In this document: piece after piece, positions 1 to 64,000 of the stretch
Position numbering within the stretch: position 1 is the first letter of the stretch
How the letters are laid out: the number at the start of each line of letters is the position of its first letter
DNA from: Eledone cirrhosa
Lineage: Eukaryota
Length of the DNA stretch: 64,000 nucleotides
Direction of reading: 5' to 3'
Assembly (NCBI GenBank): GCA_964016885.1
Contig: OZ024747.1
Location: 32,364,001-32,428,000, forward strand
Made by a program: the position numbers and the translations under genes
The notes under the pieces: generated by a model
Seen by the model: only the letters and a program-made list of their open reading frames with translations
The model's database searches: none
Told to the model about the DNA's origin: nothing

Positions 1-3000
1 TGTCTCAGACAGGGACCAGTGGCCAGTGGTCAACAGAGAGACCATCCAGAAGGACGCTGACAGGCAGATGAAATATAATGTCTCAAACAGGGACCAGTAG
101 CCAGTGGTCAATCGAAAGAACATCCAGAAGGTGGGTGACAGGCAGATGAAATATAATGTCTCAGGCAGGGAGCAGTAGCCAGTTTTCAACAGAGAGACCA
201 TCCAGAAGCTGGGTGACAGGCAGATGAAATATAATGTCTCAGACAGGGACCAGTAGCTAGTGGTCAATAGAAAGACCATCCAGTAGGTGGGTGACAGGCA
301 GATGAAATATAATGTCTCAGACAGTGACCAGTAGCCAGTGGTCAAGAGACAGACCATCCAGAAGGAGAGTGACAGGCAGATGAAATATAATGTCTCAGAC
401 ATAGAATAGAGGCCAGTGGTCAACAGAGAGACCATCCAGAAGGTGGGTGACAGGCAGAGGAAATAAAATGTCTCATACAGGGACCAGTAGCCAGTGGTCA
501 ATAGAAAGACCATCCAGAAGGTGGGTGACAGGCAGATGAAATATAATGTCTCAGACAGGGACCAGTGGCCAGTGGTCAACAGAGAGACCATCCAGAAGGT
601 GGGTGACAGGCAGATGAAATATAATGTCTCAGACAGGGACCAGTGACCAGTGGTCAATAAAGATGTCATCCAAAAGGTGGGTAACAGGCAGATGAATTAT
701 AATGTCTCAAACAGGGACCATTGGCCAGTGGTCAACAGAGAGAACATCCAGAAGGTGGTTGACAGGCAGAAGAAATATGTCTCAGACAGGGACCAGTAGC
801 CAGTGGTCAATAGAAAGACCATCCAGAAGGTGAGTGACAGGCAGATGAAATATAATGTCTCAGACAGGGACCATTAGCCAGTGGTCAACAGAGAAACCAT
901 CCAGCAGGTGGGTGACGGGCAGATGAAATATAATTTCTCAGACATGTATCAGTGTTCAGCGGTCAACAGAGAGAGCATCCAGAAGGTGGGTGACAGGCAG
1001 AGGAAATATAATGTCTCAGACAGGGATCAGTAGCCAGTGGTCAATAGAGAGACCATACAGAAGCTGGATGACTGGAAGATGAAATATAATGTCTCAGACA
1101 GCGACCAGTAGCCAGTGGTCAATAGAAAGACCATCCAGAAGGTGAGTGACAGGCAGATGAAATATAATGTCTCAGACAGGGACCATTAGCCAGTGGTCAA
1201 CAGAGAGACCATCCAGAAGGAGAGTGACAGGCAAATGAAATATAATGTCTCAGACAGGGACCAGTGGCCAGTGGTCAACAGAGATACCATCCAGAAAGAG
1301 GGTGACAGGCAGAGGAAAGATAATGTCTCAGACAGGGACCAGTAGCCAGTGGTCAACAGACAGACCATCCAGAAGGTGGGTGACAGGCAGATGAAATATA
1401 ATGTCTCAGACATGGACCAGTGGATAGTGGTCAACAGAGAGACCATCCAAAAGGTGGGTGACAGGCAGATGAAATATAATGTCTGAGACAAGGACCGGTG
1501 GCCAGTGGTCAACAGAGAGACCATCTAGAAGGAGAGTGACAGGCAGATGAAATATAATGTCTCAGACAGGGACCAGTGGCCAGTGGTCAACAGAGAGACC
1601 AGCCAGAAGGAGAGTGACAGGCAGATGAAATATAATGTCTCAGACAGGGACCAGTGGCCAGTGGTCAACAGAGATACCATCCAGAAAGAGAGTGACAGGC
1701 AGATGAAATATAATGTCTCAGGGGACAAGGACCAGTGGCCAGTGGTCAACAGAGAGGCCATCCAGAAGGTGGGTGACAGGTAGATGAAATATAATGTCTC
1801 CGACTGGGACCAGTAGCCAGTGGTCAACAGAGAGACCGTCCAGAAGGTGGATGACAGGCAGATGAAATATAATGTCTCAGACAGGGAACAGTGGCCAGTG
1901 GTCAACAGAGAGAACATCAGGAAGGTGGGTGACAGGCAGATGAAATATAACGTCTCAGACAGGGACCAGTAGACAGTGGTCAACAGAGAGACCATCCAGA
2001 AGGTGGGTGAACGGCAGATGAAACATAATGTCTCAGACAGGGAACAGTGACCAGTGGTCAATAAATATACCAACCAGATGGTGGGTGACAGGCAGAGGAA
2101 ATATACAGTCTCAGACAGCGACCAGTAGCCAGTGGTCAACAGACAGACCATCATGAAGGAGGGTGACAGGCAGATGAAATATCATGTCTCAGACAGGGAC
2201 CAGTGGCCAGTGGTCAACAGAGAGACCATCCAGGTGGGAGACAGGCAGATGAAATATAATGTCTCAGACAGGGACCAGTAGCCAGTGGTCAATAGAAAGA
2301 CCATCCAGTAGGTGGGTGACAGGCAGATGAAATATAATGTCTCAGACAGGGACCAGTAGCCAGTGGTCAACAGAGAGACCATCCAGAAGGTGGGTGACAG
2401 GCAGATGAAATATAATGTCTCCGACTGGGACCAGTAGCCAGTGGTAAACAGAGAGACCGTCCAGAAGGTGGGTGACAGGCAGATGAAATATAATGTCTCA
2501 GACAGGGAACAGTGGCCAGTGGTCAACAGAGAGACTATCAGGAAGGTGGGTGACAGGCAGATGAAATATAATGTCTCAGACAGGGACCAGTAGCCAGTGG
2601 TCAACAGAGAGACCATCCAGAAGGTGGGTGAACGGCAGATGAAACATAATGTGTCAGACAGGGAACAGTGACCAGTGGTCAATAAAGATACCAACCAGAA
2701 GGTGGGTGACAGGCAGAGGAAATATACTGTCTCAGACAGCGACCAGTAGCCAGTGGTAAACAGACAGACCATCATGAAGGTGGGTGACAGGCAGATGAAA
2801 TATGTCTCAGACAGGGACCAGTAGGCAGTGGTCAACAGAGAGACCATCCAGAAGGTGGGTGACAGGCAGATGAAATATAATGTCTCAGACAGGGACCAGT
2901 AACCAGTGGTTAATAGAGATACCATCCAGAAGGTGGGTGACATGCAGATGAAATATAATGTCTCAGGCAGGGACCAGTAGCCAGTGGTCAACAGAGAGAC

Positions 3001-6000
3001 CATCAAGAAGGAGGTTGACAGGCAGATGAAATATAATGTCTCAGACATGGACCAGTGGCCAGTGGTCAACAGAGAGAACATCCAGAACGTGGGTGACAGG
3101 CAAATGAAATATAATGTCTCAGACAGGGACCAGTGGCCAGTGGTCAACAGAGATACCATCCAGAAAGAGGGTGACAGGCAGAGGAAAGATAATGTCTCAG
3201 ATAGGGACCAGTAGCCAGTGGTCAACAGACAGACCATCCAGAAGGTGGGTGACAGGCAGATGAAATATAATGTCTCAGACATGGACCAGTGGATAGTGGT
3301 CAACAGAGAGACCATCCAAAAGGTGGGTGACAGGCAGATGAAATATAATGTCTGAGACAAGGACCGGTGGCCAGTGCTCAACAGAGAGACCATCTAGAAG
3401 GAGAGTGACAGGCAGATGAAATATAATGTCTCAGACAGGGACCAGTGGCCAGTGGTCAACAGAGAGACCAGCCAGAAGGAGAGTGACAGGCAGATGAAAT
3501 ATAATGTCTCAGACAGGGACCAGTGGCCAGTGGTCAACAGAGATACCATCCAGAAAGAGAGTGACAGGCAGATGAAATATAATGTCTCAGGGGACAAGGA
3601 CCAGTGGCCAGTGGTCAACAGAGAGGCCATCCAGAAGGTGGGTGACAGGTAGATGAAATATAATGTCTCCGACTGGGACCAGTAGCCAGTGGTCAACAGA
3701 GAGACCGTCCAGAAGGTGGATGACAGGCAGATGAAATATAATGTCTCAGACAGGGAACAGTGGCCAGTGGTCAACAGAGAGAACATCAGGAAGGTGGGTG
3801 ACAGGCAGATGAAATATAACGTCTCAGACAGGGACCAGTAGACAGTGGTCAACAGAGAGACCATCCAGAAGGTGGGTGAACGGCAGATGAAACATAATGT
3901 CTCAGACAGGGAACAGTGACCAGTGGTCAATAAATATACCAACCAGATGGTGGGTGACAGGCAGAGGAAATATACTGTCTCAGACAGCGACCAGTAGCCA
4001 GTGGTCAACAGACAGACCATCATGAAGGAGGGTGACAGGCAGATGAAATATCATGTCTCAGACAGGGACCAGTGGCCAGTGTTCAACAGAGAGACCATCC
4101 AGGTGGGAGACAGGCAGATGAAATATAATGTCTCAGACAGGGACCAGTAGCCAGTGGTCAACAGAGAGACCATCCAGAAGGTTGGTGACAGGCAGATGAA
4201 ATATAATGTCTCAGACAGGGACCAGTAGCCAGTGGTCAATAGAAAGACCATCCAGTAGGTGGGTGACAGGCAGATGAAATATAATGTCTCAGACAGGGAC
4301 CAGTAGCCAGTGGTCAACAGAGAGACCATCCAGAAGGTGGGTGACAGGCAGATGAAATATAATGTCTCCGACTGGGACCAGTAGCCAGTGGTAAACAGAG
4401 AGACCGTCCAGAAGGTGGGTGACAGGCAGATGAAATATAATGTCTCAGACAGGGAACAGTGGCCAGTGGTCAACAGAGAGACCATCCAAAAGGTGGGTGA
4501 CAGGCAGATGAAATATAATGTCTGAGACAAGGACCGGTGGCCAGTGCTCAACAGAGAGACCATCTAGAAGGAAAGTGACAGGCAGATGAAATATAATGTC
4601 TCAGACAGGGACCAGTGGCCAGTGGTCAACAGAGAGACCAGCCAGAAGGAGAGTGACAGGCAGATGAAATATAATGTCGCAGACAGGGACCAGTGGCGAA
4701 TGGTCATCAGAGAGACCATCCAGAAGGAGGGTGACAGGCAGATGAATTATAATGTCTCAGACAGGGACCAGTGGCCAGTTGTCAACAGAGAGACCATCCA
4801 GAATGAGGGTGACAGGCAGATGAAATATAATGTCTCAGACAGGGACCAGTGGCCAGTGGTCAACAGAGAGACCATCCAGAAGGACGGTGACAGGCAGATG
4901 AAATATAATGTCTCAGACAGGGACCAGTGACCAGTGGCCAATAAAGATACCATCCTGAAGGTGGGTAACAGGCAGATGAAATATAATGTCTCAAACAGGG
5001 ACCAGTGGCCAGTGGTCAACAGAGAGACCATCTAGAAGGTGGGTGACAGGCAGAGGAAATATAATGTCTCAGACAGGGACCAGTAGCCAGTGGTCAATAG
5101 AAAGAACATCCAGAAGGTGGGTGACAGGCAGATGAAATATAATGTCTCAGACAGGGACCAGTAGCCAGTGGTCAATAGAAAGACCATCCAGTAGGTGGGT
5201 GACAGGCAAACTAAATATAATGTCTCAGACAGGGACCAGCAGCCAGTGGTCAACAGACAGACCATCCAGAAGGAGAGTGACAGTCAGATGAAATATAACG
5301 TCTCAGACATAGAATAGTGGCCAGTGGTCAACAGAGAGACCATCCAGAAGGTGCGTGACAGGCAGATGGAATATAATGTCTGAGACAAGGACCAGTAGCC
5401 AGTGGTCAACAGAGAGACCATCCAGAAGGTGGGTGAGAGGGAGATGAAATATCATGTCTCAGAGAGGGGCCAGTGGCCAGTGGTTAATAGAGATACCATC
5501 CAGAAGGTGGGTGACACGCAGATGAAATATAGTGTCTCAGAGAGGGACCAGTAGCCAGAGGTCAACAGACAGACCATCCAGAAGGAGAGTGACAGGCAGA
5601 TGAAATATAATGTCTCAGACAGGGACCATTGGCCAGTTCTCAACAGAGAGACCATCCAGAAGGTTCGTGACAGGCAGATGAAATATAATGTCTCAGAGAG
5701 GGACCAATGGCAAGTGGTCAACAGAGAGACCATCCAGAAGGTGGGTGACAGGCAGATGAAACATGATGTCTCAGACAGGGACCAGTGGCCAGTGATCAAC
5801 AGAGAGACCATCCAGAAGGTGGGTGACAGGCAGAGGAAATAGAACGTCTCAGACAGGGACCAATGGCCAGTGGTCATTAGAGAGACCATCCAGAAGGTGG
5901 CTGACAGGCAGATGAAATATAATGTCTCAGACAGGGACCAGCGGCCAGTGGTCAACAGAAAGACCATCCAGAAGGACGGTGACAGGCAGATGAAATATAA

Positions 6001-9000
6001 TGTCTCAGGGGACAAGGACCAGTGACCAGTGGTCAATAAAGATACCAGTCAGAAGGTGGGTAAAAGGCAGATGAAATATAATGTCTCAAACAGGGACGAG
6101 TAGCCAGTGGTCAACAGAGAGACCATCCAAAAGGTGGGTGACAGGCAGAGGAAATATAATGTCTCAGACAGGGACCAGTAACCAGTGGTCAATAGAAAGA
6201 CACTCCAGAAGGTGGGTGACAGGCAGATGAAATATAATGTCTCAGACAGGGACCTTTAGCCAGTGGTCAACAGAGAGACCATCCAGATGGTGGGTGACAG
6301 GCAGATGAAATATAATGTCTCAGACAGGTATCGGTGGCCAGCTGTCAACAGAGAGACCATCCAGAAGGTGGATGACAGGCAGAGGAAATATAATGTCTCA
6401 GACAGGGACCAGTGGCCAGTGGTCAACGGAAAGACCATCCAGAAGGAGAGTGACAGGCAGATGAAAAATGATGTCTCAGACAGGGACCAGTGGCCAGTGA
6501 TCAACACAGAGACCACCTAGAAGGTGGGTGAGAGGACGATGAAATATCATGTCTCAGACATGGACCAGTAGCCAGTGGTCAATAGAGATACCCTCCAGAA
6601 GGTGGGTGACACGCAGATGAAATATAATGTCTCAGACAGGGACCAGTGGCCAGTGGTCAACAGAGAGACCATCCAGAAGGTGGGTGAGAGGGAGATGAAA
6701 TATCATGTCTCAGACAGGGACCAGTAGCCAGTGGTTAATAGAGATACCATCCAGAAGGAGAGTGACAGGCAGATGAAATATAATGTCTCAGAGAAGGACC
6801 AATGGCAAGTGGTCAACAGAGAGACCATCCAGAAGGTGGGTGACAGGCAGATGAAATATGATGTCTCAGACAGGGACCAGTGGCCAGTGATCAACACAGA
6901 GACCATCCAGAAGGTGGGTGACAGGCAGAGGAAATAGAACGTCTCAGACAGGGACCAATGACCAGTGGTCAATAGAGAGACCATCTAGAAGGTGGCTGAC
7001 AGGCAGATGAAATATAATGTCTCAGACAGGGACCAGTGGCCAGTGGTCAACAGAGAGACCATCCAGAAGGACGGTGACAGGCAGATGAAATATAATGTCT
7101 CAGACAGGCACCAGTGGCCAGTGGTCAATAGAAAGTCGATCCAGAAGGTGGGTGACAGGCAGGTGAAATATAATGTCTCAGGGGACAAGGACCAGTGGCC
7201 AGTGGTCAACAGAGAGACCATGCAGAAGGTGGGTGACAGGCAGATGAAATATAATGTCTCCGACTGGGACCAGTAGCCAGTGGTCAACAGAGAGAACATC
7301 CAGAAGGTGGGTGACAGGCAGATGAAGTATAATGTCTCAAACAGGGACCAGTAGCCAGTAGGTCAACAGAAAGACCATACAGAAGGTGGGTGACAAGCAG
7401 ATGAAATGTAATGTCTCAGACAGGGAACAGTGGCCAGTGGTCAACAGAGAGACCATGCAGAAGGTGGGTGACAGGCAGATGAAATATAATGTCTCAGACA
7501 GGGACCAGTAGCCAGTGGTCAACAGAGAGACCATCCAGAAGGTGGGTGACACGCAGATGAAATAGAATGTCTCAGACAGGGACCAGTGGCCAGTGGTCAA
7601 CAGAGAGACCATCCAGAAGGTGGGCGAGAGGGAGATGAAATATAATGTCTCAGACAGGGACCAGTAGCCAGTGGTTAATAGAGATACCATTCAGAAGGTG
7701 GGTGACAGGCAGATGAAATATAATGTCTCAGACAGGGACCAGTAGCCAGTGGTCAACAGAGAGACCATCCAGAAGGTGGGTGACAGGCAGATGAAATATA
7801 ATGTCTCAGACAGGGACCAGTGGCCAGTGGTCAACAGAGAGACCATCCAGAAGGAGGGTGACAGGAATATGAAATATAATGTCTCAGACAGGAACCAGTG
7901 GCCAGTGGTCAACAGAGAGACCATCCAGAAGGACGCTGACAGGCAGATGAAATATAATGTCTCAAACAGGGACCAGTAGCCAGTGGTCAATCGAAAGAAC
8001 ATCCAGAAGGTGGGTGACAGGCAGATGAAATATAATGTCTCAGGCAGGAAGCAGTAGCCAGTTTTCAACAGAGAGACCATCCAGAAGGTGGGTGACAGGC
8101 AGATGAAATATAATGTCTCAGACAGGGACCAGTAGCTAGTGGTCAATAGAAAGACCATCCAGTAGGTGGGTGACAGGCAGATGAAATATAATGTCTCAGA
8201 CAGTGACCAGTAGCCAGTGGTCAAGAGACAGACCATCCAGAAGGAGAGTGACAGGCAGATGAAATATAATGTCTCAGACAGGGACCAGTAGCCAGTGGTC
8301 AACAGAGAGACCATCCAGAAGGTGGGTGACAGGCAGATGAAATATAATGTCTCCGACTGGGACCAGTAGCCAGTGGTAAACAGAGAGACCGTCCAGAAGG
8401 TGGGTGACAGGCAGATGAAATATAATGTCTCAGACAGGGACCAGTGGCCAGTGGTCAACAGAGAGACCATCCAGAAGGTGGGTGACAGGCAGATGAAATA
8501 TAATGTCTCAGACAGGGACCAGTGGCCAGTGGTCAACAGAGAGACCAGCCAGAAGGAGAGTGACAGGCAGATGAAATATAATGTCTCAGACAGGGACCAG
8601 TGGCCAGTGGTCAACAGAGATACCATCCAGAAAGAGAGTGACAGGCAGATGAAATATAATGTCTCAGGGGACAAGGACCAGTGGCCAGTGGTCAACAGAG
8701 AGGCCATCCAGAAGGTGGGTGACAGGTAGATGAAATATAATGTCTCCGACTGGGACCAGTAGCCAGTGGTCAACAGAGAGACCGTCCAGAAGGTGGATGA
8801 CAGGCAGATGAAATATAATGTCCCAGACAGGGAACAGTGGCCAGTGGTCAACAGAGAGAACATCAGGAAGGTGGGTGACAGGCAGATGAAATATAACGTC
8901 TCAGACAGGGACCAGTAGACAGTGGTCAACAGAGAGACCATCCAGAAGGTGGGTGAACGGCAGATGAAACATAATGTCTCAGACAGGGAACAGTGACCAG

Positions 9001-12000
9001 TGGTCAATAAATATACCAACCAGATGGTGGGTGACAGGCAGAGGAAATATACTGTCTCAGACAGCGACCAGTAGCCAGTGGTCAACAGACAGACCATCAT
9101 GAAGGAGGGTGACAGGCAGATGAAATATCATGTCTCAGACAGGGACCAGTGGCCAGTGGTCAACAGAGAGACCATCCAGGTGGGAGACAGGCAGATGAAA
9201 TATAATGTCTCAGACAGGGACCAGTAGCCAGTGGTCAACAGAGAGACCATCCAGAAGGTTGGTGACAGGCAGAAGAAATATAATGTCTCAGACAGGGACC
9301 AGTGGCCAATGGTCAACAGAGAGACCATCCAGAAGGAGGGTGACAGGCAGATGAAATATAATGTCTCAGACAGGGACCAGTGGCCAGTGGTCAACAGAGA
9401 GACCATCCAGAAGGAGGGTGACAGGAAGATGAAATATAATGTCTCAGACAGGGACCAGTGGCCAGTGGTCAACAGAGAGACCATCCAGAAGGACGCTGAC
9501 AGGCAGATGAAATATAATGTCTCAAACAGGGACCAGTAGCCAGTGGTCAATCGAAAGAACATCCAGAAGGTGGGTGACAGGCAGATGAAATATAATGTCT
9601 CAGGCAGGGAGCAGTAGCCAGTTTTCAACAGAGAGACCATCCAGAAGCTGGGTGACAGGCAGATGAAATATAATGTCTCAGACAGGGACCAGTAGCTAGT
9701 GGTCAATAGAAAGACCATCCAGTAGGTGGGTGACAGGCAGATGAAATATAATGTCTCAGACAGTGACCAGTAGCCAGTAGTCAAGAGACAGACCATCCAG
9801 AAGGAGAGTGACAGGCAGATGAAATATAATGTCTCAGACATAGAATAGAGGCCAGTGGTCAACAGCGAGACCATCCAGAAGGTGGGTGACAGGCAGAGGA
9901 AATAAAATGTCTCATACAGGGACCAGTAGCCAGTGGTCAATAGAAAGACCATCCAGAAGGTGGGTGACAGGCAGATGAAATATAATGTCTCAGACAGGGA
10001 CCAGTGGCCAGTGGTCAACAGAGAGACCATCCAGAAGGTGGGTGACAGGCAGATGAAATATAATGTCTCAGACAGGGACCAGTGACCAGTGGTCAATAAA
10101 GATGTCATCCAAAAGGTGGGTAACAGGCAGATGAATTATAATGTCTCAAACAGGGACCATTGGCCAGTGGTCAACAGAGAGAACATCCAGAAGGTGGTTG
10201 ACAGGCAGAAGAAATATGTCTCAGACAGGGACCAGTAGCCAGTGGTCAATAGAAAGACCATCCAGAAGGTGAGTGACAGGCAGATGAAATATAATGTCTC
10301 AGACAGGGACCATTAGCCAGTGGTCAACAGAGAAACCATCCAGCAGGTGGGTGACGGGCAGATGAAATATAATTTCTCAGACATGTATCAGTGTTCAGCG
10401 GTCAACAGAGAGAGCATCCAGAAGGTGGGTGACAGGCAGAGGAAATATAATGTCTCAGACAGGGATCAGTAGCCAGTGGTCAATAGAGAGACCATACAGA
10501 AGCTGGATGACTGGAAGATGAAATATAATGTCTCAGACAGCGACCAGTAGCCAGTGGTCAATAGAAAGACCATCCAGAAGGTGAGTGACAGGCAGATGAA
10601 ATATAATGTCTCAGACAGGGACCATTAGCCAGTGGTCAACAGAGAGACCATCCAGAAGGAGAGTGACAGGCAAATGAAATATAATGTCTCAGACAGGGAC
10701 CAGTGGCCAGTGGTCAACAGAGATACCATCCAGAAAGAGGGTGACAGGCAGAGGAAAGATAATGTCTCAGACAGGGACCAGTAGCCAGTGGTCAACAGAC
10801 AGACCATCCAGAAGGTGGGTGACAGGCAGATGAAATATAATGTCTCAGACATGGACCAGTGGATAGTGGTCAACAGAGAGACCATCCAAAAGGTGGGTGA
10901 CAGGCAGATGAAATATAATGTCTGAGACAAGGACCGGTGGCCAGTGGTCAACAGAGAGACCATCTAGAAGGAGAGTGACAGGCAGATGAAATATAATGTC
11001 TCAGACAGGGACCAGTGGCCAGTGGTCAACAGAGAGACCAGCCAGAAGGAGAGTGACAGGCAGATGAAATATAATGTCTCAGACAGGGACCAGTGGCCAG
11101 TGGTCAACAGAGATACCATCCAGAAAGAGAGTGACAGGCAGATGAAATATAATGTCTCAGGGGACAAGGACCAGTGGCCAGTGGTCAACAGAGAGGCCAT
11201 CCAGAAGGTGGGTGACAGGTAGATGAAATATAATGTCTCCGACTGGGACCAGTAGCCAGTGGTCAACAGAGAGACCGTCCAGAAGGTGGATGACAGGCAG
11301 ATGAAATATAATGTCTCAGACAGGGAACAGTGGCCAGTGGTCAACAGAGAGAACATCAGGAAGGTGGGTGACAGGCAGATGAAATATAACGTCTCAGACA
11401 GGGACCAGTAGACAGTGGTCAACAGAGAGACCATCCAGAAGGTGGGTGAACGGCAGATGAAACATAATGTCTCAGACAGGGAACAGTGACCAGTGGTCAA
11501 TAAATATACCAACCAGATGGTGGGTGACAGGCAGAGGAAATATACAGTCTCAGACAGCGACCAGTAGCCAGTGGTCAACAGACAGACCATCATGAAGGAG
11601 GGTGACAGGCAGATGAAATATCATGTCTCAGACAGGGACCAGTGGCCAGTGGTCAACAGAGAGACCATCCAGGTGGGAGACAGGCAGATGAAATATAATG
11701 TCTCAGACAGGGACCAGTAGCCAGTGGTCAATAGAAAGACCATCCAGTAGGTGGGTGACAGGCAGATGAAATATAATGTCTCAGACAGGGACCAGTAGCC
11801 AGTGGTCAACAGAGAGACCATCCAGAAGGTGGGTGACAGGCAGATGAAATATAATGTCTCCGACTGGGACCAGTAGCCAGTGGTAAACAGAGAGACCGTC
11901 CAGAAGGTGGGTGACAGGCAGATGAAATATAATGTCTCAGACAGGGAACAGTGGCCAGTGGTCAACAGAGAGACTATCAGGAAGGTGGGTGACAGGCAGA

Positions 12001-15000
12001 TGAAATATAATGTCTCAGACAGGGACCAGTAGCCAGTGGTCAACAGAGAGACCATCCAGAAGGTGGGTGAACGGCAGATGAAACATAATGTGTCAGACAG
12101 GGAACAGTGACCAGTGGTCAATAAAGATACCAACCAGAAGGTGGGTGACAGGCAGAGGAAATATACTGTCTCAGACAGCGACCAGTAGCCAGTGGTAAAC
12201 AGACAGACCATCATGAAGGTGGGTGACAGGCAGATGAAATATGTCTCAGACAGGGACCAGTAGGCAGTGGTCAACAGAGAGACCATCCAGAAGGTGGGTG
12301 ACAGGCAGATGAAATATAATGTCTCAGACAGGGACCAGTAACCAGTGGTTAATAGAGATACCATCCAGAAGGTGGGTGACATGCAGATGAAATATAATGT
12401 CTCAGGCAGGGACCAGTAGCCAGTGGTCAACAGAGAGACCATCAAGAAGGAGGTTGACAGGCAGATGAAATATAATGTCTCAGACATGGACCAGTGGCCA
12501 GTGGTCAACAGAGAGAACATCCAGAACGTGGGTGACAGGCAAATGAAATATAATGTCTCAGACAGGGACCAGTGGCCAGTGGTCAACAGAGATACCATCC
12601 AGAAAGAGGGTGACAGGCAGAGGAAAGATAATGTCTCAGATAGGGACCAGTAGCCAGTGGTCAACAGACAGACCATCCAGAAGGTGGGTGACAGGCAGAT
12701 GAAATATAATGTCTCAGACATGGACCAGTGGATAGTGGTCAACAGAGAGACCATCCAAAAGGTGGGTGACAGGCAGATGAAATATAATGTCTGAGACAAG
12801 GACCGGTGGCCAGTGCTCAACAGAGAGACCATCTAGAAGGAGAGTGACAGGCAGATGAAATATAATGTCTCAGACAGGGACCAGTGGCCAGTGGTCAACA
12901 GAGAGACCAGCCAGAAGGAGAGTGACAGGCAGATGAAATATAATGTCTCAGACAGGGACCAGTGGCCAGTGGTCAACAGAGATACCATCCAGAAAGAGAG
13001 TGACAGGCAGATGAAATATAATGTCTCAGGGGACAAGGACCAGTGGCCAGTGGTCAACAGAGAGGCCATCCAGAAGGTGGGTGACATGCAGATGAAATAT
13101 AATGTCTCAGGCAGGGACCAGTAGCCAGTGGTCAACAGAGAGACCATCAAGAAGGAGAGTGACAGGCAGATGAAATATAATGTCTCAGACATGGACCAGT
13201 GGCCAGTGGTCAACAGAGAGACCATCCAGAAGGTGGGTGACAGGCAGATGAAATATAATGATTCAGACAAGGACCAGTGGCCAGTGGTCAATAGAGAGAC
13301 CATACAGAAGGTGGGTGACAGGCAGATGAAATATAATGTCTCCGACTGGGACCAGTAGCCAGTGGTCAACAGAGAGACCGTCCAGAAGGTGGGTGACAGG
13401 CAGAAAATATAATGTCTCAGACAGGGAACAGTGGCCAGTGGTCAACAGAGAGACCATCAGGAAGGTGGGTGACAGGCAGATGAAATATAATGTCTCAGAC
13501 AGGGACCAGTTGCCAGTGGTCAACAGAGAGACCATCCAGAAGGTGGGTGAACGGCAGATGAAACATAATGTCTCAGACAGGGAACAGTGACCAGTGGTCA
13601 ATAAAGATACCATCCAGAAGGTGGGTGACAGGCAGAGGAAATATACTGTCTCAGACAGCGACCAGTAGCCAGTGGTCAACAGACAGACAATCATGAAGGA
13701 GGGTGACAGGCAGATGAAATATCATGTCTCAGATAGGGACCAGTGGCTAGTGGTCAACAGAGAGACCAACCAGAAGGTGGGTGAACGGCAGATGAAACAT
13801 AATGTCTCAGACAGGGAACAGTGACCAGTGGTCAATAGAGAGACCATCCAGAAGGTGGGTGACAGACAGATGAAATATCATGTCTCAGACAGGGACCAGT
13901 AGCCAGTGGTCAACAGAGAGACCATCCAGAAGGTGGGTGACAGGCAGAGGTAATATAATGTCTCAGACACGGACCAGTAGCCAGTGGTCAATAGAAAGAA
14001 CATCCAGAAGGTGGGTGACAGGCAGATGAAATATGTCTCAGACAGGGACCAGTAGCCAGTGGTCAACAGAGAGACCATCCAGAAGGTGGGTGACAGGCAG
14101 ATGAAATATAATGTTTCAGACAGGGACCAGTAGCCAGTGGTCAATAGAAAGACCATCCAGTAGGTGGGTGACAGGCAGATGAAATATAATGTCTCAGACA
14201 GGGACCAGTAGCCAGTGGTCAACAGAGAGACCATCCAGAAGGTGGGTGACACGCAGATGAAATATAATGTCTCAGACAGGGACCAGTAGCCAGAGGTCAA
14301 CAGACAGACCATCCAGAAGGAGAGTGACAGGCAGATGAAATATAATGTCTCAGACAGGGACCAGTGGCCAGTGGTCAATAGAGAGACCATACAGAAGGTG
14401 GGTGACTGGCAGAGGAAATATAATGTCTCAGACAGCGACCAGTAGCCAGTGGTCAACAGACAGACCATCCAGAAGGAGGGTGACAGGCAGATGAAAAATC
14501 ATGTCTCAGACAGGGACCAGTAACCAGTGGTTAATAGAGATACCATCCAGAAGGTGGGTGACATGCAGATGAAATATAATGTCTCAGACAGGGACCAGTA
14601 GCCAGTGGTCAACAGAGAGACCATCAAGAAGGAGAGTGACAGGCGATGAAATATAATGTCTCAGACAGGGACCAGTGGCCAGTGGTCAACAGAGAGGCCA
14701 TCCAGAAAGAGGGTGACAGGCAGATGAAATATAATGTCTCAGACATGGACCAGTGGCCAGTGGTCAACAGAGAGACCATCCAGAACGTGGGTGACGGGCA
14801 GATGAAATATAATGTCTCAGGGGACAGGGACCAGTGGCCAGTGGTCAACAGAGAGACCATCCAGAAGGTGGGTGACAGGCAGATGAAATATAATGTCTCA
14901 GACAGAGACCAGTGGCTAGTGGTCAACAGAGAGACCATCCAAAAGGTGGGTGACAGGCAGATGAAATATAATGTCTCAGACAAGGACCAGTGGCCAGTGG

Positions 15001-18000
15001 TCAATAGAGAGACCATCCAGAAGGTGGGTGACAGGCAGATGAAATATAATGTCTCCGACTGGGACCAGTTGCCAGTGGTCAACAGAGAGACCGTCCAGAA
15101 GGTGGGTGACAGGCAGAAAATATAATGTCTCAGACAGGGAACAGTGGCCAGTGGTCAACAGAGAGACCATCAGGAAGGTGGGTGACAGGCAGATGAAATA
15201 TAATGTCTCAGACAGGGACCAGTAGCCAGTGGTCAACAGAGAGACCATCCAGAAGGTGGGTGAACGGCAGATGAAACATAATGTCTCAGACAGGGAACAG
15301 TGACCAGTGGTCAATAGAGAGACCATCCAGAAGGTGGGTGACAGGCAGATGAAATATCATGTCTCAGACAGGGACCAGTAGCCAGTGGTCAACAGAGAGA
15401 CCATCTAGAAGGTGGGTGACACGCAGATGAAATATAGTGTCTCAGACAGGGACCAGTAGCCAGAGGTTAACAGACAGACCATCCAGAAGGAGAGTGATAG
15501 GCAGATGAAATATAATGTCTCAGAGAGGGACCAATGGCAAGTGGTCAACAGAGAGACCATCCAGAAGGTGGGTGACAGGCAGATGAGATATGATGTCTCA
15601 GACAGGGACCAGTGGCCAGGGATCAACACAGAGACCATACAGAAGGTGGGTGACAGGCAGAGGAAATAGAACGTCTCAGACAGGGACCAATGGCCAGTGG
15701 TCAATAGACAGACCATCTAGAATGTGGCTGACAGGCAGATGAAATATAATGTCTCAGACAGGGAACAGTGGCCAGTGGTCAACGGAGAGACCATACAGAA
15801 GGACGGTGACAGGCAGATGAAATATAATGTCTCAGACAGGGACCAGTGGCCAGTGGTCAACAGAGAGACCATCCAGAAAGAGGGTGACAGGCAGAGGAAA
15901 GATAATGTCTCAGACAGGGACCAGTAGCCAGTGGTCAACAGACAGACCATCCAGAAGGTGGGTGACAGGCAGATGAAATATAATGTCTCAGACAAAGACC
16001 GGTGGCCATTGGTCAACAGAGAGACCATCCAGAAGGAGAGTGAAAGGCAGATGAAATATAATGTCTCAGACAGGGATCAGTGGCCAGTGGTCAACAGAGA
16101 GACCATCCAGAAGGTAGGTGACAGGCAGAGGCAATATAATGTCTCAGACAGGCACCAGTGGCCAGTGGTCAATAGAGAGACCATCCAGAACTGGGTGACA
16201 GGCAGATGAAATATAATGTCTCAGGGGACAAGGACCAGTGGCCAGTGGTCAACAGAGAGAAGATCCAGAAGGTGGGCGACAGGTAGATGAAATATAATGT
16301 CTCCGACTGGGACCAGTAGCCAGTGGTCAACAGAGAGACCGCCCAGAAGGTGGATGACAGGCAGATGAAATATAATGTCTCAGACAGGGAACAGTGGCCA
16401 GTGGTCAACAGAGAGAACATCAGGAAGGTGGGTGACAGGCAGATAAAATATAATGTCTCAGACAGGGACCAGTAGCCAGTGGTCAACAGAGAGACCATCC
16501 AGAAGGTGGGTGAACGGCAGATGAAACATAATGTCTCAGACAGGGAACAGTGACCAGTGGTCAATAAAGATACCATCCAGAAGGTGGGTGACGGGCAGAT
16601 GAAATATAATGTCTCAGACAGGGACCAGTAGCCAGTGGTCAACAGAGAGACCATCCAGAAGGTGGGTGAACGGCAGATGAAACATAATGTCTCAGACAGG
16701 GAACAGTGACCAGTGGTCAATAAAGATACCATCCAGAAGGTGGGTGACAGGCAGAGGAAATATAATGTCTCAGACAGCGACCAGTAGCCAGTGGTCAACA
16801 GACAGACCATCATGAAGGAGGGTGACAGGCAGATGAAATATCATGTCTCAGACAGGGACGAGTAGCCAGTGGTCAACAGAGAGACCATCCAGAAGGTGGG
16901 TGATCCGCAGATGAAATATAATGTCTCAGACAGGGACAGTGGCCAGTGGTCAACAGAGAGACCATCCAGAGAGAGGGTGACAGGCAGATGAAATATAATG
17001 TCTCAGACATGGACCAGTGGCCAGTGGTCAACAGAGAGAACATCCAGAACGTGGGTGACGGGCAGATGAAATATAATGTCTCAGGGGACAGGGACCAGCG
17101 GCCAGTGGTCAACAGAGAGACCATCCAGAAGGTGGGTGACAGGCAGATGAAATATAATGTCTCCGACTGGGACCAGTAGCCAGTGGTCAACAGAGAGACC
17201 GTCCAGAAGGTGGGTGACAGGCAGAAAATATAATGTCTCAGACAGGGAACAGTGGCCAGTGGTCAACAGAGAGACCATCAGGAAGGTGGGTGACAGGCAG
17301 ATGATATATAATGTCTCAGACAGGGACCAGTAGCCAGTGGTCAACAGAGAGACCATCCAGAAGGTGGGTGAACGGCAGATGAAACATAATGTCTCAGACA
17401 GGGAACAGTGACCAGTGGTCAGTAAAGATACCATCCAGAAGGTGGGTGACAGGCAGAGGAAATATAATGTCTCAGACAGCGACCAGTAGCCAGTGGTCAA
17501 CAGACAGAGCATCATGAAGGAGGGTGACAGGCAGATGAAATATCATGTCTCAGACAGGGACCAGTGGCCAGTGGTCAACAGAGAGACCATCCAGAAAGTA
17601 GGTGACAGGCAGAGGAAATATAATGTCTCAGACAGGGACCAGTAGCCAGTGGTCAATAGAAAGAACATCCAGAAGGTGGGTGACAGGCAGATGAAATATG
17701 TCTCAGACAGGGACCAGTAGCCAGTGGTCAACAGAGAGACCATCCAGAAGGTGGGTGACAGGCAGATGAAATATAATGTCTCAGACAGGGACCAGTAGCC
17801 AGTGGTCAATAGAAAGACCATCCAGTAGGTGGGTGACAGGCAGATGAAATATAATGTCTCAGACAGGGACCAGTAGCCAGTGGTCAACAGAGAGACCATC
17901 CAGAAGGTGGGTGACAGGCAGATGAAAAATCATGTCTCAGTCAGGGACCAGTAACCAGTGGTTAATAGAGATACCATCCAGAAGGTGGGTGACATGCAGA

Positions 18001-21000
18001 TGAAATATAATGTCTCAGACAGGGACCAGTAGCCAGTGGTCAACAGAGAGACCATCAAGAAGGAGAGTGACAGGCGATAAAATATAATGTCTCAGACAGG
18101 GACCAGTGGCCAGTGGTCAACAGAGAGGCCATCCAGAAAGAGGGTGACAGGCAGATGAAATATAATGTCTCAGACATGGACCAGTGGCCAGTGGTCAACA
18201 GAGAGACCATCCAGAACGTGGGTGACGGGCAGATAAAATATAATGTCTCAGTGGACAGGGACCAGAGGCCAGTGGTCAACAGAGAGACCATCCAGAAGGT
18301 GGGTGACAGGCAGATGAAATATAATGTCTCAGACAGAGACCAGTGGCTAGTGGTCAACAGAGAGACCATCCAAAAGGTGGGTGACAGGCAGATGAAATAT
18401 AATGTCTCAGACAAGGACCAGTGGCCAGTGGTCAATAGAGAGACCATCCAGAAGGTGGTTGACAGGCAGATGAAATATAATGTCTCCGACTGGGACCAGT
18501 TGCCAGTGGTCAACAGAGAGACCGTCCAGAAGGTGGGTGACAGGCAGAAAATATAATGTCTCAGACAGGGAACAGTGGCCAGTGGTCAACAGAGAGACCA
18601 TCAGGAAGGTGGGTGACAGGCAGATGAAATATAATGTCTCAGACAGGGACCAGTAGCCAGTGGTCAACAGAGTGACCATCCAGAATGTGGGTGACAGGCA
18701 GAGGAAATATAATGTCTCAGAGAGGGACTAGTAGCCAGTGGTCAATAGAAAGAACATCCAGAAGGTGGGTGACAGGCAGATGAAATATAATGTCTCAGAC
18801 AGGGACCAGTAGCCAGTGGTCAACAGAGAGACCATCCAGAAGGTGGGTGACACGCAGATGAAATATAGTGTCTCAGACAGGGACCAGTAGCCAGAGGTTA
18901 ACAGACAGACCATCCAGAAGGAGAGTGACAGGCAGATGAAATATAATGTCTCAGAGAGGGACCAGTGGCCAGTGGCCAACAGAGAGACCATCCAGAAGGT
19001 GGGTGACAGGCAGATGAGATATGATGTCTCAGACAGGGACCAGTGGCCAGGGATCAACACAGAGACCATACAGAAGGTGGGTGACAGGCAGAGGAAATAG
19101 AACGTCTCAGACAAGGACCAATGGCCAGTGGTCAATAGACAGACCATCTAGAAGGTGGGTGACAGGCAGATGAAATATAATGTCTCAGACAGGGACCAGT
19201 GGCCAGTGGTCAACGGAGAGACCATACAGAAGGACGGTGACTGGCAGATGAAATATAATGTCTCAGACAGGGACCAGTGGCCAGTGGTCAACAGAGAGAC
19301 CATCCAGAAAGAGGTTGACAGGCAGAGGAAAGATAATGTCTCAGACAAGGACCAGTAGCCAGTGGTCAACAGACAGACCATCCAGAAGGTGGGTGACAGG
19401 CAGATGAAATATAATGTCTCAGACATGGACCAGTGGATAGTGGTCAACAGAGAGACCATCCAAAAGGTGGGTGACAGTCAGATGAAATATAATGTCTCAG
19501 ACAAGGACCGGTGGCCAGTGGTCAACAGAGAGACCATCCAGAAGGAGAGTGACAGGCAGATGAAATATAATGTCTCAGACAGGGATCAGTGGCCAGTGGT
19601 CAAGAGAGAGACCATCCAGAAGGTAGGTGCCAGGCAGAGGCAATATAATGTCTCAGACAGGCACCAGTGGCCAGTGGTCAATAGAGAGACCATCCAGAAG
19701 GTGGGTGACAGGCAGATGAAATATAATGTCTCAGGGGACAAGGACCAGTGGCCAGTGGTCAACAGAGAGAAGATCCAGAAGGTGGGCGACAGGTAGATGA
19801 AATATAATGTCTCCGACTGGGACCAGTAGCCAGTGGTCAACAGAGAGACCGCCCAGAAGGTGGATGACAGGCAGATGAAATATAATGTCTCAGACAGGGA
19901 ACAGTGGCCAGTGGTCAACAGAGAGAACATCAGGAAGGTGGGTGACAGGCAGATAAAATATAATGTCTCAGACAGGGACCAGTAGCCAGTGGTCAACAGA
20001 GAGACCATCCAGAAGATGGGTGAACGGCAGATGAAACATAATGTCTCAGACAGGGAACAGTGACCAGTGGTCAATAAAGATACCATCCAGAAGGTGGGTG
20101 ACGGGCAGATGAAATATAATGTCTCAGACAGGGACCAGTAGCCAGTGGTCAACAGAGAGACCATCATGAAGGAGGGTGACAGGCAGATGAAATATCATGT
20201 CTCAGACAGGGACGAGTAGCCAGTGGTCAACAGAGAGACCATCCAGAAGGTGGGTGACACGCAGATGAAATATAATGTCTCAGACAGGGACAGTGGCCAG
20301 TGGTCAACAGAGAGACCATCCAGAGAGAGGCTGACAGGCAGATGAAATATAATGTCTCAGACAGGGAACAGTGGCCAGTGGTCAACAGAGAGAACATCAG
20401 GAAGGTGGGTGACAGGCAGATAAAATATAATGTCTCAGACAGGGACCAGTAGCCAGTGGTCAACAGAGAGACCATCCAGAAGGTGGGTGAACGGCAGATG
20501 AAACATAATGTCTCAGACAGGGAACAGTGGCCAGTGGTCAACAGAGAGACCATCCAGAAGGTGGGTGACAGGCAGATGAAATATAATGTCTCAGACAGAG
20601 ACCAGTGGCTAGTGGTCAACAGAGAGACCATCCAAAAGGTGGGTGACAGGCAGATGAAATATAATGTCTCAGACAAAGACCAGTGGCCAGTGGTCAATAG
20701 AGAGACCATCCAGAAGGTGGGTGACAGGCAGATGAAATATAATGTCTCCGACTGGGACCAGTTGCCAGTGGTCAACAGAGAGACCGTCCAGAAGGTGCGT
20801 GACAGGCAGAAAATATAATGTCTCAGACAGGGAACAGTGGCCAGTGGTCAACAGAGAGACCATCAGGAAGGTGGGTGACAGGCAGATGAAATATAATGTC
20901 TCAGACAGGGACCAGTAGCCAGTGGTCAACAGAGAGACCATCCAGAAGGTGGGTGAACGGCAGATGAAACATAATGTCTCAGACAGGGAACAGTGACCAG

Positions 21001-24000
21001 TGGTCAATAGAGAGACCATCCAGAAGGTGGGTGACAGGCAGATGAAATATCATGTCTCAGACAGGGACCAGTGGCCAGTGGTCAACAGAGAGACCATCCA
21101 GAATGTGGGTGACAGGCAGAGGAAATATAATGTCTCAGAGAGGGACTAGTAGCCAGTGGTCAATAGAAAGAACATCCAGAAGGTGGGTGACAGGCAGATG
21201 AAATATATTGTCTCAGACAGGGACCAGTAGCCAGTGGTCAACAGAGAGACCATCCAGAAGGTGGGTGACTGGCAGATGAAATATAATGTCTCAGACAGGG
21301 ACCAGTAGCCAGTGGTCAATAGAAAGACCATCCAGTAGGTGGGTGACAGGCAGATGAAATATAATGTCTCAGACAGGGACCAGTAGCCAGTGGTCAACAG
21401 AGAGACCATCCAGAAGGTGGGTGACACGCAGATGAAATATAGTGTCTCAGACAGGGACCAGTAGCCAGAGGTTAACAGACAGACCATCCAGAAGGAGAGT
21501 GACAGGCAGATGAAATATAATGTCTCAGAGAGGGACCAGTGGCCAGTGGCCAACAGAGAGACCATCCAGAAGGTGCGTGACAGGCAGATGAAATATAATG
21601 TCTCAGAAAGGGACCAATGGCAAGTGGTCAACAGAGAGACCATCCAGAAGGTGGGTGACAGGCAGATGAGATATGATGTCTCAGACAGGGACCAGTGGCC
21701 AGGGATCAACACAGAGACCATACAGAAGGTGGGTGACAGGCAGAGGAAATAGAACGTCTCAGACAGGGACCAATGGCCAGTGGTCAATAGACAGACCATC
21801 TAGAAGGTGGCTGACAGGCAGATGAAATATAATGTCTCAGACAGGGACCAGTGGCCAGTGGTCAACGGAGCGACCATACAGAAGGACGGTGACAGGCAGA
21901 TGAAATATAATGTCTCAGACAGGGACCAGTAGCCAGTGGTCAACAGACAGACCATCCAGAAAGAGGGTGACAGGCAGAGGAAAGATAATGTCTCAGACAG
22001 GGACCAGTAGCCAGTGGTCAACAGACAGACCATCCAGAAGGTGGGTGACAGGCAGATGAAATATAATGTCTCAGACATGGACCAGTGTATAGTGGTCAAC
22101 AGAGAGACCATCCAAAAGGTGGGTGACAGTCAGATGAAATATAATGTCTCAGACAAGGACCGGTGGCCAGTGGTCAACAGAGAGACCATCCAGAAGGAGA
22201 GTGACAGGCAGATGAAATATAATGTCTCAGACAGGGATCAGTGGCCAGTGGTCAACAGAGAGACCATCCAGAAGGTAGGTGACAGGCAGAGGCAATATAA
22301 TGTCTCAGACAGGCACCAGTGGCCAGTGGTCAATAGAGAGACCATCCAGAAGGTGGGCGACAGGTAGATGAAATATAATGTCTCCGACTGGGACCAGTAG
22401 CCAGTGGTCAACAGAGAGACCGCCCAGAAGGTGGATGACAGGCAGATGAAATATAATGTCTCAGACAGGGAACAGTGGCCAGTGGTCAACAGAGAGAACA
22501 TCAGGAAGGTGGGTGACAGGCAGATAAAATATAATGTCTCAGACAGGGACCAGTAGCCAGTGGTCAACAAAGAGACCATCCAGAAGGTGGGTGAACGGCA
22601 GATGAAACATAATGTCTCAGACAGAGAACAGTGACCAGTGGTCAATAAAGATACCATCCAGAAGGTGGGTGACGGGCAGATGAAATATAATGTCTCAGAC
22701 AGGGACCAGTAGCCAGTGGTCAACAGAGAGACCATCCAGAAGGTGGGTGAACGGCAGATGAAACATGTCTCAGACAGGGAACAGTGACCAGTGTTCAATA
22801 AAGATACCACCCAGAAGGTGGGTGACAGGCAGAGGAAATATAATGTCTCAGACAGCGACCAGTAGCCAGTGGTCAACAGACAGACCATCATGAAGGAGGG
22901 TGACAGGCAGATGAAATATCATGTCTCAGACAGGGACGAGTAGCCAGTGGTCAACAGAGAGACCATCCAGAAGGTGGGTGACACGCAGATGAAATATGTC
23001 TCAGACAGGGACAGTGGCCAGTGGTCAACAGAGAGACCATCCAGAGAGAGGGTGACAGGCAGATGAAATATAATGTCTCAGACATGGACCAGTGGCCAGT
23101 GGTCAACAGAGAGAACATCCAGAACGTGGGTGACGGGCAGATGAAATATAATGTCTCAGGGGACAGGGACCAGTGGCCAGTGGTCAACAGAGAGACCATC
23201 CAGAAGGTAAGTGACAGGCAGATGAAATATAATGTCTCCGACTGGGACCAGTAGCCAGTGGTCAACAGAGAGACCGTCCAGAAGGTGGGTGACAGGCAGA
23301 AAATATAATGTCTCAGACAGGGAACAGTGGCCAGTGGTCAACAGAGAGACCATCAGCAAGGTGGGTGACAGGCAGATGAAATATAATGTCTCAGACAGGG
23401 ACCAGTAGCCAGTGGTCAACAGAGAGACCATCCAGAAGGTGGGTGAACGGCAGATGAAACATAATGTCTCAGACAGGGAACAGTGACCAGTGGTCAACAG
23501 AGAGACCATCCAGAAGGTGGGTGACAGGCAGAGGAAATATAATGTCTCAGACAGCGACCAGTAGCCAGTGGTCAACAGACAGACCATCATGAAGGAGGGT
23601 GACAGGCAGATGAAATATCATGTCTCAGACAGGGACCAGTGGCCAGTGGTCAACAGAGAGACCCTCCAGAAGGTGGGTGACAGGCAGAGGAAATATAATG
23701 TCTCAGACAGGGACCAGTAGCCAGTGGTCAATAGAAAGAACATCCAGAAGGTGGGTGACAGGCAGATGAAATATGTCTCAGACAGGGACCAGTAGCCAGT
23801 GGTCAACAGAGAGACCATCCAGAAGGTGGGTGACAGGCAGATGAAATATAATGTCTCAGACAGGGACCAGTAGCCAGTGGTCAATAGAAAGACCATCCAG
23901 TAGGTGGGTGACAGGCAGATGAAATATAATGTCTCAGACAGGGACCAGTAGCCAGTGGTCAACAGAGAGACCATCCAGAAGGTGGGTGACACGCAGATGA

Positions 24001-27000
24001 AATATAATGTCTCAGACAGGGACCAGTAGCCAGAGGTCAACAGACAGACCATCCAGAAGGAGAGTGACAGGCAGATGAAATATAATGTCTCAGACAGGGA
24101 CCAGTGGCCAGTGGTCAATAGAGAGACCATACAGAAGGTGGGTGACTGACAGAGGAAATATAATGTCTCAGACAGCGACCAGTAGCCAGTGGTCAACAGA
24201 CCGACCATCCAGAAGGAGGGTGACAGGCAGATGAAAAATCATGTCTCAGACAGGGACCAGTAACCAGTGGTTAATAGAGATACCATCCAGAAGGTGGGTG
24301 ACAGGCAGATGAAATATCATGTCTCAGACAGGGACCAGTGGCCAGTGGTCAACAGAGAGAACATCCAGAAGGTGGGTGACAGGCAGAGGAAATATAATGT
24401 CTCAGAGAGGGACCAGTAGCCAGTGGTCAATAGAAAGAACATCCAGAAGGTGGGTGACAGGCAGATGAAATATAATGTCTTAGACAGGGACCAGTAGCCA
24501 GTGGTCAACAGAGAGACCATCCAGAAGGTGGGTGACAGGCAGATGAAATATAATGTCTCAGACAGGGACCAGTAGCCAGTGGTCAATAGAAAGACCATCC
24601 AGTAGGTGGGTGACAGGCAGATGAAATATAATGTCTCAGACAGGGACCAGTAGCCAGTGGTCAACAGAGAGACCATCCAGAAGGTGGGTGACACGCAGAT
24701 GAAATATAGTGTCTCAGACAGGGACCAGTAGCCAGTGGTCAACAGAGAGACCATCCAGAAGGTGGGTGACAGGCAGATGAAATATAATGTCTCAGAGAGG
24801 GACCAGTGGCCAGTGGCCAACAGAGAGACCATCCAGATGGTGGGTGACAGGAAGAGGAAATAGAACGTCTCAGAAAGGGACCAATGGCAAGTGGTCAACA
24901 GAGAGACCATCCAGAAGGTGGGTGACAGGCAGATGAGATATGATGTCTCAGACAGGGACCAGTGGCCAGTGATCAACACAGAGACCATACAGAAGGTGGG
25001 TGACAGGAAGAGGAAATAGAACGTCTCAGACAGGGACCAATGGCCAGTGGTCAATAGACAGACCATCTAGAAGGTGGCTGACAGGCAGATGAAATATAAT
25101 GTCTCAGACAGGGACCAGTGGCCAGTGGTCAACAGAGAGACCATACAGAAGGACGGTGACAGGCAGATGAAATATGTCTCAGACAGGGACCAGTGGCCAG
25201 TGGTCAACAGAGAGACTATCCAGAAAGAGGGTGACAGGCAGATAAAAGATAATGTCTCAGACAGGGACCAGTAGCCAGTGGTCAACAGACAGACCATCCA
25301 GAAGGTGGCTGACAGGCAGATGAAATATAATGTCTCAGACAGGCACCAGTGGCCAGTAGTCAATAGAGAGACCATCCAGAAGGTGGGTGACAGGCAGATG
25401 AAATATAATGTCTCAGGGGACAAGGACCAGTGGCCAGTGGTCAACAGAGAGAACATCCAGAAGGTGGGCGACAGGTAGATGAAATATAATGTCTCCGACT
25501 GGGACCAGTAGCCAGTGGTCAACAGAAAGACCGCCCAGAAGGTGGGTGACAGGCAGATGAAATATAATGTCTCAGACAGGGAACAGTGGCCAGTGGTCAA
25601 CAGAGAGAACATCAGGAAGGTGGGTGACAGGCAGATAAAATATAATGTCTCAGACAGGGACCAGTAGCCAGTTGTCAACAGAGAGACCATCCAGAAGGTG
25701 GGTGAACGGCAGATGAAACAATGTCTCAGACAGGGAACAGTGACCAGTGGTCAATAAAGATACCATCCAGAAGGTGGGTGACAGGCAGAGGAAATATAAT
25801 GTCTCAGATAGCGACCAGTAGCCAGTGGTCAACAGACAGACCATCATGAAGGAGGGTGACAGGCAGATGAAATATCATGTCTCAGACAGGGACGAGTAGC
25901 CAGTGGTCAACAGAGAGACCATCCAGAAGGTGGGTGACACGCAGATGAAATATAATGTCTCAGATAGGGACAGTGGCCAGTGGTCAACAGAGAGACCATC
26001 CAGAAAGAGGGTGACAGGCATATGAAATATAATGTCTCAGACATGGACCAGTGGCCAGTGGTCAACAGAGAGAACATCCAAAACGTGGGTGACGGGCAGA
26101 TGAAATATATTGTCTCAGGGGACAAGGACCAGTGGCCAGTGGTCAACAGAGAGACCATCCAGAAGGTGGGTGACAGGCAGATGAAATATAATGTCTCAGA
26201 CAGGGACCAGTAGCCAGTGGTCAACAGAGAGACCATCCAGAAGGTGGGTGAACGGCAGATGAAACATAATGTCTCAGACAGGGAACAGTGACCAGTGGTC
26301 AATAAAGATACCATCCAGAAGGTGGGTAACAGGCAGAGGAAATATAATGTCTCAGACAGCGACCAGTAGCCAGTGGTCAACAGACAGACCATCATCAAGG
26401 AGGGTGACAGGCAGATGAAATATCATGTCTCAGACAGGGACCAGTGGCCAGTGGTCAACAGAGAGACCATCCAGAAGGTGGGTGACAGGCAGAGGAAATA
26501 TAATGTCTCAGAGAGGGACCAGTAGCCAGTGGTCAACAGAGAGACCATCCAGAAGGTGGGTGACAGGCAGATGAAATATAATGTCTCAGACAGGGACCAG
26601 TAGCCAGTGGTCAATAGAAAGACCATCCAGTAGGTGGGTGACAGGCAGATGAAATATAATGTCTCAGACAGGGACCAGTAGCCAGTGGTCAACAGAGAGA
26701 CCATCCAGAAGGTGGGTGACACGCAGATGAAATATAATGTCTCAGACAGGGACCAGTAGCCAGTGGTCAATAGAAAGACCATCCAATAGGTGGGTGACAG
26801 GCAGATGAAATATAATGTCTCAGACAGGGACCAGTAGCCAGTGGTCAACAGAGAGACCATCCAGAAGGTGGGTGACACGCAGATGAAATATAATGTCTCA
26901 GACAGGGACCAGTAGCCAGTGGTCAACAGAGAGACCATCCAGAAGGTGGGTGACACGCAGGTGAAATATAATGTCTCAGGGGACAAGGACCAGTGGCCAG

Positions 27001-30000
27001 TGGTCAACAGAGAGACCATCCAGAAGGTGGGTGACAGGCAGATGAAATATAATGTCTCAGACAGGGACCGGTAGCCAGTGGTCAATAGAAAGAACATCCA
27101 GAAGGTGGGTGACAGGCAGATGAAATATGTCTCAGACAGGGACCAGTAGCCAGTGGTCAACAGAGAGACCATCCAGAAGGTGGGTGACAGGCAGATGAAA
27201 TATAATGTCTCAGACAGGGACCGGTAGCCAGTGGTCAATAGAAAGACCATCCAGTAGGTGGGTGACAGGCAGATGAAATATAATGTCTCAGACAGGGACC
27301 AGTAGCCAGTGGTCAACAGAGAGACCATCCAGAAGGTGGGTGACAGTCAGATGAAATATAATGTCTCAGACAGGGACCAGTAGCCAGTGGTCAATACAAA
27401 GACCATCCAATAGGTGGGTGACAGGCAGATGAAATATAATGTCTCAGACAGGGACCAGTAGCCAGTGGTCAACAGAGAGACCATCCAAAAGGTGGGTGAC
27501 ACGCAGATGAAATATAATGTCTCAGACAGGGACCAGTAGCCAGTGGTCAACAGAGAGACCATCCAGAAGGTGGGTGACACGCAGATGAAATATAATGTCT
27601 CAGGGGACAAGGACAAGTGGCCAGTGGTCAACAGAGAGACCATCCAGAAGGTGGGTGACAGGCAGATGAAATATAATGTCTCAGACAGGGACCAGTAGCC
27701 AGTGGTCAATAGAAAGACCATCCAGTAGGTGGGTGACAGGCAGATGAAATATAATGTCTCAGACAGGGACCAGTAGCCAGTGGTCAACAGAGAGACCATC
27801 CAGAAGGTGGGTGACACGCAGATGAAATATAATGTCTCAGACAGGGACCAGTAGACAGAGGTCAACAGACAGACCATCCAGAAGGAGAGTGACAGGCAGA
27901 TGAAATATAATGTCTCAGACAGGGACCAGTGGCCAGTGGTCAATAGAGAGACCATACAGAAGGTGGGTGACTGGCAGAGGAAATATAATGTCTCAGACAG
28001 CGACCAGTAGCCAGTGGTCAACAGACAGACCATCCAGAAGGAGGGTGACAGGCAGATGAAAAATCATGTCTCAGACAGGGACCAGTAGCCAGTGGTCAAC
28101 AGAGAGACCATCCAGAAGGTGGGTGACACGCAGATGAAATATAATGTCTCAGACAGGGACCAGTAGCCAGAGGTCAACAGACAGACCATCCAGAAGGAGA
28201 GTGACATGCAGATGAAATATAATGTCTCAGAGAGGGACCAGTCGCCAGTGGCCAACAGAGAGACCATCCAGAAGGTGCGTGACAGGCAGATGAAATATAA
28301 TGTCTCAGAAAGGGACCAACGGCAAGTGGTCAACAGAGAGACCATCCAGAAGGTGGGTGACAGGCAGATGAGATATGATGTCTCAGACAGGGACCAGTGG
28401 CCAGTGGTCAACAGAGAGACCATACAGAAGGTGGGTGACAGGCAGAGGAAATAGAACGTCTCAGACAGGGACCAATGGCCAGTGGTCAATAGACAGACCA
28501 TCTAGAAGGTGGCTGACAGGCAGATGAAATATAATGTCTCAGACAGGGACCAGTGGCCAGTGGTCAACAGAGAGACCATCCAGAACGTGGGTGACGGGCA
28601 GATGAAATATAATGTCTAAGGGGACAGGGACCAGTGGCCAGTGGTCAACAGAGAGACCATCCAGAAGGTGGGTGACAGGCAGATGAAATATAATGTCTCC
28701 GACTGGGACCAGTTGCCAGTGGTCAACAGAGAGACCGTCCAGAAGGTGGGTGACAGGCAGATGAAATATAATGTCTCAGACAAAAACCAGTGGCCAGTGG
28801 TCAATAGAGAGACCATCCAGAAGGTGGGTGACAGGCAGATGAAATATAATGTCTCAGACAGCGACCAGTTGCCACTGGTCAACAGAGAGACCATCCAGAA
28901 GGAGGGTGACAGGCAGAGGAAATATAATGTCTCAGACAGGGACCATTGGCCAGTGGTCAGCAGACAGACCATCCAGAATGTGGGTGACAGGCAGATGAAA
29001 TATAATGTCTCAGACAGGGACCAGTGGCCAGTGGTCAATAGAGAGACCATCAAGAATGAGAGTGACAGGCTGATGAAATATAATGTCTCAGACAGGGACC
29101 AGTGGCCAGTGGTCAACAGAGAGACCATCCAGAAGGTGGGTGTCAGGCAGATGAAATATAATGTCTCAGACAGGGACCAGTAGCCAGTGGTCAATAGAGA
29201 GACCATCCAGAAGGTGGGTGACAGGCAGATGAAATATAATGTCTCAGACAGCAACCAGTGGCCACTGGTCAACAGAGAGACCATCTAGAAGGTGGGTGAC
29301 AGGCAGATGAAATATAATGTCTCAGACAGGGACCAGTGGCCAGTGATCAACAGAGAGACCATCCAGAAGGTGGGTGACAGGTAGATGAAATATAATGTCT
29401 CAGACAGGGACCAGTGGCCAGTGGTCAATAGAGAGACCATCCAGAAGGTGGGTGACAGACAGAAGAAATATAACGTCTCAGACAGGGACCAGTGGCCAGT
29501 GGTCAATAGAGAGACCATCCGGAATGAGAGTGACAGTCAGAGGAAATAAAATGTTTCAGACAGGGACCAGTAGCCAGTGATCAATAGAGAGACCACCCAG
29601 AAGGTGGGTGACAGGCAGATGAAATATAATGTCTCAGACAGGGACCAGTGGCCATTGGTCAATAGAGAGACCATCCCGAAGGTGGGTGACCGGCAGATGA
29701 AATATAATGTCTCAGACAGTTGCCAGTGGTCAACAGATAGACCATCCAGAAGGTGGGTGACAGGCAGATGAAATATAATGTCTCAGACAGGGACAAGTGG
29801 CCAGTAGTCAACAGACAGACCACCCAGAAGGTGGGTGACAGGCAGATGAAATATAATGTCTCAGACAGGGACCAGTGGCCATTGGTCAATAGAGAGACCA
29901 TCCAGAAGGTGGGTGACAGGCAGATGAAATATAATGTCTCAGACAGTTGCCAGTGGTCAACAGATAGACCATCCAGAAGGTGGGTGACAGGAAGATGAAA

Positions 30001-31386
30001 TATAATGTCTCAGACAGGGACCAGTGGCCAGTGGTCAACAGACAGACCATCCAGAAGGTGGGTGACAGGCAGATGAAATATAATGTCTCAGACAGTTGCC
30101 AGTGGTCAACAGATAGACCATCCAGAAGGTGGGTGACAGGAAGATGAAATATAATGTCTCAGACAGGGACCAGTGGCCATTGGTCAATAGAGAGACCATC
30201 CAGAAGGTGGGTGACCGGCAGATGAAATATAATGTCTCAGACAGTTGCCAGTGGTCAACAGATAGACCATCCAGAAGGTGGGTGACAGGCAGATGAAATA
30301 TAATGTCTCAGACAGGGACAAGTGGCCAGTAGTCAACAGACAGACCATCCAGAAGGTGGGTGACAGGCAGATGAAATATAATGTCTCAGACAGGGACCAG
30401 TGGCCATTGGTCAATAGAGAGACCATCCAGAAGGTGGGTGACAGGCAGATGAAATATAATGTCTCAGACAGTTGCCAGTGGTCAACAGATAGACCATCCA
30501 GAAGGTGGGTGACAGGAAGATGAAATATATTGTCTCAGACAGGGACCAGTGGCCAGTGGTCAATAGAGAGACCATCGATAATGAGAGTGACAGGCTGATG
30601 AAATATAATGTCTCAGACAGGGACAAGTGGCCAGTGGTCAACAGAGAGACCATCCAGAAGGTGGGTGTCAGGCAGATGAAATATAATGTCTCAGACAGGG
30701 ACCAGTAGCCAGTGGTCAATAGAGAGACCATCCAGAAGGTGGGTGACATGCAGATGAAATATAATGTCTCAGACAGCGACCAGTGGCCACTGGTCAACAG
30801 AGAGACCATCCAGAAGGAGGGTGACAGGCAGAGGAAATATAATGTCTCAGACAGGGACCATTGGCCAGTGGTCAGCAGACAGACCATCCAGAATGTGGGT
30901 GACAGGCAGATGAAATATAATGTCTCAGACAGGGACCAGTGGCCAGTGGTCAATAGAGAGACCATCAAGAATGAGAGTGACAGGCTGATGAAATATAATG
31001 TCTCAGACAGGGACCAGTGGCCAGTGGTCAACAGAGAGACCATCCAGAAGGTGGGTGTCAGGCAGATGAAATATAATGTCTCAGACAGGGACCAGTAGCC
31101 AGTGGTCAATAGAGAGACCATCCAGAAGGTGGGTGACAGGCAGATGAAATATAATGTCTCAGACGGCAACCAGTGGCCACTGGTCAACAGAGAGACCATC
31201 TAGAAGGTGGGTGACAGGCAGATGAAATATAATGTCTCAGACAGGGACCAGTGGCCAGTGATCAACAGAGAGACCATCCAGAAGGTGGGTGACAGGTAGA
31301 TGAAATATAATGTCTCAGACAGGGTCCAGTGGCCAGTGGTCAACAGAGAGACCATCCAGAAAGTGGGTGACAGGTAGATGAAATAT
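1..31386. repeat. 78-bp tandem satellite array (~400 monomers, runs off the window start)
   Basis: Consensus tgtctcagacagggaccagtggccagtggtcaacagagagaccatccagaaggtgggtgacaggcagatgaaatataa repeats head-to-tail with recurrent variants (75, 81, 77 and 71 bp units). It ends abruptly at ...gtagatgaaatata, ~31386. All ORF-track entries here are 26-aa periodic translations of the monomer. Confidence 0.98.
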
Positions 31387-31816
31387 AGAAAAGATTGAAA
31401 GAGCAGGAGGACTAGGAGAAGTGTGTTGGTGCATAAATGTGACTGGAAGAAGGAAATAAAGCTGATGTACAAGACAAGTTTTCACATCTTCACACTCCTC
31501 AGCTATCAAACCAGTAACATGGTTATGTGCAATTTAATTCAGAGTAATATTTTAAAATGCTGGATTGTGCAACAGAAAAATATATCTCTATGCTGGTATA
31601 GTGTGTGTGTGACAGAACAAACCACACAGATAGAAGGATGAAAGAAGACAAAGAAAATAATGGGATAGTGAACCTCAAGCTGAGGGGTCTGTCCTAAATA
31701 GAAAGCTAATCATAGCTATGATAAAATTGTCTCTGAGATGAAGCGAGTGTATTTGAATAGATATAAAACTGAGACAACTCATCACTAGAACATTAAAACA
31801 GCCAAATGCTGTCAAA

Positions 31817-31883
31817 GACAATGATGGGTAAAATGCCTCAGAGGGCAGGGACTATCAGCAGTGGTTGACAGAGAGACAATCCA
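31817..31883 (+). repeat. Solitary diverged copy of the 78/81-bp satellite monomer outside the array
   Basis: aatgcctcagagggcagggactatcagcagtggttgacagagagacaatcca aligns by eye to aatgtctcaggggacagggaccagtggccagtggtcaacagagagaccatcca (the 81-bp variant). Confidence 0.7.
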
Positions 31884-32165
31884 TGTGTGCGTGTATGTAT
31901 ATATATATATACACACATTATACATACATACATACACATTACACACACACATATATACATTCATTTGTATATTTCTACTTTTAATTCTCAATATATTGGT
32001 AGAGTTGCATTACAGTTTGGGAGTGAGCTATATTTAGCATTCCTCCGTGCCTACCACTATCCACCACTGTCAGATATTATCGCAGTAGCCATAATAACAT
32101 GTGAGTTTTGTCTAGACTCAATCTTAATTATGGATAATTAAAATCTTGTCTAATTAATAAGATGA

Positions 32166-32261
32166 CCTACTGATGAGGGTTGGCGTCTTTACATTACTAA
32201 TTATCCATTTAATTATGGCAAATATTCTGTTTTCTCAAGAGCCAAAACAATGTAAGCCAGG
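32166..32261 (+). ncRNA. Degenerate hammerhead ribozyme-like motif upstream of a PLE RT fragment
   Basis: cct-a-CTGATGA-gggttgg...caagagcc-(A)AAAC-aat-GTA-agcc-agg. The GAAA box reads AAAA and stem II has a long insert. Confidence 0.4.
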
Positions 32262-32417
32262 ACTGTATTAGTCCTACATAAAGCTAATATAATGTAAGTA
32301 ATATTTTTAATATTCTGCTTGGTTCTGTATTATTTATTTGCAAGAGATTGAAAAAGTTGTTTTTTGTATTTTCGCTCCAAATTTACTTTGAGCAGTTATG
32401 GTACAGCAAGTTGATAT

Positions 32418-32900
32418 TTGTATATCGATACATTTCCAAGCCTGAAAAATAATGACATCCCAGCTCTGTATGGACTCCACAAGGATCATAAAATAACCAC
32501 CAATCCTGTGGTAGGATCACCAACAAGACCAGTCTGCGGAGCAAATATCACCAGCAACAACAGGATATTTTACTTCCTCTCAATGATCATACTCCCCATA
32601 ATCAAGATGTCCCCAGGCGTGTGTGAAAGAACAGAGGACCTCCTCAGCAGAGTCAACAAATGCAACCAAATCCACGACCTGGAAAACTACATGATATCGA
32701 TGTTTATTTTTCTATGGGGAAATGTGTGCAAATGACCAGCAAGAGCAATGTGATATTCCAAGGATTTGACATTGAGGAACTGGGCCTCCACCTTAGACTC
32801 AAATGTGTCAGTGAATATCTAAATGAATACAACCTTAGCTGTTCTGCCCCAGTAGACCTGTAAAAGGTAGACCTCCCATCATCACCTCAATGGCTAAAGA
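32418..32900 (+). pseudogene. Penelope-like element reverse transcriptase fragment (N-terminal RT motifs), frameshifted
   Basis: ORF 32418-32735 reads IPALYGLHKDHK...PTRPVCGA...FLSMIILPII...ERTEDLL, matching the PLE RT pattern P-x-LYGLPKxHK...PxRPIV...LxxILxP...xxTxDL. The frame is lost near the expected DVxxLYPS motif. Confidence 0.75.
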
Positions 32901-33140
32901 GACCCCAATGGAAAGATCAGGTTCGAGTGGAGGAGCTAGTTTAGTGACTGACATGAAGCATGTTGTACTGGGTATCAGTAGCAGGAGAAACCTGACCTAA
33001 CCAAAATGACCAAAATACCAAAAATAACAGCCTCTGTTTTAATCAAATTCAGCTCATCATCTCCTTGCAGCTAAAAATTCATTTCATTAAACTTGAAATA
33101 TAATTCTGACATATAATCTATGTCAATGACATATAAGCTA

Positions 33141-33530
33141 CTAGCTAAGGTACCCGGCTTCGCCTAGGAGAATAGTTAAGAGAAGGCGGATAAAAGAGAA
33201 AATGACTGTATTGGATGTGTTGTCTGGATTACAATATGAGGTGAGACCGTATTTTGTGTGAGTGTATGTGAGAGAGACATAAACAAAACAATCATAAAAC
33301 TTCCTTATTAGGCTGGGGTAGTAAAGTGCCAATTAAATGGTAGCATTGACCGTGGATTTTAATTGTTCTGAAATAACCATAGTCAGTATGATCTTTTTCA
33401 GCTCCAAAGGACATCATCTGAAATGCAGCAATATACCGCATAACATTGCTTCTGAAGTGTTTAGCTTCGTTAGTACGGTCTATAAATAGTATATGGATAA
33501 AAGCTGGAGGGTAGATTAATTTCAAATAGT
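33141..33530 (-). mobile_element. Helitron remnant: 3' terminus plus Rep N-terminal fragment
   Basis: Minus strand ends cctaggcgaagccgggtaccttagCTAG|t (subterminal hairpin plus CTAG). ORF 33292-33525 contains FRSNVMRYIAAFQMMSFG...TIKIHGQCYHLIGTLLP, matching the Helitron Rep-N motif FxxNIRxYNxAFQMTSFG...FKIQGQxYHxIGSLLP. Confidence 0.85.
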
Positions 33531-34364
33531 ATCAATTTTTCTTTGTTCTGTGAAATCAAAGACTCTAAAACGACTTTATAAAAGCTAACACAATGTTGTT
33601 AAACTTTCCTATATATCAAAGGATTTATAGTTTAAGTCTTTTCTAGACTTTCGTGGGACGTTACTTTTTCTCTCTGAATATCAAACACTTTAATTGTATC
33701 TTTCTCTGTATAACGGTCTATCTCTTTCTTTCTGCCTCTCCCTCTGTGTTTCTCTCTCTTTAGATGTGTATGTGTGTGTTTAGTTTTCGTGAGATTCAAG
33801 CAACCAATAAACATATTTCTTTTATATGATGACACTTTTAAACTTGAAGTTGTCTTGAATAAAAATATGTTTGTTTTCAAAGGATTTGAAAACTGTCTCA
33901 AGAAGATTATAAAATGACTTCAGTGATACAAGCAATTAAAATCTTCATTCTTTGTTTGCACAACTGTCTAAAGAATCTGTCACTGAGAATATTGGTGTTT
34001 TTAAAATTATTTTCTTAATTGTGCTAATGATGTATTACACTGAGAGATGCAAGCAATCATCAAGACATTTTGCAACTAAATACTGTCAATGAATCATGCA
34101 ATTCAGTGCTGATATATTTTGCACTAACATTTTAAAATCTGCATTGAATTCACAGTGGCAGTCCATCATTGACAGAGCTCCATGTCACTATACTAGTAAA
34201 AGTAATTTCCTTTTTTTTTTTAAAATAATCACTTAGCCAAAGAAAAATATCGACTGTGCATTAGTGTCTTTTGCGAAATGTCTGGCAAATAACTCTTGAG
34301 TTATATTCTTTTATAAACCAAATATAAGCTAAATGTAACATTTCATTCCCTGATAGATTGGATT

Positions 34365-34865
34365 CCTATAGTTGTGTACAAGGGTAAAGGAGTTGCCCTA
34401 GATAGGGGAAACTATAGAGGCATTAAATTAATTGACCAGGTCATAAAGGTCACAGAAAAAGTAATAGCGCAACTAATCAGAGAGCGAATTGATCTAGATG
34501 AAATGCAGTTCGGGTTTGTGTCAGGTAAAAGTACCACAGACACTCTTTTCATTGTATGACAACTACAGGAGAAGTACCTAGCTAAAAGTAAACCCCTATA
34601 CTTAGCTTTCATTGACTTGGAGAAAGCCTTTACCAGAGTCCCACGCCCCATTATCTGGTGGGTTCTCAGAAAACTAGATGTTGATGAATGTCTTGTGAGA
34701 GCTATACAAGCCATGTATAAAAAACAGTCAGCAAGGTTAGAGTTAACAACGAATATAGTGAAGAGTTTAGCATAAAAGTTGGTGTTTATCAGGGCTCTGT
34801 CCTTAGCACGCTCCTATTTACTATCGCCCTCCAAGCTATAATGGAGGAGTTTCCAAACCAGCTGT
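34365..34865 (+). pseudogene. RTE-clade LINE reverse transcriptase fragment, decayed
   Basis: YKGKGVALDRGNYRGIKL...MQFGFVSGKSTTDTLFIV*QLQEKY...AFIDLEKAF...QAMY..., then a frameshifted GVYQGSVLS. It has an in-frame stop and a frameshift. Confidence 0.9.
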
Positions 34866-35114
34866 TGAGCTGACATATTTGAAAACACCAGCTGTTTGTA
34901 AAATGAGATTCAAAGCGTTTTAACAGACATTTTTGTCTCATCAATAGGTTTTCAAGTGTTATTCTAATCTTGAAAGTTTCTAGATTCCTTTAAAACCAGT
35001 TTTTCAAACAAGCTATCCATAATAGCTTGTTTGTAGCTGATGGAATAAAACTATATCTTAAATATTAAATACAGTATTACCAAAATTACTTCTTTGGTTA
35101 TCCAAAATCCAGGG

Positions 35115-35320
35115 CCTTCTTACTCCTGTTGGAGGAACTCCTCCTTGGTCGACTTTCACCGCTTCCTATCGCTGGCAATATAGGGTCATGTTGGACTGAG
35201 ACATCAGGTCAGATCGTCATGCCATCTTGCCTTTGGCTGCTCTCTGGTTCTTCTCCACTGCCTTGGTGTTCACTGTGTCAGTCTAATAGCAGCTCACATA
35301 CAGCCAATATACCTTTCTGA
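35115..35320 (-). pseudogene. 3' end remnant of another RTE-type LINE ORF
   Basis: Minus-strand translation TPRQWRRTREQPKARWHDDL...IASDRKR*KSTKEEFLQQE* resembles the WxPxxxxRxxGRPxxRWxDD...AxDRxxW C-terminus of RTE ORFs. Confidence 0.6.
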
Positions 35321-35432
35321 CTGGCACACCTAATGAAAATTTACCTTGAATATTTTTAGTAGTGTGGCCTACTTTATGATGATGCATATCTCATGTGGCC
35401 CATTGCTCACAAAAGGTTGCATGTGTCTCATC

Positions 35433-35531
35433 TTTTATTTAAGCCAATTTTTTGTCCATGCTACTCATGTTTCACACCATATAACAGTGTGAAACATGAG
35501 TAGCAAGGAAGAAAATTCACTTTAAATAAAA
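35433..35531. repeat. Short palindrome containing an inverted HHR 3' half
   Basis: tgctactcatgtttcacac-catataaca-gtgtgaaacatgagtagca (19-bp perfect stem, imperfect extension to ttttatttaa/ttaaataaaa). Both arms carry GAAAC-atga-GTA; no CTGANGA box is retained. Confidence 0.6.
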
Positions 35532-36001
35532 TATATACATACATATATAATGGCTATCTTCATTTCAATTATAAATACACACACATAATATGTTGGCTGT
35601 CTGCTTGATTTCAAACATACATACACGCATTCATATACATGCATTTACACACAAATTCATACATACACATATATATACAGATACACATATGCATACAACC
35701 CTACATACTTACGTGTATGTTTAAAGTTTAAAATGATTAACTTGTGTAGCAAATGTTATCGTATCACAATTAATTATAGATTTTCAAGTCAAATATTGCA
35801 CTTAATTGTTTGCTTTGGTTTTTCATCATTTCCCCACGTCACTCTACATTAACACTTTCATCACAATATTTCTAATAAAATACACAAGTTTCAATTAATT
35901 TTTTTAATAATTAAGAATTTGGCAGTTGTTAGTAAAGTAACTTCATAATTACTAGCACTTTGAACATGTCAGCTCAATATCCCCACCAACACAGTAAAAC
36001 A

Positions 36002-37465
36002 GTATTCCTGCCACCCCTATATAACTATATACCTACCACCCCTATATAACTGTATACCTACCACCCCTATATAACTATATACCTACCACCCCTATATAAC
36101 TATATACCTACCACCCCTATATAACTAAATACCTACCACCCCTATATAACTATATACCTACCACCCCTATATAACTATATACCTACCACCCCTATATAAC
36201 TATATACCTACCACCCCTATATAACTAAATACCTACCATCCCTATATAACTATATACCTACCACCCCTATATAACTATATACCTACCACCCCTATATAAC
36301 TATATACCTACCACCCCTATATAACTATATACCTACCACCCCTATATAACTAAATACCTACCATCCCTATATAACTATATACCTACCACACCTATATAAC
36401 TATATACCTACCACCCCTATATAACTATATACCTATCACCTCTATATAACTATATGGCTACCACCCCTATATAACTATATACCTACCACCCCTATATAAC
36501 TAAATACCCACCACCCCTATATAACTATATACCCACCACCCCTATATAGCTATATACCTACCACACCTATATAACTGTATACCTACCACCCCTATATAAC
36601 TAAATACCTACCCCCCCCTATATAACTATATACCTATCACCCCTATATAACTGTATACCTACCACCCCTATATAACAATATACCTACCACTCCTATATAA
36701 ATATATACCTACCACCCCTATATAACTATATACCTACCACCACTATATAACTATATACCTACCACCCCTATATAACTATATACCTACCACCCCTATATAA
36801 CTAAATACCTACCCCCCCCCTATATAACTATATACCTATCACCCCTATATAACTATATACCTACCACCCCTATATAACTATATACCTACCACACCTATAT
36901 AACTATATACCTACCACCCCTATATAACTATATACCTACCACCCCTATATAACTAAATACCTACCCCCCCTATATAACTATATACCTACCACCCCTATAT
37001 AACTAAATACCTACCACCCCTATATAACTATATACCTACCACCCCTATATAACTATATACCTACCACCCCTATATAACTAAATACCTACCACCCCTATAT
37101 AACTATATACCTACCACCCCTATATAACTATATACCTACCACATCTATATAACTATATGGCTACCACCCCTATATAACTATATACCTACCACACCTATAT
37201 AACTATATACCTACCACCCCTATATAACTATATACCTACCACCCCTATATAACTATATACCTACCACCCCTATATAACTATATACCTACCACATCTATAT
37301 AACTATATACCTACCACCCCTATATAACTATATACCTATCACCCCTATATAACTATATACCTGCCACCCCTATATAACTATATACCTGCCACACCTATAT
37401 AACTATATACCTACCATCCCTATATAACTATATACCTGCCACCCCTATATAACTGTATTCCTGCC
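36002..37465. repeat. 25-bp C-rich minisatellite
   Basis: Unit tacctaccacccctatataactata, ~58 copies, few variants. Confidence 0.97.
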
Positions 37466-37577
37466 AACTCACTATACCTACTATTTCCATACTTCTATCA
37501 ACCCAATATTCCTACTACTCCAGTATTTTTATTAATCAGATGTTTCTACGAAATAAACATTCCCCCAACCCAATATT

Positions 37578-39097
37578 CCAATATCCCTACCAGCCAAACA
37601 TACCAACCCTGTATTCCTGTAACCCCAATATCCCTACCAGCCAAACATACCAACCCTGTATTCCTGTAACCCCAATATCCCTACCAGCCAAACATACCAA
37701 CCCTGTATTCCTGTAAACCCAATATCCCTACCAGCCAAACATACCAACCCTGTATTCCTGTAAACCCAATATCCCTACCAGCCAAACATACCTCCCTGTA
37801 TTTCTGTAAACCCAATATCCCTACCAGCCAAACATACCTCCCTGTATTCCTGTAACCCCAATATGCCTACCAGCCAAACATACCTCCCTGTATTCCTGTA
37901 AACCCAATATCCCTACCAGCCAAACATACCAACCCTGTATTCCTGTAAACCCAATATCCCTACCAGCCAAACATACCAACCCTGTATTCCTGTAAACCCA
38001 ATATCCCTACCAGCCAAACATACCTCCCTGTATTTCTGTAAACCCAATATCCCTACCAGCCAAACATACCAACCCTGTATTCCTGTAACCCCAATATCCC
38101 TACCAGCCAAATATACCTCCCTGTATTCCTGTAACCCCAATATCCCTACCAGCCAAACATACCTCCCTGTATTTCTGTAAACCCAATATCCCTACCAGCC
38201 AAACATACCTCCCTGTATTCCTGTAACCCCAATATCCCTACCAGCCAAACATACCTCCCTGTATTCCTGTAAACCCAATATCCCTACCAGCCAAACATAC
38301 CAACCCTGTATTCTTGAAAACCTAATATCCCTACCAGCCAAACATACCTCCCTGTATTCCTGTAACCCCAATATCCCTACCAGCCAAACATACCAACCCT
38401 GTATTCCTGTAACCCCAATATCCCTACCAGCCAAACATACCTCCCTGTATTCCTGTAAACCCAATATCCCTACCAGCCAAACATACCAACCCTGTATTCC
38501 TGTAAACCCAATATCCCTACCAGCCAAACATACCAACCCTGTATTCCTGTAAACCTAATATCCCTACCAGCCAAACATACCTCCCTGTATTCCTGTAACC
38601 CCAATATCCCTACCAGCCAAACATACCAACCCTGTATTCCTGTAAACCCAATATCCCTACCAGCCAAACATACCAACCCTGTATTCCTGTAACCCCAATA
38701 TCCCTACCAGCCAAACATACCAACCCTGTATTCCTGTAACCCCAATATCCCTACCAGTCAAACATACCAACCCTGTATTCCTGTAACCCCAATATCCCTA
38801 CCAGTCAAACATACCAACCCTGTATTCCTGTAACCCCAATATCCCTACCAGTCAAACATACCAACTCTGTATTCATGTAACCCCAATATCCCTACCAGCC
38901 AAACATACCTCCCTGTATTCCTGTAAACCCAATATCCCTACCAGCCAAACAAACCTCCCTGTATTCCTGTAAACCCAATATCCCTACCAGCCAAACATAC
39001 CTCCCTGTATTCCTGTAACCCCAATATCCCTACCAGCCAAACATACCTCCCTGTATTCCTGTAACCCCAATATGCCTACCAGCCAAACATACCTCCC
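37578..39097. repeat. 46/47-bp C-rich minisatellite
   Basis: Unit ccaatatccctaccagccaaacatacc(aa/t)ccctgtattcctgtaa(c/a)c, ~32 copies, with two length variants interspersed. Confidence 0.97.
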
Positions 39098-39521
39098 ACC
39101 CCAACTATTCCTACCAGCATGTTATTTCATTTTCTTGTATATTTATGTTTAGTTCTGTTCTCTATATCACTATATCACATTCTTCACGAATTAGTCAACA
39201 TTTTACATCATTACATTAGTTTGAATTCTTTGATAAGGTATTGTAATGTATTTTGTCAAGTTTGTACTTATATTAAGTTGTTGTTTTTTTTCAGTATCTG
39301 CTGTATGAGACCTCCATGAGATCTTGAGGAAGGCCTACAACTATTATTGATGGAAACATTCAAGACACTGCTAGGCTGTAAGCACATATGCTGCTTACAC
39401 TATAACTTTTGTGCACACACTGATATCTAACTGGACCACTGGCACTTCTCCTTCTTACCAAAAGCATCAAAAGCTTTAAGCAGCCAGTAGCAAATTGTCT
39501 TCTAGTATACTATGTATGTAT

Positions 39522-39570
39522 TTAGGCTATCTGATGAAGCTGACCTCAGATGAAATTTCAATGTCCCTAT
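39522..39570 (+). ncRNA. Minimal type-I hammerhead ribozyme motif
   Basis: tagg-ctat-CTGATGA-ag-ctga-cc-tcag-at-GAAA-tttcaat-GTC-ccta. Both core boxes are present, with short stem II (ctga/tcag) and stem I tagg/ccta. Confidence 0.55.
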
Positions 39571-39869
39571 CAACCTTTTCCTAGTAAAAAATACATACTG
39601 TACTCTATATGTTAATGTGTACAGCTAATGTTTCATAGTTTTATGTTTAATTATTCATAGAACACACACTCGCATGCATGTGTGTGTGTGTGTGTGTGTG
39701 TGAATGTGTGTGTATACACACAAACAAACATGCTTATTATTATTATTATTATTATCGTCCCCTGATATCAAGCGAATGACAACAACCTGAGGTCAACTCA
39801 TACTCAAAATACTTTGGTTGTTTTTTCTGAGATAGCAATACACATCCTACAAATAAAATTATTGTACAA

Positions 39870-41006
39870 CAAGCCATGTATAGGGGAGCAGTCAGCAAAG
39901 TTAGGATTGGCAATGAGTATAGCGAGGAATTTAGCGTACAGGTTGGGGTCCACCAGGGCTCTGTTCTTAGCCCTCTCCTGTTCATCATAGTCCTGCAGGC
40001 AATAACGGAGGAGTTTAAGACCGGATGCCCATGGGAACTCCTGTATGCTGATGACCTCGCACTCATAGCTGAATCTATGGTAGAACTAGAGAATAAATTC
40101 CAAACCTGGAAGCAGGGACTAGAGAGAAAGGGCCTCAAAGTCAACATGACAAAGACTAAGGTCCTTATAAGTAGACGAGAAAACAGAACCCAGATCCCCT
40201 CAGGGAAATGGCCTTGCTCAGTATGTAGGAAAGGTGTAGGTAGGAACTCCATTCTTTGCCCCAAATGCAAACAATGGGTACACAAGAGATGTAGCGGGAT
40301 CTCAGGAAGCTTAATTAAGAATGTAGGATTCACATGCAGCAGCTGTGCTGAAACAGCAAGCAAACAGCCACAGGAAACAAGTACCACCAATCTCTGGGAG
40401 GGCCCTGTAGAAACAGTAGACAGCTTCTGCTACCTAGGTGACCGAATTAGCAACGGAGGTGGGTGCTCAGAAAGTACAATAACTAGGGTAAGAACGGGAT
40501 GGAAGAAGTTTAGGGAACTACTACCACTGCTAGCTGCAAAAGGCTTCTCCCTCAGAATGAAAGGCAGACTGTATGATGCGTGTATCCGAACAGCGATGTT
40601 GCATGGTAGTGAGACCTGGGCGCTGAAGGTGGAAGACTTACGTAGATTAGAGAGAAACGAAGCCTGCATGCTCCGATGGATGTGTAACAGTAATATACGT
40701 GAACGACAAAGCATAAATGAATTGAGAGAGAGACTGAGCATAAGAGGAATCAAATGCTGCGTGCAGGAGAGGCGGTTACGCTGGTATGGACATGTGATGC
40801 GTATGAAGGATGACAGCTGCATAAAAAGGTGCAGAGCACTAGAAGTTGATGGAAACCGCGGAGTGGGGAGACCCAAGATGACTTGGGATGAGGTGATAAA
40901 AGCCGACCTTACCCAACTACACCTCTCAAAGTCAATGACACACGACCGTGACTTCTGGCGTCACGCAGTAATACAGGGTACCCGACCTCCCATGGGTACA
41001 TGCTGA
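39870..41006 (+). mobile_element. 5'-truncated RTE-clade LINE; uninterrupted 376-aa C-terminal RT ORF with an internal C4HC3 (PHD-like) finger
   Basis: GVHQGSVLSPLLF, LLYADDL, GLKVNMTKTK, FCYLGD, LHGSETW, RRLRWYGHVMR, GRPKMTWDE, DRDFW motifs. Insert CSVC...CPKC...HKRC...CSSC. Confidence 0.93.
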
Positions 41007-41032
41007 AGCATATAAACAATATGCCCCCCCCC

Positions 41033-41300
41033 CCACCGCAAGGTGGTCGTGGAGGTGCCACGGCAAAAAAGCACCCAGCCCACACTGTAAAGTGGACGTG
41101 TAGGCGCCACGAAAAAGCACCCAGCACTCACTGTAAATGAGGTTGGTGTTAGGAAGGGCATCCAGCTGTAGAAATCAAGCCAGATCAGTTCCTGTATGAG
41201 CAAGGCATGGTCAGCCGACCAGACACTGCCCACAACAGGACAACCCGTCTAACCCATGCTAGCGTGGAAGAACGGACGTAAAACGGTGATGATGATGATG
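41033..41300 (+). mobile_element. SINE 3' half with RTE-type tail ending in (gat)n
   Basis: Near-identical to the reverse complement of ~45003-45105 (gtggaggtgccacggcaaaaaagcacccagcac...ttaggaagggcatccagctgtagaaatcaagcc). Ends aacggacgtaaaacggtgatgatgatg. Has an internal ~35-bp duplication. Confidence 0.8.
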
Positions 41301-41698
41301 AACACTGGCTGATTGGTAGGATAATCCAAGGGTTGACAAATATATAGTGCAAGGATGAACAAAATTCTAGGAAAACATATCCTATGTTTCCTTTCAAAGT
41401 GAGATATTTTATATATAAATTCATTGAACATTCATAAAGAGAACCTTATTTTCTTTATAATTCTGTATTTGAAGTATATGATCTGATATTTGTGTACAAA
41501 TCTAATAATATATATTGACAAACACAAAATAACATTAAAGTGTAGGGTTATTAATGTAGCAATATCACCTATTGTTTACAGTAATTGATTTTAGCATTTT
41601 ATATGACAAGATTTATCAATGTTTATCTTAAATACTCTATAGAATTACAATATATAGTGAATTTTATTAAGTGTATTTTGTTTTTATTTTTATTACAG

Positions 41699-41716
41699 AG
41701 AGAAATTCATGCAATG
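41699..41716 (+). other. Candidate 18-nt microexon of an unidentified host gene
   Basis: tattttgtttttatttttattacag|AGAGAAATTCATGCAATG|gtaagc. Long T-rich tract plus cag acceptor, strong G|gtaag donor, length 3n, no stop in any frame, in non-repetitive sequence. Confidence 0.4.
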
Positions 41717-42154
41717 GTAAGCTGTGTTGATGTGTTTATAAACAGGTAGCAAGTGTAACAGTAAAGGGTTTCATGTTCCACCAGTTTTATTAGAACCAAT
41801 CACACAGCATGTCCTATGACAATAAATAACATATGCCACTGATATGCTCATATTTACAAATACATGACAATAAGATTTATTTACATATCTCGGGACAATA
41901 AAGATTGGAACATACTATTGACCAGTTGTGTTTGCTAGGTAGAGTTACATAGAGAACAAATAATGTTTCCCTAGTAAGACTTGGGGAGAGAAAGCGAGGG
42001 AATGGTACATAAGAGAGAGGTATATGAATCATTATCATCATCAACACCATCATCATTTAATGTCCATTTTCCCTGCTTGTAAGGGTTTTTGAAGGTAAAT
42101 GTTTGGTTATTAAAAAATGTTATTAGATATTGTAATTAATAAAATAAGACATAA

Positions 42155-42290
42155 GTCTGGTTGTGACTATATGGTTTCAGGTTTCATCATATTGCATGAC
42201 ACCTTGGGCAAGTTTGTTCTGCTAAAGCCACAGGCTTACCAATGTTTGAGTGAAATATGATAGATGGAAATGGAGTGGAAGCACAGACAG
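42155..42290 (+). mobile_element. Decayed CORE-type SINE fragment followed by CA/TA microsatellite
   Basis: tgacaccttgggcaagt motif typical of CORE-like SINE bodies. A (cat)n/RTE-tail-like piece lies just upstream at ~42030-42085 (minus). Confidence 0.5.
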
Positions 42291-42416
42291 ACAATTATGC
42301 ATACACACACACAGACATACATGCACACACACATACATGCATGGACATAGACAAACATGCATGCACACACACATACACACACAGACATGCATGGACATAT
42401 ACATACAGATATACAT

Positions 42417-42498
<82 letters not shown>

Positions 42499-42779
42499 CA
42501 ACTATACACAGAGATACACATTATGTTTGAATGTCTTTACACATATCTTCACATCTCCCCAATATGGGAAGCCAGTAACATTTATATGTACTGCATAAAC
42601 AATATGTATAGAGGAAGTTACAATATAAGAACTGAATGGTAATAACTTTTAATAAATTGCTAACTAAATTTTTTAATTAACATAGCTTTGTAATAAAATA
42701 TTACTTTCTTTCTATCACCAATTTATAGTCGACTTTTTCTTTCTTTTAGTTTGAGTATTGTGTATTTGTTGGAACAAAT

Positions 42780-43135
42780 AAGGAAGAGTGGCAAAGATCA
42801 TGGAATGAGTCTAAATTTAACAATGAAGACCTCATCCAGGACACCACATCTAAACTAGCAAGCTTTGACTTTCATAGAAAGCAACGAGTGTTCCTTAATC
42901 AGATCCACACAACACATGCTAGGACAGCCCATCATCTCCATCAATGGAAAATGAAAGACAGCTTAGCATGTGATTGTGGATACCCTGACCAGACAGTACT
43001 GCATGTTGTTCAGTATTGTCCCCTAGACATTTTCCTGGTGGCCAGGAGGCAATCCATAATGCTACAAATGATGTATGGCTCACCGATCTTGATCAGTCTC
43101 TCTAACCATTGTACATATGTCATATGACAGAAGAA
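42780..43135 (+). pseudogene. 3' end of an I-group (Ingi/Vingi-like) LINE with CCHC zinc knuckle
   Basis: FLNQIHTTHARTAHHLHQWKMKDSLACDCGYPDQTVLHVVQYCP matches LNRxRTGxGRxxxxLxxWxxxxxxxCxCG...QTxxHIxxxCP. It is followed by a gaagaa-type tail. Confidence 0.7.
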
Positions 43136-43184
43136 AAAGTTGGAACAAATAAACAAGTTGTACAAAAAAATATCTGTTAATACC

Positions 43185-43800
43185 TAATAATTGTTTCTAC
43201 TTTAGGCACAAGGCCAGCAATTACCCAGTGCATTACTGGTACTTTATTTTATCGACCCCATAAGGATGAAAGGCAAATTCAACCTCGGTGGGATTTGAAC
43301 CTAATAATGGATTCTAATTGAGGCACAAGGCCAACAACTTTGGAAGAGAGGAAAGTCAATTAAATGGATCTTTATTTCATAGACCCTGTAAAGATGAAAG
43401 GTAAAGTTTACCTCAGTGGTATTTAAACTTAGAAATTAAAAGGCCATAACAATGTCATAAAGCATGTTGTATGATGCTATAAATATACTGCTAATCCACT
43501 GCCATATCAATACTTAATAATTGTTTCTACTTTTAAGCACAAGGACAGTAATTTTTGGGGGGAGGGGAAAGTTGATTAAATCAACCTCAGTTCATTACTG
43601 ATACTTTATTTTATTGACTCCATATGAATGAAAGGCAAAGCTAACCTCAGCAGGATTGGAACTTAGAACGTAAAGGGCCGTAACTCTATGCCACAAAGCA
43701 TATTGTCTGACACTCAACCAATACTGCAAATCCACAGCCCTATATCAATACTTAATAATTGTTTCTAATTTAGGCACAAGGCCAGCAATTACCCAGTGAA
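43185..43800 (-). mobile_element. Tandem run of 3-4 decayed copies of a tRNA-derived SINE
   Basis: Repeated taattgtttcta...ggcacaaggcc...tactttattttatcgacccc-taaggatgaaaggcaaa...aacctcgg-gggatttgaac blocks, homologous to 53362-53553. Confidence 0.8.
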
Positions 43801-43959
43801 CAAGAAGGATGATGAAATGATAACACTTCAAGACAAAGCTAATTTACCACTAGCACCACTAAACAATTCTCTGTAAAAAAAGAAAAAGAATCCAATAATT
43901 CTACTGAATATTAATTTCCCATCAAAGTGTCAATCCTAATAACTACAAAATAAAACAAT

Positions 43960-44755
43960 AACTATAAATTTAATAGCTTTTGACAGTCAGACTATGACAA
44001 TATCGAATCTTTGAGCAAAAAAGTGATCCAAAAAATAGGGGGAAGATGGATGATATTAAAATATGGAAATTCATGGAAATAATTATTGATAAAGAAAAAC
44101 TATTGTTTTTGGACATCATAAAATTATGTAATATTTTAACATTTATTTGAACATCGCATACCATAGGGCTCATTCCTTACTGCCTAGCAATAAGAATATG
44201 CACAACAGTGATTGATACAGAACTATGGAAAATTTATAGTCTTAGTACTCATAGACAAAACATTAAGTTAATATTAAACTTATTTGCCACATTAAGCCAA
44301 ATTTCTCAATCCTGTTCAAAAGCACACAAAAATAAATCCTCAATAATCAACAGCAAACACGACCAAAATAACTTTGGAAATCATCTCAAAATTTACATTA
44401 GTAAATAATTCCAAATTATCTGTCAAAACATATATATATATAGCAGGTATGAGAAGAGATATACAGTAGCAACATCTTTAACTATTTAGAAACAGGAAGT
44501 GTAATATATGGTATAATCTGTCTTGGTTGCAGAAAGAATTACAACAGAGAGACTGGAAATATGTTATGTTGAGGAATCAAAATAAACAAGCAAAAAATAC
44601 AGAAACTGGAACTAAACAAAGTCCTAAATCAGTATTTAGAGATTTGTGGGAACATCAAAATCAAAACAAATTTCCTTTTCAAGACATGATCTGAAGTACT
44701 AAAAAGAAATGGAAAAGTATTTCAAAAAGAAATTCACTGCAAAAATGAACCATGA
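43960..44755 (+). pseudogene. Heavily decayed Penelope-like element (RT core to GIY-YIG endonuclease)
   Basis: Piecewise translations: MDDIKIWKFMEIIIDKEKLLFLDI (YxDD...FTME...LPFLD), IPYCLAIRICTTVID, SVIYGIICLGCRKNYNRETG (GIY-YIG: VIY...C..C..YIGETG), EMEKYFKKKFTAKMN (E..FI..F.P.LN). Confidence 0.65.
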
Positions 44756-44759
44756 AAGC

Positions 44760-44853
44760 CAGGGCTGGATTTATCTGGGACCCCTTATCAAACAGGACCC
44801 ACCAAATCTGAACTGTTCTAGAGCATCCCTGCCCGGTCTAAATCTGATCCATG
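44760..44853. mobile_element. Possible decayed hAT-type MITE
   Basis: Imperfect terminal inverted repeats cagggctggattta ... taaatctgatccatg. Confidence 0.3.
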
Positions 44854-44948
44854 TAAAGCTCCATGTAGAGACATGCATATATATAAGCAAAATTTAATAC
44901 TTCTTCAAGGGATAAACATTTTATTATTTCTACTAACAATGATACTTT

Positions 44949-45193
44949 ATCATCATTTTACGTCCGCTTTTCCCTGCTTGCAAGGGTGGGACGAGAACTA
45001 ATTCTGGCTTGATTTCTACAGCTGGATGCCCTTCCTAACACCAACCTCATTTACAGTGAGTGCTGGGTGCTTTTTTGCCGTGGCACCTCCACGACCACCT
45101 TGCAGTGGAATGATAGGGACCTCAGTCCCTATCATCTCATTTCTACAGCTGAGTAAACTGGAGCAATGTGAAATAAAGTGTCTTGCTCAAGGA
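44949..45193 (-). mobile_element. SINE (5'-truncated) with CORE/V-like body and RTE-type (gat)n tail
   Basis: Minus strand: tccttgagcaagacacttt...ctccagtttactcagctgtagaaatgag...ttaggaagggcatccagctgtagaaa...cggacgtaaaatgatgat. Internal perfect 11-bp hairpin at 45110-45135. Confidence 0.8.
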
Positions 45194-45240
<47 letters not shown>

Positions 45241-45530
45241 CAATTAATGTTGCGAAACAACAACAAGTTGTCTGGGTGATTGGTAGTTTCTACAATTCCG
45301 GTTTGTATTTATTTTCTTAATTTTTTCTTAAATTGAGACAAGCGAACCCAATTGGCTAGAGTCAGTATTCTTTTCACCTTAGCGAATAAGGTCCCTTACG
45401 ACTTGAACACATATATCTATATATCTGGTTCGCTTCTCTTTTATATTCTATTATAATATACGGCTCAGAAATATCTCTTTCTTACAGCTATTATAGTAAG
45501 AGACTATTTTGAGTTCCTAACTCAATATAT

Positions 45531-45600
<70 letters not shown>

Positions 45601-45723
45601 GGAGGTGAGTTTTATTGTAGTACAATAAAGCAATGCAGATATCGGATAAGAAGCACTCTACAGTTTGTAGGACTGGAGTATACATAATATATATGATCAA
45701 AAGATGGTTAAATGAGTTCCATG

Positions 45724-45794
45724 TATTTTATTATGCGCATTTCAAAAACAAATATCATCATGCAATAACATTTGTGTTTTCATCAGATAAAATA
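45724..45794 (-). ncRNA. Minimal type-I hammerhead ribozyme (left arm copy)
   Basis: Reverse complement of 48053-48123, identical core. Confidence 0.85.
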
Positions 45795-46149
45795 GGAGGA
45801 CATGATATGAAGGTTAAAAACACTTGTGCAGTTTTAAATCAACATATGAAAAGTTGTTTTAAATTGATGTGTGATATTGGGGGAAAAAAAAATGTTGAGG
45901 GGGGGGGGGGTGGAAAGGATGAAAAAGAAGAGGAGATGAGAGTAGAAAGTGGAAGAGGAGGAGTATAATGAGGAAGGATGAGATAGGAGGAGAGATGGAT
46001 GATAGAGAGAGAGAGATAGCTTTTATAACTGAGAAAAATATATTGTTTTACATAGAGAGGTTGAAAAACCGGTGGAAGATAATGTATAAATTAAAAGAAT
46101 TTGAAAATTAACGAAGAGAAAAATAATGTAAAGTTAAGGTTTGTATATT

Positions 46150-46318
46150 GAAGGGTTTAATAATATGTGCGATGAAAAGAAATTGTTAATATGTATTAAG
46201 AATAATATTTAAGGGTTTAATAATATGTGCGATGGAAAGAAAATGTTAATATGTATTAAGAATAATTTTAAGGGTTTAATAATATGTGCGATGGAAAGAA
46301 AATGTTGATATGTATTAT
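46150..46318. repeat. 3 x ~59-60-bp tandem repeat inside the palindrome arm (mirrored at ~47525-47695)
   Basis: aagggtttaataatatgtgcgatg(a/g)aaagaaa(t/a)tgttaatatgtattaagaataat repeated three times. Confidence 0.9.
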
Positions 46319-46727
46319 TAAAAAAACAGAGGTAATGTAAGTAAGGATATATTGTGAGATGAGCATGAATAAGTTAGATGAAAGTGAGAAAAAATAATGA
46401 ATAGAGGATGAATAATCTAACGTCAAAAAATGTTTATGTTTACGAAAGATTTTTTCAAGGTGATATAAAGTAAGAATATAGTGTATTGTGTAATAATTGT
46501 TTCTATGTTAGGCACAGTGAGAAAAGGTACAGATTAGGGGTTAGAAATTAAAAGAAAAGGAAAAGAAAAGGAAAAGGAAGAAAGGGAAGTGATGAATAGG
46601 AATGATATAGAATATGATAAATAACTTTGAAATAAGGTAGAAAGATGGGTATATTTTTAAAGAAGTATATATATATATATATATGTGCCTTTGAGAAAAG
46701 GATTCTAAATTGATAAAGTTTAGGATA

Positions 46728-47044
46728 TTAGCTGTATACTTTATGGAAAGTTCTGTGGAATTTATGCAAGCAGATAGAAAACAAGTCAGTGCGTCTGTTT
46801 ATTATAGAATCTAAATTAGATATAATGGTAAATTTTTCATTCAGACAGAGATTGCAAGTCTTGGATAGAGAACTGTTCAAGCAGAGGAAACCTTTTTCCA
46901 AGAGATGTTATATTTAATATTTTTGTCTTTCAAGGACCATATGAGTTCTGAGAGAGTCATGTTGGTTCTTTTAAGTTTATATTTAAAAGACGAATGATGA
47001 TTATAAAGACGAGCTTTAAAGGAGGTGGAAGTGTAGCCAAAATA
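46728..47044 (-). pseudogene. PLE GIY-YIG endonuclease C-terminal fragment (not in ORF track)
   Basis: YFGYTSTSFKARLYNHHSSFKYKLKRTNMTLSELIWSLKDKNIKYNISWKKVSSA* then, after a frameshift, SKTCNLCLNEKFTIISNLDSIINRRTDLFSICLHKFHRTFHKVYS*. Matches the PLE pattern YIG.T...FK.R..NH..SF...LS..IW.LK...I.W...C.LCL.EK..I...LN.R.E....C.H. Confidence 0.88.
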
Positions 47045-47130
47045 ATGCTTGCATAAATTCCACAGAACTTTCCATAAAGTATACAGCTAATATCCTAAAC
47101 TTTATCAATTCAGAATCCTTTTCTCAAAGG

Positions 47131-47179
<49 letters not shown>

Positions 47180-48052
47180 TTCTTTAAAAATATACCCATC
47201 TTTCTACCTTATTTCAAAGTTATTTATCATATTCTATATCATTCCTATTCATCACTTCCCTTTCTTCCTTTTCCTTTTCTTTTCTTTTTCTTTTAATTTC
47301 TAACCCCTAATCTGTACCTTTTCTCACTGTGTCTAACATAGAAACAATTATTACACAATACACTATATTCTTACTTTATATCACCTTGAAAAAATCCTTC
47401 GTAAACATAAAGATTTTTTGACGTTAGATTATTCATTCTCTATTCATTATTTTTTTCTCACTTTCATCTAACTTATTCATGCTCATCTCACAATATATCC
47501 TTACTTACATTACTTCTGTTTTTTTAATAATACATATCAACATTTTCTTTCCATCGCACATATTATTAAACCCTTAAAATTATTCTTAATACATATTAAC
47601 ATTTTCTTTCCATCGCACATATTATTAAACCCTTAAATATTATTCTTAATACATATTAACAATTTCTTTTCATCGCACATATTATTAAACCCTTCAATAT
47701 ACAAACCTTAACTTTACATTATTTTTCTCTTCGTTAATTTTCAACTTCTTTTAATTTATACATTATCTTCCAACGGTTTTTCAACCTCTCTATGTAAAAC
47801 AATATATTTTTCTCAGTTATAAAAGCTATCTCTCTCTCTCTATCATCCATCTCTCCTCCTATCTCATCCTTCCTCATTATACTCCTCCCCTTCCACTTTT
47901 TACTCTCATCTCCTCCTCTTTTTCATCCTTTCCACCCCGCCCTCAACATGTTTTTCCCCCCAATATCACACATCAATTTAAAACAACTTTTCATATGTTG
48001 ATTTAAAACTGCACTATCCACAAGTGTTTTTAACCTTCATATCATGTCCTCC

Positions 48053-48123
48053 TATTTTATCTGATGAAAACACAAATGTTATTGCATGATGATATTTGTT
48101 TTTGAAATGCGCATAATAAAATA
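48053..48123 (+). ncRNA. Minimal type-I hammerhead ribozyme (right arm copy)
   Basis: Stem I tattttat/ataaaata (8 bp), CTGATGA, stem II aaacacaaatgtta/tgatatttgtttt, GAAA, self-complementary stem III tgcgca, cleavage triplet aUA. Confidence 0.85.
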
Positions 48124-48151
48124 CATGGAACTCATTTAACCATCTTTTGAT

Positions 48152-48219
<68 letters not shown>

Positions 48220-48821
48220 AAAGTAAGTCCATAGAATCATTTGATAAAATATATACAGTAATTCTTCTCCCAATCAGCATAATCAACCACATAAAAAATC
48301 AATTAAACGAGGCTATAAGTTTAAAATGTACCTATGAAGAAACAATAGATAAATAAATGATAGCTATTTTATCCGCGAGCCACAGCCACAGAAGATTTAC
48401 CTAGTATTTCTAATAGCCTGTAGAAATTGACTAGACATATAGGTAACCATACATAATTAGGTACAAAATCAAAGTTAGAAGAAAAAATGGACATAAACAT
48501 ACCAAAAACATGTTTCTACCCCCGAGGGTTTCATTCGCTTTTTGGAAATATCCGATGGTGGATAAATCAACGAGTTTCTAAATCATCAGGAAACAAACTC
48601 AATTGGACGTAGATTTTCCTTAAATGATCCCCGCCAGAAACTAATTCAAAATGGCTAAGAATTGTCACATGGCCAGTGGTCAAGTCAGAAAGCTTGTGAT
48701 TGGTACCTGACGGCGAGTAGGCTGGTTGCTAGAAAGTGCAGCCGAATACTGCCTAAAGTTTTACTCAACCTTACGGGAGTATATAAAATATATAGGTTTA
48801 CATATACATAAACTAGACAGA

Positions 48822-48878
<57 letters not shown>

Positions 48879-48944
48879 CGTTATTGCGGGTTGAGTCGGG
48901 GGTAACCACAGTAAGTAAGGTACTCAATACATTGCAGAGTATAA

Positions 48945-49074
48945 AAGTTTTAATATAGATGAGATTCTACGGGACTAGAACTGTTTCATTCTTTAGAAAT
49001 CATCAGGAATCCCTGATGATTTCTAAAGAATGAAACAGTTCTAGTCCTGTAGAATCTCATCTATATTAAAACTT
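48945..49074. ncRNA. 130-bp palindrome of two back-to-back hammerhead motifs
   Basis: 63-bp arms (1 mismatch) and a 4-nt loop. Each strand reads c-CTGATGA-tttct-aa-agaa-t-GAAAC-agttcta-GTC outward from the centre. Confidence 0.8.
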
Positions 49075-49173
49075 ATATATTATATATATATATATATATA
49101 AATGTTTTTGGCAACCATTCACGGTGTGGCTCAATGACGAATTAATATTAATTAAATAATCAACAATCAGAGC

Positions 49174-49247
<74 letters not shown>

Positions 49248-49415
49248 GGAAACATTTGAACAGGAACAAAACAGAGAGGCAGTACAACGAATGTTTATTA
49301 ATTTCACGCTATATATATATATATAGTAATATTAATAAATGTGAAGACTAAAATCCAAAGAGGGTTCGATAAGGATAAATATATCAAATATATAAGAACC
49401 CTAGAGCAAATATTT

Positions 49416-49523
49416 ATTAAAATAAAATATTAAAGTTTAACCAAAGAATCGCTGCTTTCACCCTTAAAGGGGTCTTCATGAAAGCACCGATTCTTTGCTT
49501 AAACTTTAATCTGCTATTTTAAT
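49416..49523. ncRNA. Palindrome with hammerhead motif on the minus strand
   Basis: Arms attaaagtttaaccaaagaatcgctgctttca / tgaaagcaccgattctttgcttaaactttaat. Minus strand reads (a)TGAAGA-cccc-tttaa-ggg-t-GAAAG-cagcgattc. Confidence 0.6.
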
Positions 49524-49527
49524 ACAT

Positions 49528-49615
<88 letters not shown>

Positions 49616-49644
49616 TAAATATATATATATGTATTAAATATTTA

Positions 49645-49680
<36 letters not shown>

Positions 49681-50244
49681 TAGCAGCCATACCCAGCGTT
49701 GCCCGGGTAAGTCTACCATTAGTAAATAATTTTTTAAAAGAGAAAACAACGTAGCACGAACCCCAAAAAACCCACTTATTTTTAACCATAAGAAATGTGT
49801 TGTTCGATGTAAAAACGGTAAAATGTTAGGGCATATGAAAGGTGAATGAGTGTAAAAGTGTGATGTTGACGCTGGAAGCTCCAAACGCGAACTATGCCAC
49901 AAGGAAGTCAGCAGCCCAAAAGTGAGTCACATGGAATTTATGACAATAATGTGGGATGTTTGGCAATTCAGGGACTGAAGTCGTTGCGAGATGACGGAGA
50001 TAATGTATGACGACTTTGAGTGAAAGGTACAAATGATGGGTGTGCCATACGTTTGCTACAGTAGAAACATGTACATTTTTCGTTATGCATTGCTATATGT
50101 AGGCATTCTAATGATTTATGTAGTTTGAAATGCTTACCATTCTGTATAGTTGTGGCTGCCAATAGAAACTCTGACCTTGCTTTCCTTAGACTGATTGCAG
50201 TGACATAGACCAAACATGAAGGACGCTTAAAATTCCTCAACACA

Positions 50245-50900
50245 AATTCTGCACCAACCTCGATTGCAAAAGTAACAGAGAATAACGAATAGCGATTATT
50301 ACGCCAAAAGAAAAATGCTGAAGCAACTTCTATTGCACGAGATGCAGAAAACGAAACACAACGTTCGATGCGACAGCAAATAAATGCTGAGGCAACTGCT
50401 GCTGCTTGAGGTGTAGAAAACGAATCTCAACCCTCACTGCGACAGAAAGCAAATATTGAGGCAACGTCTATTGCAGGAGATGCAGAGAATGAACCACAGC
50501 GTTCATTACTTTTGCATAGAAATGCTGAGGTAACTTCTGTAGCTCGAGCTGCATCAACCGAAACAAAGCGTCAACTGAGGCAGCAAAGAAATAGGAGTCA
50601 ACTTCCGCAGCTCGAGCTGCATCAACCGAAACACAGCGTCAACTGCGGCAGCAAAGAACTGTGAGTCAACGTCTGCTGTTTGAGCTGTATCAACCGAAAC
50701 ACGGCGTCAACTGCGGCAGCAAAGACATGTGAATCAACGTCTGCTGGACGCGCTGGCCAATCCATGGAAAACAGGCTCAACCAACCAGAGGGGAACGTGC
50801 ATTTCAATACCGTGCATCCCAAAGTGGTCACAACGTTTACAGTCGAAAATGTATGGTGTTATGAATTTCCAAAAGGCAGTATGTCTACAATTTGGTAATT
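50245..50900 (+). pseudogene. 69-bp (23-aa) coding-type repeats, Helitron Rep N-terminus-like, opposite in orientation to the helicase
   Basis: Units start at 50314, 50383, 50452 and 50521 (exact 69-bp spacing). They translate as NAEATSIARDAENETQRSMRQQI / NAEVTSVARAASTETKRQLRQQR, with stops and -1 indels in later units. Confidence 0.6.
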
Positions 50901-50955
50901 ATTGAAAGCGGCGAGGTATTTGATTGTTAGAAGACGGTTTGTGTCGCAGTGTTGA

Positions 50956-52193
50956 TTACAGAACTTCTTGGTACAAAATGTTTGTGGTTTTACCGTTTAG
51001 AGCAAATGCATAAAGGTTTCTTTTGCTTCCCACTCTGGAATATTCAACGTATAGCTGACCGTGCGAAAAGCATGGCTCTTCTAGGTTTATTCTAGCGACG
51101 GACAATGTTTTCCCCTGAGACTTATCGTCATAGCGAAATTACAACGAACTGGAAACTGGAGCCTCCTAAATGAAAAGGGGATCTCTGATGTTGACGGACA
51201 AAGAGGAATCCTTGGGATAAAAACATTTTCCCCCTTTCCACATCCCGAGAGAATCGTCACCTCAATCAAGTTTTGCGTTAGTTTATTTACTGTAAGGCGG
51301 GCGCCGTTGCAGAGTTTTGGTGGGTGTAGATTTCTCAAAAGCATAATTGAGCATCCTTGCTTAAGTTCCAATCGATGAGATGGCAACCCGGAGGGGTTCA
51401 ATGAGTTAAGAAACTCAATTGGGTAGTTAATGGGGTCTGTGACTGTATCGATGGACTTGTATATACACGAAGCTGTAGGAAGAGACTTAAGCAGTTGTCC
51501 GTTGATTTTGTCGACAATCTCATTTTTCGGAGCCAGTATTGCCTTTTCGCACAGCCAGTTTGGATTTTGGTAGTTAGCGCTCAACTCAGGGAATACTGCA
51601 TCAGCCAAGTCGTCAGCACTGTTGACTAAAGTGCAGACCGGTTCGAGGGAGATTTTTTCCTCTTCATCAAGTGGCACTTTGCCGTTACCAAGTGTCAATA
51701 GGTTGGTAGCAAAATCTGATGACACTTGGTCACCAAGCGTCCGAGCTCTCATGTTCGTAGAGAGCGTTAATGTTGTGACATAACGCCAAAGCGGAGATGA
51801 CTTTAAGCATGCTCAAATAGCATCAGCCCTTGTTCCTTTGGGAATAACATGGACGGTTTGTCTAAAATCTCCGGATAAAAGGACAGTCACGCCTCCCATG
51901 GGATCCTGGGAGTCTCTTATGTCTCTTAACGTCCGGTCCAGTGTCTCCAAAGCTCCTTCATGAGCCATGGTACATTCGTCCCAAACTATAAGTTCTGCCT
52001 TTTCTGATCCTTTGGTAATATTACAGCAGGGTGTGTCATTTGGTGTCATATTGAGGGGGAGTTTGAAGGCTGAATGTGCTGTCCTTCCCCCAGGGAGCAA
52101 GGTTGCTGCAATACTGGAAGACGCAACTGCAAGTGCTATGTGTCTGTGTTGTCGAACCTTCGCAAGGAGAAGCCGTGTGACAAAAGTCTTCCC
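50956..52193 (-). pseudogene. Helitron PIF1-family (SF1B) helicase domain, one in-frame stop and one frameshift
   Basis: GKTF (Walker A, cut by a (CA)n tract), AVASSSIAATLLPGGRTAHSAFKLPL, IVWDECTM, GDFRQT, AI*ACLKSS, NMR, AILAPKN, IMLLRNL...LCNG, FIPRI, RLQFPV..FAMTI / KSQGKTL...FSHGQLYV..SRV...NILYQEVL*. Confidence 0.93.
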
Positions 52194-52205
52194 TTATATA
52201 CACAC

Positions 52206-52303
<98 letters not shown>

Positions 52304-53149
52304 TTCGTTTCTGAATTTGTTTAGCAAGATTCTTTATCTAAAAACGTGTGTTGAAACCGATATTGTTATACTTTGGGAGGGTCATGTTGCCAATAAGAAA
52401 CACACGCACCAGTTGCTTTCACTTCAATTTATTATAAATTAAATTTATAAATTTAGGAATTTATAAATTTCCGGTTGGTTGGTTGATTCCACAACCAGAC
52501 GATTGTTCATATATTGTCAAAGTTCTTTCGTCACACATTCTGTGACCTCTTCAATGACTGGGGATTCTTTTCTTTGTTTTTGTGCCTCTCCTTTGTTCTG
52601 TCCTACGCCATCTTGTTTTTGTGTGTGTTGTGTGCTTAGTTTGCGCATGTGTTACATCCGGGTGTCTGTGTGTGTTTATATTTGTTTATTTACATGTTAC
52701 TGGTTGGTTGTTTGTTCTATGTATATGTTTGGACCATACCAAAATCAACATAACACACACGCACACATGTTAATTAGTTTTAGCTTTACTTCCCCTCTTC
52801 CACTGTCATGTATCAAACACAGCGTCTGTCGCTCTCTCTCTCTCTCTCCCTCTCTCTCTCCTGCTATCCCCCTCTTTTAGTCTGTCTGTTTCTTTCACTC
52901 TCACTCTTTCTTTTCTATTTTTATAGATATAGAGATTTTTTTCTGTGCAAAGTCGTACCTATAGTCAGTTTTATCGATTGTTTACCTGGACAAAGGAGGA
53001 GACGATCATTCGCAATGTCGTGCCGACCTGGCCTGATGAATTTGTGGTTGATTACAAAAAATATTTTGAAAACGGACCTGCGGATCAAAAGTTGTTGCGC
53101 AACAGAAACACACAGACAGACAGACAGACAGAAATGATCATTTATATAT

Positions 53150-53265
<116 letters not shown>

Positions 53266-53361
53266 ATACATTAATATGACAAGGTATATTTAATATTTCT
53301 TCAAGTGATCAACAGGGTTTTATCATTTCTTCTAACAACAAAACATTATATATACATATAA

Positions 53362-53553
53362 GGGCGGTAGATTGGCAGTATCGGTAGAGGGTCGGACGCC
53401 ATGCTTTGACGCATAGAGTTACGGCCCTTGCCATTCTGAGTTCAAATCCCGCCGAGGTTAAACTTTGCCTTTCATCCTTATGGGGTCGATAAAATAAAGT
53501 ACCAGTAATACACTGGGAAATTGCTGGCCTTGTGCCAAAAGTAGAAACAATTA
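53362..53553 (+). mobile_element. Full-length tRNA-derived SINE with Pol III A/B boxes and Deu/Nin-like central domain
   Basis: A box tggcagtatcggtaga, B box gagttcaaatccc, central ctttgcctttcatccttatggggtcgataaaataaagtaccag, tail ggccttgtgccaaaagtagaaacaatta. Confidence 0.85.
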
Positions 53554-54097
53554 TATATACATATATATATCCACAGATGAATATATATGACTAGCTTTCC
53601 TATTTTTAAACAAATGCAAACAAATGAATTAAAGAGAATTGTGACAACATAACATATTCAAAATAAAAAAAAAAAGAATTAGAATGAAAGGAACACAACA
53701 GAATCATACTTAAGGAAGTTTAAAAATGGAAATGGAAACCGACATCAGAGTGATGTGTCTCATCACAACCTTTTCCCATCCACCTCTAAATAACAACATT
53801 AACAACAACAACAGCAACAACAGCAACAATGAGTGAGTGAAGAACAACAACTGTACAAAACAGGAAAATATGAGTAATCATTGTGTTTCAGTAACAGAAG
53901 CAGATATTGAAGATATGTTAAGATATATGTTGGCATAGAAAGTCTTACAGAATTGAAATCTCTTGAGCTGAAGGAAGTGGTTAACTATTGATTCAGGAAG
54001 ACAAACCATCATTATGTAAAATTTATGTCAGAGAAATTAAGCTAAGATGCATGACTGACAATTTTGAAGCAAATAAAAGGGAAATGTTTTTAAATAA

Positions 54098-54263
54098 TAA
54101 TTGTTTCTACTTTTGGGACAAGGCTAGCAATTCACCAGTACATTACTGGTACTTTATTTTATCGACCCCGTAAGGATGAAAGGCAAAGTTAAGCTCGACG
54201 GGATTTGAACGCAAACCATAAAGGGACGTAACTCTGCTATCTACCGATACTGCCAATTCACCG
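54098..54263 (-). mobile_element. Second copy of the same tRNA-derived SINE, convergent with 53362-53553
   Basis: Reverse complement shows tggcagtatcggtaga, gttcaaatcccg, gcctttcatccttacggggtcgataaaataaagtaccag and agtagaaacaatta. Confidence 0.85.
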
Positions 54264-54266
54264 AGG

Positions 54267-54303
<37 letters not shown>

Positions 54304-54345
54304 GTGAGAGAGAATGTGTGTGCTGCATTCCAATAATCCTAAACA

Positions 54346-54458
<113 letters not shown>

Positions 54459-54519
54459 GTAGAACACTGGAAGGTAATATTCCTAGTGGTAGAGCACTCA
54501 GTCCATGGGACAAGTTTGG

Positions 54520-54645
54520 TAGAAGTAGTAACACAACAGTTAGTTCACCATACCGAGAACAATTGTTTCACCTTATGTGGATCTTCAGCTGAAGATCCGC
54601 AATTGTTCTCGGTATGGTGAACTAACTGTTGTATTACTACTTCTA
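54520..54645. ncRNA. 126-bp palindrome with one complete (minus) and one internally deleted (plus) hammerhead motif
   Basis: Centre ggatcttcag|ctgaagatcc. Minus strand CTGAAGA-tcc-acataa-gg-t-GAAAC-aatt-GTTC. The plus arm lacks the stem II 3' side and GAAA. Confidence 0.75.
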
Positions 54646-54717
<72 letters not shown>

Positions 54718-54720
<3 letters not shown>

Positions 54721-55413
54721 AAGTATGTATACGTACATACATATATGTATACGGACATACAGTAGTATGTATATACATACATACATGCACACATATATAT
54801 GTACGTATGGGTTTACCGAACATTTATTATAATGCTCGGTTTGTTTGTAAACAAACAGCCCGAATTAAGCCGCACAGTGTTCGGCAACCATCGTTGCCAT
54901 TTTGTTCAACACTGACAAAGGAACGATGAACTAGTTTCTAGCTTATTAGCTGTCATCACCACCGTATACCTTCCTGTCAGTCTATTGAACGTTTGAAAGT
55001 ATATACTTTCCTTATGCATATGTACATATATATATGTGCATGTATGTATGTATAAACACACTACTGTACGTCTGTATACATATATGTATGTACGTATACA
55101 TACTTATATTTAAAAATGAAACGAAATTTCATTTCTCACTCTTAGTACGGCTGTTACTTAAATATAAGTATGTATACGTACATACATATATGTATACAGA
55201 CGTACAGTAGTACGTATATATATATACATACATGCACACATATATATATGTACGTATGGATTCACCGAATATTTATTATAATATTCGGTGTGTTTGTAAA
55301 CAAACATCCCGAATTAAGCCGTACAGTGTCTAGCAACCATCGTTGCTCATTTGTTCAACACTGACAATGGAATGCTGTACTAGTTTCAAGCTTATTAGCT
55401 ATCATCACCAACG
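54718..55413 (-). repeat. Two ~250-bp direct repeats, each starting with an HHR-like motif, with a partial inverted copy between them
   Basis: 54718-54965 and 55166-55413 are homologous. Minus strand (g)TGATGA-cagct-aata-agct-a-GAAAC-ta-GTTC and (g)TGATGA-tagct-aata-agct-t-GAAAC-ta-GTA. 55020-55113 is the inverse of 55158-55253. Confidence 0.65.
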
Positions 55414-55693
55414 TATATAAATATATATATATATATATGGGTGTGACAGAGAACGTGTGTGGTGTGGTGTATTCCAATAATCCTAAACATCTATTATATA
55501 TATATATATATATATATATACGATATTAAATAAATGGAACTATATTTATAAAACCATATTTATTTCATTATATATATTTCAGGGATATCATATTAACAAT
55601 ATGCTATGCCTTCCTCAGACAAAATACAATATAGACAGTTTTATAGATAAATAGATTTGACATACCGTACAACATCGACTTGTATTTGAAAAG

Positions 55694-55806
<113 letters not shown>

Positions 55807-56625
55807 TATATATAATATATATGAATATATATATATATGCATAATCTTAACTATAATAAAGTGAGGAGTGCGAGACAGCATCCAGAATATATTTTGTAAT
55901 CCCGTTAGTAAAATAAGTTGGATTACTTTGAATAGCTAATGAGTGAATATTACATAATTTATCCACTAAATTTCGTAAGAAATGATTAATCATAAATAAT
56001 TTTATTGCATATTTCAAGATTCCCATCTTTTAAAAGATTCAAATTTCAATACTTCCAGTGTATCGCCACCACCACCATACATAAGGTGGTGGTGGTGGTT
56101 GTGGCGAGAAAGAAAGAGAGTGTGTGTGAAGAGAGAAATACAAAGAGACTATGTATATATATATATATATATATATTATATTATATTTTGAGAATAAACT
56201 CTCAGTCGTTTACAATAATTAAGCTCCAGGAAAAGGGGCTCTTCCGAGCAGTTAAATACATTTAAAATATATGATAAACACGAAATGTGTTTACATTGCA
56301 ACAAACAAAGTTAGCTATTAATGAAATAAACTAATTAAAGTGAATACAATTTGTCTGTCTCGATATAAGTCAATAAAGACAAGCTTATATTGGCAACGGC
56401 GATGATTCCTGGACAGATTCAGATTTCAAAATTCAAACCTGTTCTGTAGACGAATTTGAACCTCGAAACCTAAATAAGTTTCGCAACGGTGGAATGTGAA
56501 TTGAAAAATAAAGAGAATCGAAATGTAATAGAAATAAAAAAGTGAAATATCCAAATCTTCTGTGCTTATCAACAGGAATCCAGTAAAATTAGTATATCTC
56601 TATTAGTATATCAAAAATTTTGCAG

Positions 56626-59600
56626 GTATTACTGTAGAAAATATATAGTATAGTATTACTGTTGAAAATATATAGTATAGTATTACTGTTGGAAATATAT
56701 AGTATAGTATTACTGTTGGAAATATATAGTACAGTAATACTGTTGGAAATATATAGTACAGTATTACTGTTGAAAATAGATAGTATAGTATTACTGTTAA
56801 AAATATATAGTATAGTATTACTGTTGAAAATATATAGTATAGTATAGTATTATGGTTGAAAATATATAGTACAGTATTACAGTTGAAAATATATAGTATA
56901 GTGTAACTGTTGAAAATATATAGTATAGTATTACTGTTGAAAACATAGTATAGTATTAGTGTTGGAAATATATAATATAGTATTACTGTTGAAAATATAT
57001 AGTATAGTATTACTGTTGGAAATATATAGTATAGTATTACTGTTGAAAATATATAGTACAGTATTACTGTTGAAAATATATGGTATAGTATTACTGTTGA
57101 AAACATAGTATAGTATTACTATTGAAAATATATAGTACAGTATTACTGTTGAAAAATATATAATATAGTATTACTGTTGGAAATATATAGTATAGTATTA
57201 CTGTTGAAAATATATAGTACAGTATTAGTGTTGAAAATATATAGTACAGTATTACTGTTGAAAATATATAGTACAGTATTACTGTTGAAAATATATAGTA
57301 CAGTATTACTGTTGAAAATATATAGTATAGTATTACTGCTGAAAATATATAGTATAGTATAGTATTACTGTTGGAAATATATAGTATAGTATTACTGTTG
57401 GAAATATATATTACAGTATTACTGTTGAAAATATATAGTATAGTATTACTGTTGAAAATATATAGTATAGTATTACTGTTGAAAATATATAGTATAGTAT
57501 TACTGTTGAAAACATATAGTATAGTATTACTGTTGAAAATATATAGTATAGTATTACTGTTGAAAATATATAGTATAGTATTACTGTTGGAAATATATAG
57601 TATAATATTACTGTTGGAAATATATAGTACAGTATTACTGTTGGAAATATATAGTACAGTATTACTGTTGAAAATATATAGTATAGTATTACTGTTGAAA
57701 ATATATAGTATAGTATTACTGTTGAAAATATATAGTATAGTATTACTGTTGAAAATATATAGTATAGTATTACTGTTGAAAATATATAGTATAGTATTAC
57801 TGTTGAAAATATATAGTATAGTATAGAATTATGGTTGAAAATATATAGTACAGTATTACTGTTGAAAATATATAGTATAGTGTAACTGTTGAAAATATAT
57901 AGTATAGTATTACTGTTGAAAACATAGTATAGTATTACTGTTGGAAATATATAGTATTACTGTTGAAAATATATGCTATAGTATTACTGTTGAAAATATA
58001 TATTATAGTATATTACTACTGTTGAAAATATAAAGTATAGTATTACAGTTGAAAGTATATAGTATAGTATTACTGTTGAAAATATATAGTATAGTATAGT
58101 ATTATCGTTGAAAATATATAGTACAGTATTACTGTTGAAAATATATAGTATAGTATTACTGTTGAAAATATATAGTATAGTATTACTGTTGGAAATATAT
58201 AGTACAGTATTACTGTTGAAAATATATAGTATAGTATTACTGTTGGAAATATATATTACAGTATTACTGTTGAAAATATATAGTATAGTATTACTGTTGA
58301 AAATATATAGTATAGTATTACTGTTGAAAATATATAGTATAGTATTACTGTTGAAAACATATAGTATAGTATTACTGTTGAAAATATATAGTATAGTATT
58401 ACTGTTGAAAATATATAGTATAGTATTACTGTTGAAGACATAGTATAGTATTACTGTTGGAAATATATAGTATTACTGTTAAAAATATATGCTATAGTAT
58501 TACTGTTGAATATATATAGTATAGTATTACTGTTGGAAATATATAGTATAGTATTACTGTTTAAAATATATAGTACAGTATTACTGTTGAAAATATATGG
58601 TGTAGTATTACTGTTGAAAACATAGTATAGTATTACTGTTCAAAATATACAGTACAGTATTACCGTTGAAAATATATAGTATAGTATTACTGTTGAAAAC
58701 ATAATATAGTATTACTGTTGAAAATATATAGTACAGTATTACTGTTGAAAACATATAGTATAGTATTACTGTTAAAAATATATAGTATAGTATTACTGTT
58801 GAAAATATATAGTATAGTACTACTGTTGAAAATATATAGTATAGTATAGTACAACTGTTGAAAATATATAGTATAGTATTACAGTTGAAAGTATATAGTA
58901 TAGTATTACTGTTGAAAATATATAGTATAGTATAGTATTATCGTTGAAAATATATAGTACAGTATTACTGTTGAAAATATATAGTATAGTATTACTGTTG
59001 AAAATATATAGTATAGTATTACTGTTGGAAATATATAGTACAGTATTACTGTTGAAAATATATAGTATAGTATTACTGTTGGAAATATATATTACAGTAT
59101 TACTGTTGAAAATATATAGTATAGTATTACTGTTGAAAATATATAGTATAGTATTACTGGTGAAAATATATAGTATAGTATTACTGTTGAAAACATATAG
59201 TATAGTATTACTGTTGAAAATATATAGTATAGTATTACTGTTGAAAATATATAGTATAGTATTACTGTTGGAAATATATAGTAAAGTATTACTGTTGGAA
59301 ATATATAGTACAGTATTACTGTTGGAAATATATAGTACAGTATTACTGTTGAAAATATATAGTATAGTATTACTGTTGAAAATATATAGTATAGTATTAC
59401 TGTTGAAAATATATAGTATAGAATTACTGTTGAAAATATATAGTATAGTATTACTGTTGAAAATATATAGTATAGTATTACTGTTGGAAATATATAGTAT
59501 AGTATTACTGTTGGAAATATGTAGTACAGTATTACTGTTGGAAATATATAGTACAGTATTACTGTTGAAAATATATAGTATAGTATTACTGTTGAAAATA

Positions 59601-62600
59601 TATAGTATAGTATTACTGCTGAAAATATATAGTATAGTATTACTGTTGAAAATATATAGTATAGTATAGTATTATGGTTGAAAATATATAGTACAGTATT
59701 ACTGTTGAAAATATATAGTATAGTATTACTGTTGAAAACATAGTATAGTATTACTGTTGGAAATATATAGTATTACTGTTGAAAATATATGCTATAGTAT
59801 TACTGTTGAAAATATATAGTATAGTATTACTGTTGGAAATATATAGTATAGTATTACTGTTTAAAATATATAGTACAGTATTACTGTTGAAAATATATGG
59901 TGTAGTATTACTGTTGAAAACATAGTATAGTATTACTGTTCAAAATATACAGTACAGTTTTACCGTTGAAAATATATAGTATAGTATTACTGTTGAAAAC
60001 ATAATATAGTATTACTGTTGAAAATATATAGTACAGTATTACTGTTGAAAACATATAGTATAGTATTACTGTTAAAAATATATAGTATAGTATTACTGTT
60101 GAAAATATATAGTATAGTACTACTGTTGAAAATATATAGTATAGTATAGTACTACTGTTGAAAATATATAGTATAGTATTACAGTTGAAAGTATATAGTA
60201 TAGTATTACTGTTGAAAATATATAGTATAGTATAGTATTATCGTTGAAAATATATAGTACAGTACTACTGTTGAAAATATATAGTATAGTATTACTGTTG
60301 TAAATATATAGTATAGTATTACTGTTGGAAATATATAGTACAGTATTACTGTTGAAAATATATAGTATAGTATTACTGTTGGAAATATATATTACAGTAT
60401 TACTGTTGAAAATATATAGTATAGTATTACTGTTGAAAATATATAGTATAGTATTACTGTTGAAAATATATAGTATAGTATTACTGTTGAAATCATATAG
60501 TATAGTATTACTGTTGAAAATATATAGTATAGTATTACTGTTGAAAATATATAGTATAGTATTACTGTTGGAAATATATAGTAAAGTATTACTGTTGGAA
60601 ATATATAGTACACTATTACTGTTGGAAATATATAGTACAGTATTACTGTTGAAAATATATAGTATAGTATTACTGTTGAAAATATATAGTATAGTATTAC
60701 TGTTGAAAATATATAGTATAGTATTACTGTTGAAAATATATAGTATAGTATTACTGTTGAAAATATATAGTATAGTATAGTATTATGGTTGAAAATATAT
60801 AGTACAGTATTACTGTTGAAAATATATAGTATAGTGTAACTGTTGAAAATATATAGTATAGTATTACTGTTGAAAACATAGTATAGTATTACTGTTGGAA
60901 ATATATGCTATAGTATTACTGTTGAAAATATATAGTATAGTATTACTGTTGGAAATATATAGTATAGTATTACTGTTTAAAATATATAGTACAGTATTAC
61001 TGTTGAAAATATATGGTGTAGTATTACTGTTGAAAACATAGTATAGTATTACTGTTCAAAATATACAGTACAGTATTACCGTTGAAAATATAGAGTATAG
61101 TATTACTGTTGAAAACATAATATAGTATTACTGTTGAAAATATATAGTACAGTATTACTGTTGAAAACATATAGTATAGTATTACTGTTAAAAATATATA
61201 GTATAGTATTACTGTTGAAAATATATAGTATAGTACTACTGTTGAAAATATATAGTATAGTATAGTACTACTGTTGAAAATATATAGTATAGTATTACAG
61301 TTGAAAGTATATAGTATAGTATTACTGTTGATAATATATAGTATAGTATAGTATTATGGTTGAAAATATATAGTACAGTATTACTGTTGAAAATATATAG
61401 TATAGTATTACTGTTGAAAATATATAGTATAGTATTACTGTTGGAAATATATAGTACAGTATTACTGTTGAAAATATATAGTATAGTATTACTGTTGAAA
61501 ATATATAGTACAGTATTACTGTTGGAAATATATAGTATTACTGTTGAAAACATATAGTATAGTATTACTGTTGAAAATATATAGTATAGTATTACTGTTG
61601 AAAATGTATAGTATAGTATTACTGTTGAAAATATATAGTATAGTATTACTATTGAAAATATATAGTACAGTATTACTGTTGAAAATATATAGTACAGTAT
61701 TACTGTTGGAAATATATAGTACAGTATTAATGTTGAAAATATATAGTATAGTATTACTGTTGAAAATATATAGTATAGTATTACTGTTGAAAATATATAG
61801 TATAGTATTACTATTGGAAATATATAGTACAGTATTACTGTTTGAAATATATAATACTGTATTGTTGTTGAAAATATATAGTATGGTATTACTGTTGAAA
61901 ATATATAGTATAGTATAGTATACGGTTGAAAATATATAGTACAGTATTACTGTTGAAAATATATAGTATAGTGTAACTGTTGAAAATATATAGTATAGTA
62001 TTACTGTTGAGAACATAGTATAGTATTACTGTTGAAAATATATAGTATAGTATTACTGTTGAAAATATATAGTATAGTATTACTGTCGAAAACATAATAT
62101 AGTATTACTGTTGAAAATATATAGTATAGTATTACTGTTGAAAAAAAAATATAGTATTACTGTTGAAAATATATAGTATAGTGTAACTGTTGAAAATATA
62201 TAGTATAGTATTACTGTTGAAAATATATAGTATAGTATTACTGTTGAAAATATATAGTATAGTATAGTATTATCGTTGAAAATATATAGTACAGTATTAC
62301 TGTTGAAAATATATAGTATATTATTACTGTTGAAAATATATAGTATAGTATTACTTGTGGAAATATATAGTACAGTATTACTGTTGAAAATATATAGTAT
62401 AGTATTACTGTTGGAAATATATATTACAGTATTACTGTTGAAAATATATAGTATAGTATTACTGTTGAAAATATATAATATAGTATTACTGTTGAAAATA
62501 TATAGTATAGTATTACTGTTGAAAACATATAGTATAGTATTACTGTTGAAAATATATAGTATAGTATTACTGTTGAAAATATATAGTATAGTATTACTGT

Positions 62601-64000
62601 TGGAAATATATAGTAAAGTGTTACTGTTGGAAATATATAGTACAGTATTACTGTTGGAAATATATAGTACAGTATTACTGTTGAAAATATATAGTATAGT
62701 ATTACTGTTGAAAAATATAGTATAGTATTACTGTTGAAAATATATAGTATAGTATTACTGTTGAAAATATATAGTATAGTATTACTGTTGAAAATATATA
62801 GTATAGTATTACTGTTGAAAATATATAGTATAGTATTACTGTTGGAAATATGTAGTATAGTATTACTGTTGGAAATATATAGTACAGTATTACTGTTGGA
62901 AATATATAGTACAGTATTACTGTTGAAAATATATAGTATAGTATTACTGTTGAAAATATATAGTATAGTATTACTGTTGAAAATATATAGTATAGTATTA
63001 CTGTTGAAAATATATAGTATAGTATTACTGTTGAAAATATATAGTATAGTATTACTGTTGAAAATATATAGTATAGTATAGTATTACTGTTGAAAACATA
63101 GTATAGTATTACTGTTGGAAATATATAGTATTACTGTTGAAAATATATGCTATAGTCTTACTGTTGAAAATATATAGTATAGTATTACTGTTGGAAATAT
63201 ATAGTATAGTATTACTGTTTAAAATATATAGTACAGTATTACTGTTGAAAATATATGGTGTAGTATTACTGTTGAAAACATAGTATAGTATTACTGTTCA
63301 AAATATACAGTACAGTATTACCATTGAAAATATATAGTATAGTATTACTGTTGAAAACATAATAGAGTATTACTGTTGAAAATATATAGTACAGTATTAC
63401 TGTTGAAAACATATAGTATAGTATTACTGTTAAAAATATATAGTATAGTATTACTGTTGAAAATATATAGTATAGTACTACTGTTCAAAATATACAGTAC
63501 AGTATTACCATTGAAAATATATAGTATAGTATTACTGTTGAAAATATATAGTATAGTATTACTGTTGGAAATATATAGTACAGTATTACTGTTGAAAATA
63601 TATAGTATAGTATTACTGTTGGAAATATATATTACAGTATTACTGTTGAAAATATATAGTATTGTATTACTGTTGAAAATATATAGTATAGTATTTCTGT
63701 TGAAAATATATAGTATAGTATTACTGTTGAAATCATATAGTATAGTATTACTGTTGAAAATATATAGTATAGTATTACTGTTGAAAATATATAGTATAGT
63801 ATTACTGTTGGAAATATATAGTAAAGTATTACTGTTGGAAATATATAGTACAGTATTACTGTTGGAAATATATAGTACAGTATTACTGTTGAAAATATAT
63901 AGTATAGTATTACTGTTGAAAATATATAGTATAGTATTACTGTTGAAAATATATAGTATAGTATTACTGTTGAAAATATATAGTATAGTATTACTGTTGA
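56626..64000. repeat. 27-bp AT-rich satellite (runs off the window end)
   Basis: Unit gtattactgttgaaaatatatagtata with 22, 25 and 32-bp variants. The LLLKIYSIV ORFs are its periodic translation. Confidence 0.98.

What the first reader, a model, noticed from the sequence alone, without database searches (positions are those of the whole stretch)
45695..48152. 2.46-kb palindrome with a Penelope endonuclease in its loop and a hammerhead ribozyme at each outer end
Seen: ~1.1-kb arms are near-perfect reverse complements, and the 273-bp loop hides a frameshifted GIY-YIG C-terminus that the ORF track misses. Each arm ends in an intact-looking type-I HHR (8-bp stem I, CUGAUGA, GAAA, palindromic stem III UGCGCA) about 30 nt before TA-rich sequence. 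Established: PLEs carry minimal HHRs in pseudo-LTRs, truncated copies can have inverted pLTRs, and minimal HHRs with palindromic stem III are thought to act as dimers. Inference: read-through from either direction would give a >1-kb hairpin RNA with a sense ribozyme at its 3' end, a candidate siRNA or ADAR substrate. The 3' region is also long and pyrimidine-rich, and contains an internal 60-bp repeat and a SINE-tail fragment (~46492-46517).
Basis: partly seen in the sequence, partly recalled or inferred. Interest (0 to 1): 0.75.

Follow-up and report, generated by a model that had tools for sequence, protein, structure and literature searches.

The report
Twin-primed Hydra-clade Penelope insertion
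This mirror-image stretch is one cut-short copy among thousands of a known kind of jumping gene (a Hydra-clade Penelope-like element), and the way such copies end suggests that both arms were likely written from one RNA, once from each cut strand of the target DNA.

Summary
The palindrome, the broken GIY-YIG C-terminus and both hammerhead (HHR) patterns are real. It is a 5'-truncated, head-to-head insertion of a Hydra-clade Penelope-like element (PLE) in (TA)n; a 28-nt HHR piece occurs 15,179 times in this genome, 56 of the first 100 in tail-out pairs. Across copies, one arm ends at site 1 and the other at site 2 (41 of 43 classifiable units; 42 of 48 in a second, overlapping list). Mate arms rarely differ at family-polymorphic sites (7 versus 125 in controls), and the site-1 arm usually reaches further (26 versus 7). 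Best reading: twin priming from both target strands at two start sites on one RNA (inferred). About 62% of arms stop at one base. The HHR cut site leaves almost no trace, and in a read-through hairpin the HHR would be paired away, so the siRNA/ADAR/ribozyme idea has no support. The shape is in print; I found the mechanism in no paper, but this scan reported it before on other DNA (23 findings, at least 11 genomes, this one included).

The parts
45525..45597 (.). (TA)n target array, left side
45598..45694 (-). 97-nt tail between end site 1 and end site 2, on the left arm only; in tandem copies it runs on into the 5' UTR and the ATG
45598..47044 (-). long arm: 5'-truncated element copy (endonuclease C-terminus, 3' UTR/pLTR, HHR, tail), unit positions r2154-3630 of the 3630-nt natural unit in L045
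45724..45794 (-). type I hammerhead pattern, left arm
46145..46317 (-). 60-bp repeat x2.9 in the 3' UTR (mirror copy 47528-47700)
46492..46517 (+). 26-nt stretch like another repeat of the window; family-wide (74 of 155 loci); SINE origin untested
46728..47044 (-). C-terminal part of the GIY-YIG endonuclease, frameshifted by a 10-nt deletion near 46878; stop codon 46728-46730
46773..47045 (.). 273-nt loop: the part of the long arm not matched by the short arm, plus one extra base (47045) at the junction; junction 22-mer is unique in the genome
47046..48158 (+). short arm: inverted 5'-truncated copy from unit position r2436, ending at site 1 without tail
47993..47993 (+). base (unit r3373) at which about 62% of family arms stop elsewhere in the genome; passed by both arms here (mirror 45847)
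48053..48123 (+). type I hammerhead pattern, right arm; predicted cut after 48115
48154..48217 (.). (TA)n target array, right side

Best explanation
This is a 5'-truncated head-to-head insertion of a Hydra-clade Penelope-like retrotransposon in a (TA)n array, and its two arms were likely made by twin priming on one RNA. Shown: family identity, thousands of copies, one arm ending at site 1 and the other at site 2, arms from one template lineage, unique junction. Inferred: the GIY-YIG domain cuts both strands of (TA)n; each 3'-OH primes reverse transcription of the same uncleaved RNA, one at site 1 (about 40 nt past the predicted HHR cut) and one at site 2 (about 95 nt further 3'); the site-2 enzyme trails, must displace the first cDNA and usually stops sooner; the two cDNA ends are joined with little homology. 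Here the site-2 arm went 273 nt further, which makes the loop. The copy has no RT and a broken endonuclease piece, so it is inert debris.
For: Intact sister ORFs of 794-797 aa with RT and C-terminal endonuclease; endonuclease model matches I-TevI, Z 9.0, rmsd 2.4, 94 aligned; Hydra motifs present (versus PMC8557442 section 11). End coupling: 41 site1/site2, 2 site2/site2, 0 site1/site1 among 43 classifiable of 73 clusters in 69 loci; 42 mixed of 48 tail-out neighbours in end-anchored lists (p 5e-8 against 0.5); site-1 and site-2 ends are about equally common, 9,709 and 11,114. One template: in 31 mate pairs 129 differences in 8,128 columns, 7 at family-polymorphic sites versus 125.5 for non-mates; shared rare alleles 12 versus 0.27. 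Site-1 arm further 5' in 26, equal in 8, site-2 arm further in 7 (p 0.0013); 11 of 40 site-2 arms stop at r3499-3600, in the tail or near site 1. In vitro, the anole PLE protein cuts and extends both strands, starts RT at two sites that define the tail, and is predicted a dimer (PMC11167929).
Against: No experiment on this family. Same-end units exist: 3 site1/site1 and 3 site2/site2 of 48, and L041 is site1/site1. 30 of 73 clusters could not be classed, many with no visible partner arm. Arm likeness could also come from later gene conversion, or from two RNAs of one source locus. 2 of the window's 7 unmasked arm differences fall on polymorphic sites; mates L068 and L041 are as divergent as non-mates. 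The strongest stop (r3373) is the 5' base of a predicted hairpin (z -2.1), which also suits snap-back. PMC11167929 found no difference in start site between strands in bulk and did not test coupling.
Confidence: 0.62

Rival explanations
1. Snap-back: one cDNA starts at site 2, folds back on itself and is copied towards site 1, whose TA-like end anneals to the other target strand.
For: Explains same-template arms and a one-sided tail when the tailed arm is the longer, as in this window. Short palindromic centres and 14-15-nt overlaps occur at the r3373 hairpin.
Against: It needs the tailed arm to reach at least as far 5' as the other; the opposite holds in 26 of 33 unequal units. A cDNA started at site 1 holds no tail to copy. 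The window's junction has one extra base and no overlap.
Confidence: 0.1
2. Self-priming on, or template switch to, an antisense RNA of the same locus (proposed in PMC3846280), or endonuclease resolution of an intermediate that leaves the tail at one end (PMC8557442).
For: Published proposals. Allows either arm to be longer. Shared minority alleles show a sense T>C excess in the UTR (111 versus 17 A>G, allele counts not independent sites), which antisense A-to-I editing could give.
Against: Needs long antisense templates that end at fixed sense-defined sites; gives no reason for site-2 arms stopping near site 1. Singletons are strand-symmetric.
Confidence: 0.15
3. Two independent RNAs primed from the two target strands, with arms homogenised later by gene conversion.
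For: Both-strand priming as in PMC11167929; a minority of same-end units and two divergent mate pairs.
Against: Independent choice predicts about half mixed ends, not 42 of 48; mates differ at 1-1.5% by private changes yet rarely at polymorphic sites.
Confidence: 0.1
4. Assembly or library fold-back artefact.
For: No public contig spanned the junction, which is uninformative for a multi-copy family.
Against: Arms differ by 15 internal substitutions and indels, including a 7-nt deletion found in 0 of 155 other loci; the tail is one-sided; thousands of like units with different junctions.
Confidence: 0.02
5. A selected hairpin-RNA locus (siRNA or ADAR substrate with a terminal ribozyme).
For: A read-through RNA would fold into a >1-kb duplex (MFE -1804 kcal/mol).
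Against: Nothing marks this copy out; HHR fully paired away in that fold; arms decay by strand-symmetric private changes; no host ORF seen nearby.
Confidence: 0.03

Closest known systems
Hydra clade of C-terminal EN+ PLEs (Craig et al. 2021, PMC8557442; section 11 read whole, other passages seen)
   Same: Single ORF with RT and C-terminal GIY-YIG; DKT; CxCX5C linker; CxxC and CxH around the conserved E and N; HHR in the pLTR; (TA)n targets; aquatic-invertebrate-type relatives at 32-37% identity.
   Different: Unit 3.6 kb with a 1.1-kb 3' region, against <3 kb described; RW motif reads RWI here (RWK in relative P0002); very high copy number.
EN+ PLE insertions with inverted 5'-truncated pLTR and one-sided tail (PMC3846280 passages; PMC8557442 Fig. 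2 legend)
   Same: Head-to-head inverted truncated copy; tail at one end only.
   Different: Tail about 95 nt, not 30-40; no target-site duplication can be read inside (TA)n; coupling of the two ends is counted here.
Anole Poseidon PAc in vitro (Frangieh et al. 2024, PMC11167929; parts 1-2 of 4 read)
   Same: Two internal RT start sites bounding the tail; AT-rich target; uncleaved RNA as the template.
   Different: Other clade; the paper does not tie one site to each strand or explain inverted arms in the parts read.
Metazoan PLE hammerheads (Cervera and de la Pena 2014, PMC4209133; passages)
   Same: Type I, enlarged helix II, small palindromic helix III suited to dimers.
   Different: Helix II 15 pairs and helix I 8 pairs, against 7-8 and 4-5 for the minimal motifs described.
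LINE-1 twin priming (recalled, no call)
   Same: Both target strands prime on one RNA and give an inversion.
   Different: In L1 the second primer lands 5' of the first, giving inversion without duplication; here it would land 3', so the 3' end is duplicated and strand displacement is needed.

Membership tests
Hydra-clade PLE | Single ORF, RT plus C-terminal GIY-YIG endonuclease | tested here: met
   Sister ORFs 794-797 aa with YRDDG at 357; endonuclease model I-TevI Z 9.0, T4 EndoII Z 7.5; 19 of 88 aligned sequences hit Pfam GIY-YIG, the query itself does not. The window holds only the C-terminal piece.
Hydra-clade PLE | DKG changed to DKT | tested here: met
   SDKT at 122
Hydra-clade PLE | N-terminal RWK motif | tested here: inconclusive
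   RLRWI at 35; RWK in relative P0002
Hydra-clade PLE | CxCX5C linker; CxxC and CxH flanking E and N | tested here: met
   CxCX5C at 653, CxxC at 753, CxH at 781; C18, C24, C30, C116, C119, E122 near invariant in A1
Hydra-clade PLE | Absence of the CCHH motif of other EN+ PLEs | tested here: inconclusive
   Not aligned to non-Hydra endonucleases; no such set of conserved columns in A1 beyond those listed
Hydra-clade PLE | Insertion into (TA)n | tested here: met
   Window flanks and nearly all ends printed
Hydra-clade PLE | RT phylogeny within the Hydra clade | not tested
   No named reference set was available
PLE with inverted pLTR | Partial-tandem pLTR-ORF-pLTR copies in the family; inverted truncated copy; one-sided tail | tested here: met
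   Direct repeats about 3.6 kb apart in L034, L036, L045, L048; tail-out pairs
Type I hammerhead ribozyme | Core CUGANGA, GAAA, UH with stems I-III | tested here: met
   Both arms; core intact in 248 of 276 HHR-like segments, palindromic stem III in 213; no Rfam hit
Type I hammerhead ribozyme | Covariation of stems | tested here: inconclusive
   22 chosen variants: 97.9% cells paired, 10 pairs vary on one side only, none on both sides, not above shuffles
Type I hammerhead ribozyme | Self-cleavage | not testable with these tools
   Indirect only: 5.4% of arms lost across the cut site versus 4.4% in a control step
Non-LTR retrozyme | Non-coding tandem units each with an HHR | tested here: not met
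   Arms are inverted pieces of a coding element

The most novel reading that the evidence does not exclude
Penelope inverted pLTRs and the one-sided tail are the footprint of a two-enzyme race on one RNA: a leading RT from site 1 and a trailing, strand-displacing RT from site 2, each tied to one cut target strand. The commonest products (about 415-bp HHR palindromes, 62% of arms stopping at one base) are run-offs at the RNA's 5' end, and the ribozyme stays uncut during insertion. This genome holds thousands of independent read-outs of that reaction.
Probability: 0.55. Interest if true: 0.65.

Novelty: new member of a known kind. Interest (0 to 1): 0.42.

Why it matters
The locus itself is inert debris. 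The family matters as data: how PLEs make inverted pLTRs and tails is called open in PMC8557442 and only partly answered in PMC11167929. The end coupling, same-template arms and lead/trail asymmetry counted here give a specific, testable model. Thousands of perfect-arm palindromes could also be a large source of double-stranded RNA for the host, which was not testable here.

Tried and rejected
Rfam scan of 44000-50000: no hammerhead hit on either arm. Pfam: nothing meaningful on the intact ORFs, the loop peptide or 4 relatives; PDB sequence search with A1: nothing; Foldseek gave no E<=0.001 though its top 7 rows were GIY-YIG nucleases. No RNA holder listed. Contigs of 4 runs did not span the junction; no conclusion. 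One master palindrome copied as a unit: rejected, junctions differ among units and the window's is unique; the junction script failed on 8 of 42 loci and overstates gaps where copies differ from the reference, so no microhomology statistic is given. HHR cut recorded in insertions (lead from e1-8622537): at most about 1 point of excess loss (8,696 of 9,194 pass versus 8,814 of 9,218 control, p 0.0013; could be mutational). A>G changes shared by mates (lead from e1-10280452): 0 of 23 shared rare alleles. Hairpins behind the start sites (lead from e1-10310536): folds no better than shuffles, z -0.55 and +0.49; conservation across families not tested. Sense T>C excess: gone in singletons. [quoted passage not shown] Supplements of PMC8557442 (Hydra alignments, HHR list) were not opened and bear on the RWK and CCHH rows. 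The retrozyme preprint 10.64898/2026.07.22.740005 was read only in part 1 of 5.

Full report
Observation. The inverted repeat is real: arms 45687-46772 and 47046-48160 with 273 nt between; 1071 matches, 17 mismatches and 40 gap columns. (TA)n arrays flank it at 45525-45597 and 48154-48217. Each arm has a type I hammerhead pattern with an 8-bp stem I, a 15-pair stem II and a palindromic stem III; Rfam did not detect it. The loop is the minus-strand continuation of the left arm and matches the endonuclease end of an intact sister ORF, with a 10-nt deletion near 46878.

Identity. The window lies in a 3.0-Gb genome. Sister copies carry ORFs of 794-797 aa with DKT, YRDDG, CxCX5C, CxxC and CxH motifs, the marks given for the Hydra clade together with (TA)n targeting (PMC8557442 section 11); the RWK motif reads RWI. 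Pfam does not recognise the ORF. A model of the C-terminal domain (pLDDT 90.5) matches I-TevI at Z 9.0, rmsd 2.4, 94 residues, followed by T4 EndoII and UvrC. Tandem copies show the unit: ORF, 1.1-kb 3' region, HHR, site 1, tail, site 2, 80-nt leader, ATG; 3630 nt in L045.

How common. An exact 28-nt HHR piece occurs 15,179 times. Among the first 100 places listed I counted by hand 28 tail-out pairs within 6 kb and no tail-in pair. I fetched the surroundings of all 100 (plus L017 and L059). The window's junction occurs once in the genome, and junctions differ among units, so each palindrome is made at insertion.

End coupling. In 69 loci, 73 clusters held the anchor; 43 had both outer ends classed: 41 site1/site2, 2 site2/site2, 0 site1/site1; 30 were unclassed, some through script limits and many with no visible partner. 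A second, partly overlapping test used the listed site-1 ends (86 of 9,709, those up to 54.6 Mb of C1) and site-2 ends (100 of 11,114): of 48 tail-out neighbours within 6 kb, 42 were mixed, 3 site1/site1 and 3 site2/site2 (p 5e-8). Two of the site1/site1 cases are true short palindromes (L138, L139), so the rule has exceptions.

One template. Of 37 simple pairs among 158 arms kept (>=93% identity to the reference), 31 had at least 90 comparable columns: 129 differences in 8,128 columns, 7 of them at family-polymorphic sites against 125.5 for non-mates, and 12 shared rare alleles against 0.27. The window's arms differ at 7 of 614 unmasked columns, less than any of 126 control comparisons, with 2 at polymorphic sites, and share 3 rare alleles. 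L068 and L041 do not fit. Private differences are strand-symmetric, as for later mutation. Gene conversion is not excluded.

Lead and trail. Among 41 mixed units the site-1 arm reaches further 5' in 26, equally in 8, less far in 7 (p 0.0013); 11 of 40 single-segment site-2 arms stop at r3499-3600, in the tail or close to site 1. Snap-back of one cDNA cannot give a short tailed arm with a long tail-less arm. Two enzymes on one RNA can, the downstream one trailing. This fits the in vitro facts for the anole element: both strands cut and extended, two start sites bounding the tail, predicted dimer, uncleaved RNA used (PMC11167929). Published accounts describe the shape and propose antisense self-priming or endonuclease resolution (PMC3846280; PMC8557442). 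The window is one of the minority in which the tailed arm went further.

A fixed stop. 6,378 arms hold a 27-mer ending at unit r3373 and only 2,402 continue four more bases, so about 62% stop there; a control four-base step loses 4.4%. This yields many palindromes of about 415 bp with varied centres. It may be the RNA's 5' end, reached when RT starts at the 5' copy of the sites. Against a plain structural stall, 0 of 6 upstream pLTRs that reach this base stop there; against a plain start site, 0 of 13 upstream pLTRs begin there (read by hand). The base is also the foot of a predicted hairpin (z -2.1). Unresolved.

The ribozyme. The core is intact in 248 of 276 HHR-like segments; stem II keeps pairing through one-sided changes only. 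Across the predicted cut 8,696 of 9,194 arms continue, against 8,814 of 9,218 in the control, so templates were almost always uncut. Low activity of metazoan PLE hammerheads is known (PMC4209133). In the folded read-through RNA all 71 HHR bases pair with the opposite arm, so the 'hairpin with an active terminal ribozyme' is unlikely. No RNA data were available, and laid contigs did not span the junction.

Prior scan notes. I recorded the twin-priming reading before looking. The scan already holds it for 23 findings in at least 11 genomes, and holds Hydra-clade calls for this genome. These are unchecked notes, not support. Two of their claims did not hold for this family (cut-site stops, shared A>G changes); one was not borne out by folding energy (start-site hairpins).

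Verdict. A new family member of a known clade in a known arrangement; ordinary as a locus. The mechanism read from the copies is inferred, fairly well supported and directly testable. Interest 0.42.

Noticed in passing
window 48879-49072: A second, unrelated 194-nt palindrome in (TA)n: 68-nt arms (2 mismatches), CUGAUGA near the centre on both strands, and a 60-nt extension on the left arm only; weak Rfam RAGATH-1 hammerhead hit, E 2.6. Looks like a stub of another PLE family with the same one-sided tail.
   Followed up: partly
L047, L054, L058, L063, L085, L100, L124 and others: Many other hammerhead families lie near these insertions; their stem III is a different palindrome or near-palindrome (AUAUAUAU, AUAUGUAU, AUGUACAU) with unrelated stem II, which suggests selection for dimer pairing.
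   Followed up: no
family-wide, unit r3373 (window 47993): About 62% of arms stop at one base; RNA start or RT stop is unresolved.
   Followed up: partly
family-wide, 3' UTR and third codon positions: Shared minority alleles show sense T>C far above A>G (111 versus 17 in the UTR; counts not independent), absent in singletons. Could be G:U misreading by the RT or antisense editing in source lineages.
   Followed up: partly
L051 ORF residues about 560-650: Asparagine-rich linker between RT and endonuclease, longer than in relatives P0002-P0005; recalls the N-rich inserts of rotifer Penelope (PMC3846280).
   Followed up: no
window 39831-41004 (+): 391-codon frame with a YADD reverse-transcriptase motif, a non-LTR element fragment.
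   Followed up: no
window 49680-51812: 69-nt tandem repeats (50313-50746) and a minus-strand 241-codon frame resembling a Helitron/PIF1 helicase end (resemblance recalled).
   Followed up: no
window 1-31387 and 56626-64000: Satellite arrays (78-nt unit seen in 30093-31387, uniform composition back to base 1; 27-nt unit x272) bracket the repeat-rich middle.
   Followed up: no

What the first reader, a model, noticed from the sequence alone, without database searches (positions are those of the whole stretch)
48945..49074. Miniature double-hammerhead palindrome: possibly the smallest member of a (TA)n-associated foldback family
Seen: 63-bp arms with one mismatch. The axis lies just upstream of CTGATGA, so both strands encode the same HHR core reading outward towards TA-rich flanks. 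The same geometry recurs with unrelated sequences at 35433-35531, 49416-49523 and 54520-54645, and at large scale at 45695-48152. Inference: at least five independent insertions share the rule 'invert at the 5' truncation point, end in TA-rich DNA'. This suggests either a stereotyped PLE integration intermediate (snap-back or two-ended priming near the ribozyme) or a class of non-autonomous palindromic ribozyme mini-elements. I cannot tell from this window whether this has already been described in this taxon.
Basis: partly seen in the sequence, partly recalled or inferred. Interest (0 to 1): 0.7.

Follow-up and report, generated by a model that had tools for sequence, protein, structure and literature searches.

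The report
Penelope run-off palindromes at transcript start
This mirror-image stretch is one of about 2,700-3,000 tiny insertions of a Penelope-type jumping gene, each likely made anew when two DNA copies ran off the probably capped front end of the element's RNA and were joined head to head, which would explain how these elements build their inverted ends.

Summary
The palindrome is real (63-bp arms, one mismatch), but the insertion is 196 bp (48879-49074): one arm carries a 66-bp tail. It is the hammerhead end of an autonomous Hydra-clade Penelope-like element (intact RT/GIY-YIG frame found). About 2,700-3,000 loci have their axis within 30 nt 5' of the core, against 7 at a control site ~90 nt upstream and 38 around the ribozyme cut site. 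Junctions differ (31 types in 57 loci), so they are made anew, not copied from a master. 52 of 57 have one long and one short arm. In 46 of 57 the farther arm stops 5-7 nt before the core, 30 nt below a TATA box; untemplated G precedes this end in 30 of 69 non-inverted copies (control 1 of 20). Best reading: two cDNAs primed on both target strands run off the capped RNA 5' end and join. Not a ribozyme mini-element class; cleavage and the start site are untested. Inverted pLTR, one-sided tail and (TA)n targeting are published. The scan noted twin-primed Penelope palindromes often on other DNA.

The parts
48879..49074 (.). Whole insertion: head-to-head pair of 5'-truncated pLTR copies of a Hydra-clade PLE (family 1)
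48879..48944 (-). One-sided tail of the long arm, ending at the distal fixed end (about +128 from the core C); inferred distal RT start site
48945..49007 (-). Left arm (long arm, sense on minus strand)
49008..49011 (.). Loop AATC; junction reads as GATTC plus two extra bases (GG on the sense strand) joined to the other arm at CAGG; the axis lies at the predicted transcription start
49012..49074 (+). Right arm (short arm), ending at the proximal fixed end (about +61); inferred proximal RT start site
48961..49013 (-). Type I hammerhead motif, stem I intact, stem III with one mismatch; predicted cut GUA between 48968 and 48967; activity untested
49013..49058 (+). Second hammerhead core, 5' strand of stem I lost at the junction
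48825..48878 (.). (TA)n target, left
49075..49101 (.). (TA)n target, right
49326..49523 (.). Family 3 mini palindrome with tail on the left; family core reads CAGAAGA; 27,424 pattern matches in the genome
54456..54645 (.). Family 2 mini palindrome with tail on the left, axis directly before CTGAAGA, stem II missing in one arm; 1,006 pattern matches
45687..48160 (.). Long inverted insertion of another Hydra-type PLE; centre encodes the end of the GIY-YIG domain

Best explanation
The palindrome is a minimal insertion of an autonomous Hydra-clade Penelope-like retrotransposon, likely made when two reverse transcriptases primed on the two cut strands of a TA repeat, copied the element RNA from two fixed sites and ran off its probably capped 5' end, after which the two cDNA ends were likely joined head to head. 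Shown: parent element, two fixed outer ends (+48 to +67 and about +128), one long plus one short arm, axis clustered at -5/-6, varied junctions, excess of untemplated G. Inferred: that -6/-5 is the transcription start (TATA 30 nt upstream, initiator-like CCAGATT; consensus motifs recalled), that the G copies the cap, that both cDNAs come from one RNA, and that joining uses 1-3 nt microhomology (extra CC onto CAGG) or end joining. The hammerhead is a passenger: it lies between start site and RT start sites, and read-through RNA would bury it in a 63-bp hairpin. The minis carry no promoter and are likely dead products; the templates are likely the 5' pLTR of full transcripts or short transcripts from the many promoter-bearing 3' ends.
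For: Parent: L061 has the same hammerhead-tail at both ends of a 712-codon open frame with RWR, DKT, YRDD, CxCx5C, YIG, CxxC and CxH motifs, the features listed for Hydra PLEs. Axis clustering: 2,709 + 2,700 strand matches within 30 nt of the core against 7 + 7 at the CCAAT anchor and 38 + 38 within 20 nt of the cut site. In 57 palindromic loci the farther arm is templated to -5, -6 or -7 in 46, stops short in 9 and goes beyond in 2. TATA to A(-6) spacing is 30 nt in 55 of 62 promoter-side copies, 32-33 in 6, 37 in 1. Non-inverted copies: 784 strand matches at this end against 23 at the control; G directly before the templated end in 30 of 69 loci against 1 of 20 (hand count of the listed rows; Fisher p = 0.001). 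An extra G from the cap is reported for full-length L1 insertions (PMC11702581, passage). Family 3 shows the same G in 14 of 66 loci, where neither template, target nor stem I fold-back supplies G (hand count). Two cDNAs rather than one: 52 of 57 long+short; where one arm alone keeps GATTC it is the short one in 16 of 30; both arms reach -5 or beyond in 18 of 57, six leaving a 1-nt loop. One RNA or locus: subfamily letter equal in both arms in 57 of 57, two private variants mirrored. In vitro, a Poseidon PLE cuts and extends both strands, starts at two internal sites and uses uncleaved RNA (PMC11167929, parts 1-2 of 4 read).
Against: No RNA 5'-end data: the start site and cap are predictions. 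Of 30 inspected copies that continue into the leader or ORF (of 85 matches), 17 have the promoter upstream in tandem and only 4 begin between -9 and +3 (my reading), so full-length copies rarely end at the predicted start; this needs a template jump or longer RNAs. The same site reads as a 3' splice acceptor (T-rich tract, YAG) in all three families, and the D. virilis Penelope intron ends at helix I. 10 of the 20 G-AGATTC ends read TG and could come from fold-back of the cDNA onto its own stem I. The family 3 G excess is not significant against the small control (p = 0.17). Family 2 axes are spread over 0-45 nt. Arm concordance could also reflect subfamilies active at different times, or arm-to-arm conversion. 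Neither Pfam nor PDB matched the protein and no tree was built. Target duplications cannot be read in (TA)n.
Confidence: 0.62

Rival explanations
1. Twin priming as above, but the stop at -6/-5 is set by a 3' splice site (bound splicing factors or a processing step at the AG), not by the capped start.
For: All three families read YAG at this point after a pyrimidine-rich stretch; a GTGAGT donor-like site lies 95 nt after the stop codon; the D. virilis intron ends at helix I (PMC4209133).
Against: Ends fall inside or before the AG (-5: 34 arms, -6: 17) rather than after it (-4: 7 of 114 arms); no spliced junction in any fetched locus; no constant upstream exon in the 69 solo junctions; TATA spacing is held at 30-33 nt across subfamilies; untemplated G is not predicted.
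Confidence: 0.15
2. One cDNA (or an antisense RNA) folds back on itself and self-primes the second arm, as proposed for Adineta Penelope palindromes.
For: The commonest junctions are neat 2-3 bp fold-backs with 3-5 nt loops; aborted fold-backs (CAG or TCAGG before GATTC/AGATTC) occur in 6 of 69 solos; arms always share subfamily letters; published proposal (PMC3846280, passages).
Against: A copy of the first cDNA cannot be longer than it, yet the arm that keeps the RNA 5' end is the short one in 16 of 30 cases; 18 of 57 junctions have both arms reaching -5 or beyond, some with a 1-nt loop; both outer ends are fixed and differ.
Confidence: 0.12
3. A non-autonomous palindromic ribozyme mini-element that copies itself as a unit.
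For: The window's exact 130-bp palindrome has at least 40 copies at 96-100% identity.
Against: That junction is only 1 of 57 in the position-ordered set, which holds 31 types; it occurs in both orientations relative to the tail (20 long-intact, 6 short-intact) on shared tail haplotypes; no promoter; sizes grade into 0.3-8 kb inverted insertions; the hairpin would block the ribozyme fold.
Confidence: 0.06
4. The axis is set by hammerhead self-cleavage.
For: Motif and cut triplet are conserved in thousands of copies; 3 of 38 short palindromes have an arm starting exactly at the cut site (my reading).
Against: Cleavage would leave 5' ends at +39 and remove the core; such products are 38 loci against about 2,700-3,000.
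Confidence: 0.02

Closest known systems
Hydra clade of C-terminal EN+ Penelope-like elements (Craig et al. 2021, PMC8557442; section 11, passages and supplement rows seen), including Hydra-1_Obim
   Same: Single ORF with RW(K/R), DKT, CxCx5C linker, CxxC and CxH motifs; hammerhead in the pLTR; insertion into (TA)n; inverted 5'-truncated copy and a tail at one end only.
   Different: A different family from Hydra-1_Obim (its listed hammerhead differs; three short motifs of ours had 0 hits in the supplement). Tail ~66-75 nt rather than 30-40. Unit ~5.9 kb with a microsatellite-rich 3' region. The paper does not describe, in what I read, minimal palindromes as a main product or an axis at the start site.
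Adineta vaga Penelope insertions with inverted pLTRs and junction palindromes (Arkhipova et al. 2013, PMC3846280; passages)
   Same: Head-to-head inverted pLTRs, palindromes at the junction, optional tail, TATA and Inr-like motifs in the pLTR.
   Different: Explained there by self-priming on an antisense template; the junction statistics here favour two sense-RNA cDNAs. There the palindromes flank ORF-bearing copies; here most carry no ORF.
Anolis Poseidon element PAc in vitro (Frangieh et al. 2024, PMC11167929; parts 1-2 of 4)
   Same: Two internal RT start sites that define the tail, both target strands cut and extended, AT-rich target, hammerhead cleavage not needed.
   Different: Other clade; joining of the two cDNAs and 5' run-off were not addressed in the parts read.
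Paired opposite-strand minimal hammerheads in metazoan genomes (Cervera and de la Pena 2014, PMC4209133; parts 1-2 of 4)
   Same: Dual hammerheads 100-700 bp apart on opposite strands, read as truncated PLEs.
   Different: Here the cores are 0-30 nt apart, stem III is 4 bp with an 8-nt loop, and the junctions are resolved base by base.
LINE-1 twin priming and cap-derived extra G (PMC11702581; passages)
   Same: Second RT primed from the reciprocal target end; extra G at full-length 5' junctions.
   Different: L1 twin priming inverts adjacent, non-overlapping parts; here both cDNAs would copy the same RNA stretch, giving an inverted duplication.
Non-LTR retrozymes (PMC7229834, search listing; 10.64898/2026.07.22.740005, part 1 of 5)
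   Same: Non-coding, hammerhead-bearing, PLE-linked.
   Different: Retrozymes are direct tandem units thought to move through cleaved or circular RNA; these are single inverted pairs whose ends do not follow the cut site.

Membership tests
EN+ Penelope-like elements | Single ORF with RT and C-terminal GIY-YIG endonuclease between pLTRs | tested here: met
   712-codon frame with D, YRDD and YIG/RxxxH motifs between two hammerhead-tail copies; by motif reading, Pfam gave no hit
EN+ Penelope-like elements | Partial tandem and inverted pLTR arrangement with tail at one end | tested here: met
   17 of 30 leader-bearing copies in partial tandem; 52 of 57 palindromes long+short
Hydra clade | RWK-like, DKT, CxCx5C, CxxC, CxH motifs; no GxKF/Y; no CX2-5CxxC | tested here: met
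   against the list (RWR in place of RWK)
Hydra clade | Insertion into (TA)n | tested here: met
Hydra clade | Phylogenetic placement of the RT | not tested
Hydra clade | Short unit (generally under 3 kb) | tested here: not met
   cores 5,966 bp apart in L061; the excess is a microsatellite-rich 3' region; a typical rather than defining trait
Type I hammerhead ribozyme | CUGANGA and GAAA core, three stems, NUH site | tested here: inconclusive
   all present in the family pLTR (stem I 6 bp, stem III 4 bp, GUA) but stem II is weak, the fold is not the predicted minimum, Rfam gave no hammerhead hit at E <= 1; each window strand has one broken stem
Type I hammerhead ribozyme | Self-cleavage | not testable with these tools
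   needs in vitro transcription
Non-LTR retrozyme | Direct tandem units each with a hammerhead | tested here: not met
   single head-to-head pair
MITE / foldback DNA element | Symmetric ends and uniform internal junction across copies | tested here: not met
   asymmetric ends, 31 junction types in 57 loci

The most novel reading that the evidence does not exclude
The mini palindromes are captured 'strong-stop' cDNAs: PLE reverse transcription starts at two sites near the capped 5' end, on both target strands at once, and normally jumps to a downstream pLTR copy to rebuild the promoter, as retroviruses rebuild their LTR; when both cDNAs fail to jump they are joined into a palindrome. Thousands of junctions then map the start site, the cap and the RT's untemplated additions for each family, and replace the published antisense self-priming model.
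Probability: 0.35. Interest if true: 0.68.

Novelty: new variant of a known kind. Interest (0 to 1): 0.45.

Why it matters
How Penelope-like elements make their inverted ends and regain their promoter is stated as open in the papers read (PMC8557442, PMC3846280, PMC11167929). These junctions give thousands of natural products with base-level rules (two fixed starts, one long plus one short arm, stop at -6/-5, extra G) that an existing in vitro system could test directly. They also warn annotators that such repeats, easily filed as MITEs, SINEs or ribozyme elements, are PLE by-products, and they are a plentiful source of perfect ~60-bp hairpins in this genome.

Tried and rejected
Rfam scan of the window: no hammerhead family at E <= 1, only microsatellite-driven miRNA matches. 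Pfam on 4 proteins: no hit for the two Hydra-type frames or the window fragment at 32415; one RT hit for another PLE in L064. PDB sequence search: nothing significant. Sequencing runs: no RNA holder listed. Loop 'flipping' as rolling-hairpin replication: dropped once junction diversity was seen. Spliced copies: none in the fetched loci. Trans-spliced leader: no constant upstream sequence. Empty versus filled sites: no related genome is held. Earlier findings by sequence: none. Not in print, as far as ten searches reach: no listed paper combined Penelope with strong-stop, or pLTR with untemplated bases; two listings held 'Penelope-like' and 'twin priming' and were not opened. The library lacks most subscription papers (Arkhipova 2006, Evgen'ev and Arkhipova 2005 not seen); supplements other than that of PMC8557442 were not examined and may bear on novelty. 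PMC13282606 (part 1 of 3) and PMC2377424 (passages) added nothing on these palindromes.

Full report
Observation. The sequence holds a palindrome with 63-bp arms (48945-49007, 49012-49074), one mismatch and the loop AATC; CTGATGA...GAAA reads outward on both strands. As RNA it folds into one hairpin of -102.5 kcal/mol, z = -24.5. Copies elsewhere show that the insertion is larger: one arm continues for 66 more bases (48879-48944) before the TA run. On the minus strand stem I can pair but stem III has a mismatch; on the plus strand stem I is broken. Rfam found no hammerhead at E <= 1.

Family and parent. The genome (3.0 Gb, 1,796 contigs; likely an octopod, an inference from repeat content and from the scan's notes) has 13,416 exact matches to the 32-nt core. 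Locus L061 holds two cores 5,966 bp apart on one strand, with a 712-codon frame starting shortly after the tail. The window's long arm matches that pLTR at 127 of 135 bases. The protein shows RWR, DKT, YRDD, CxCx5C, YIG, CxxC and CxH and lacks GxKF/Y and CX2-5CxxC, the features given for the Hydra clade, which inserts into (TA)n (PMC8557442 section 11). This is motif reading: Pfam and PDB gave no hit and I built no tree. Only 85 exact matches continue past the tail into the leader, so ORF-bearing 5' ends are rare against short ends.

Axis position. A pattern for head-to-head cores up to 30 nt apart gave 2,709 + 2,700 strand matches; the 100 listed rows are 55 loci, so about 2,700-3,000 loci. 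The same test at the CCAAT box ~90 nt upstream gave 7 + 7, around the predicted cut site 38 + 38, of which 3 have an arm starting exactly at the cut (my reading). I fetched the listed loci and analysed 57 palindromes (L031-L156; 30 further loci chosen by likeness to the window were kept apart): the farther arm is templated to -5 in 19, -6 in 16, -7 in 11 (where the other arm can supply the C), stops short in 9 and runs beyond in 2. In promoter-bearing copies a TATA(A/T)ATA begins 30 nt before the A at -6 in 55 of 62, 32-33 nt in 6, 37 in 1, and that A sits in CCAGATT, like the initiator consensus (recalled, from no call). Non-inverted copies joined straight to (TA)n also pile up here: 784 strand matches against 23 at the control. 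By hand count of the listed rows, a G that is in neither template nor target precedes the templated end in 30 of 69 loci, against 1 of 20 (p = 0.001). An extra G from the cap is reported for full-length L1 insertions (PMC11702581, passage). Caveat: 10 of the 20 G-AGATTC ends read TG and could arise by fold-back onto stem I. Family 3 (window 49326-49523; 27,424 matches) helps: fold-back there predicts A (12 of 66) but G also occurs in 14 of 66, though not significantly against the small control (p = 0.17). Family 2 (54456-54645; 1,006 matches) has a looser axis, 0-45 nt, with some G-AGTCCGAG ends and no TATA at that distance.

Two cDNAs. Outer ends fall at two places, +48 to +67 and about +128, and 52 of 57 palindromes have one of each; longer inverted insertions of 0.3-8 kb follow the same rule in the pairs inspected. 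Where only one arm keeps GATTC it is the short arm in 16 of 30; a fold-back copy of a short cDNA cannot give a longer arm. In 18 of 57 both arms reach -5 or beyond, and six share a junction with a 1-nt loop. Both arms carry the same subfamily letter in 57 of 57 and two private variants are mirrored; arms differ at 32 of 3,569 positions in 83 palindromes, so the family is young. In vitro, the Anolis element cuts and extends both strands, starts at two internal sites that define its tail, and does not need ribozyme cleavage (PMC11167929).

Not a self-copying mini element. The window's exact junction has at least 40 near-identical copies, but is 1 of 57 in the position-ordered set, which has 31 junction types, and it occurs in both orientations relative to the tail (20 and 6) on shared haplotypes. 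The minis lack the promoter.

Results against my reading. No RNA data place the start site. Of 30 leader-bearing copies inspected, 17 have the promoter upstream in tandem and only 4 begin between -9 and +3, so long copies need a template jump or longer RNAs. The stop site also reads as a splice acceptor in all three families, and the D. virilis intron ends at helix I; no spliced copy was found. Short aborted fold-backs exist (6 of 69 solos), so self-priming occurs at least briefly.

45695-48152 is an inverted insertion of another Hydra-type element with its axis inside the endonuclease frame. 35433-35531 has no core and no second copy at 2 mismatches.

What is known. Inverted 5'-truncated pLTRs, a tail at one end and (TA)n targeting are published; junction palindromes were ascribed to self-priming on antisense RNA; opposite-strand hammerhead pairs were noted as truncated PLEs. 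In ten searches I found no paper that ties the axis to the start site and cap or applies twin priming to PLEs; the library is incomplete. The scan itself has 556 findings with these words in at least 48 genomes; several follow-ups reached twin priming, run-off, Hydra membership or a capped RNA. I had stated twin priming and the start-site reading before looking; the Hydra assignment came from my motif reading, and the notes gave the name Hydra-1_Obim, which I checked.

Verdict. A real, abundant by-product of a known element class, with junction evidence that favours twin priming and run-off at a predicted capped start. New variant of a known kind; interest 0.45.

Noticed in passing
window 1-31387 and 56626-64000: Two satellite arrays: 78-bp unit x 403 and 27-bp unit x 272; smaller arrays of 25 and 47 bp at 36003-39097.
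   Followed up: no
L061, between stop codon and promoter: The element carries ~3.3 kb of TA/TG microsatellite-rich sequence, opened by a GTGAGT donor-like site 95 nt after the stop and closed by the T-rich/CAG site before the hammerhead; a possible retained intron that contains the promoter.
   Followed up: partly
family 3, e.g. L219-L248 and window 49326-49523: Its hammerhead-like core reads CAGAAGA instead of CUGANGA and the cut triplet would be CUU, in a family of over 27,000 matches; activity unknown.
   Followed up: no
window 45786 (-), 48061 (+), 55618 (-); many loci: Two further high-copy hammerhead-like motifs with a long stem II and an unclear stem III; one ends the L079-type Hydra element (799-aa frame, 37% identical to L061).
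   Followed up: partly
rows, e.g. G000:C1:339177116-339177146: Six solos carry GAG or GAGAG before AGATTC, as if the RT recopied the first bases of the RNA, reminiscent of telomerase-like repeat addition.
   Followed up: no
L061 pLTR, about +55 to +135: Two predicted hairpins lie in the tail, the second ending near the distal fixed end; candidate RT positioning signals.
   Followed up: partly
window 48480-48589: A diverged single copy of a related hammerhead end (CTGATGATTTAGAAA) on the minus strand, 400 bp left of the finding.
   Followed up: no
window 32415-32735, 34412-34840, 39831-41006, 51087-52193: Fragments that look like a PLE RT, RTE-type LINE RT (two) and a Helitron/PIF1 helicase; labels from my reading of the translations.
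   Followed up: no
window 55061-55210 and 54695-54812: Further TA/TG-rich fold-backs of an unrelated repeat that give spurious miRNA matches in Rfam.
   Followed up: no
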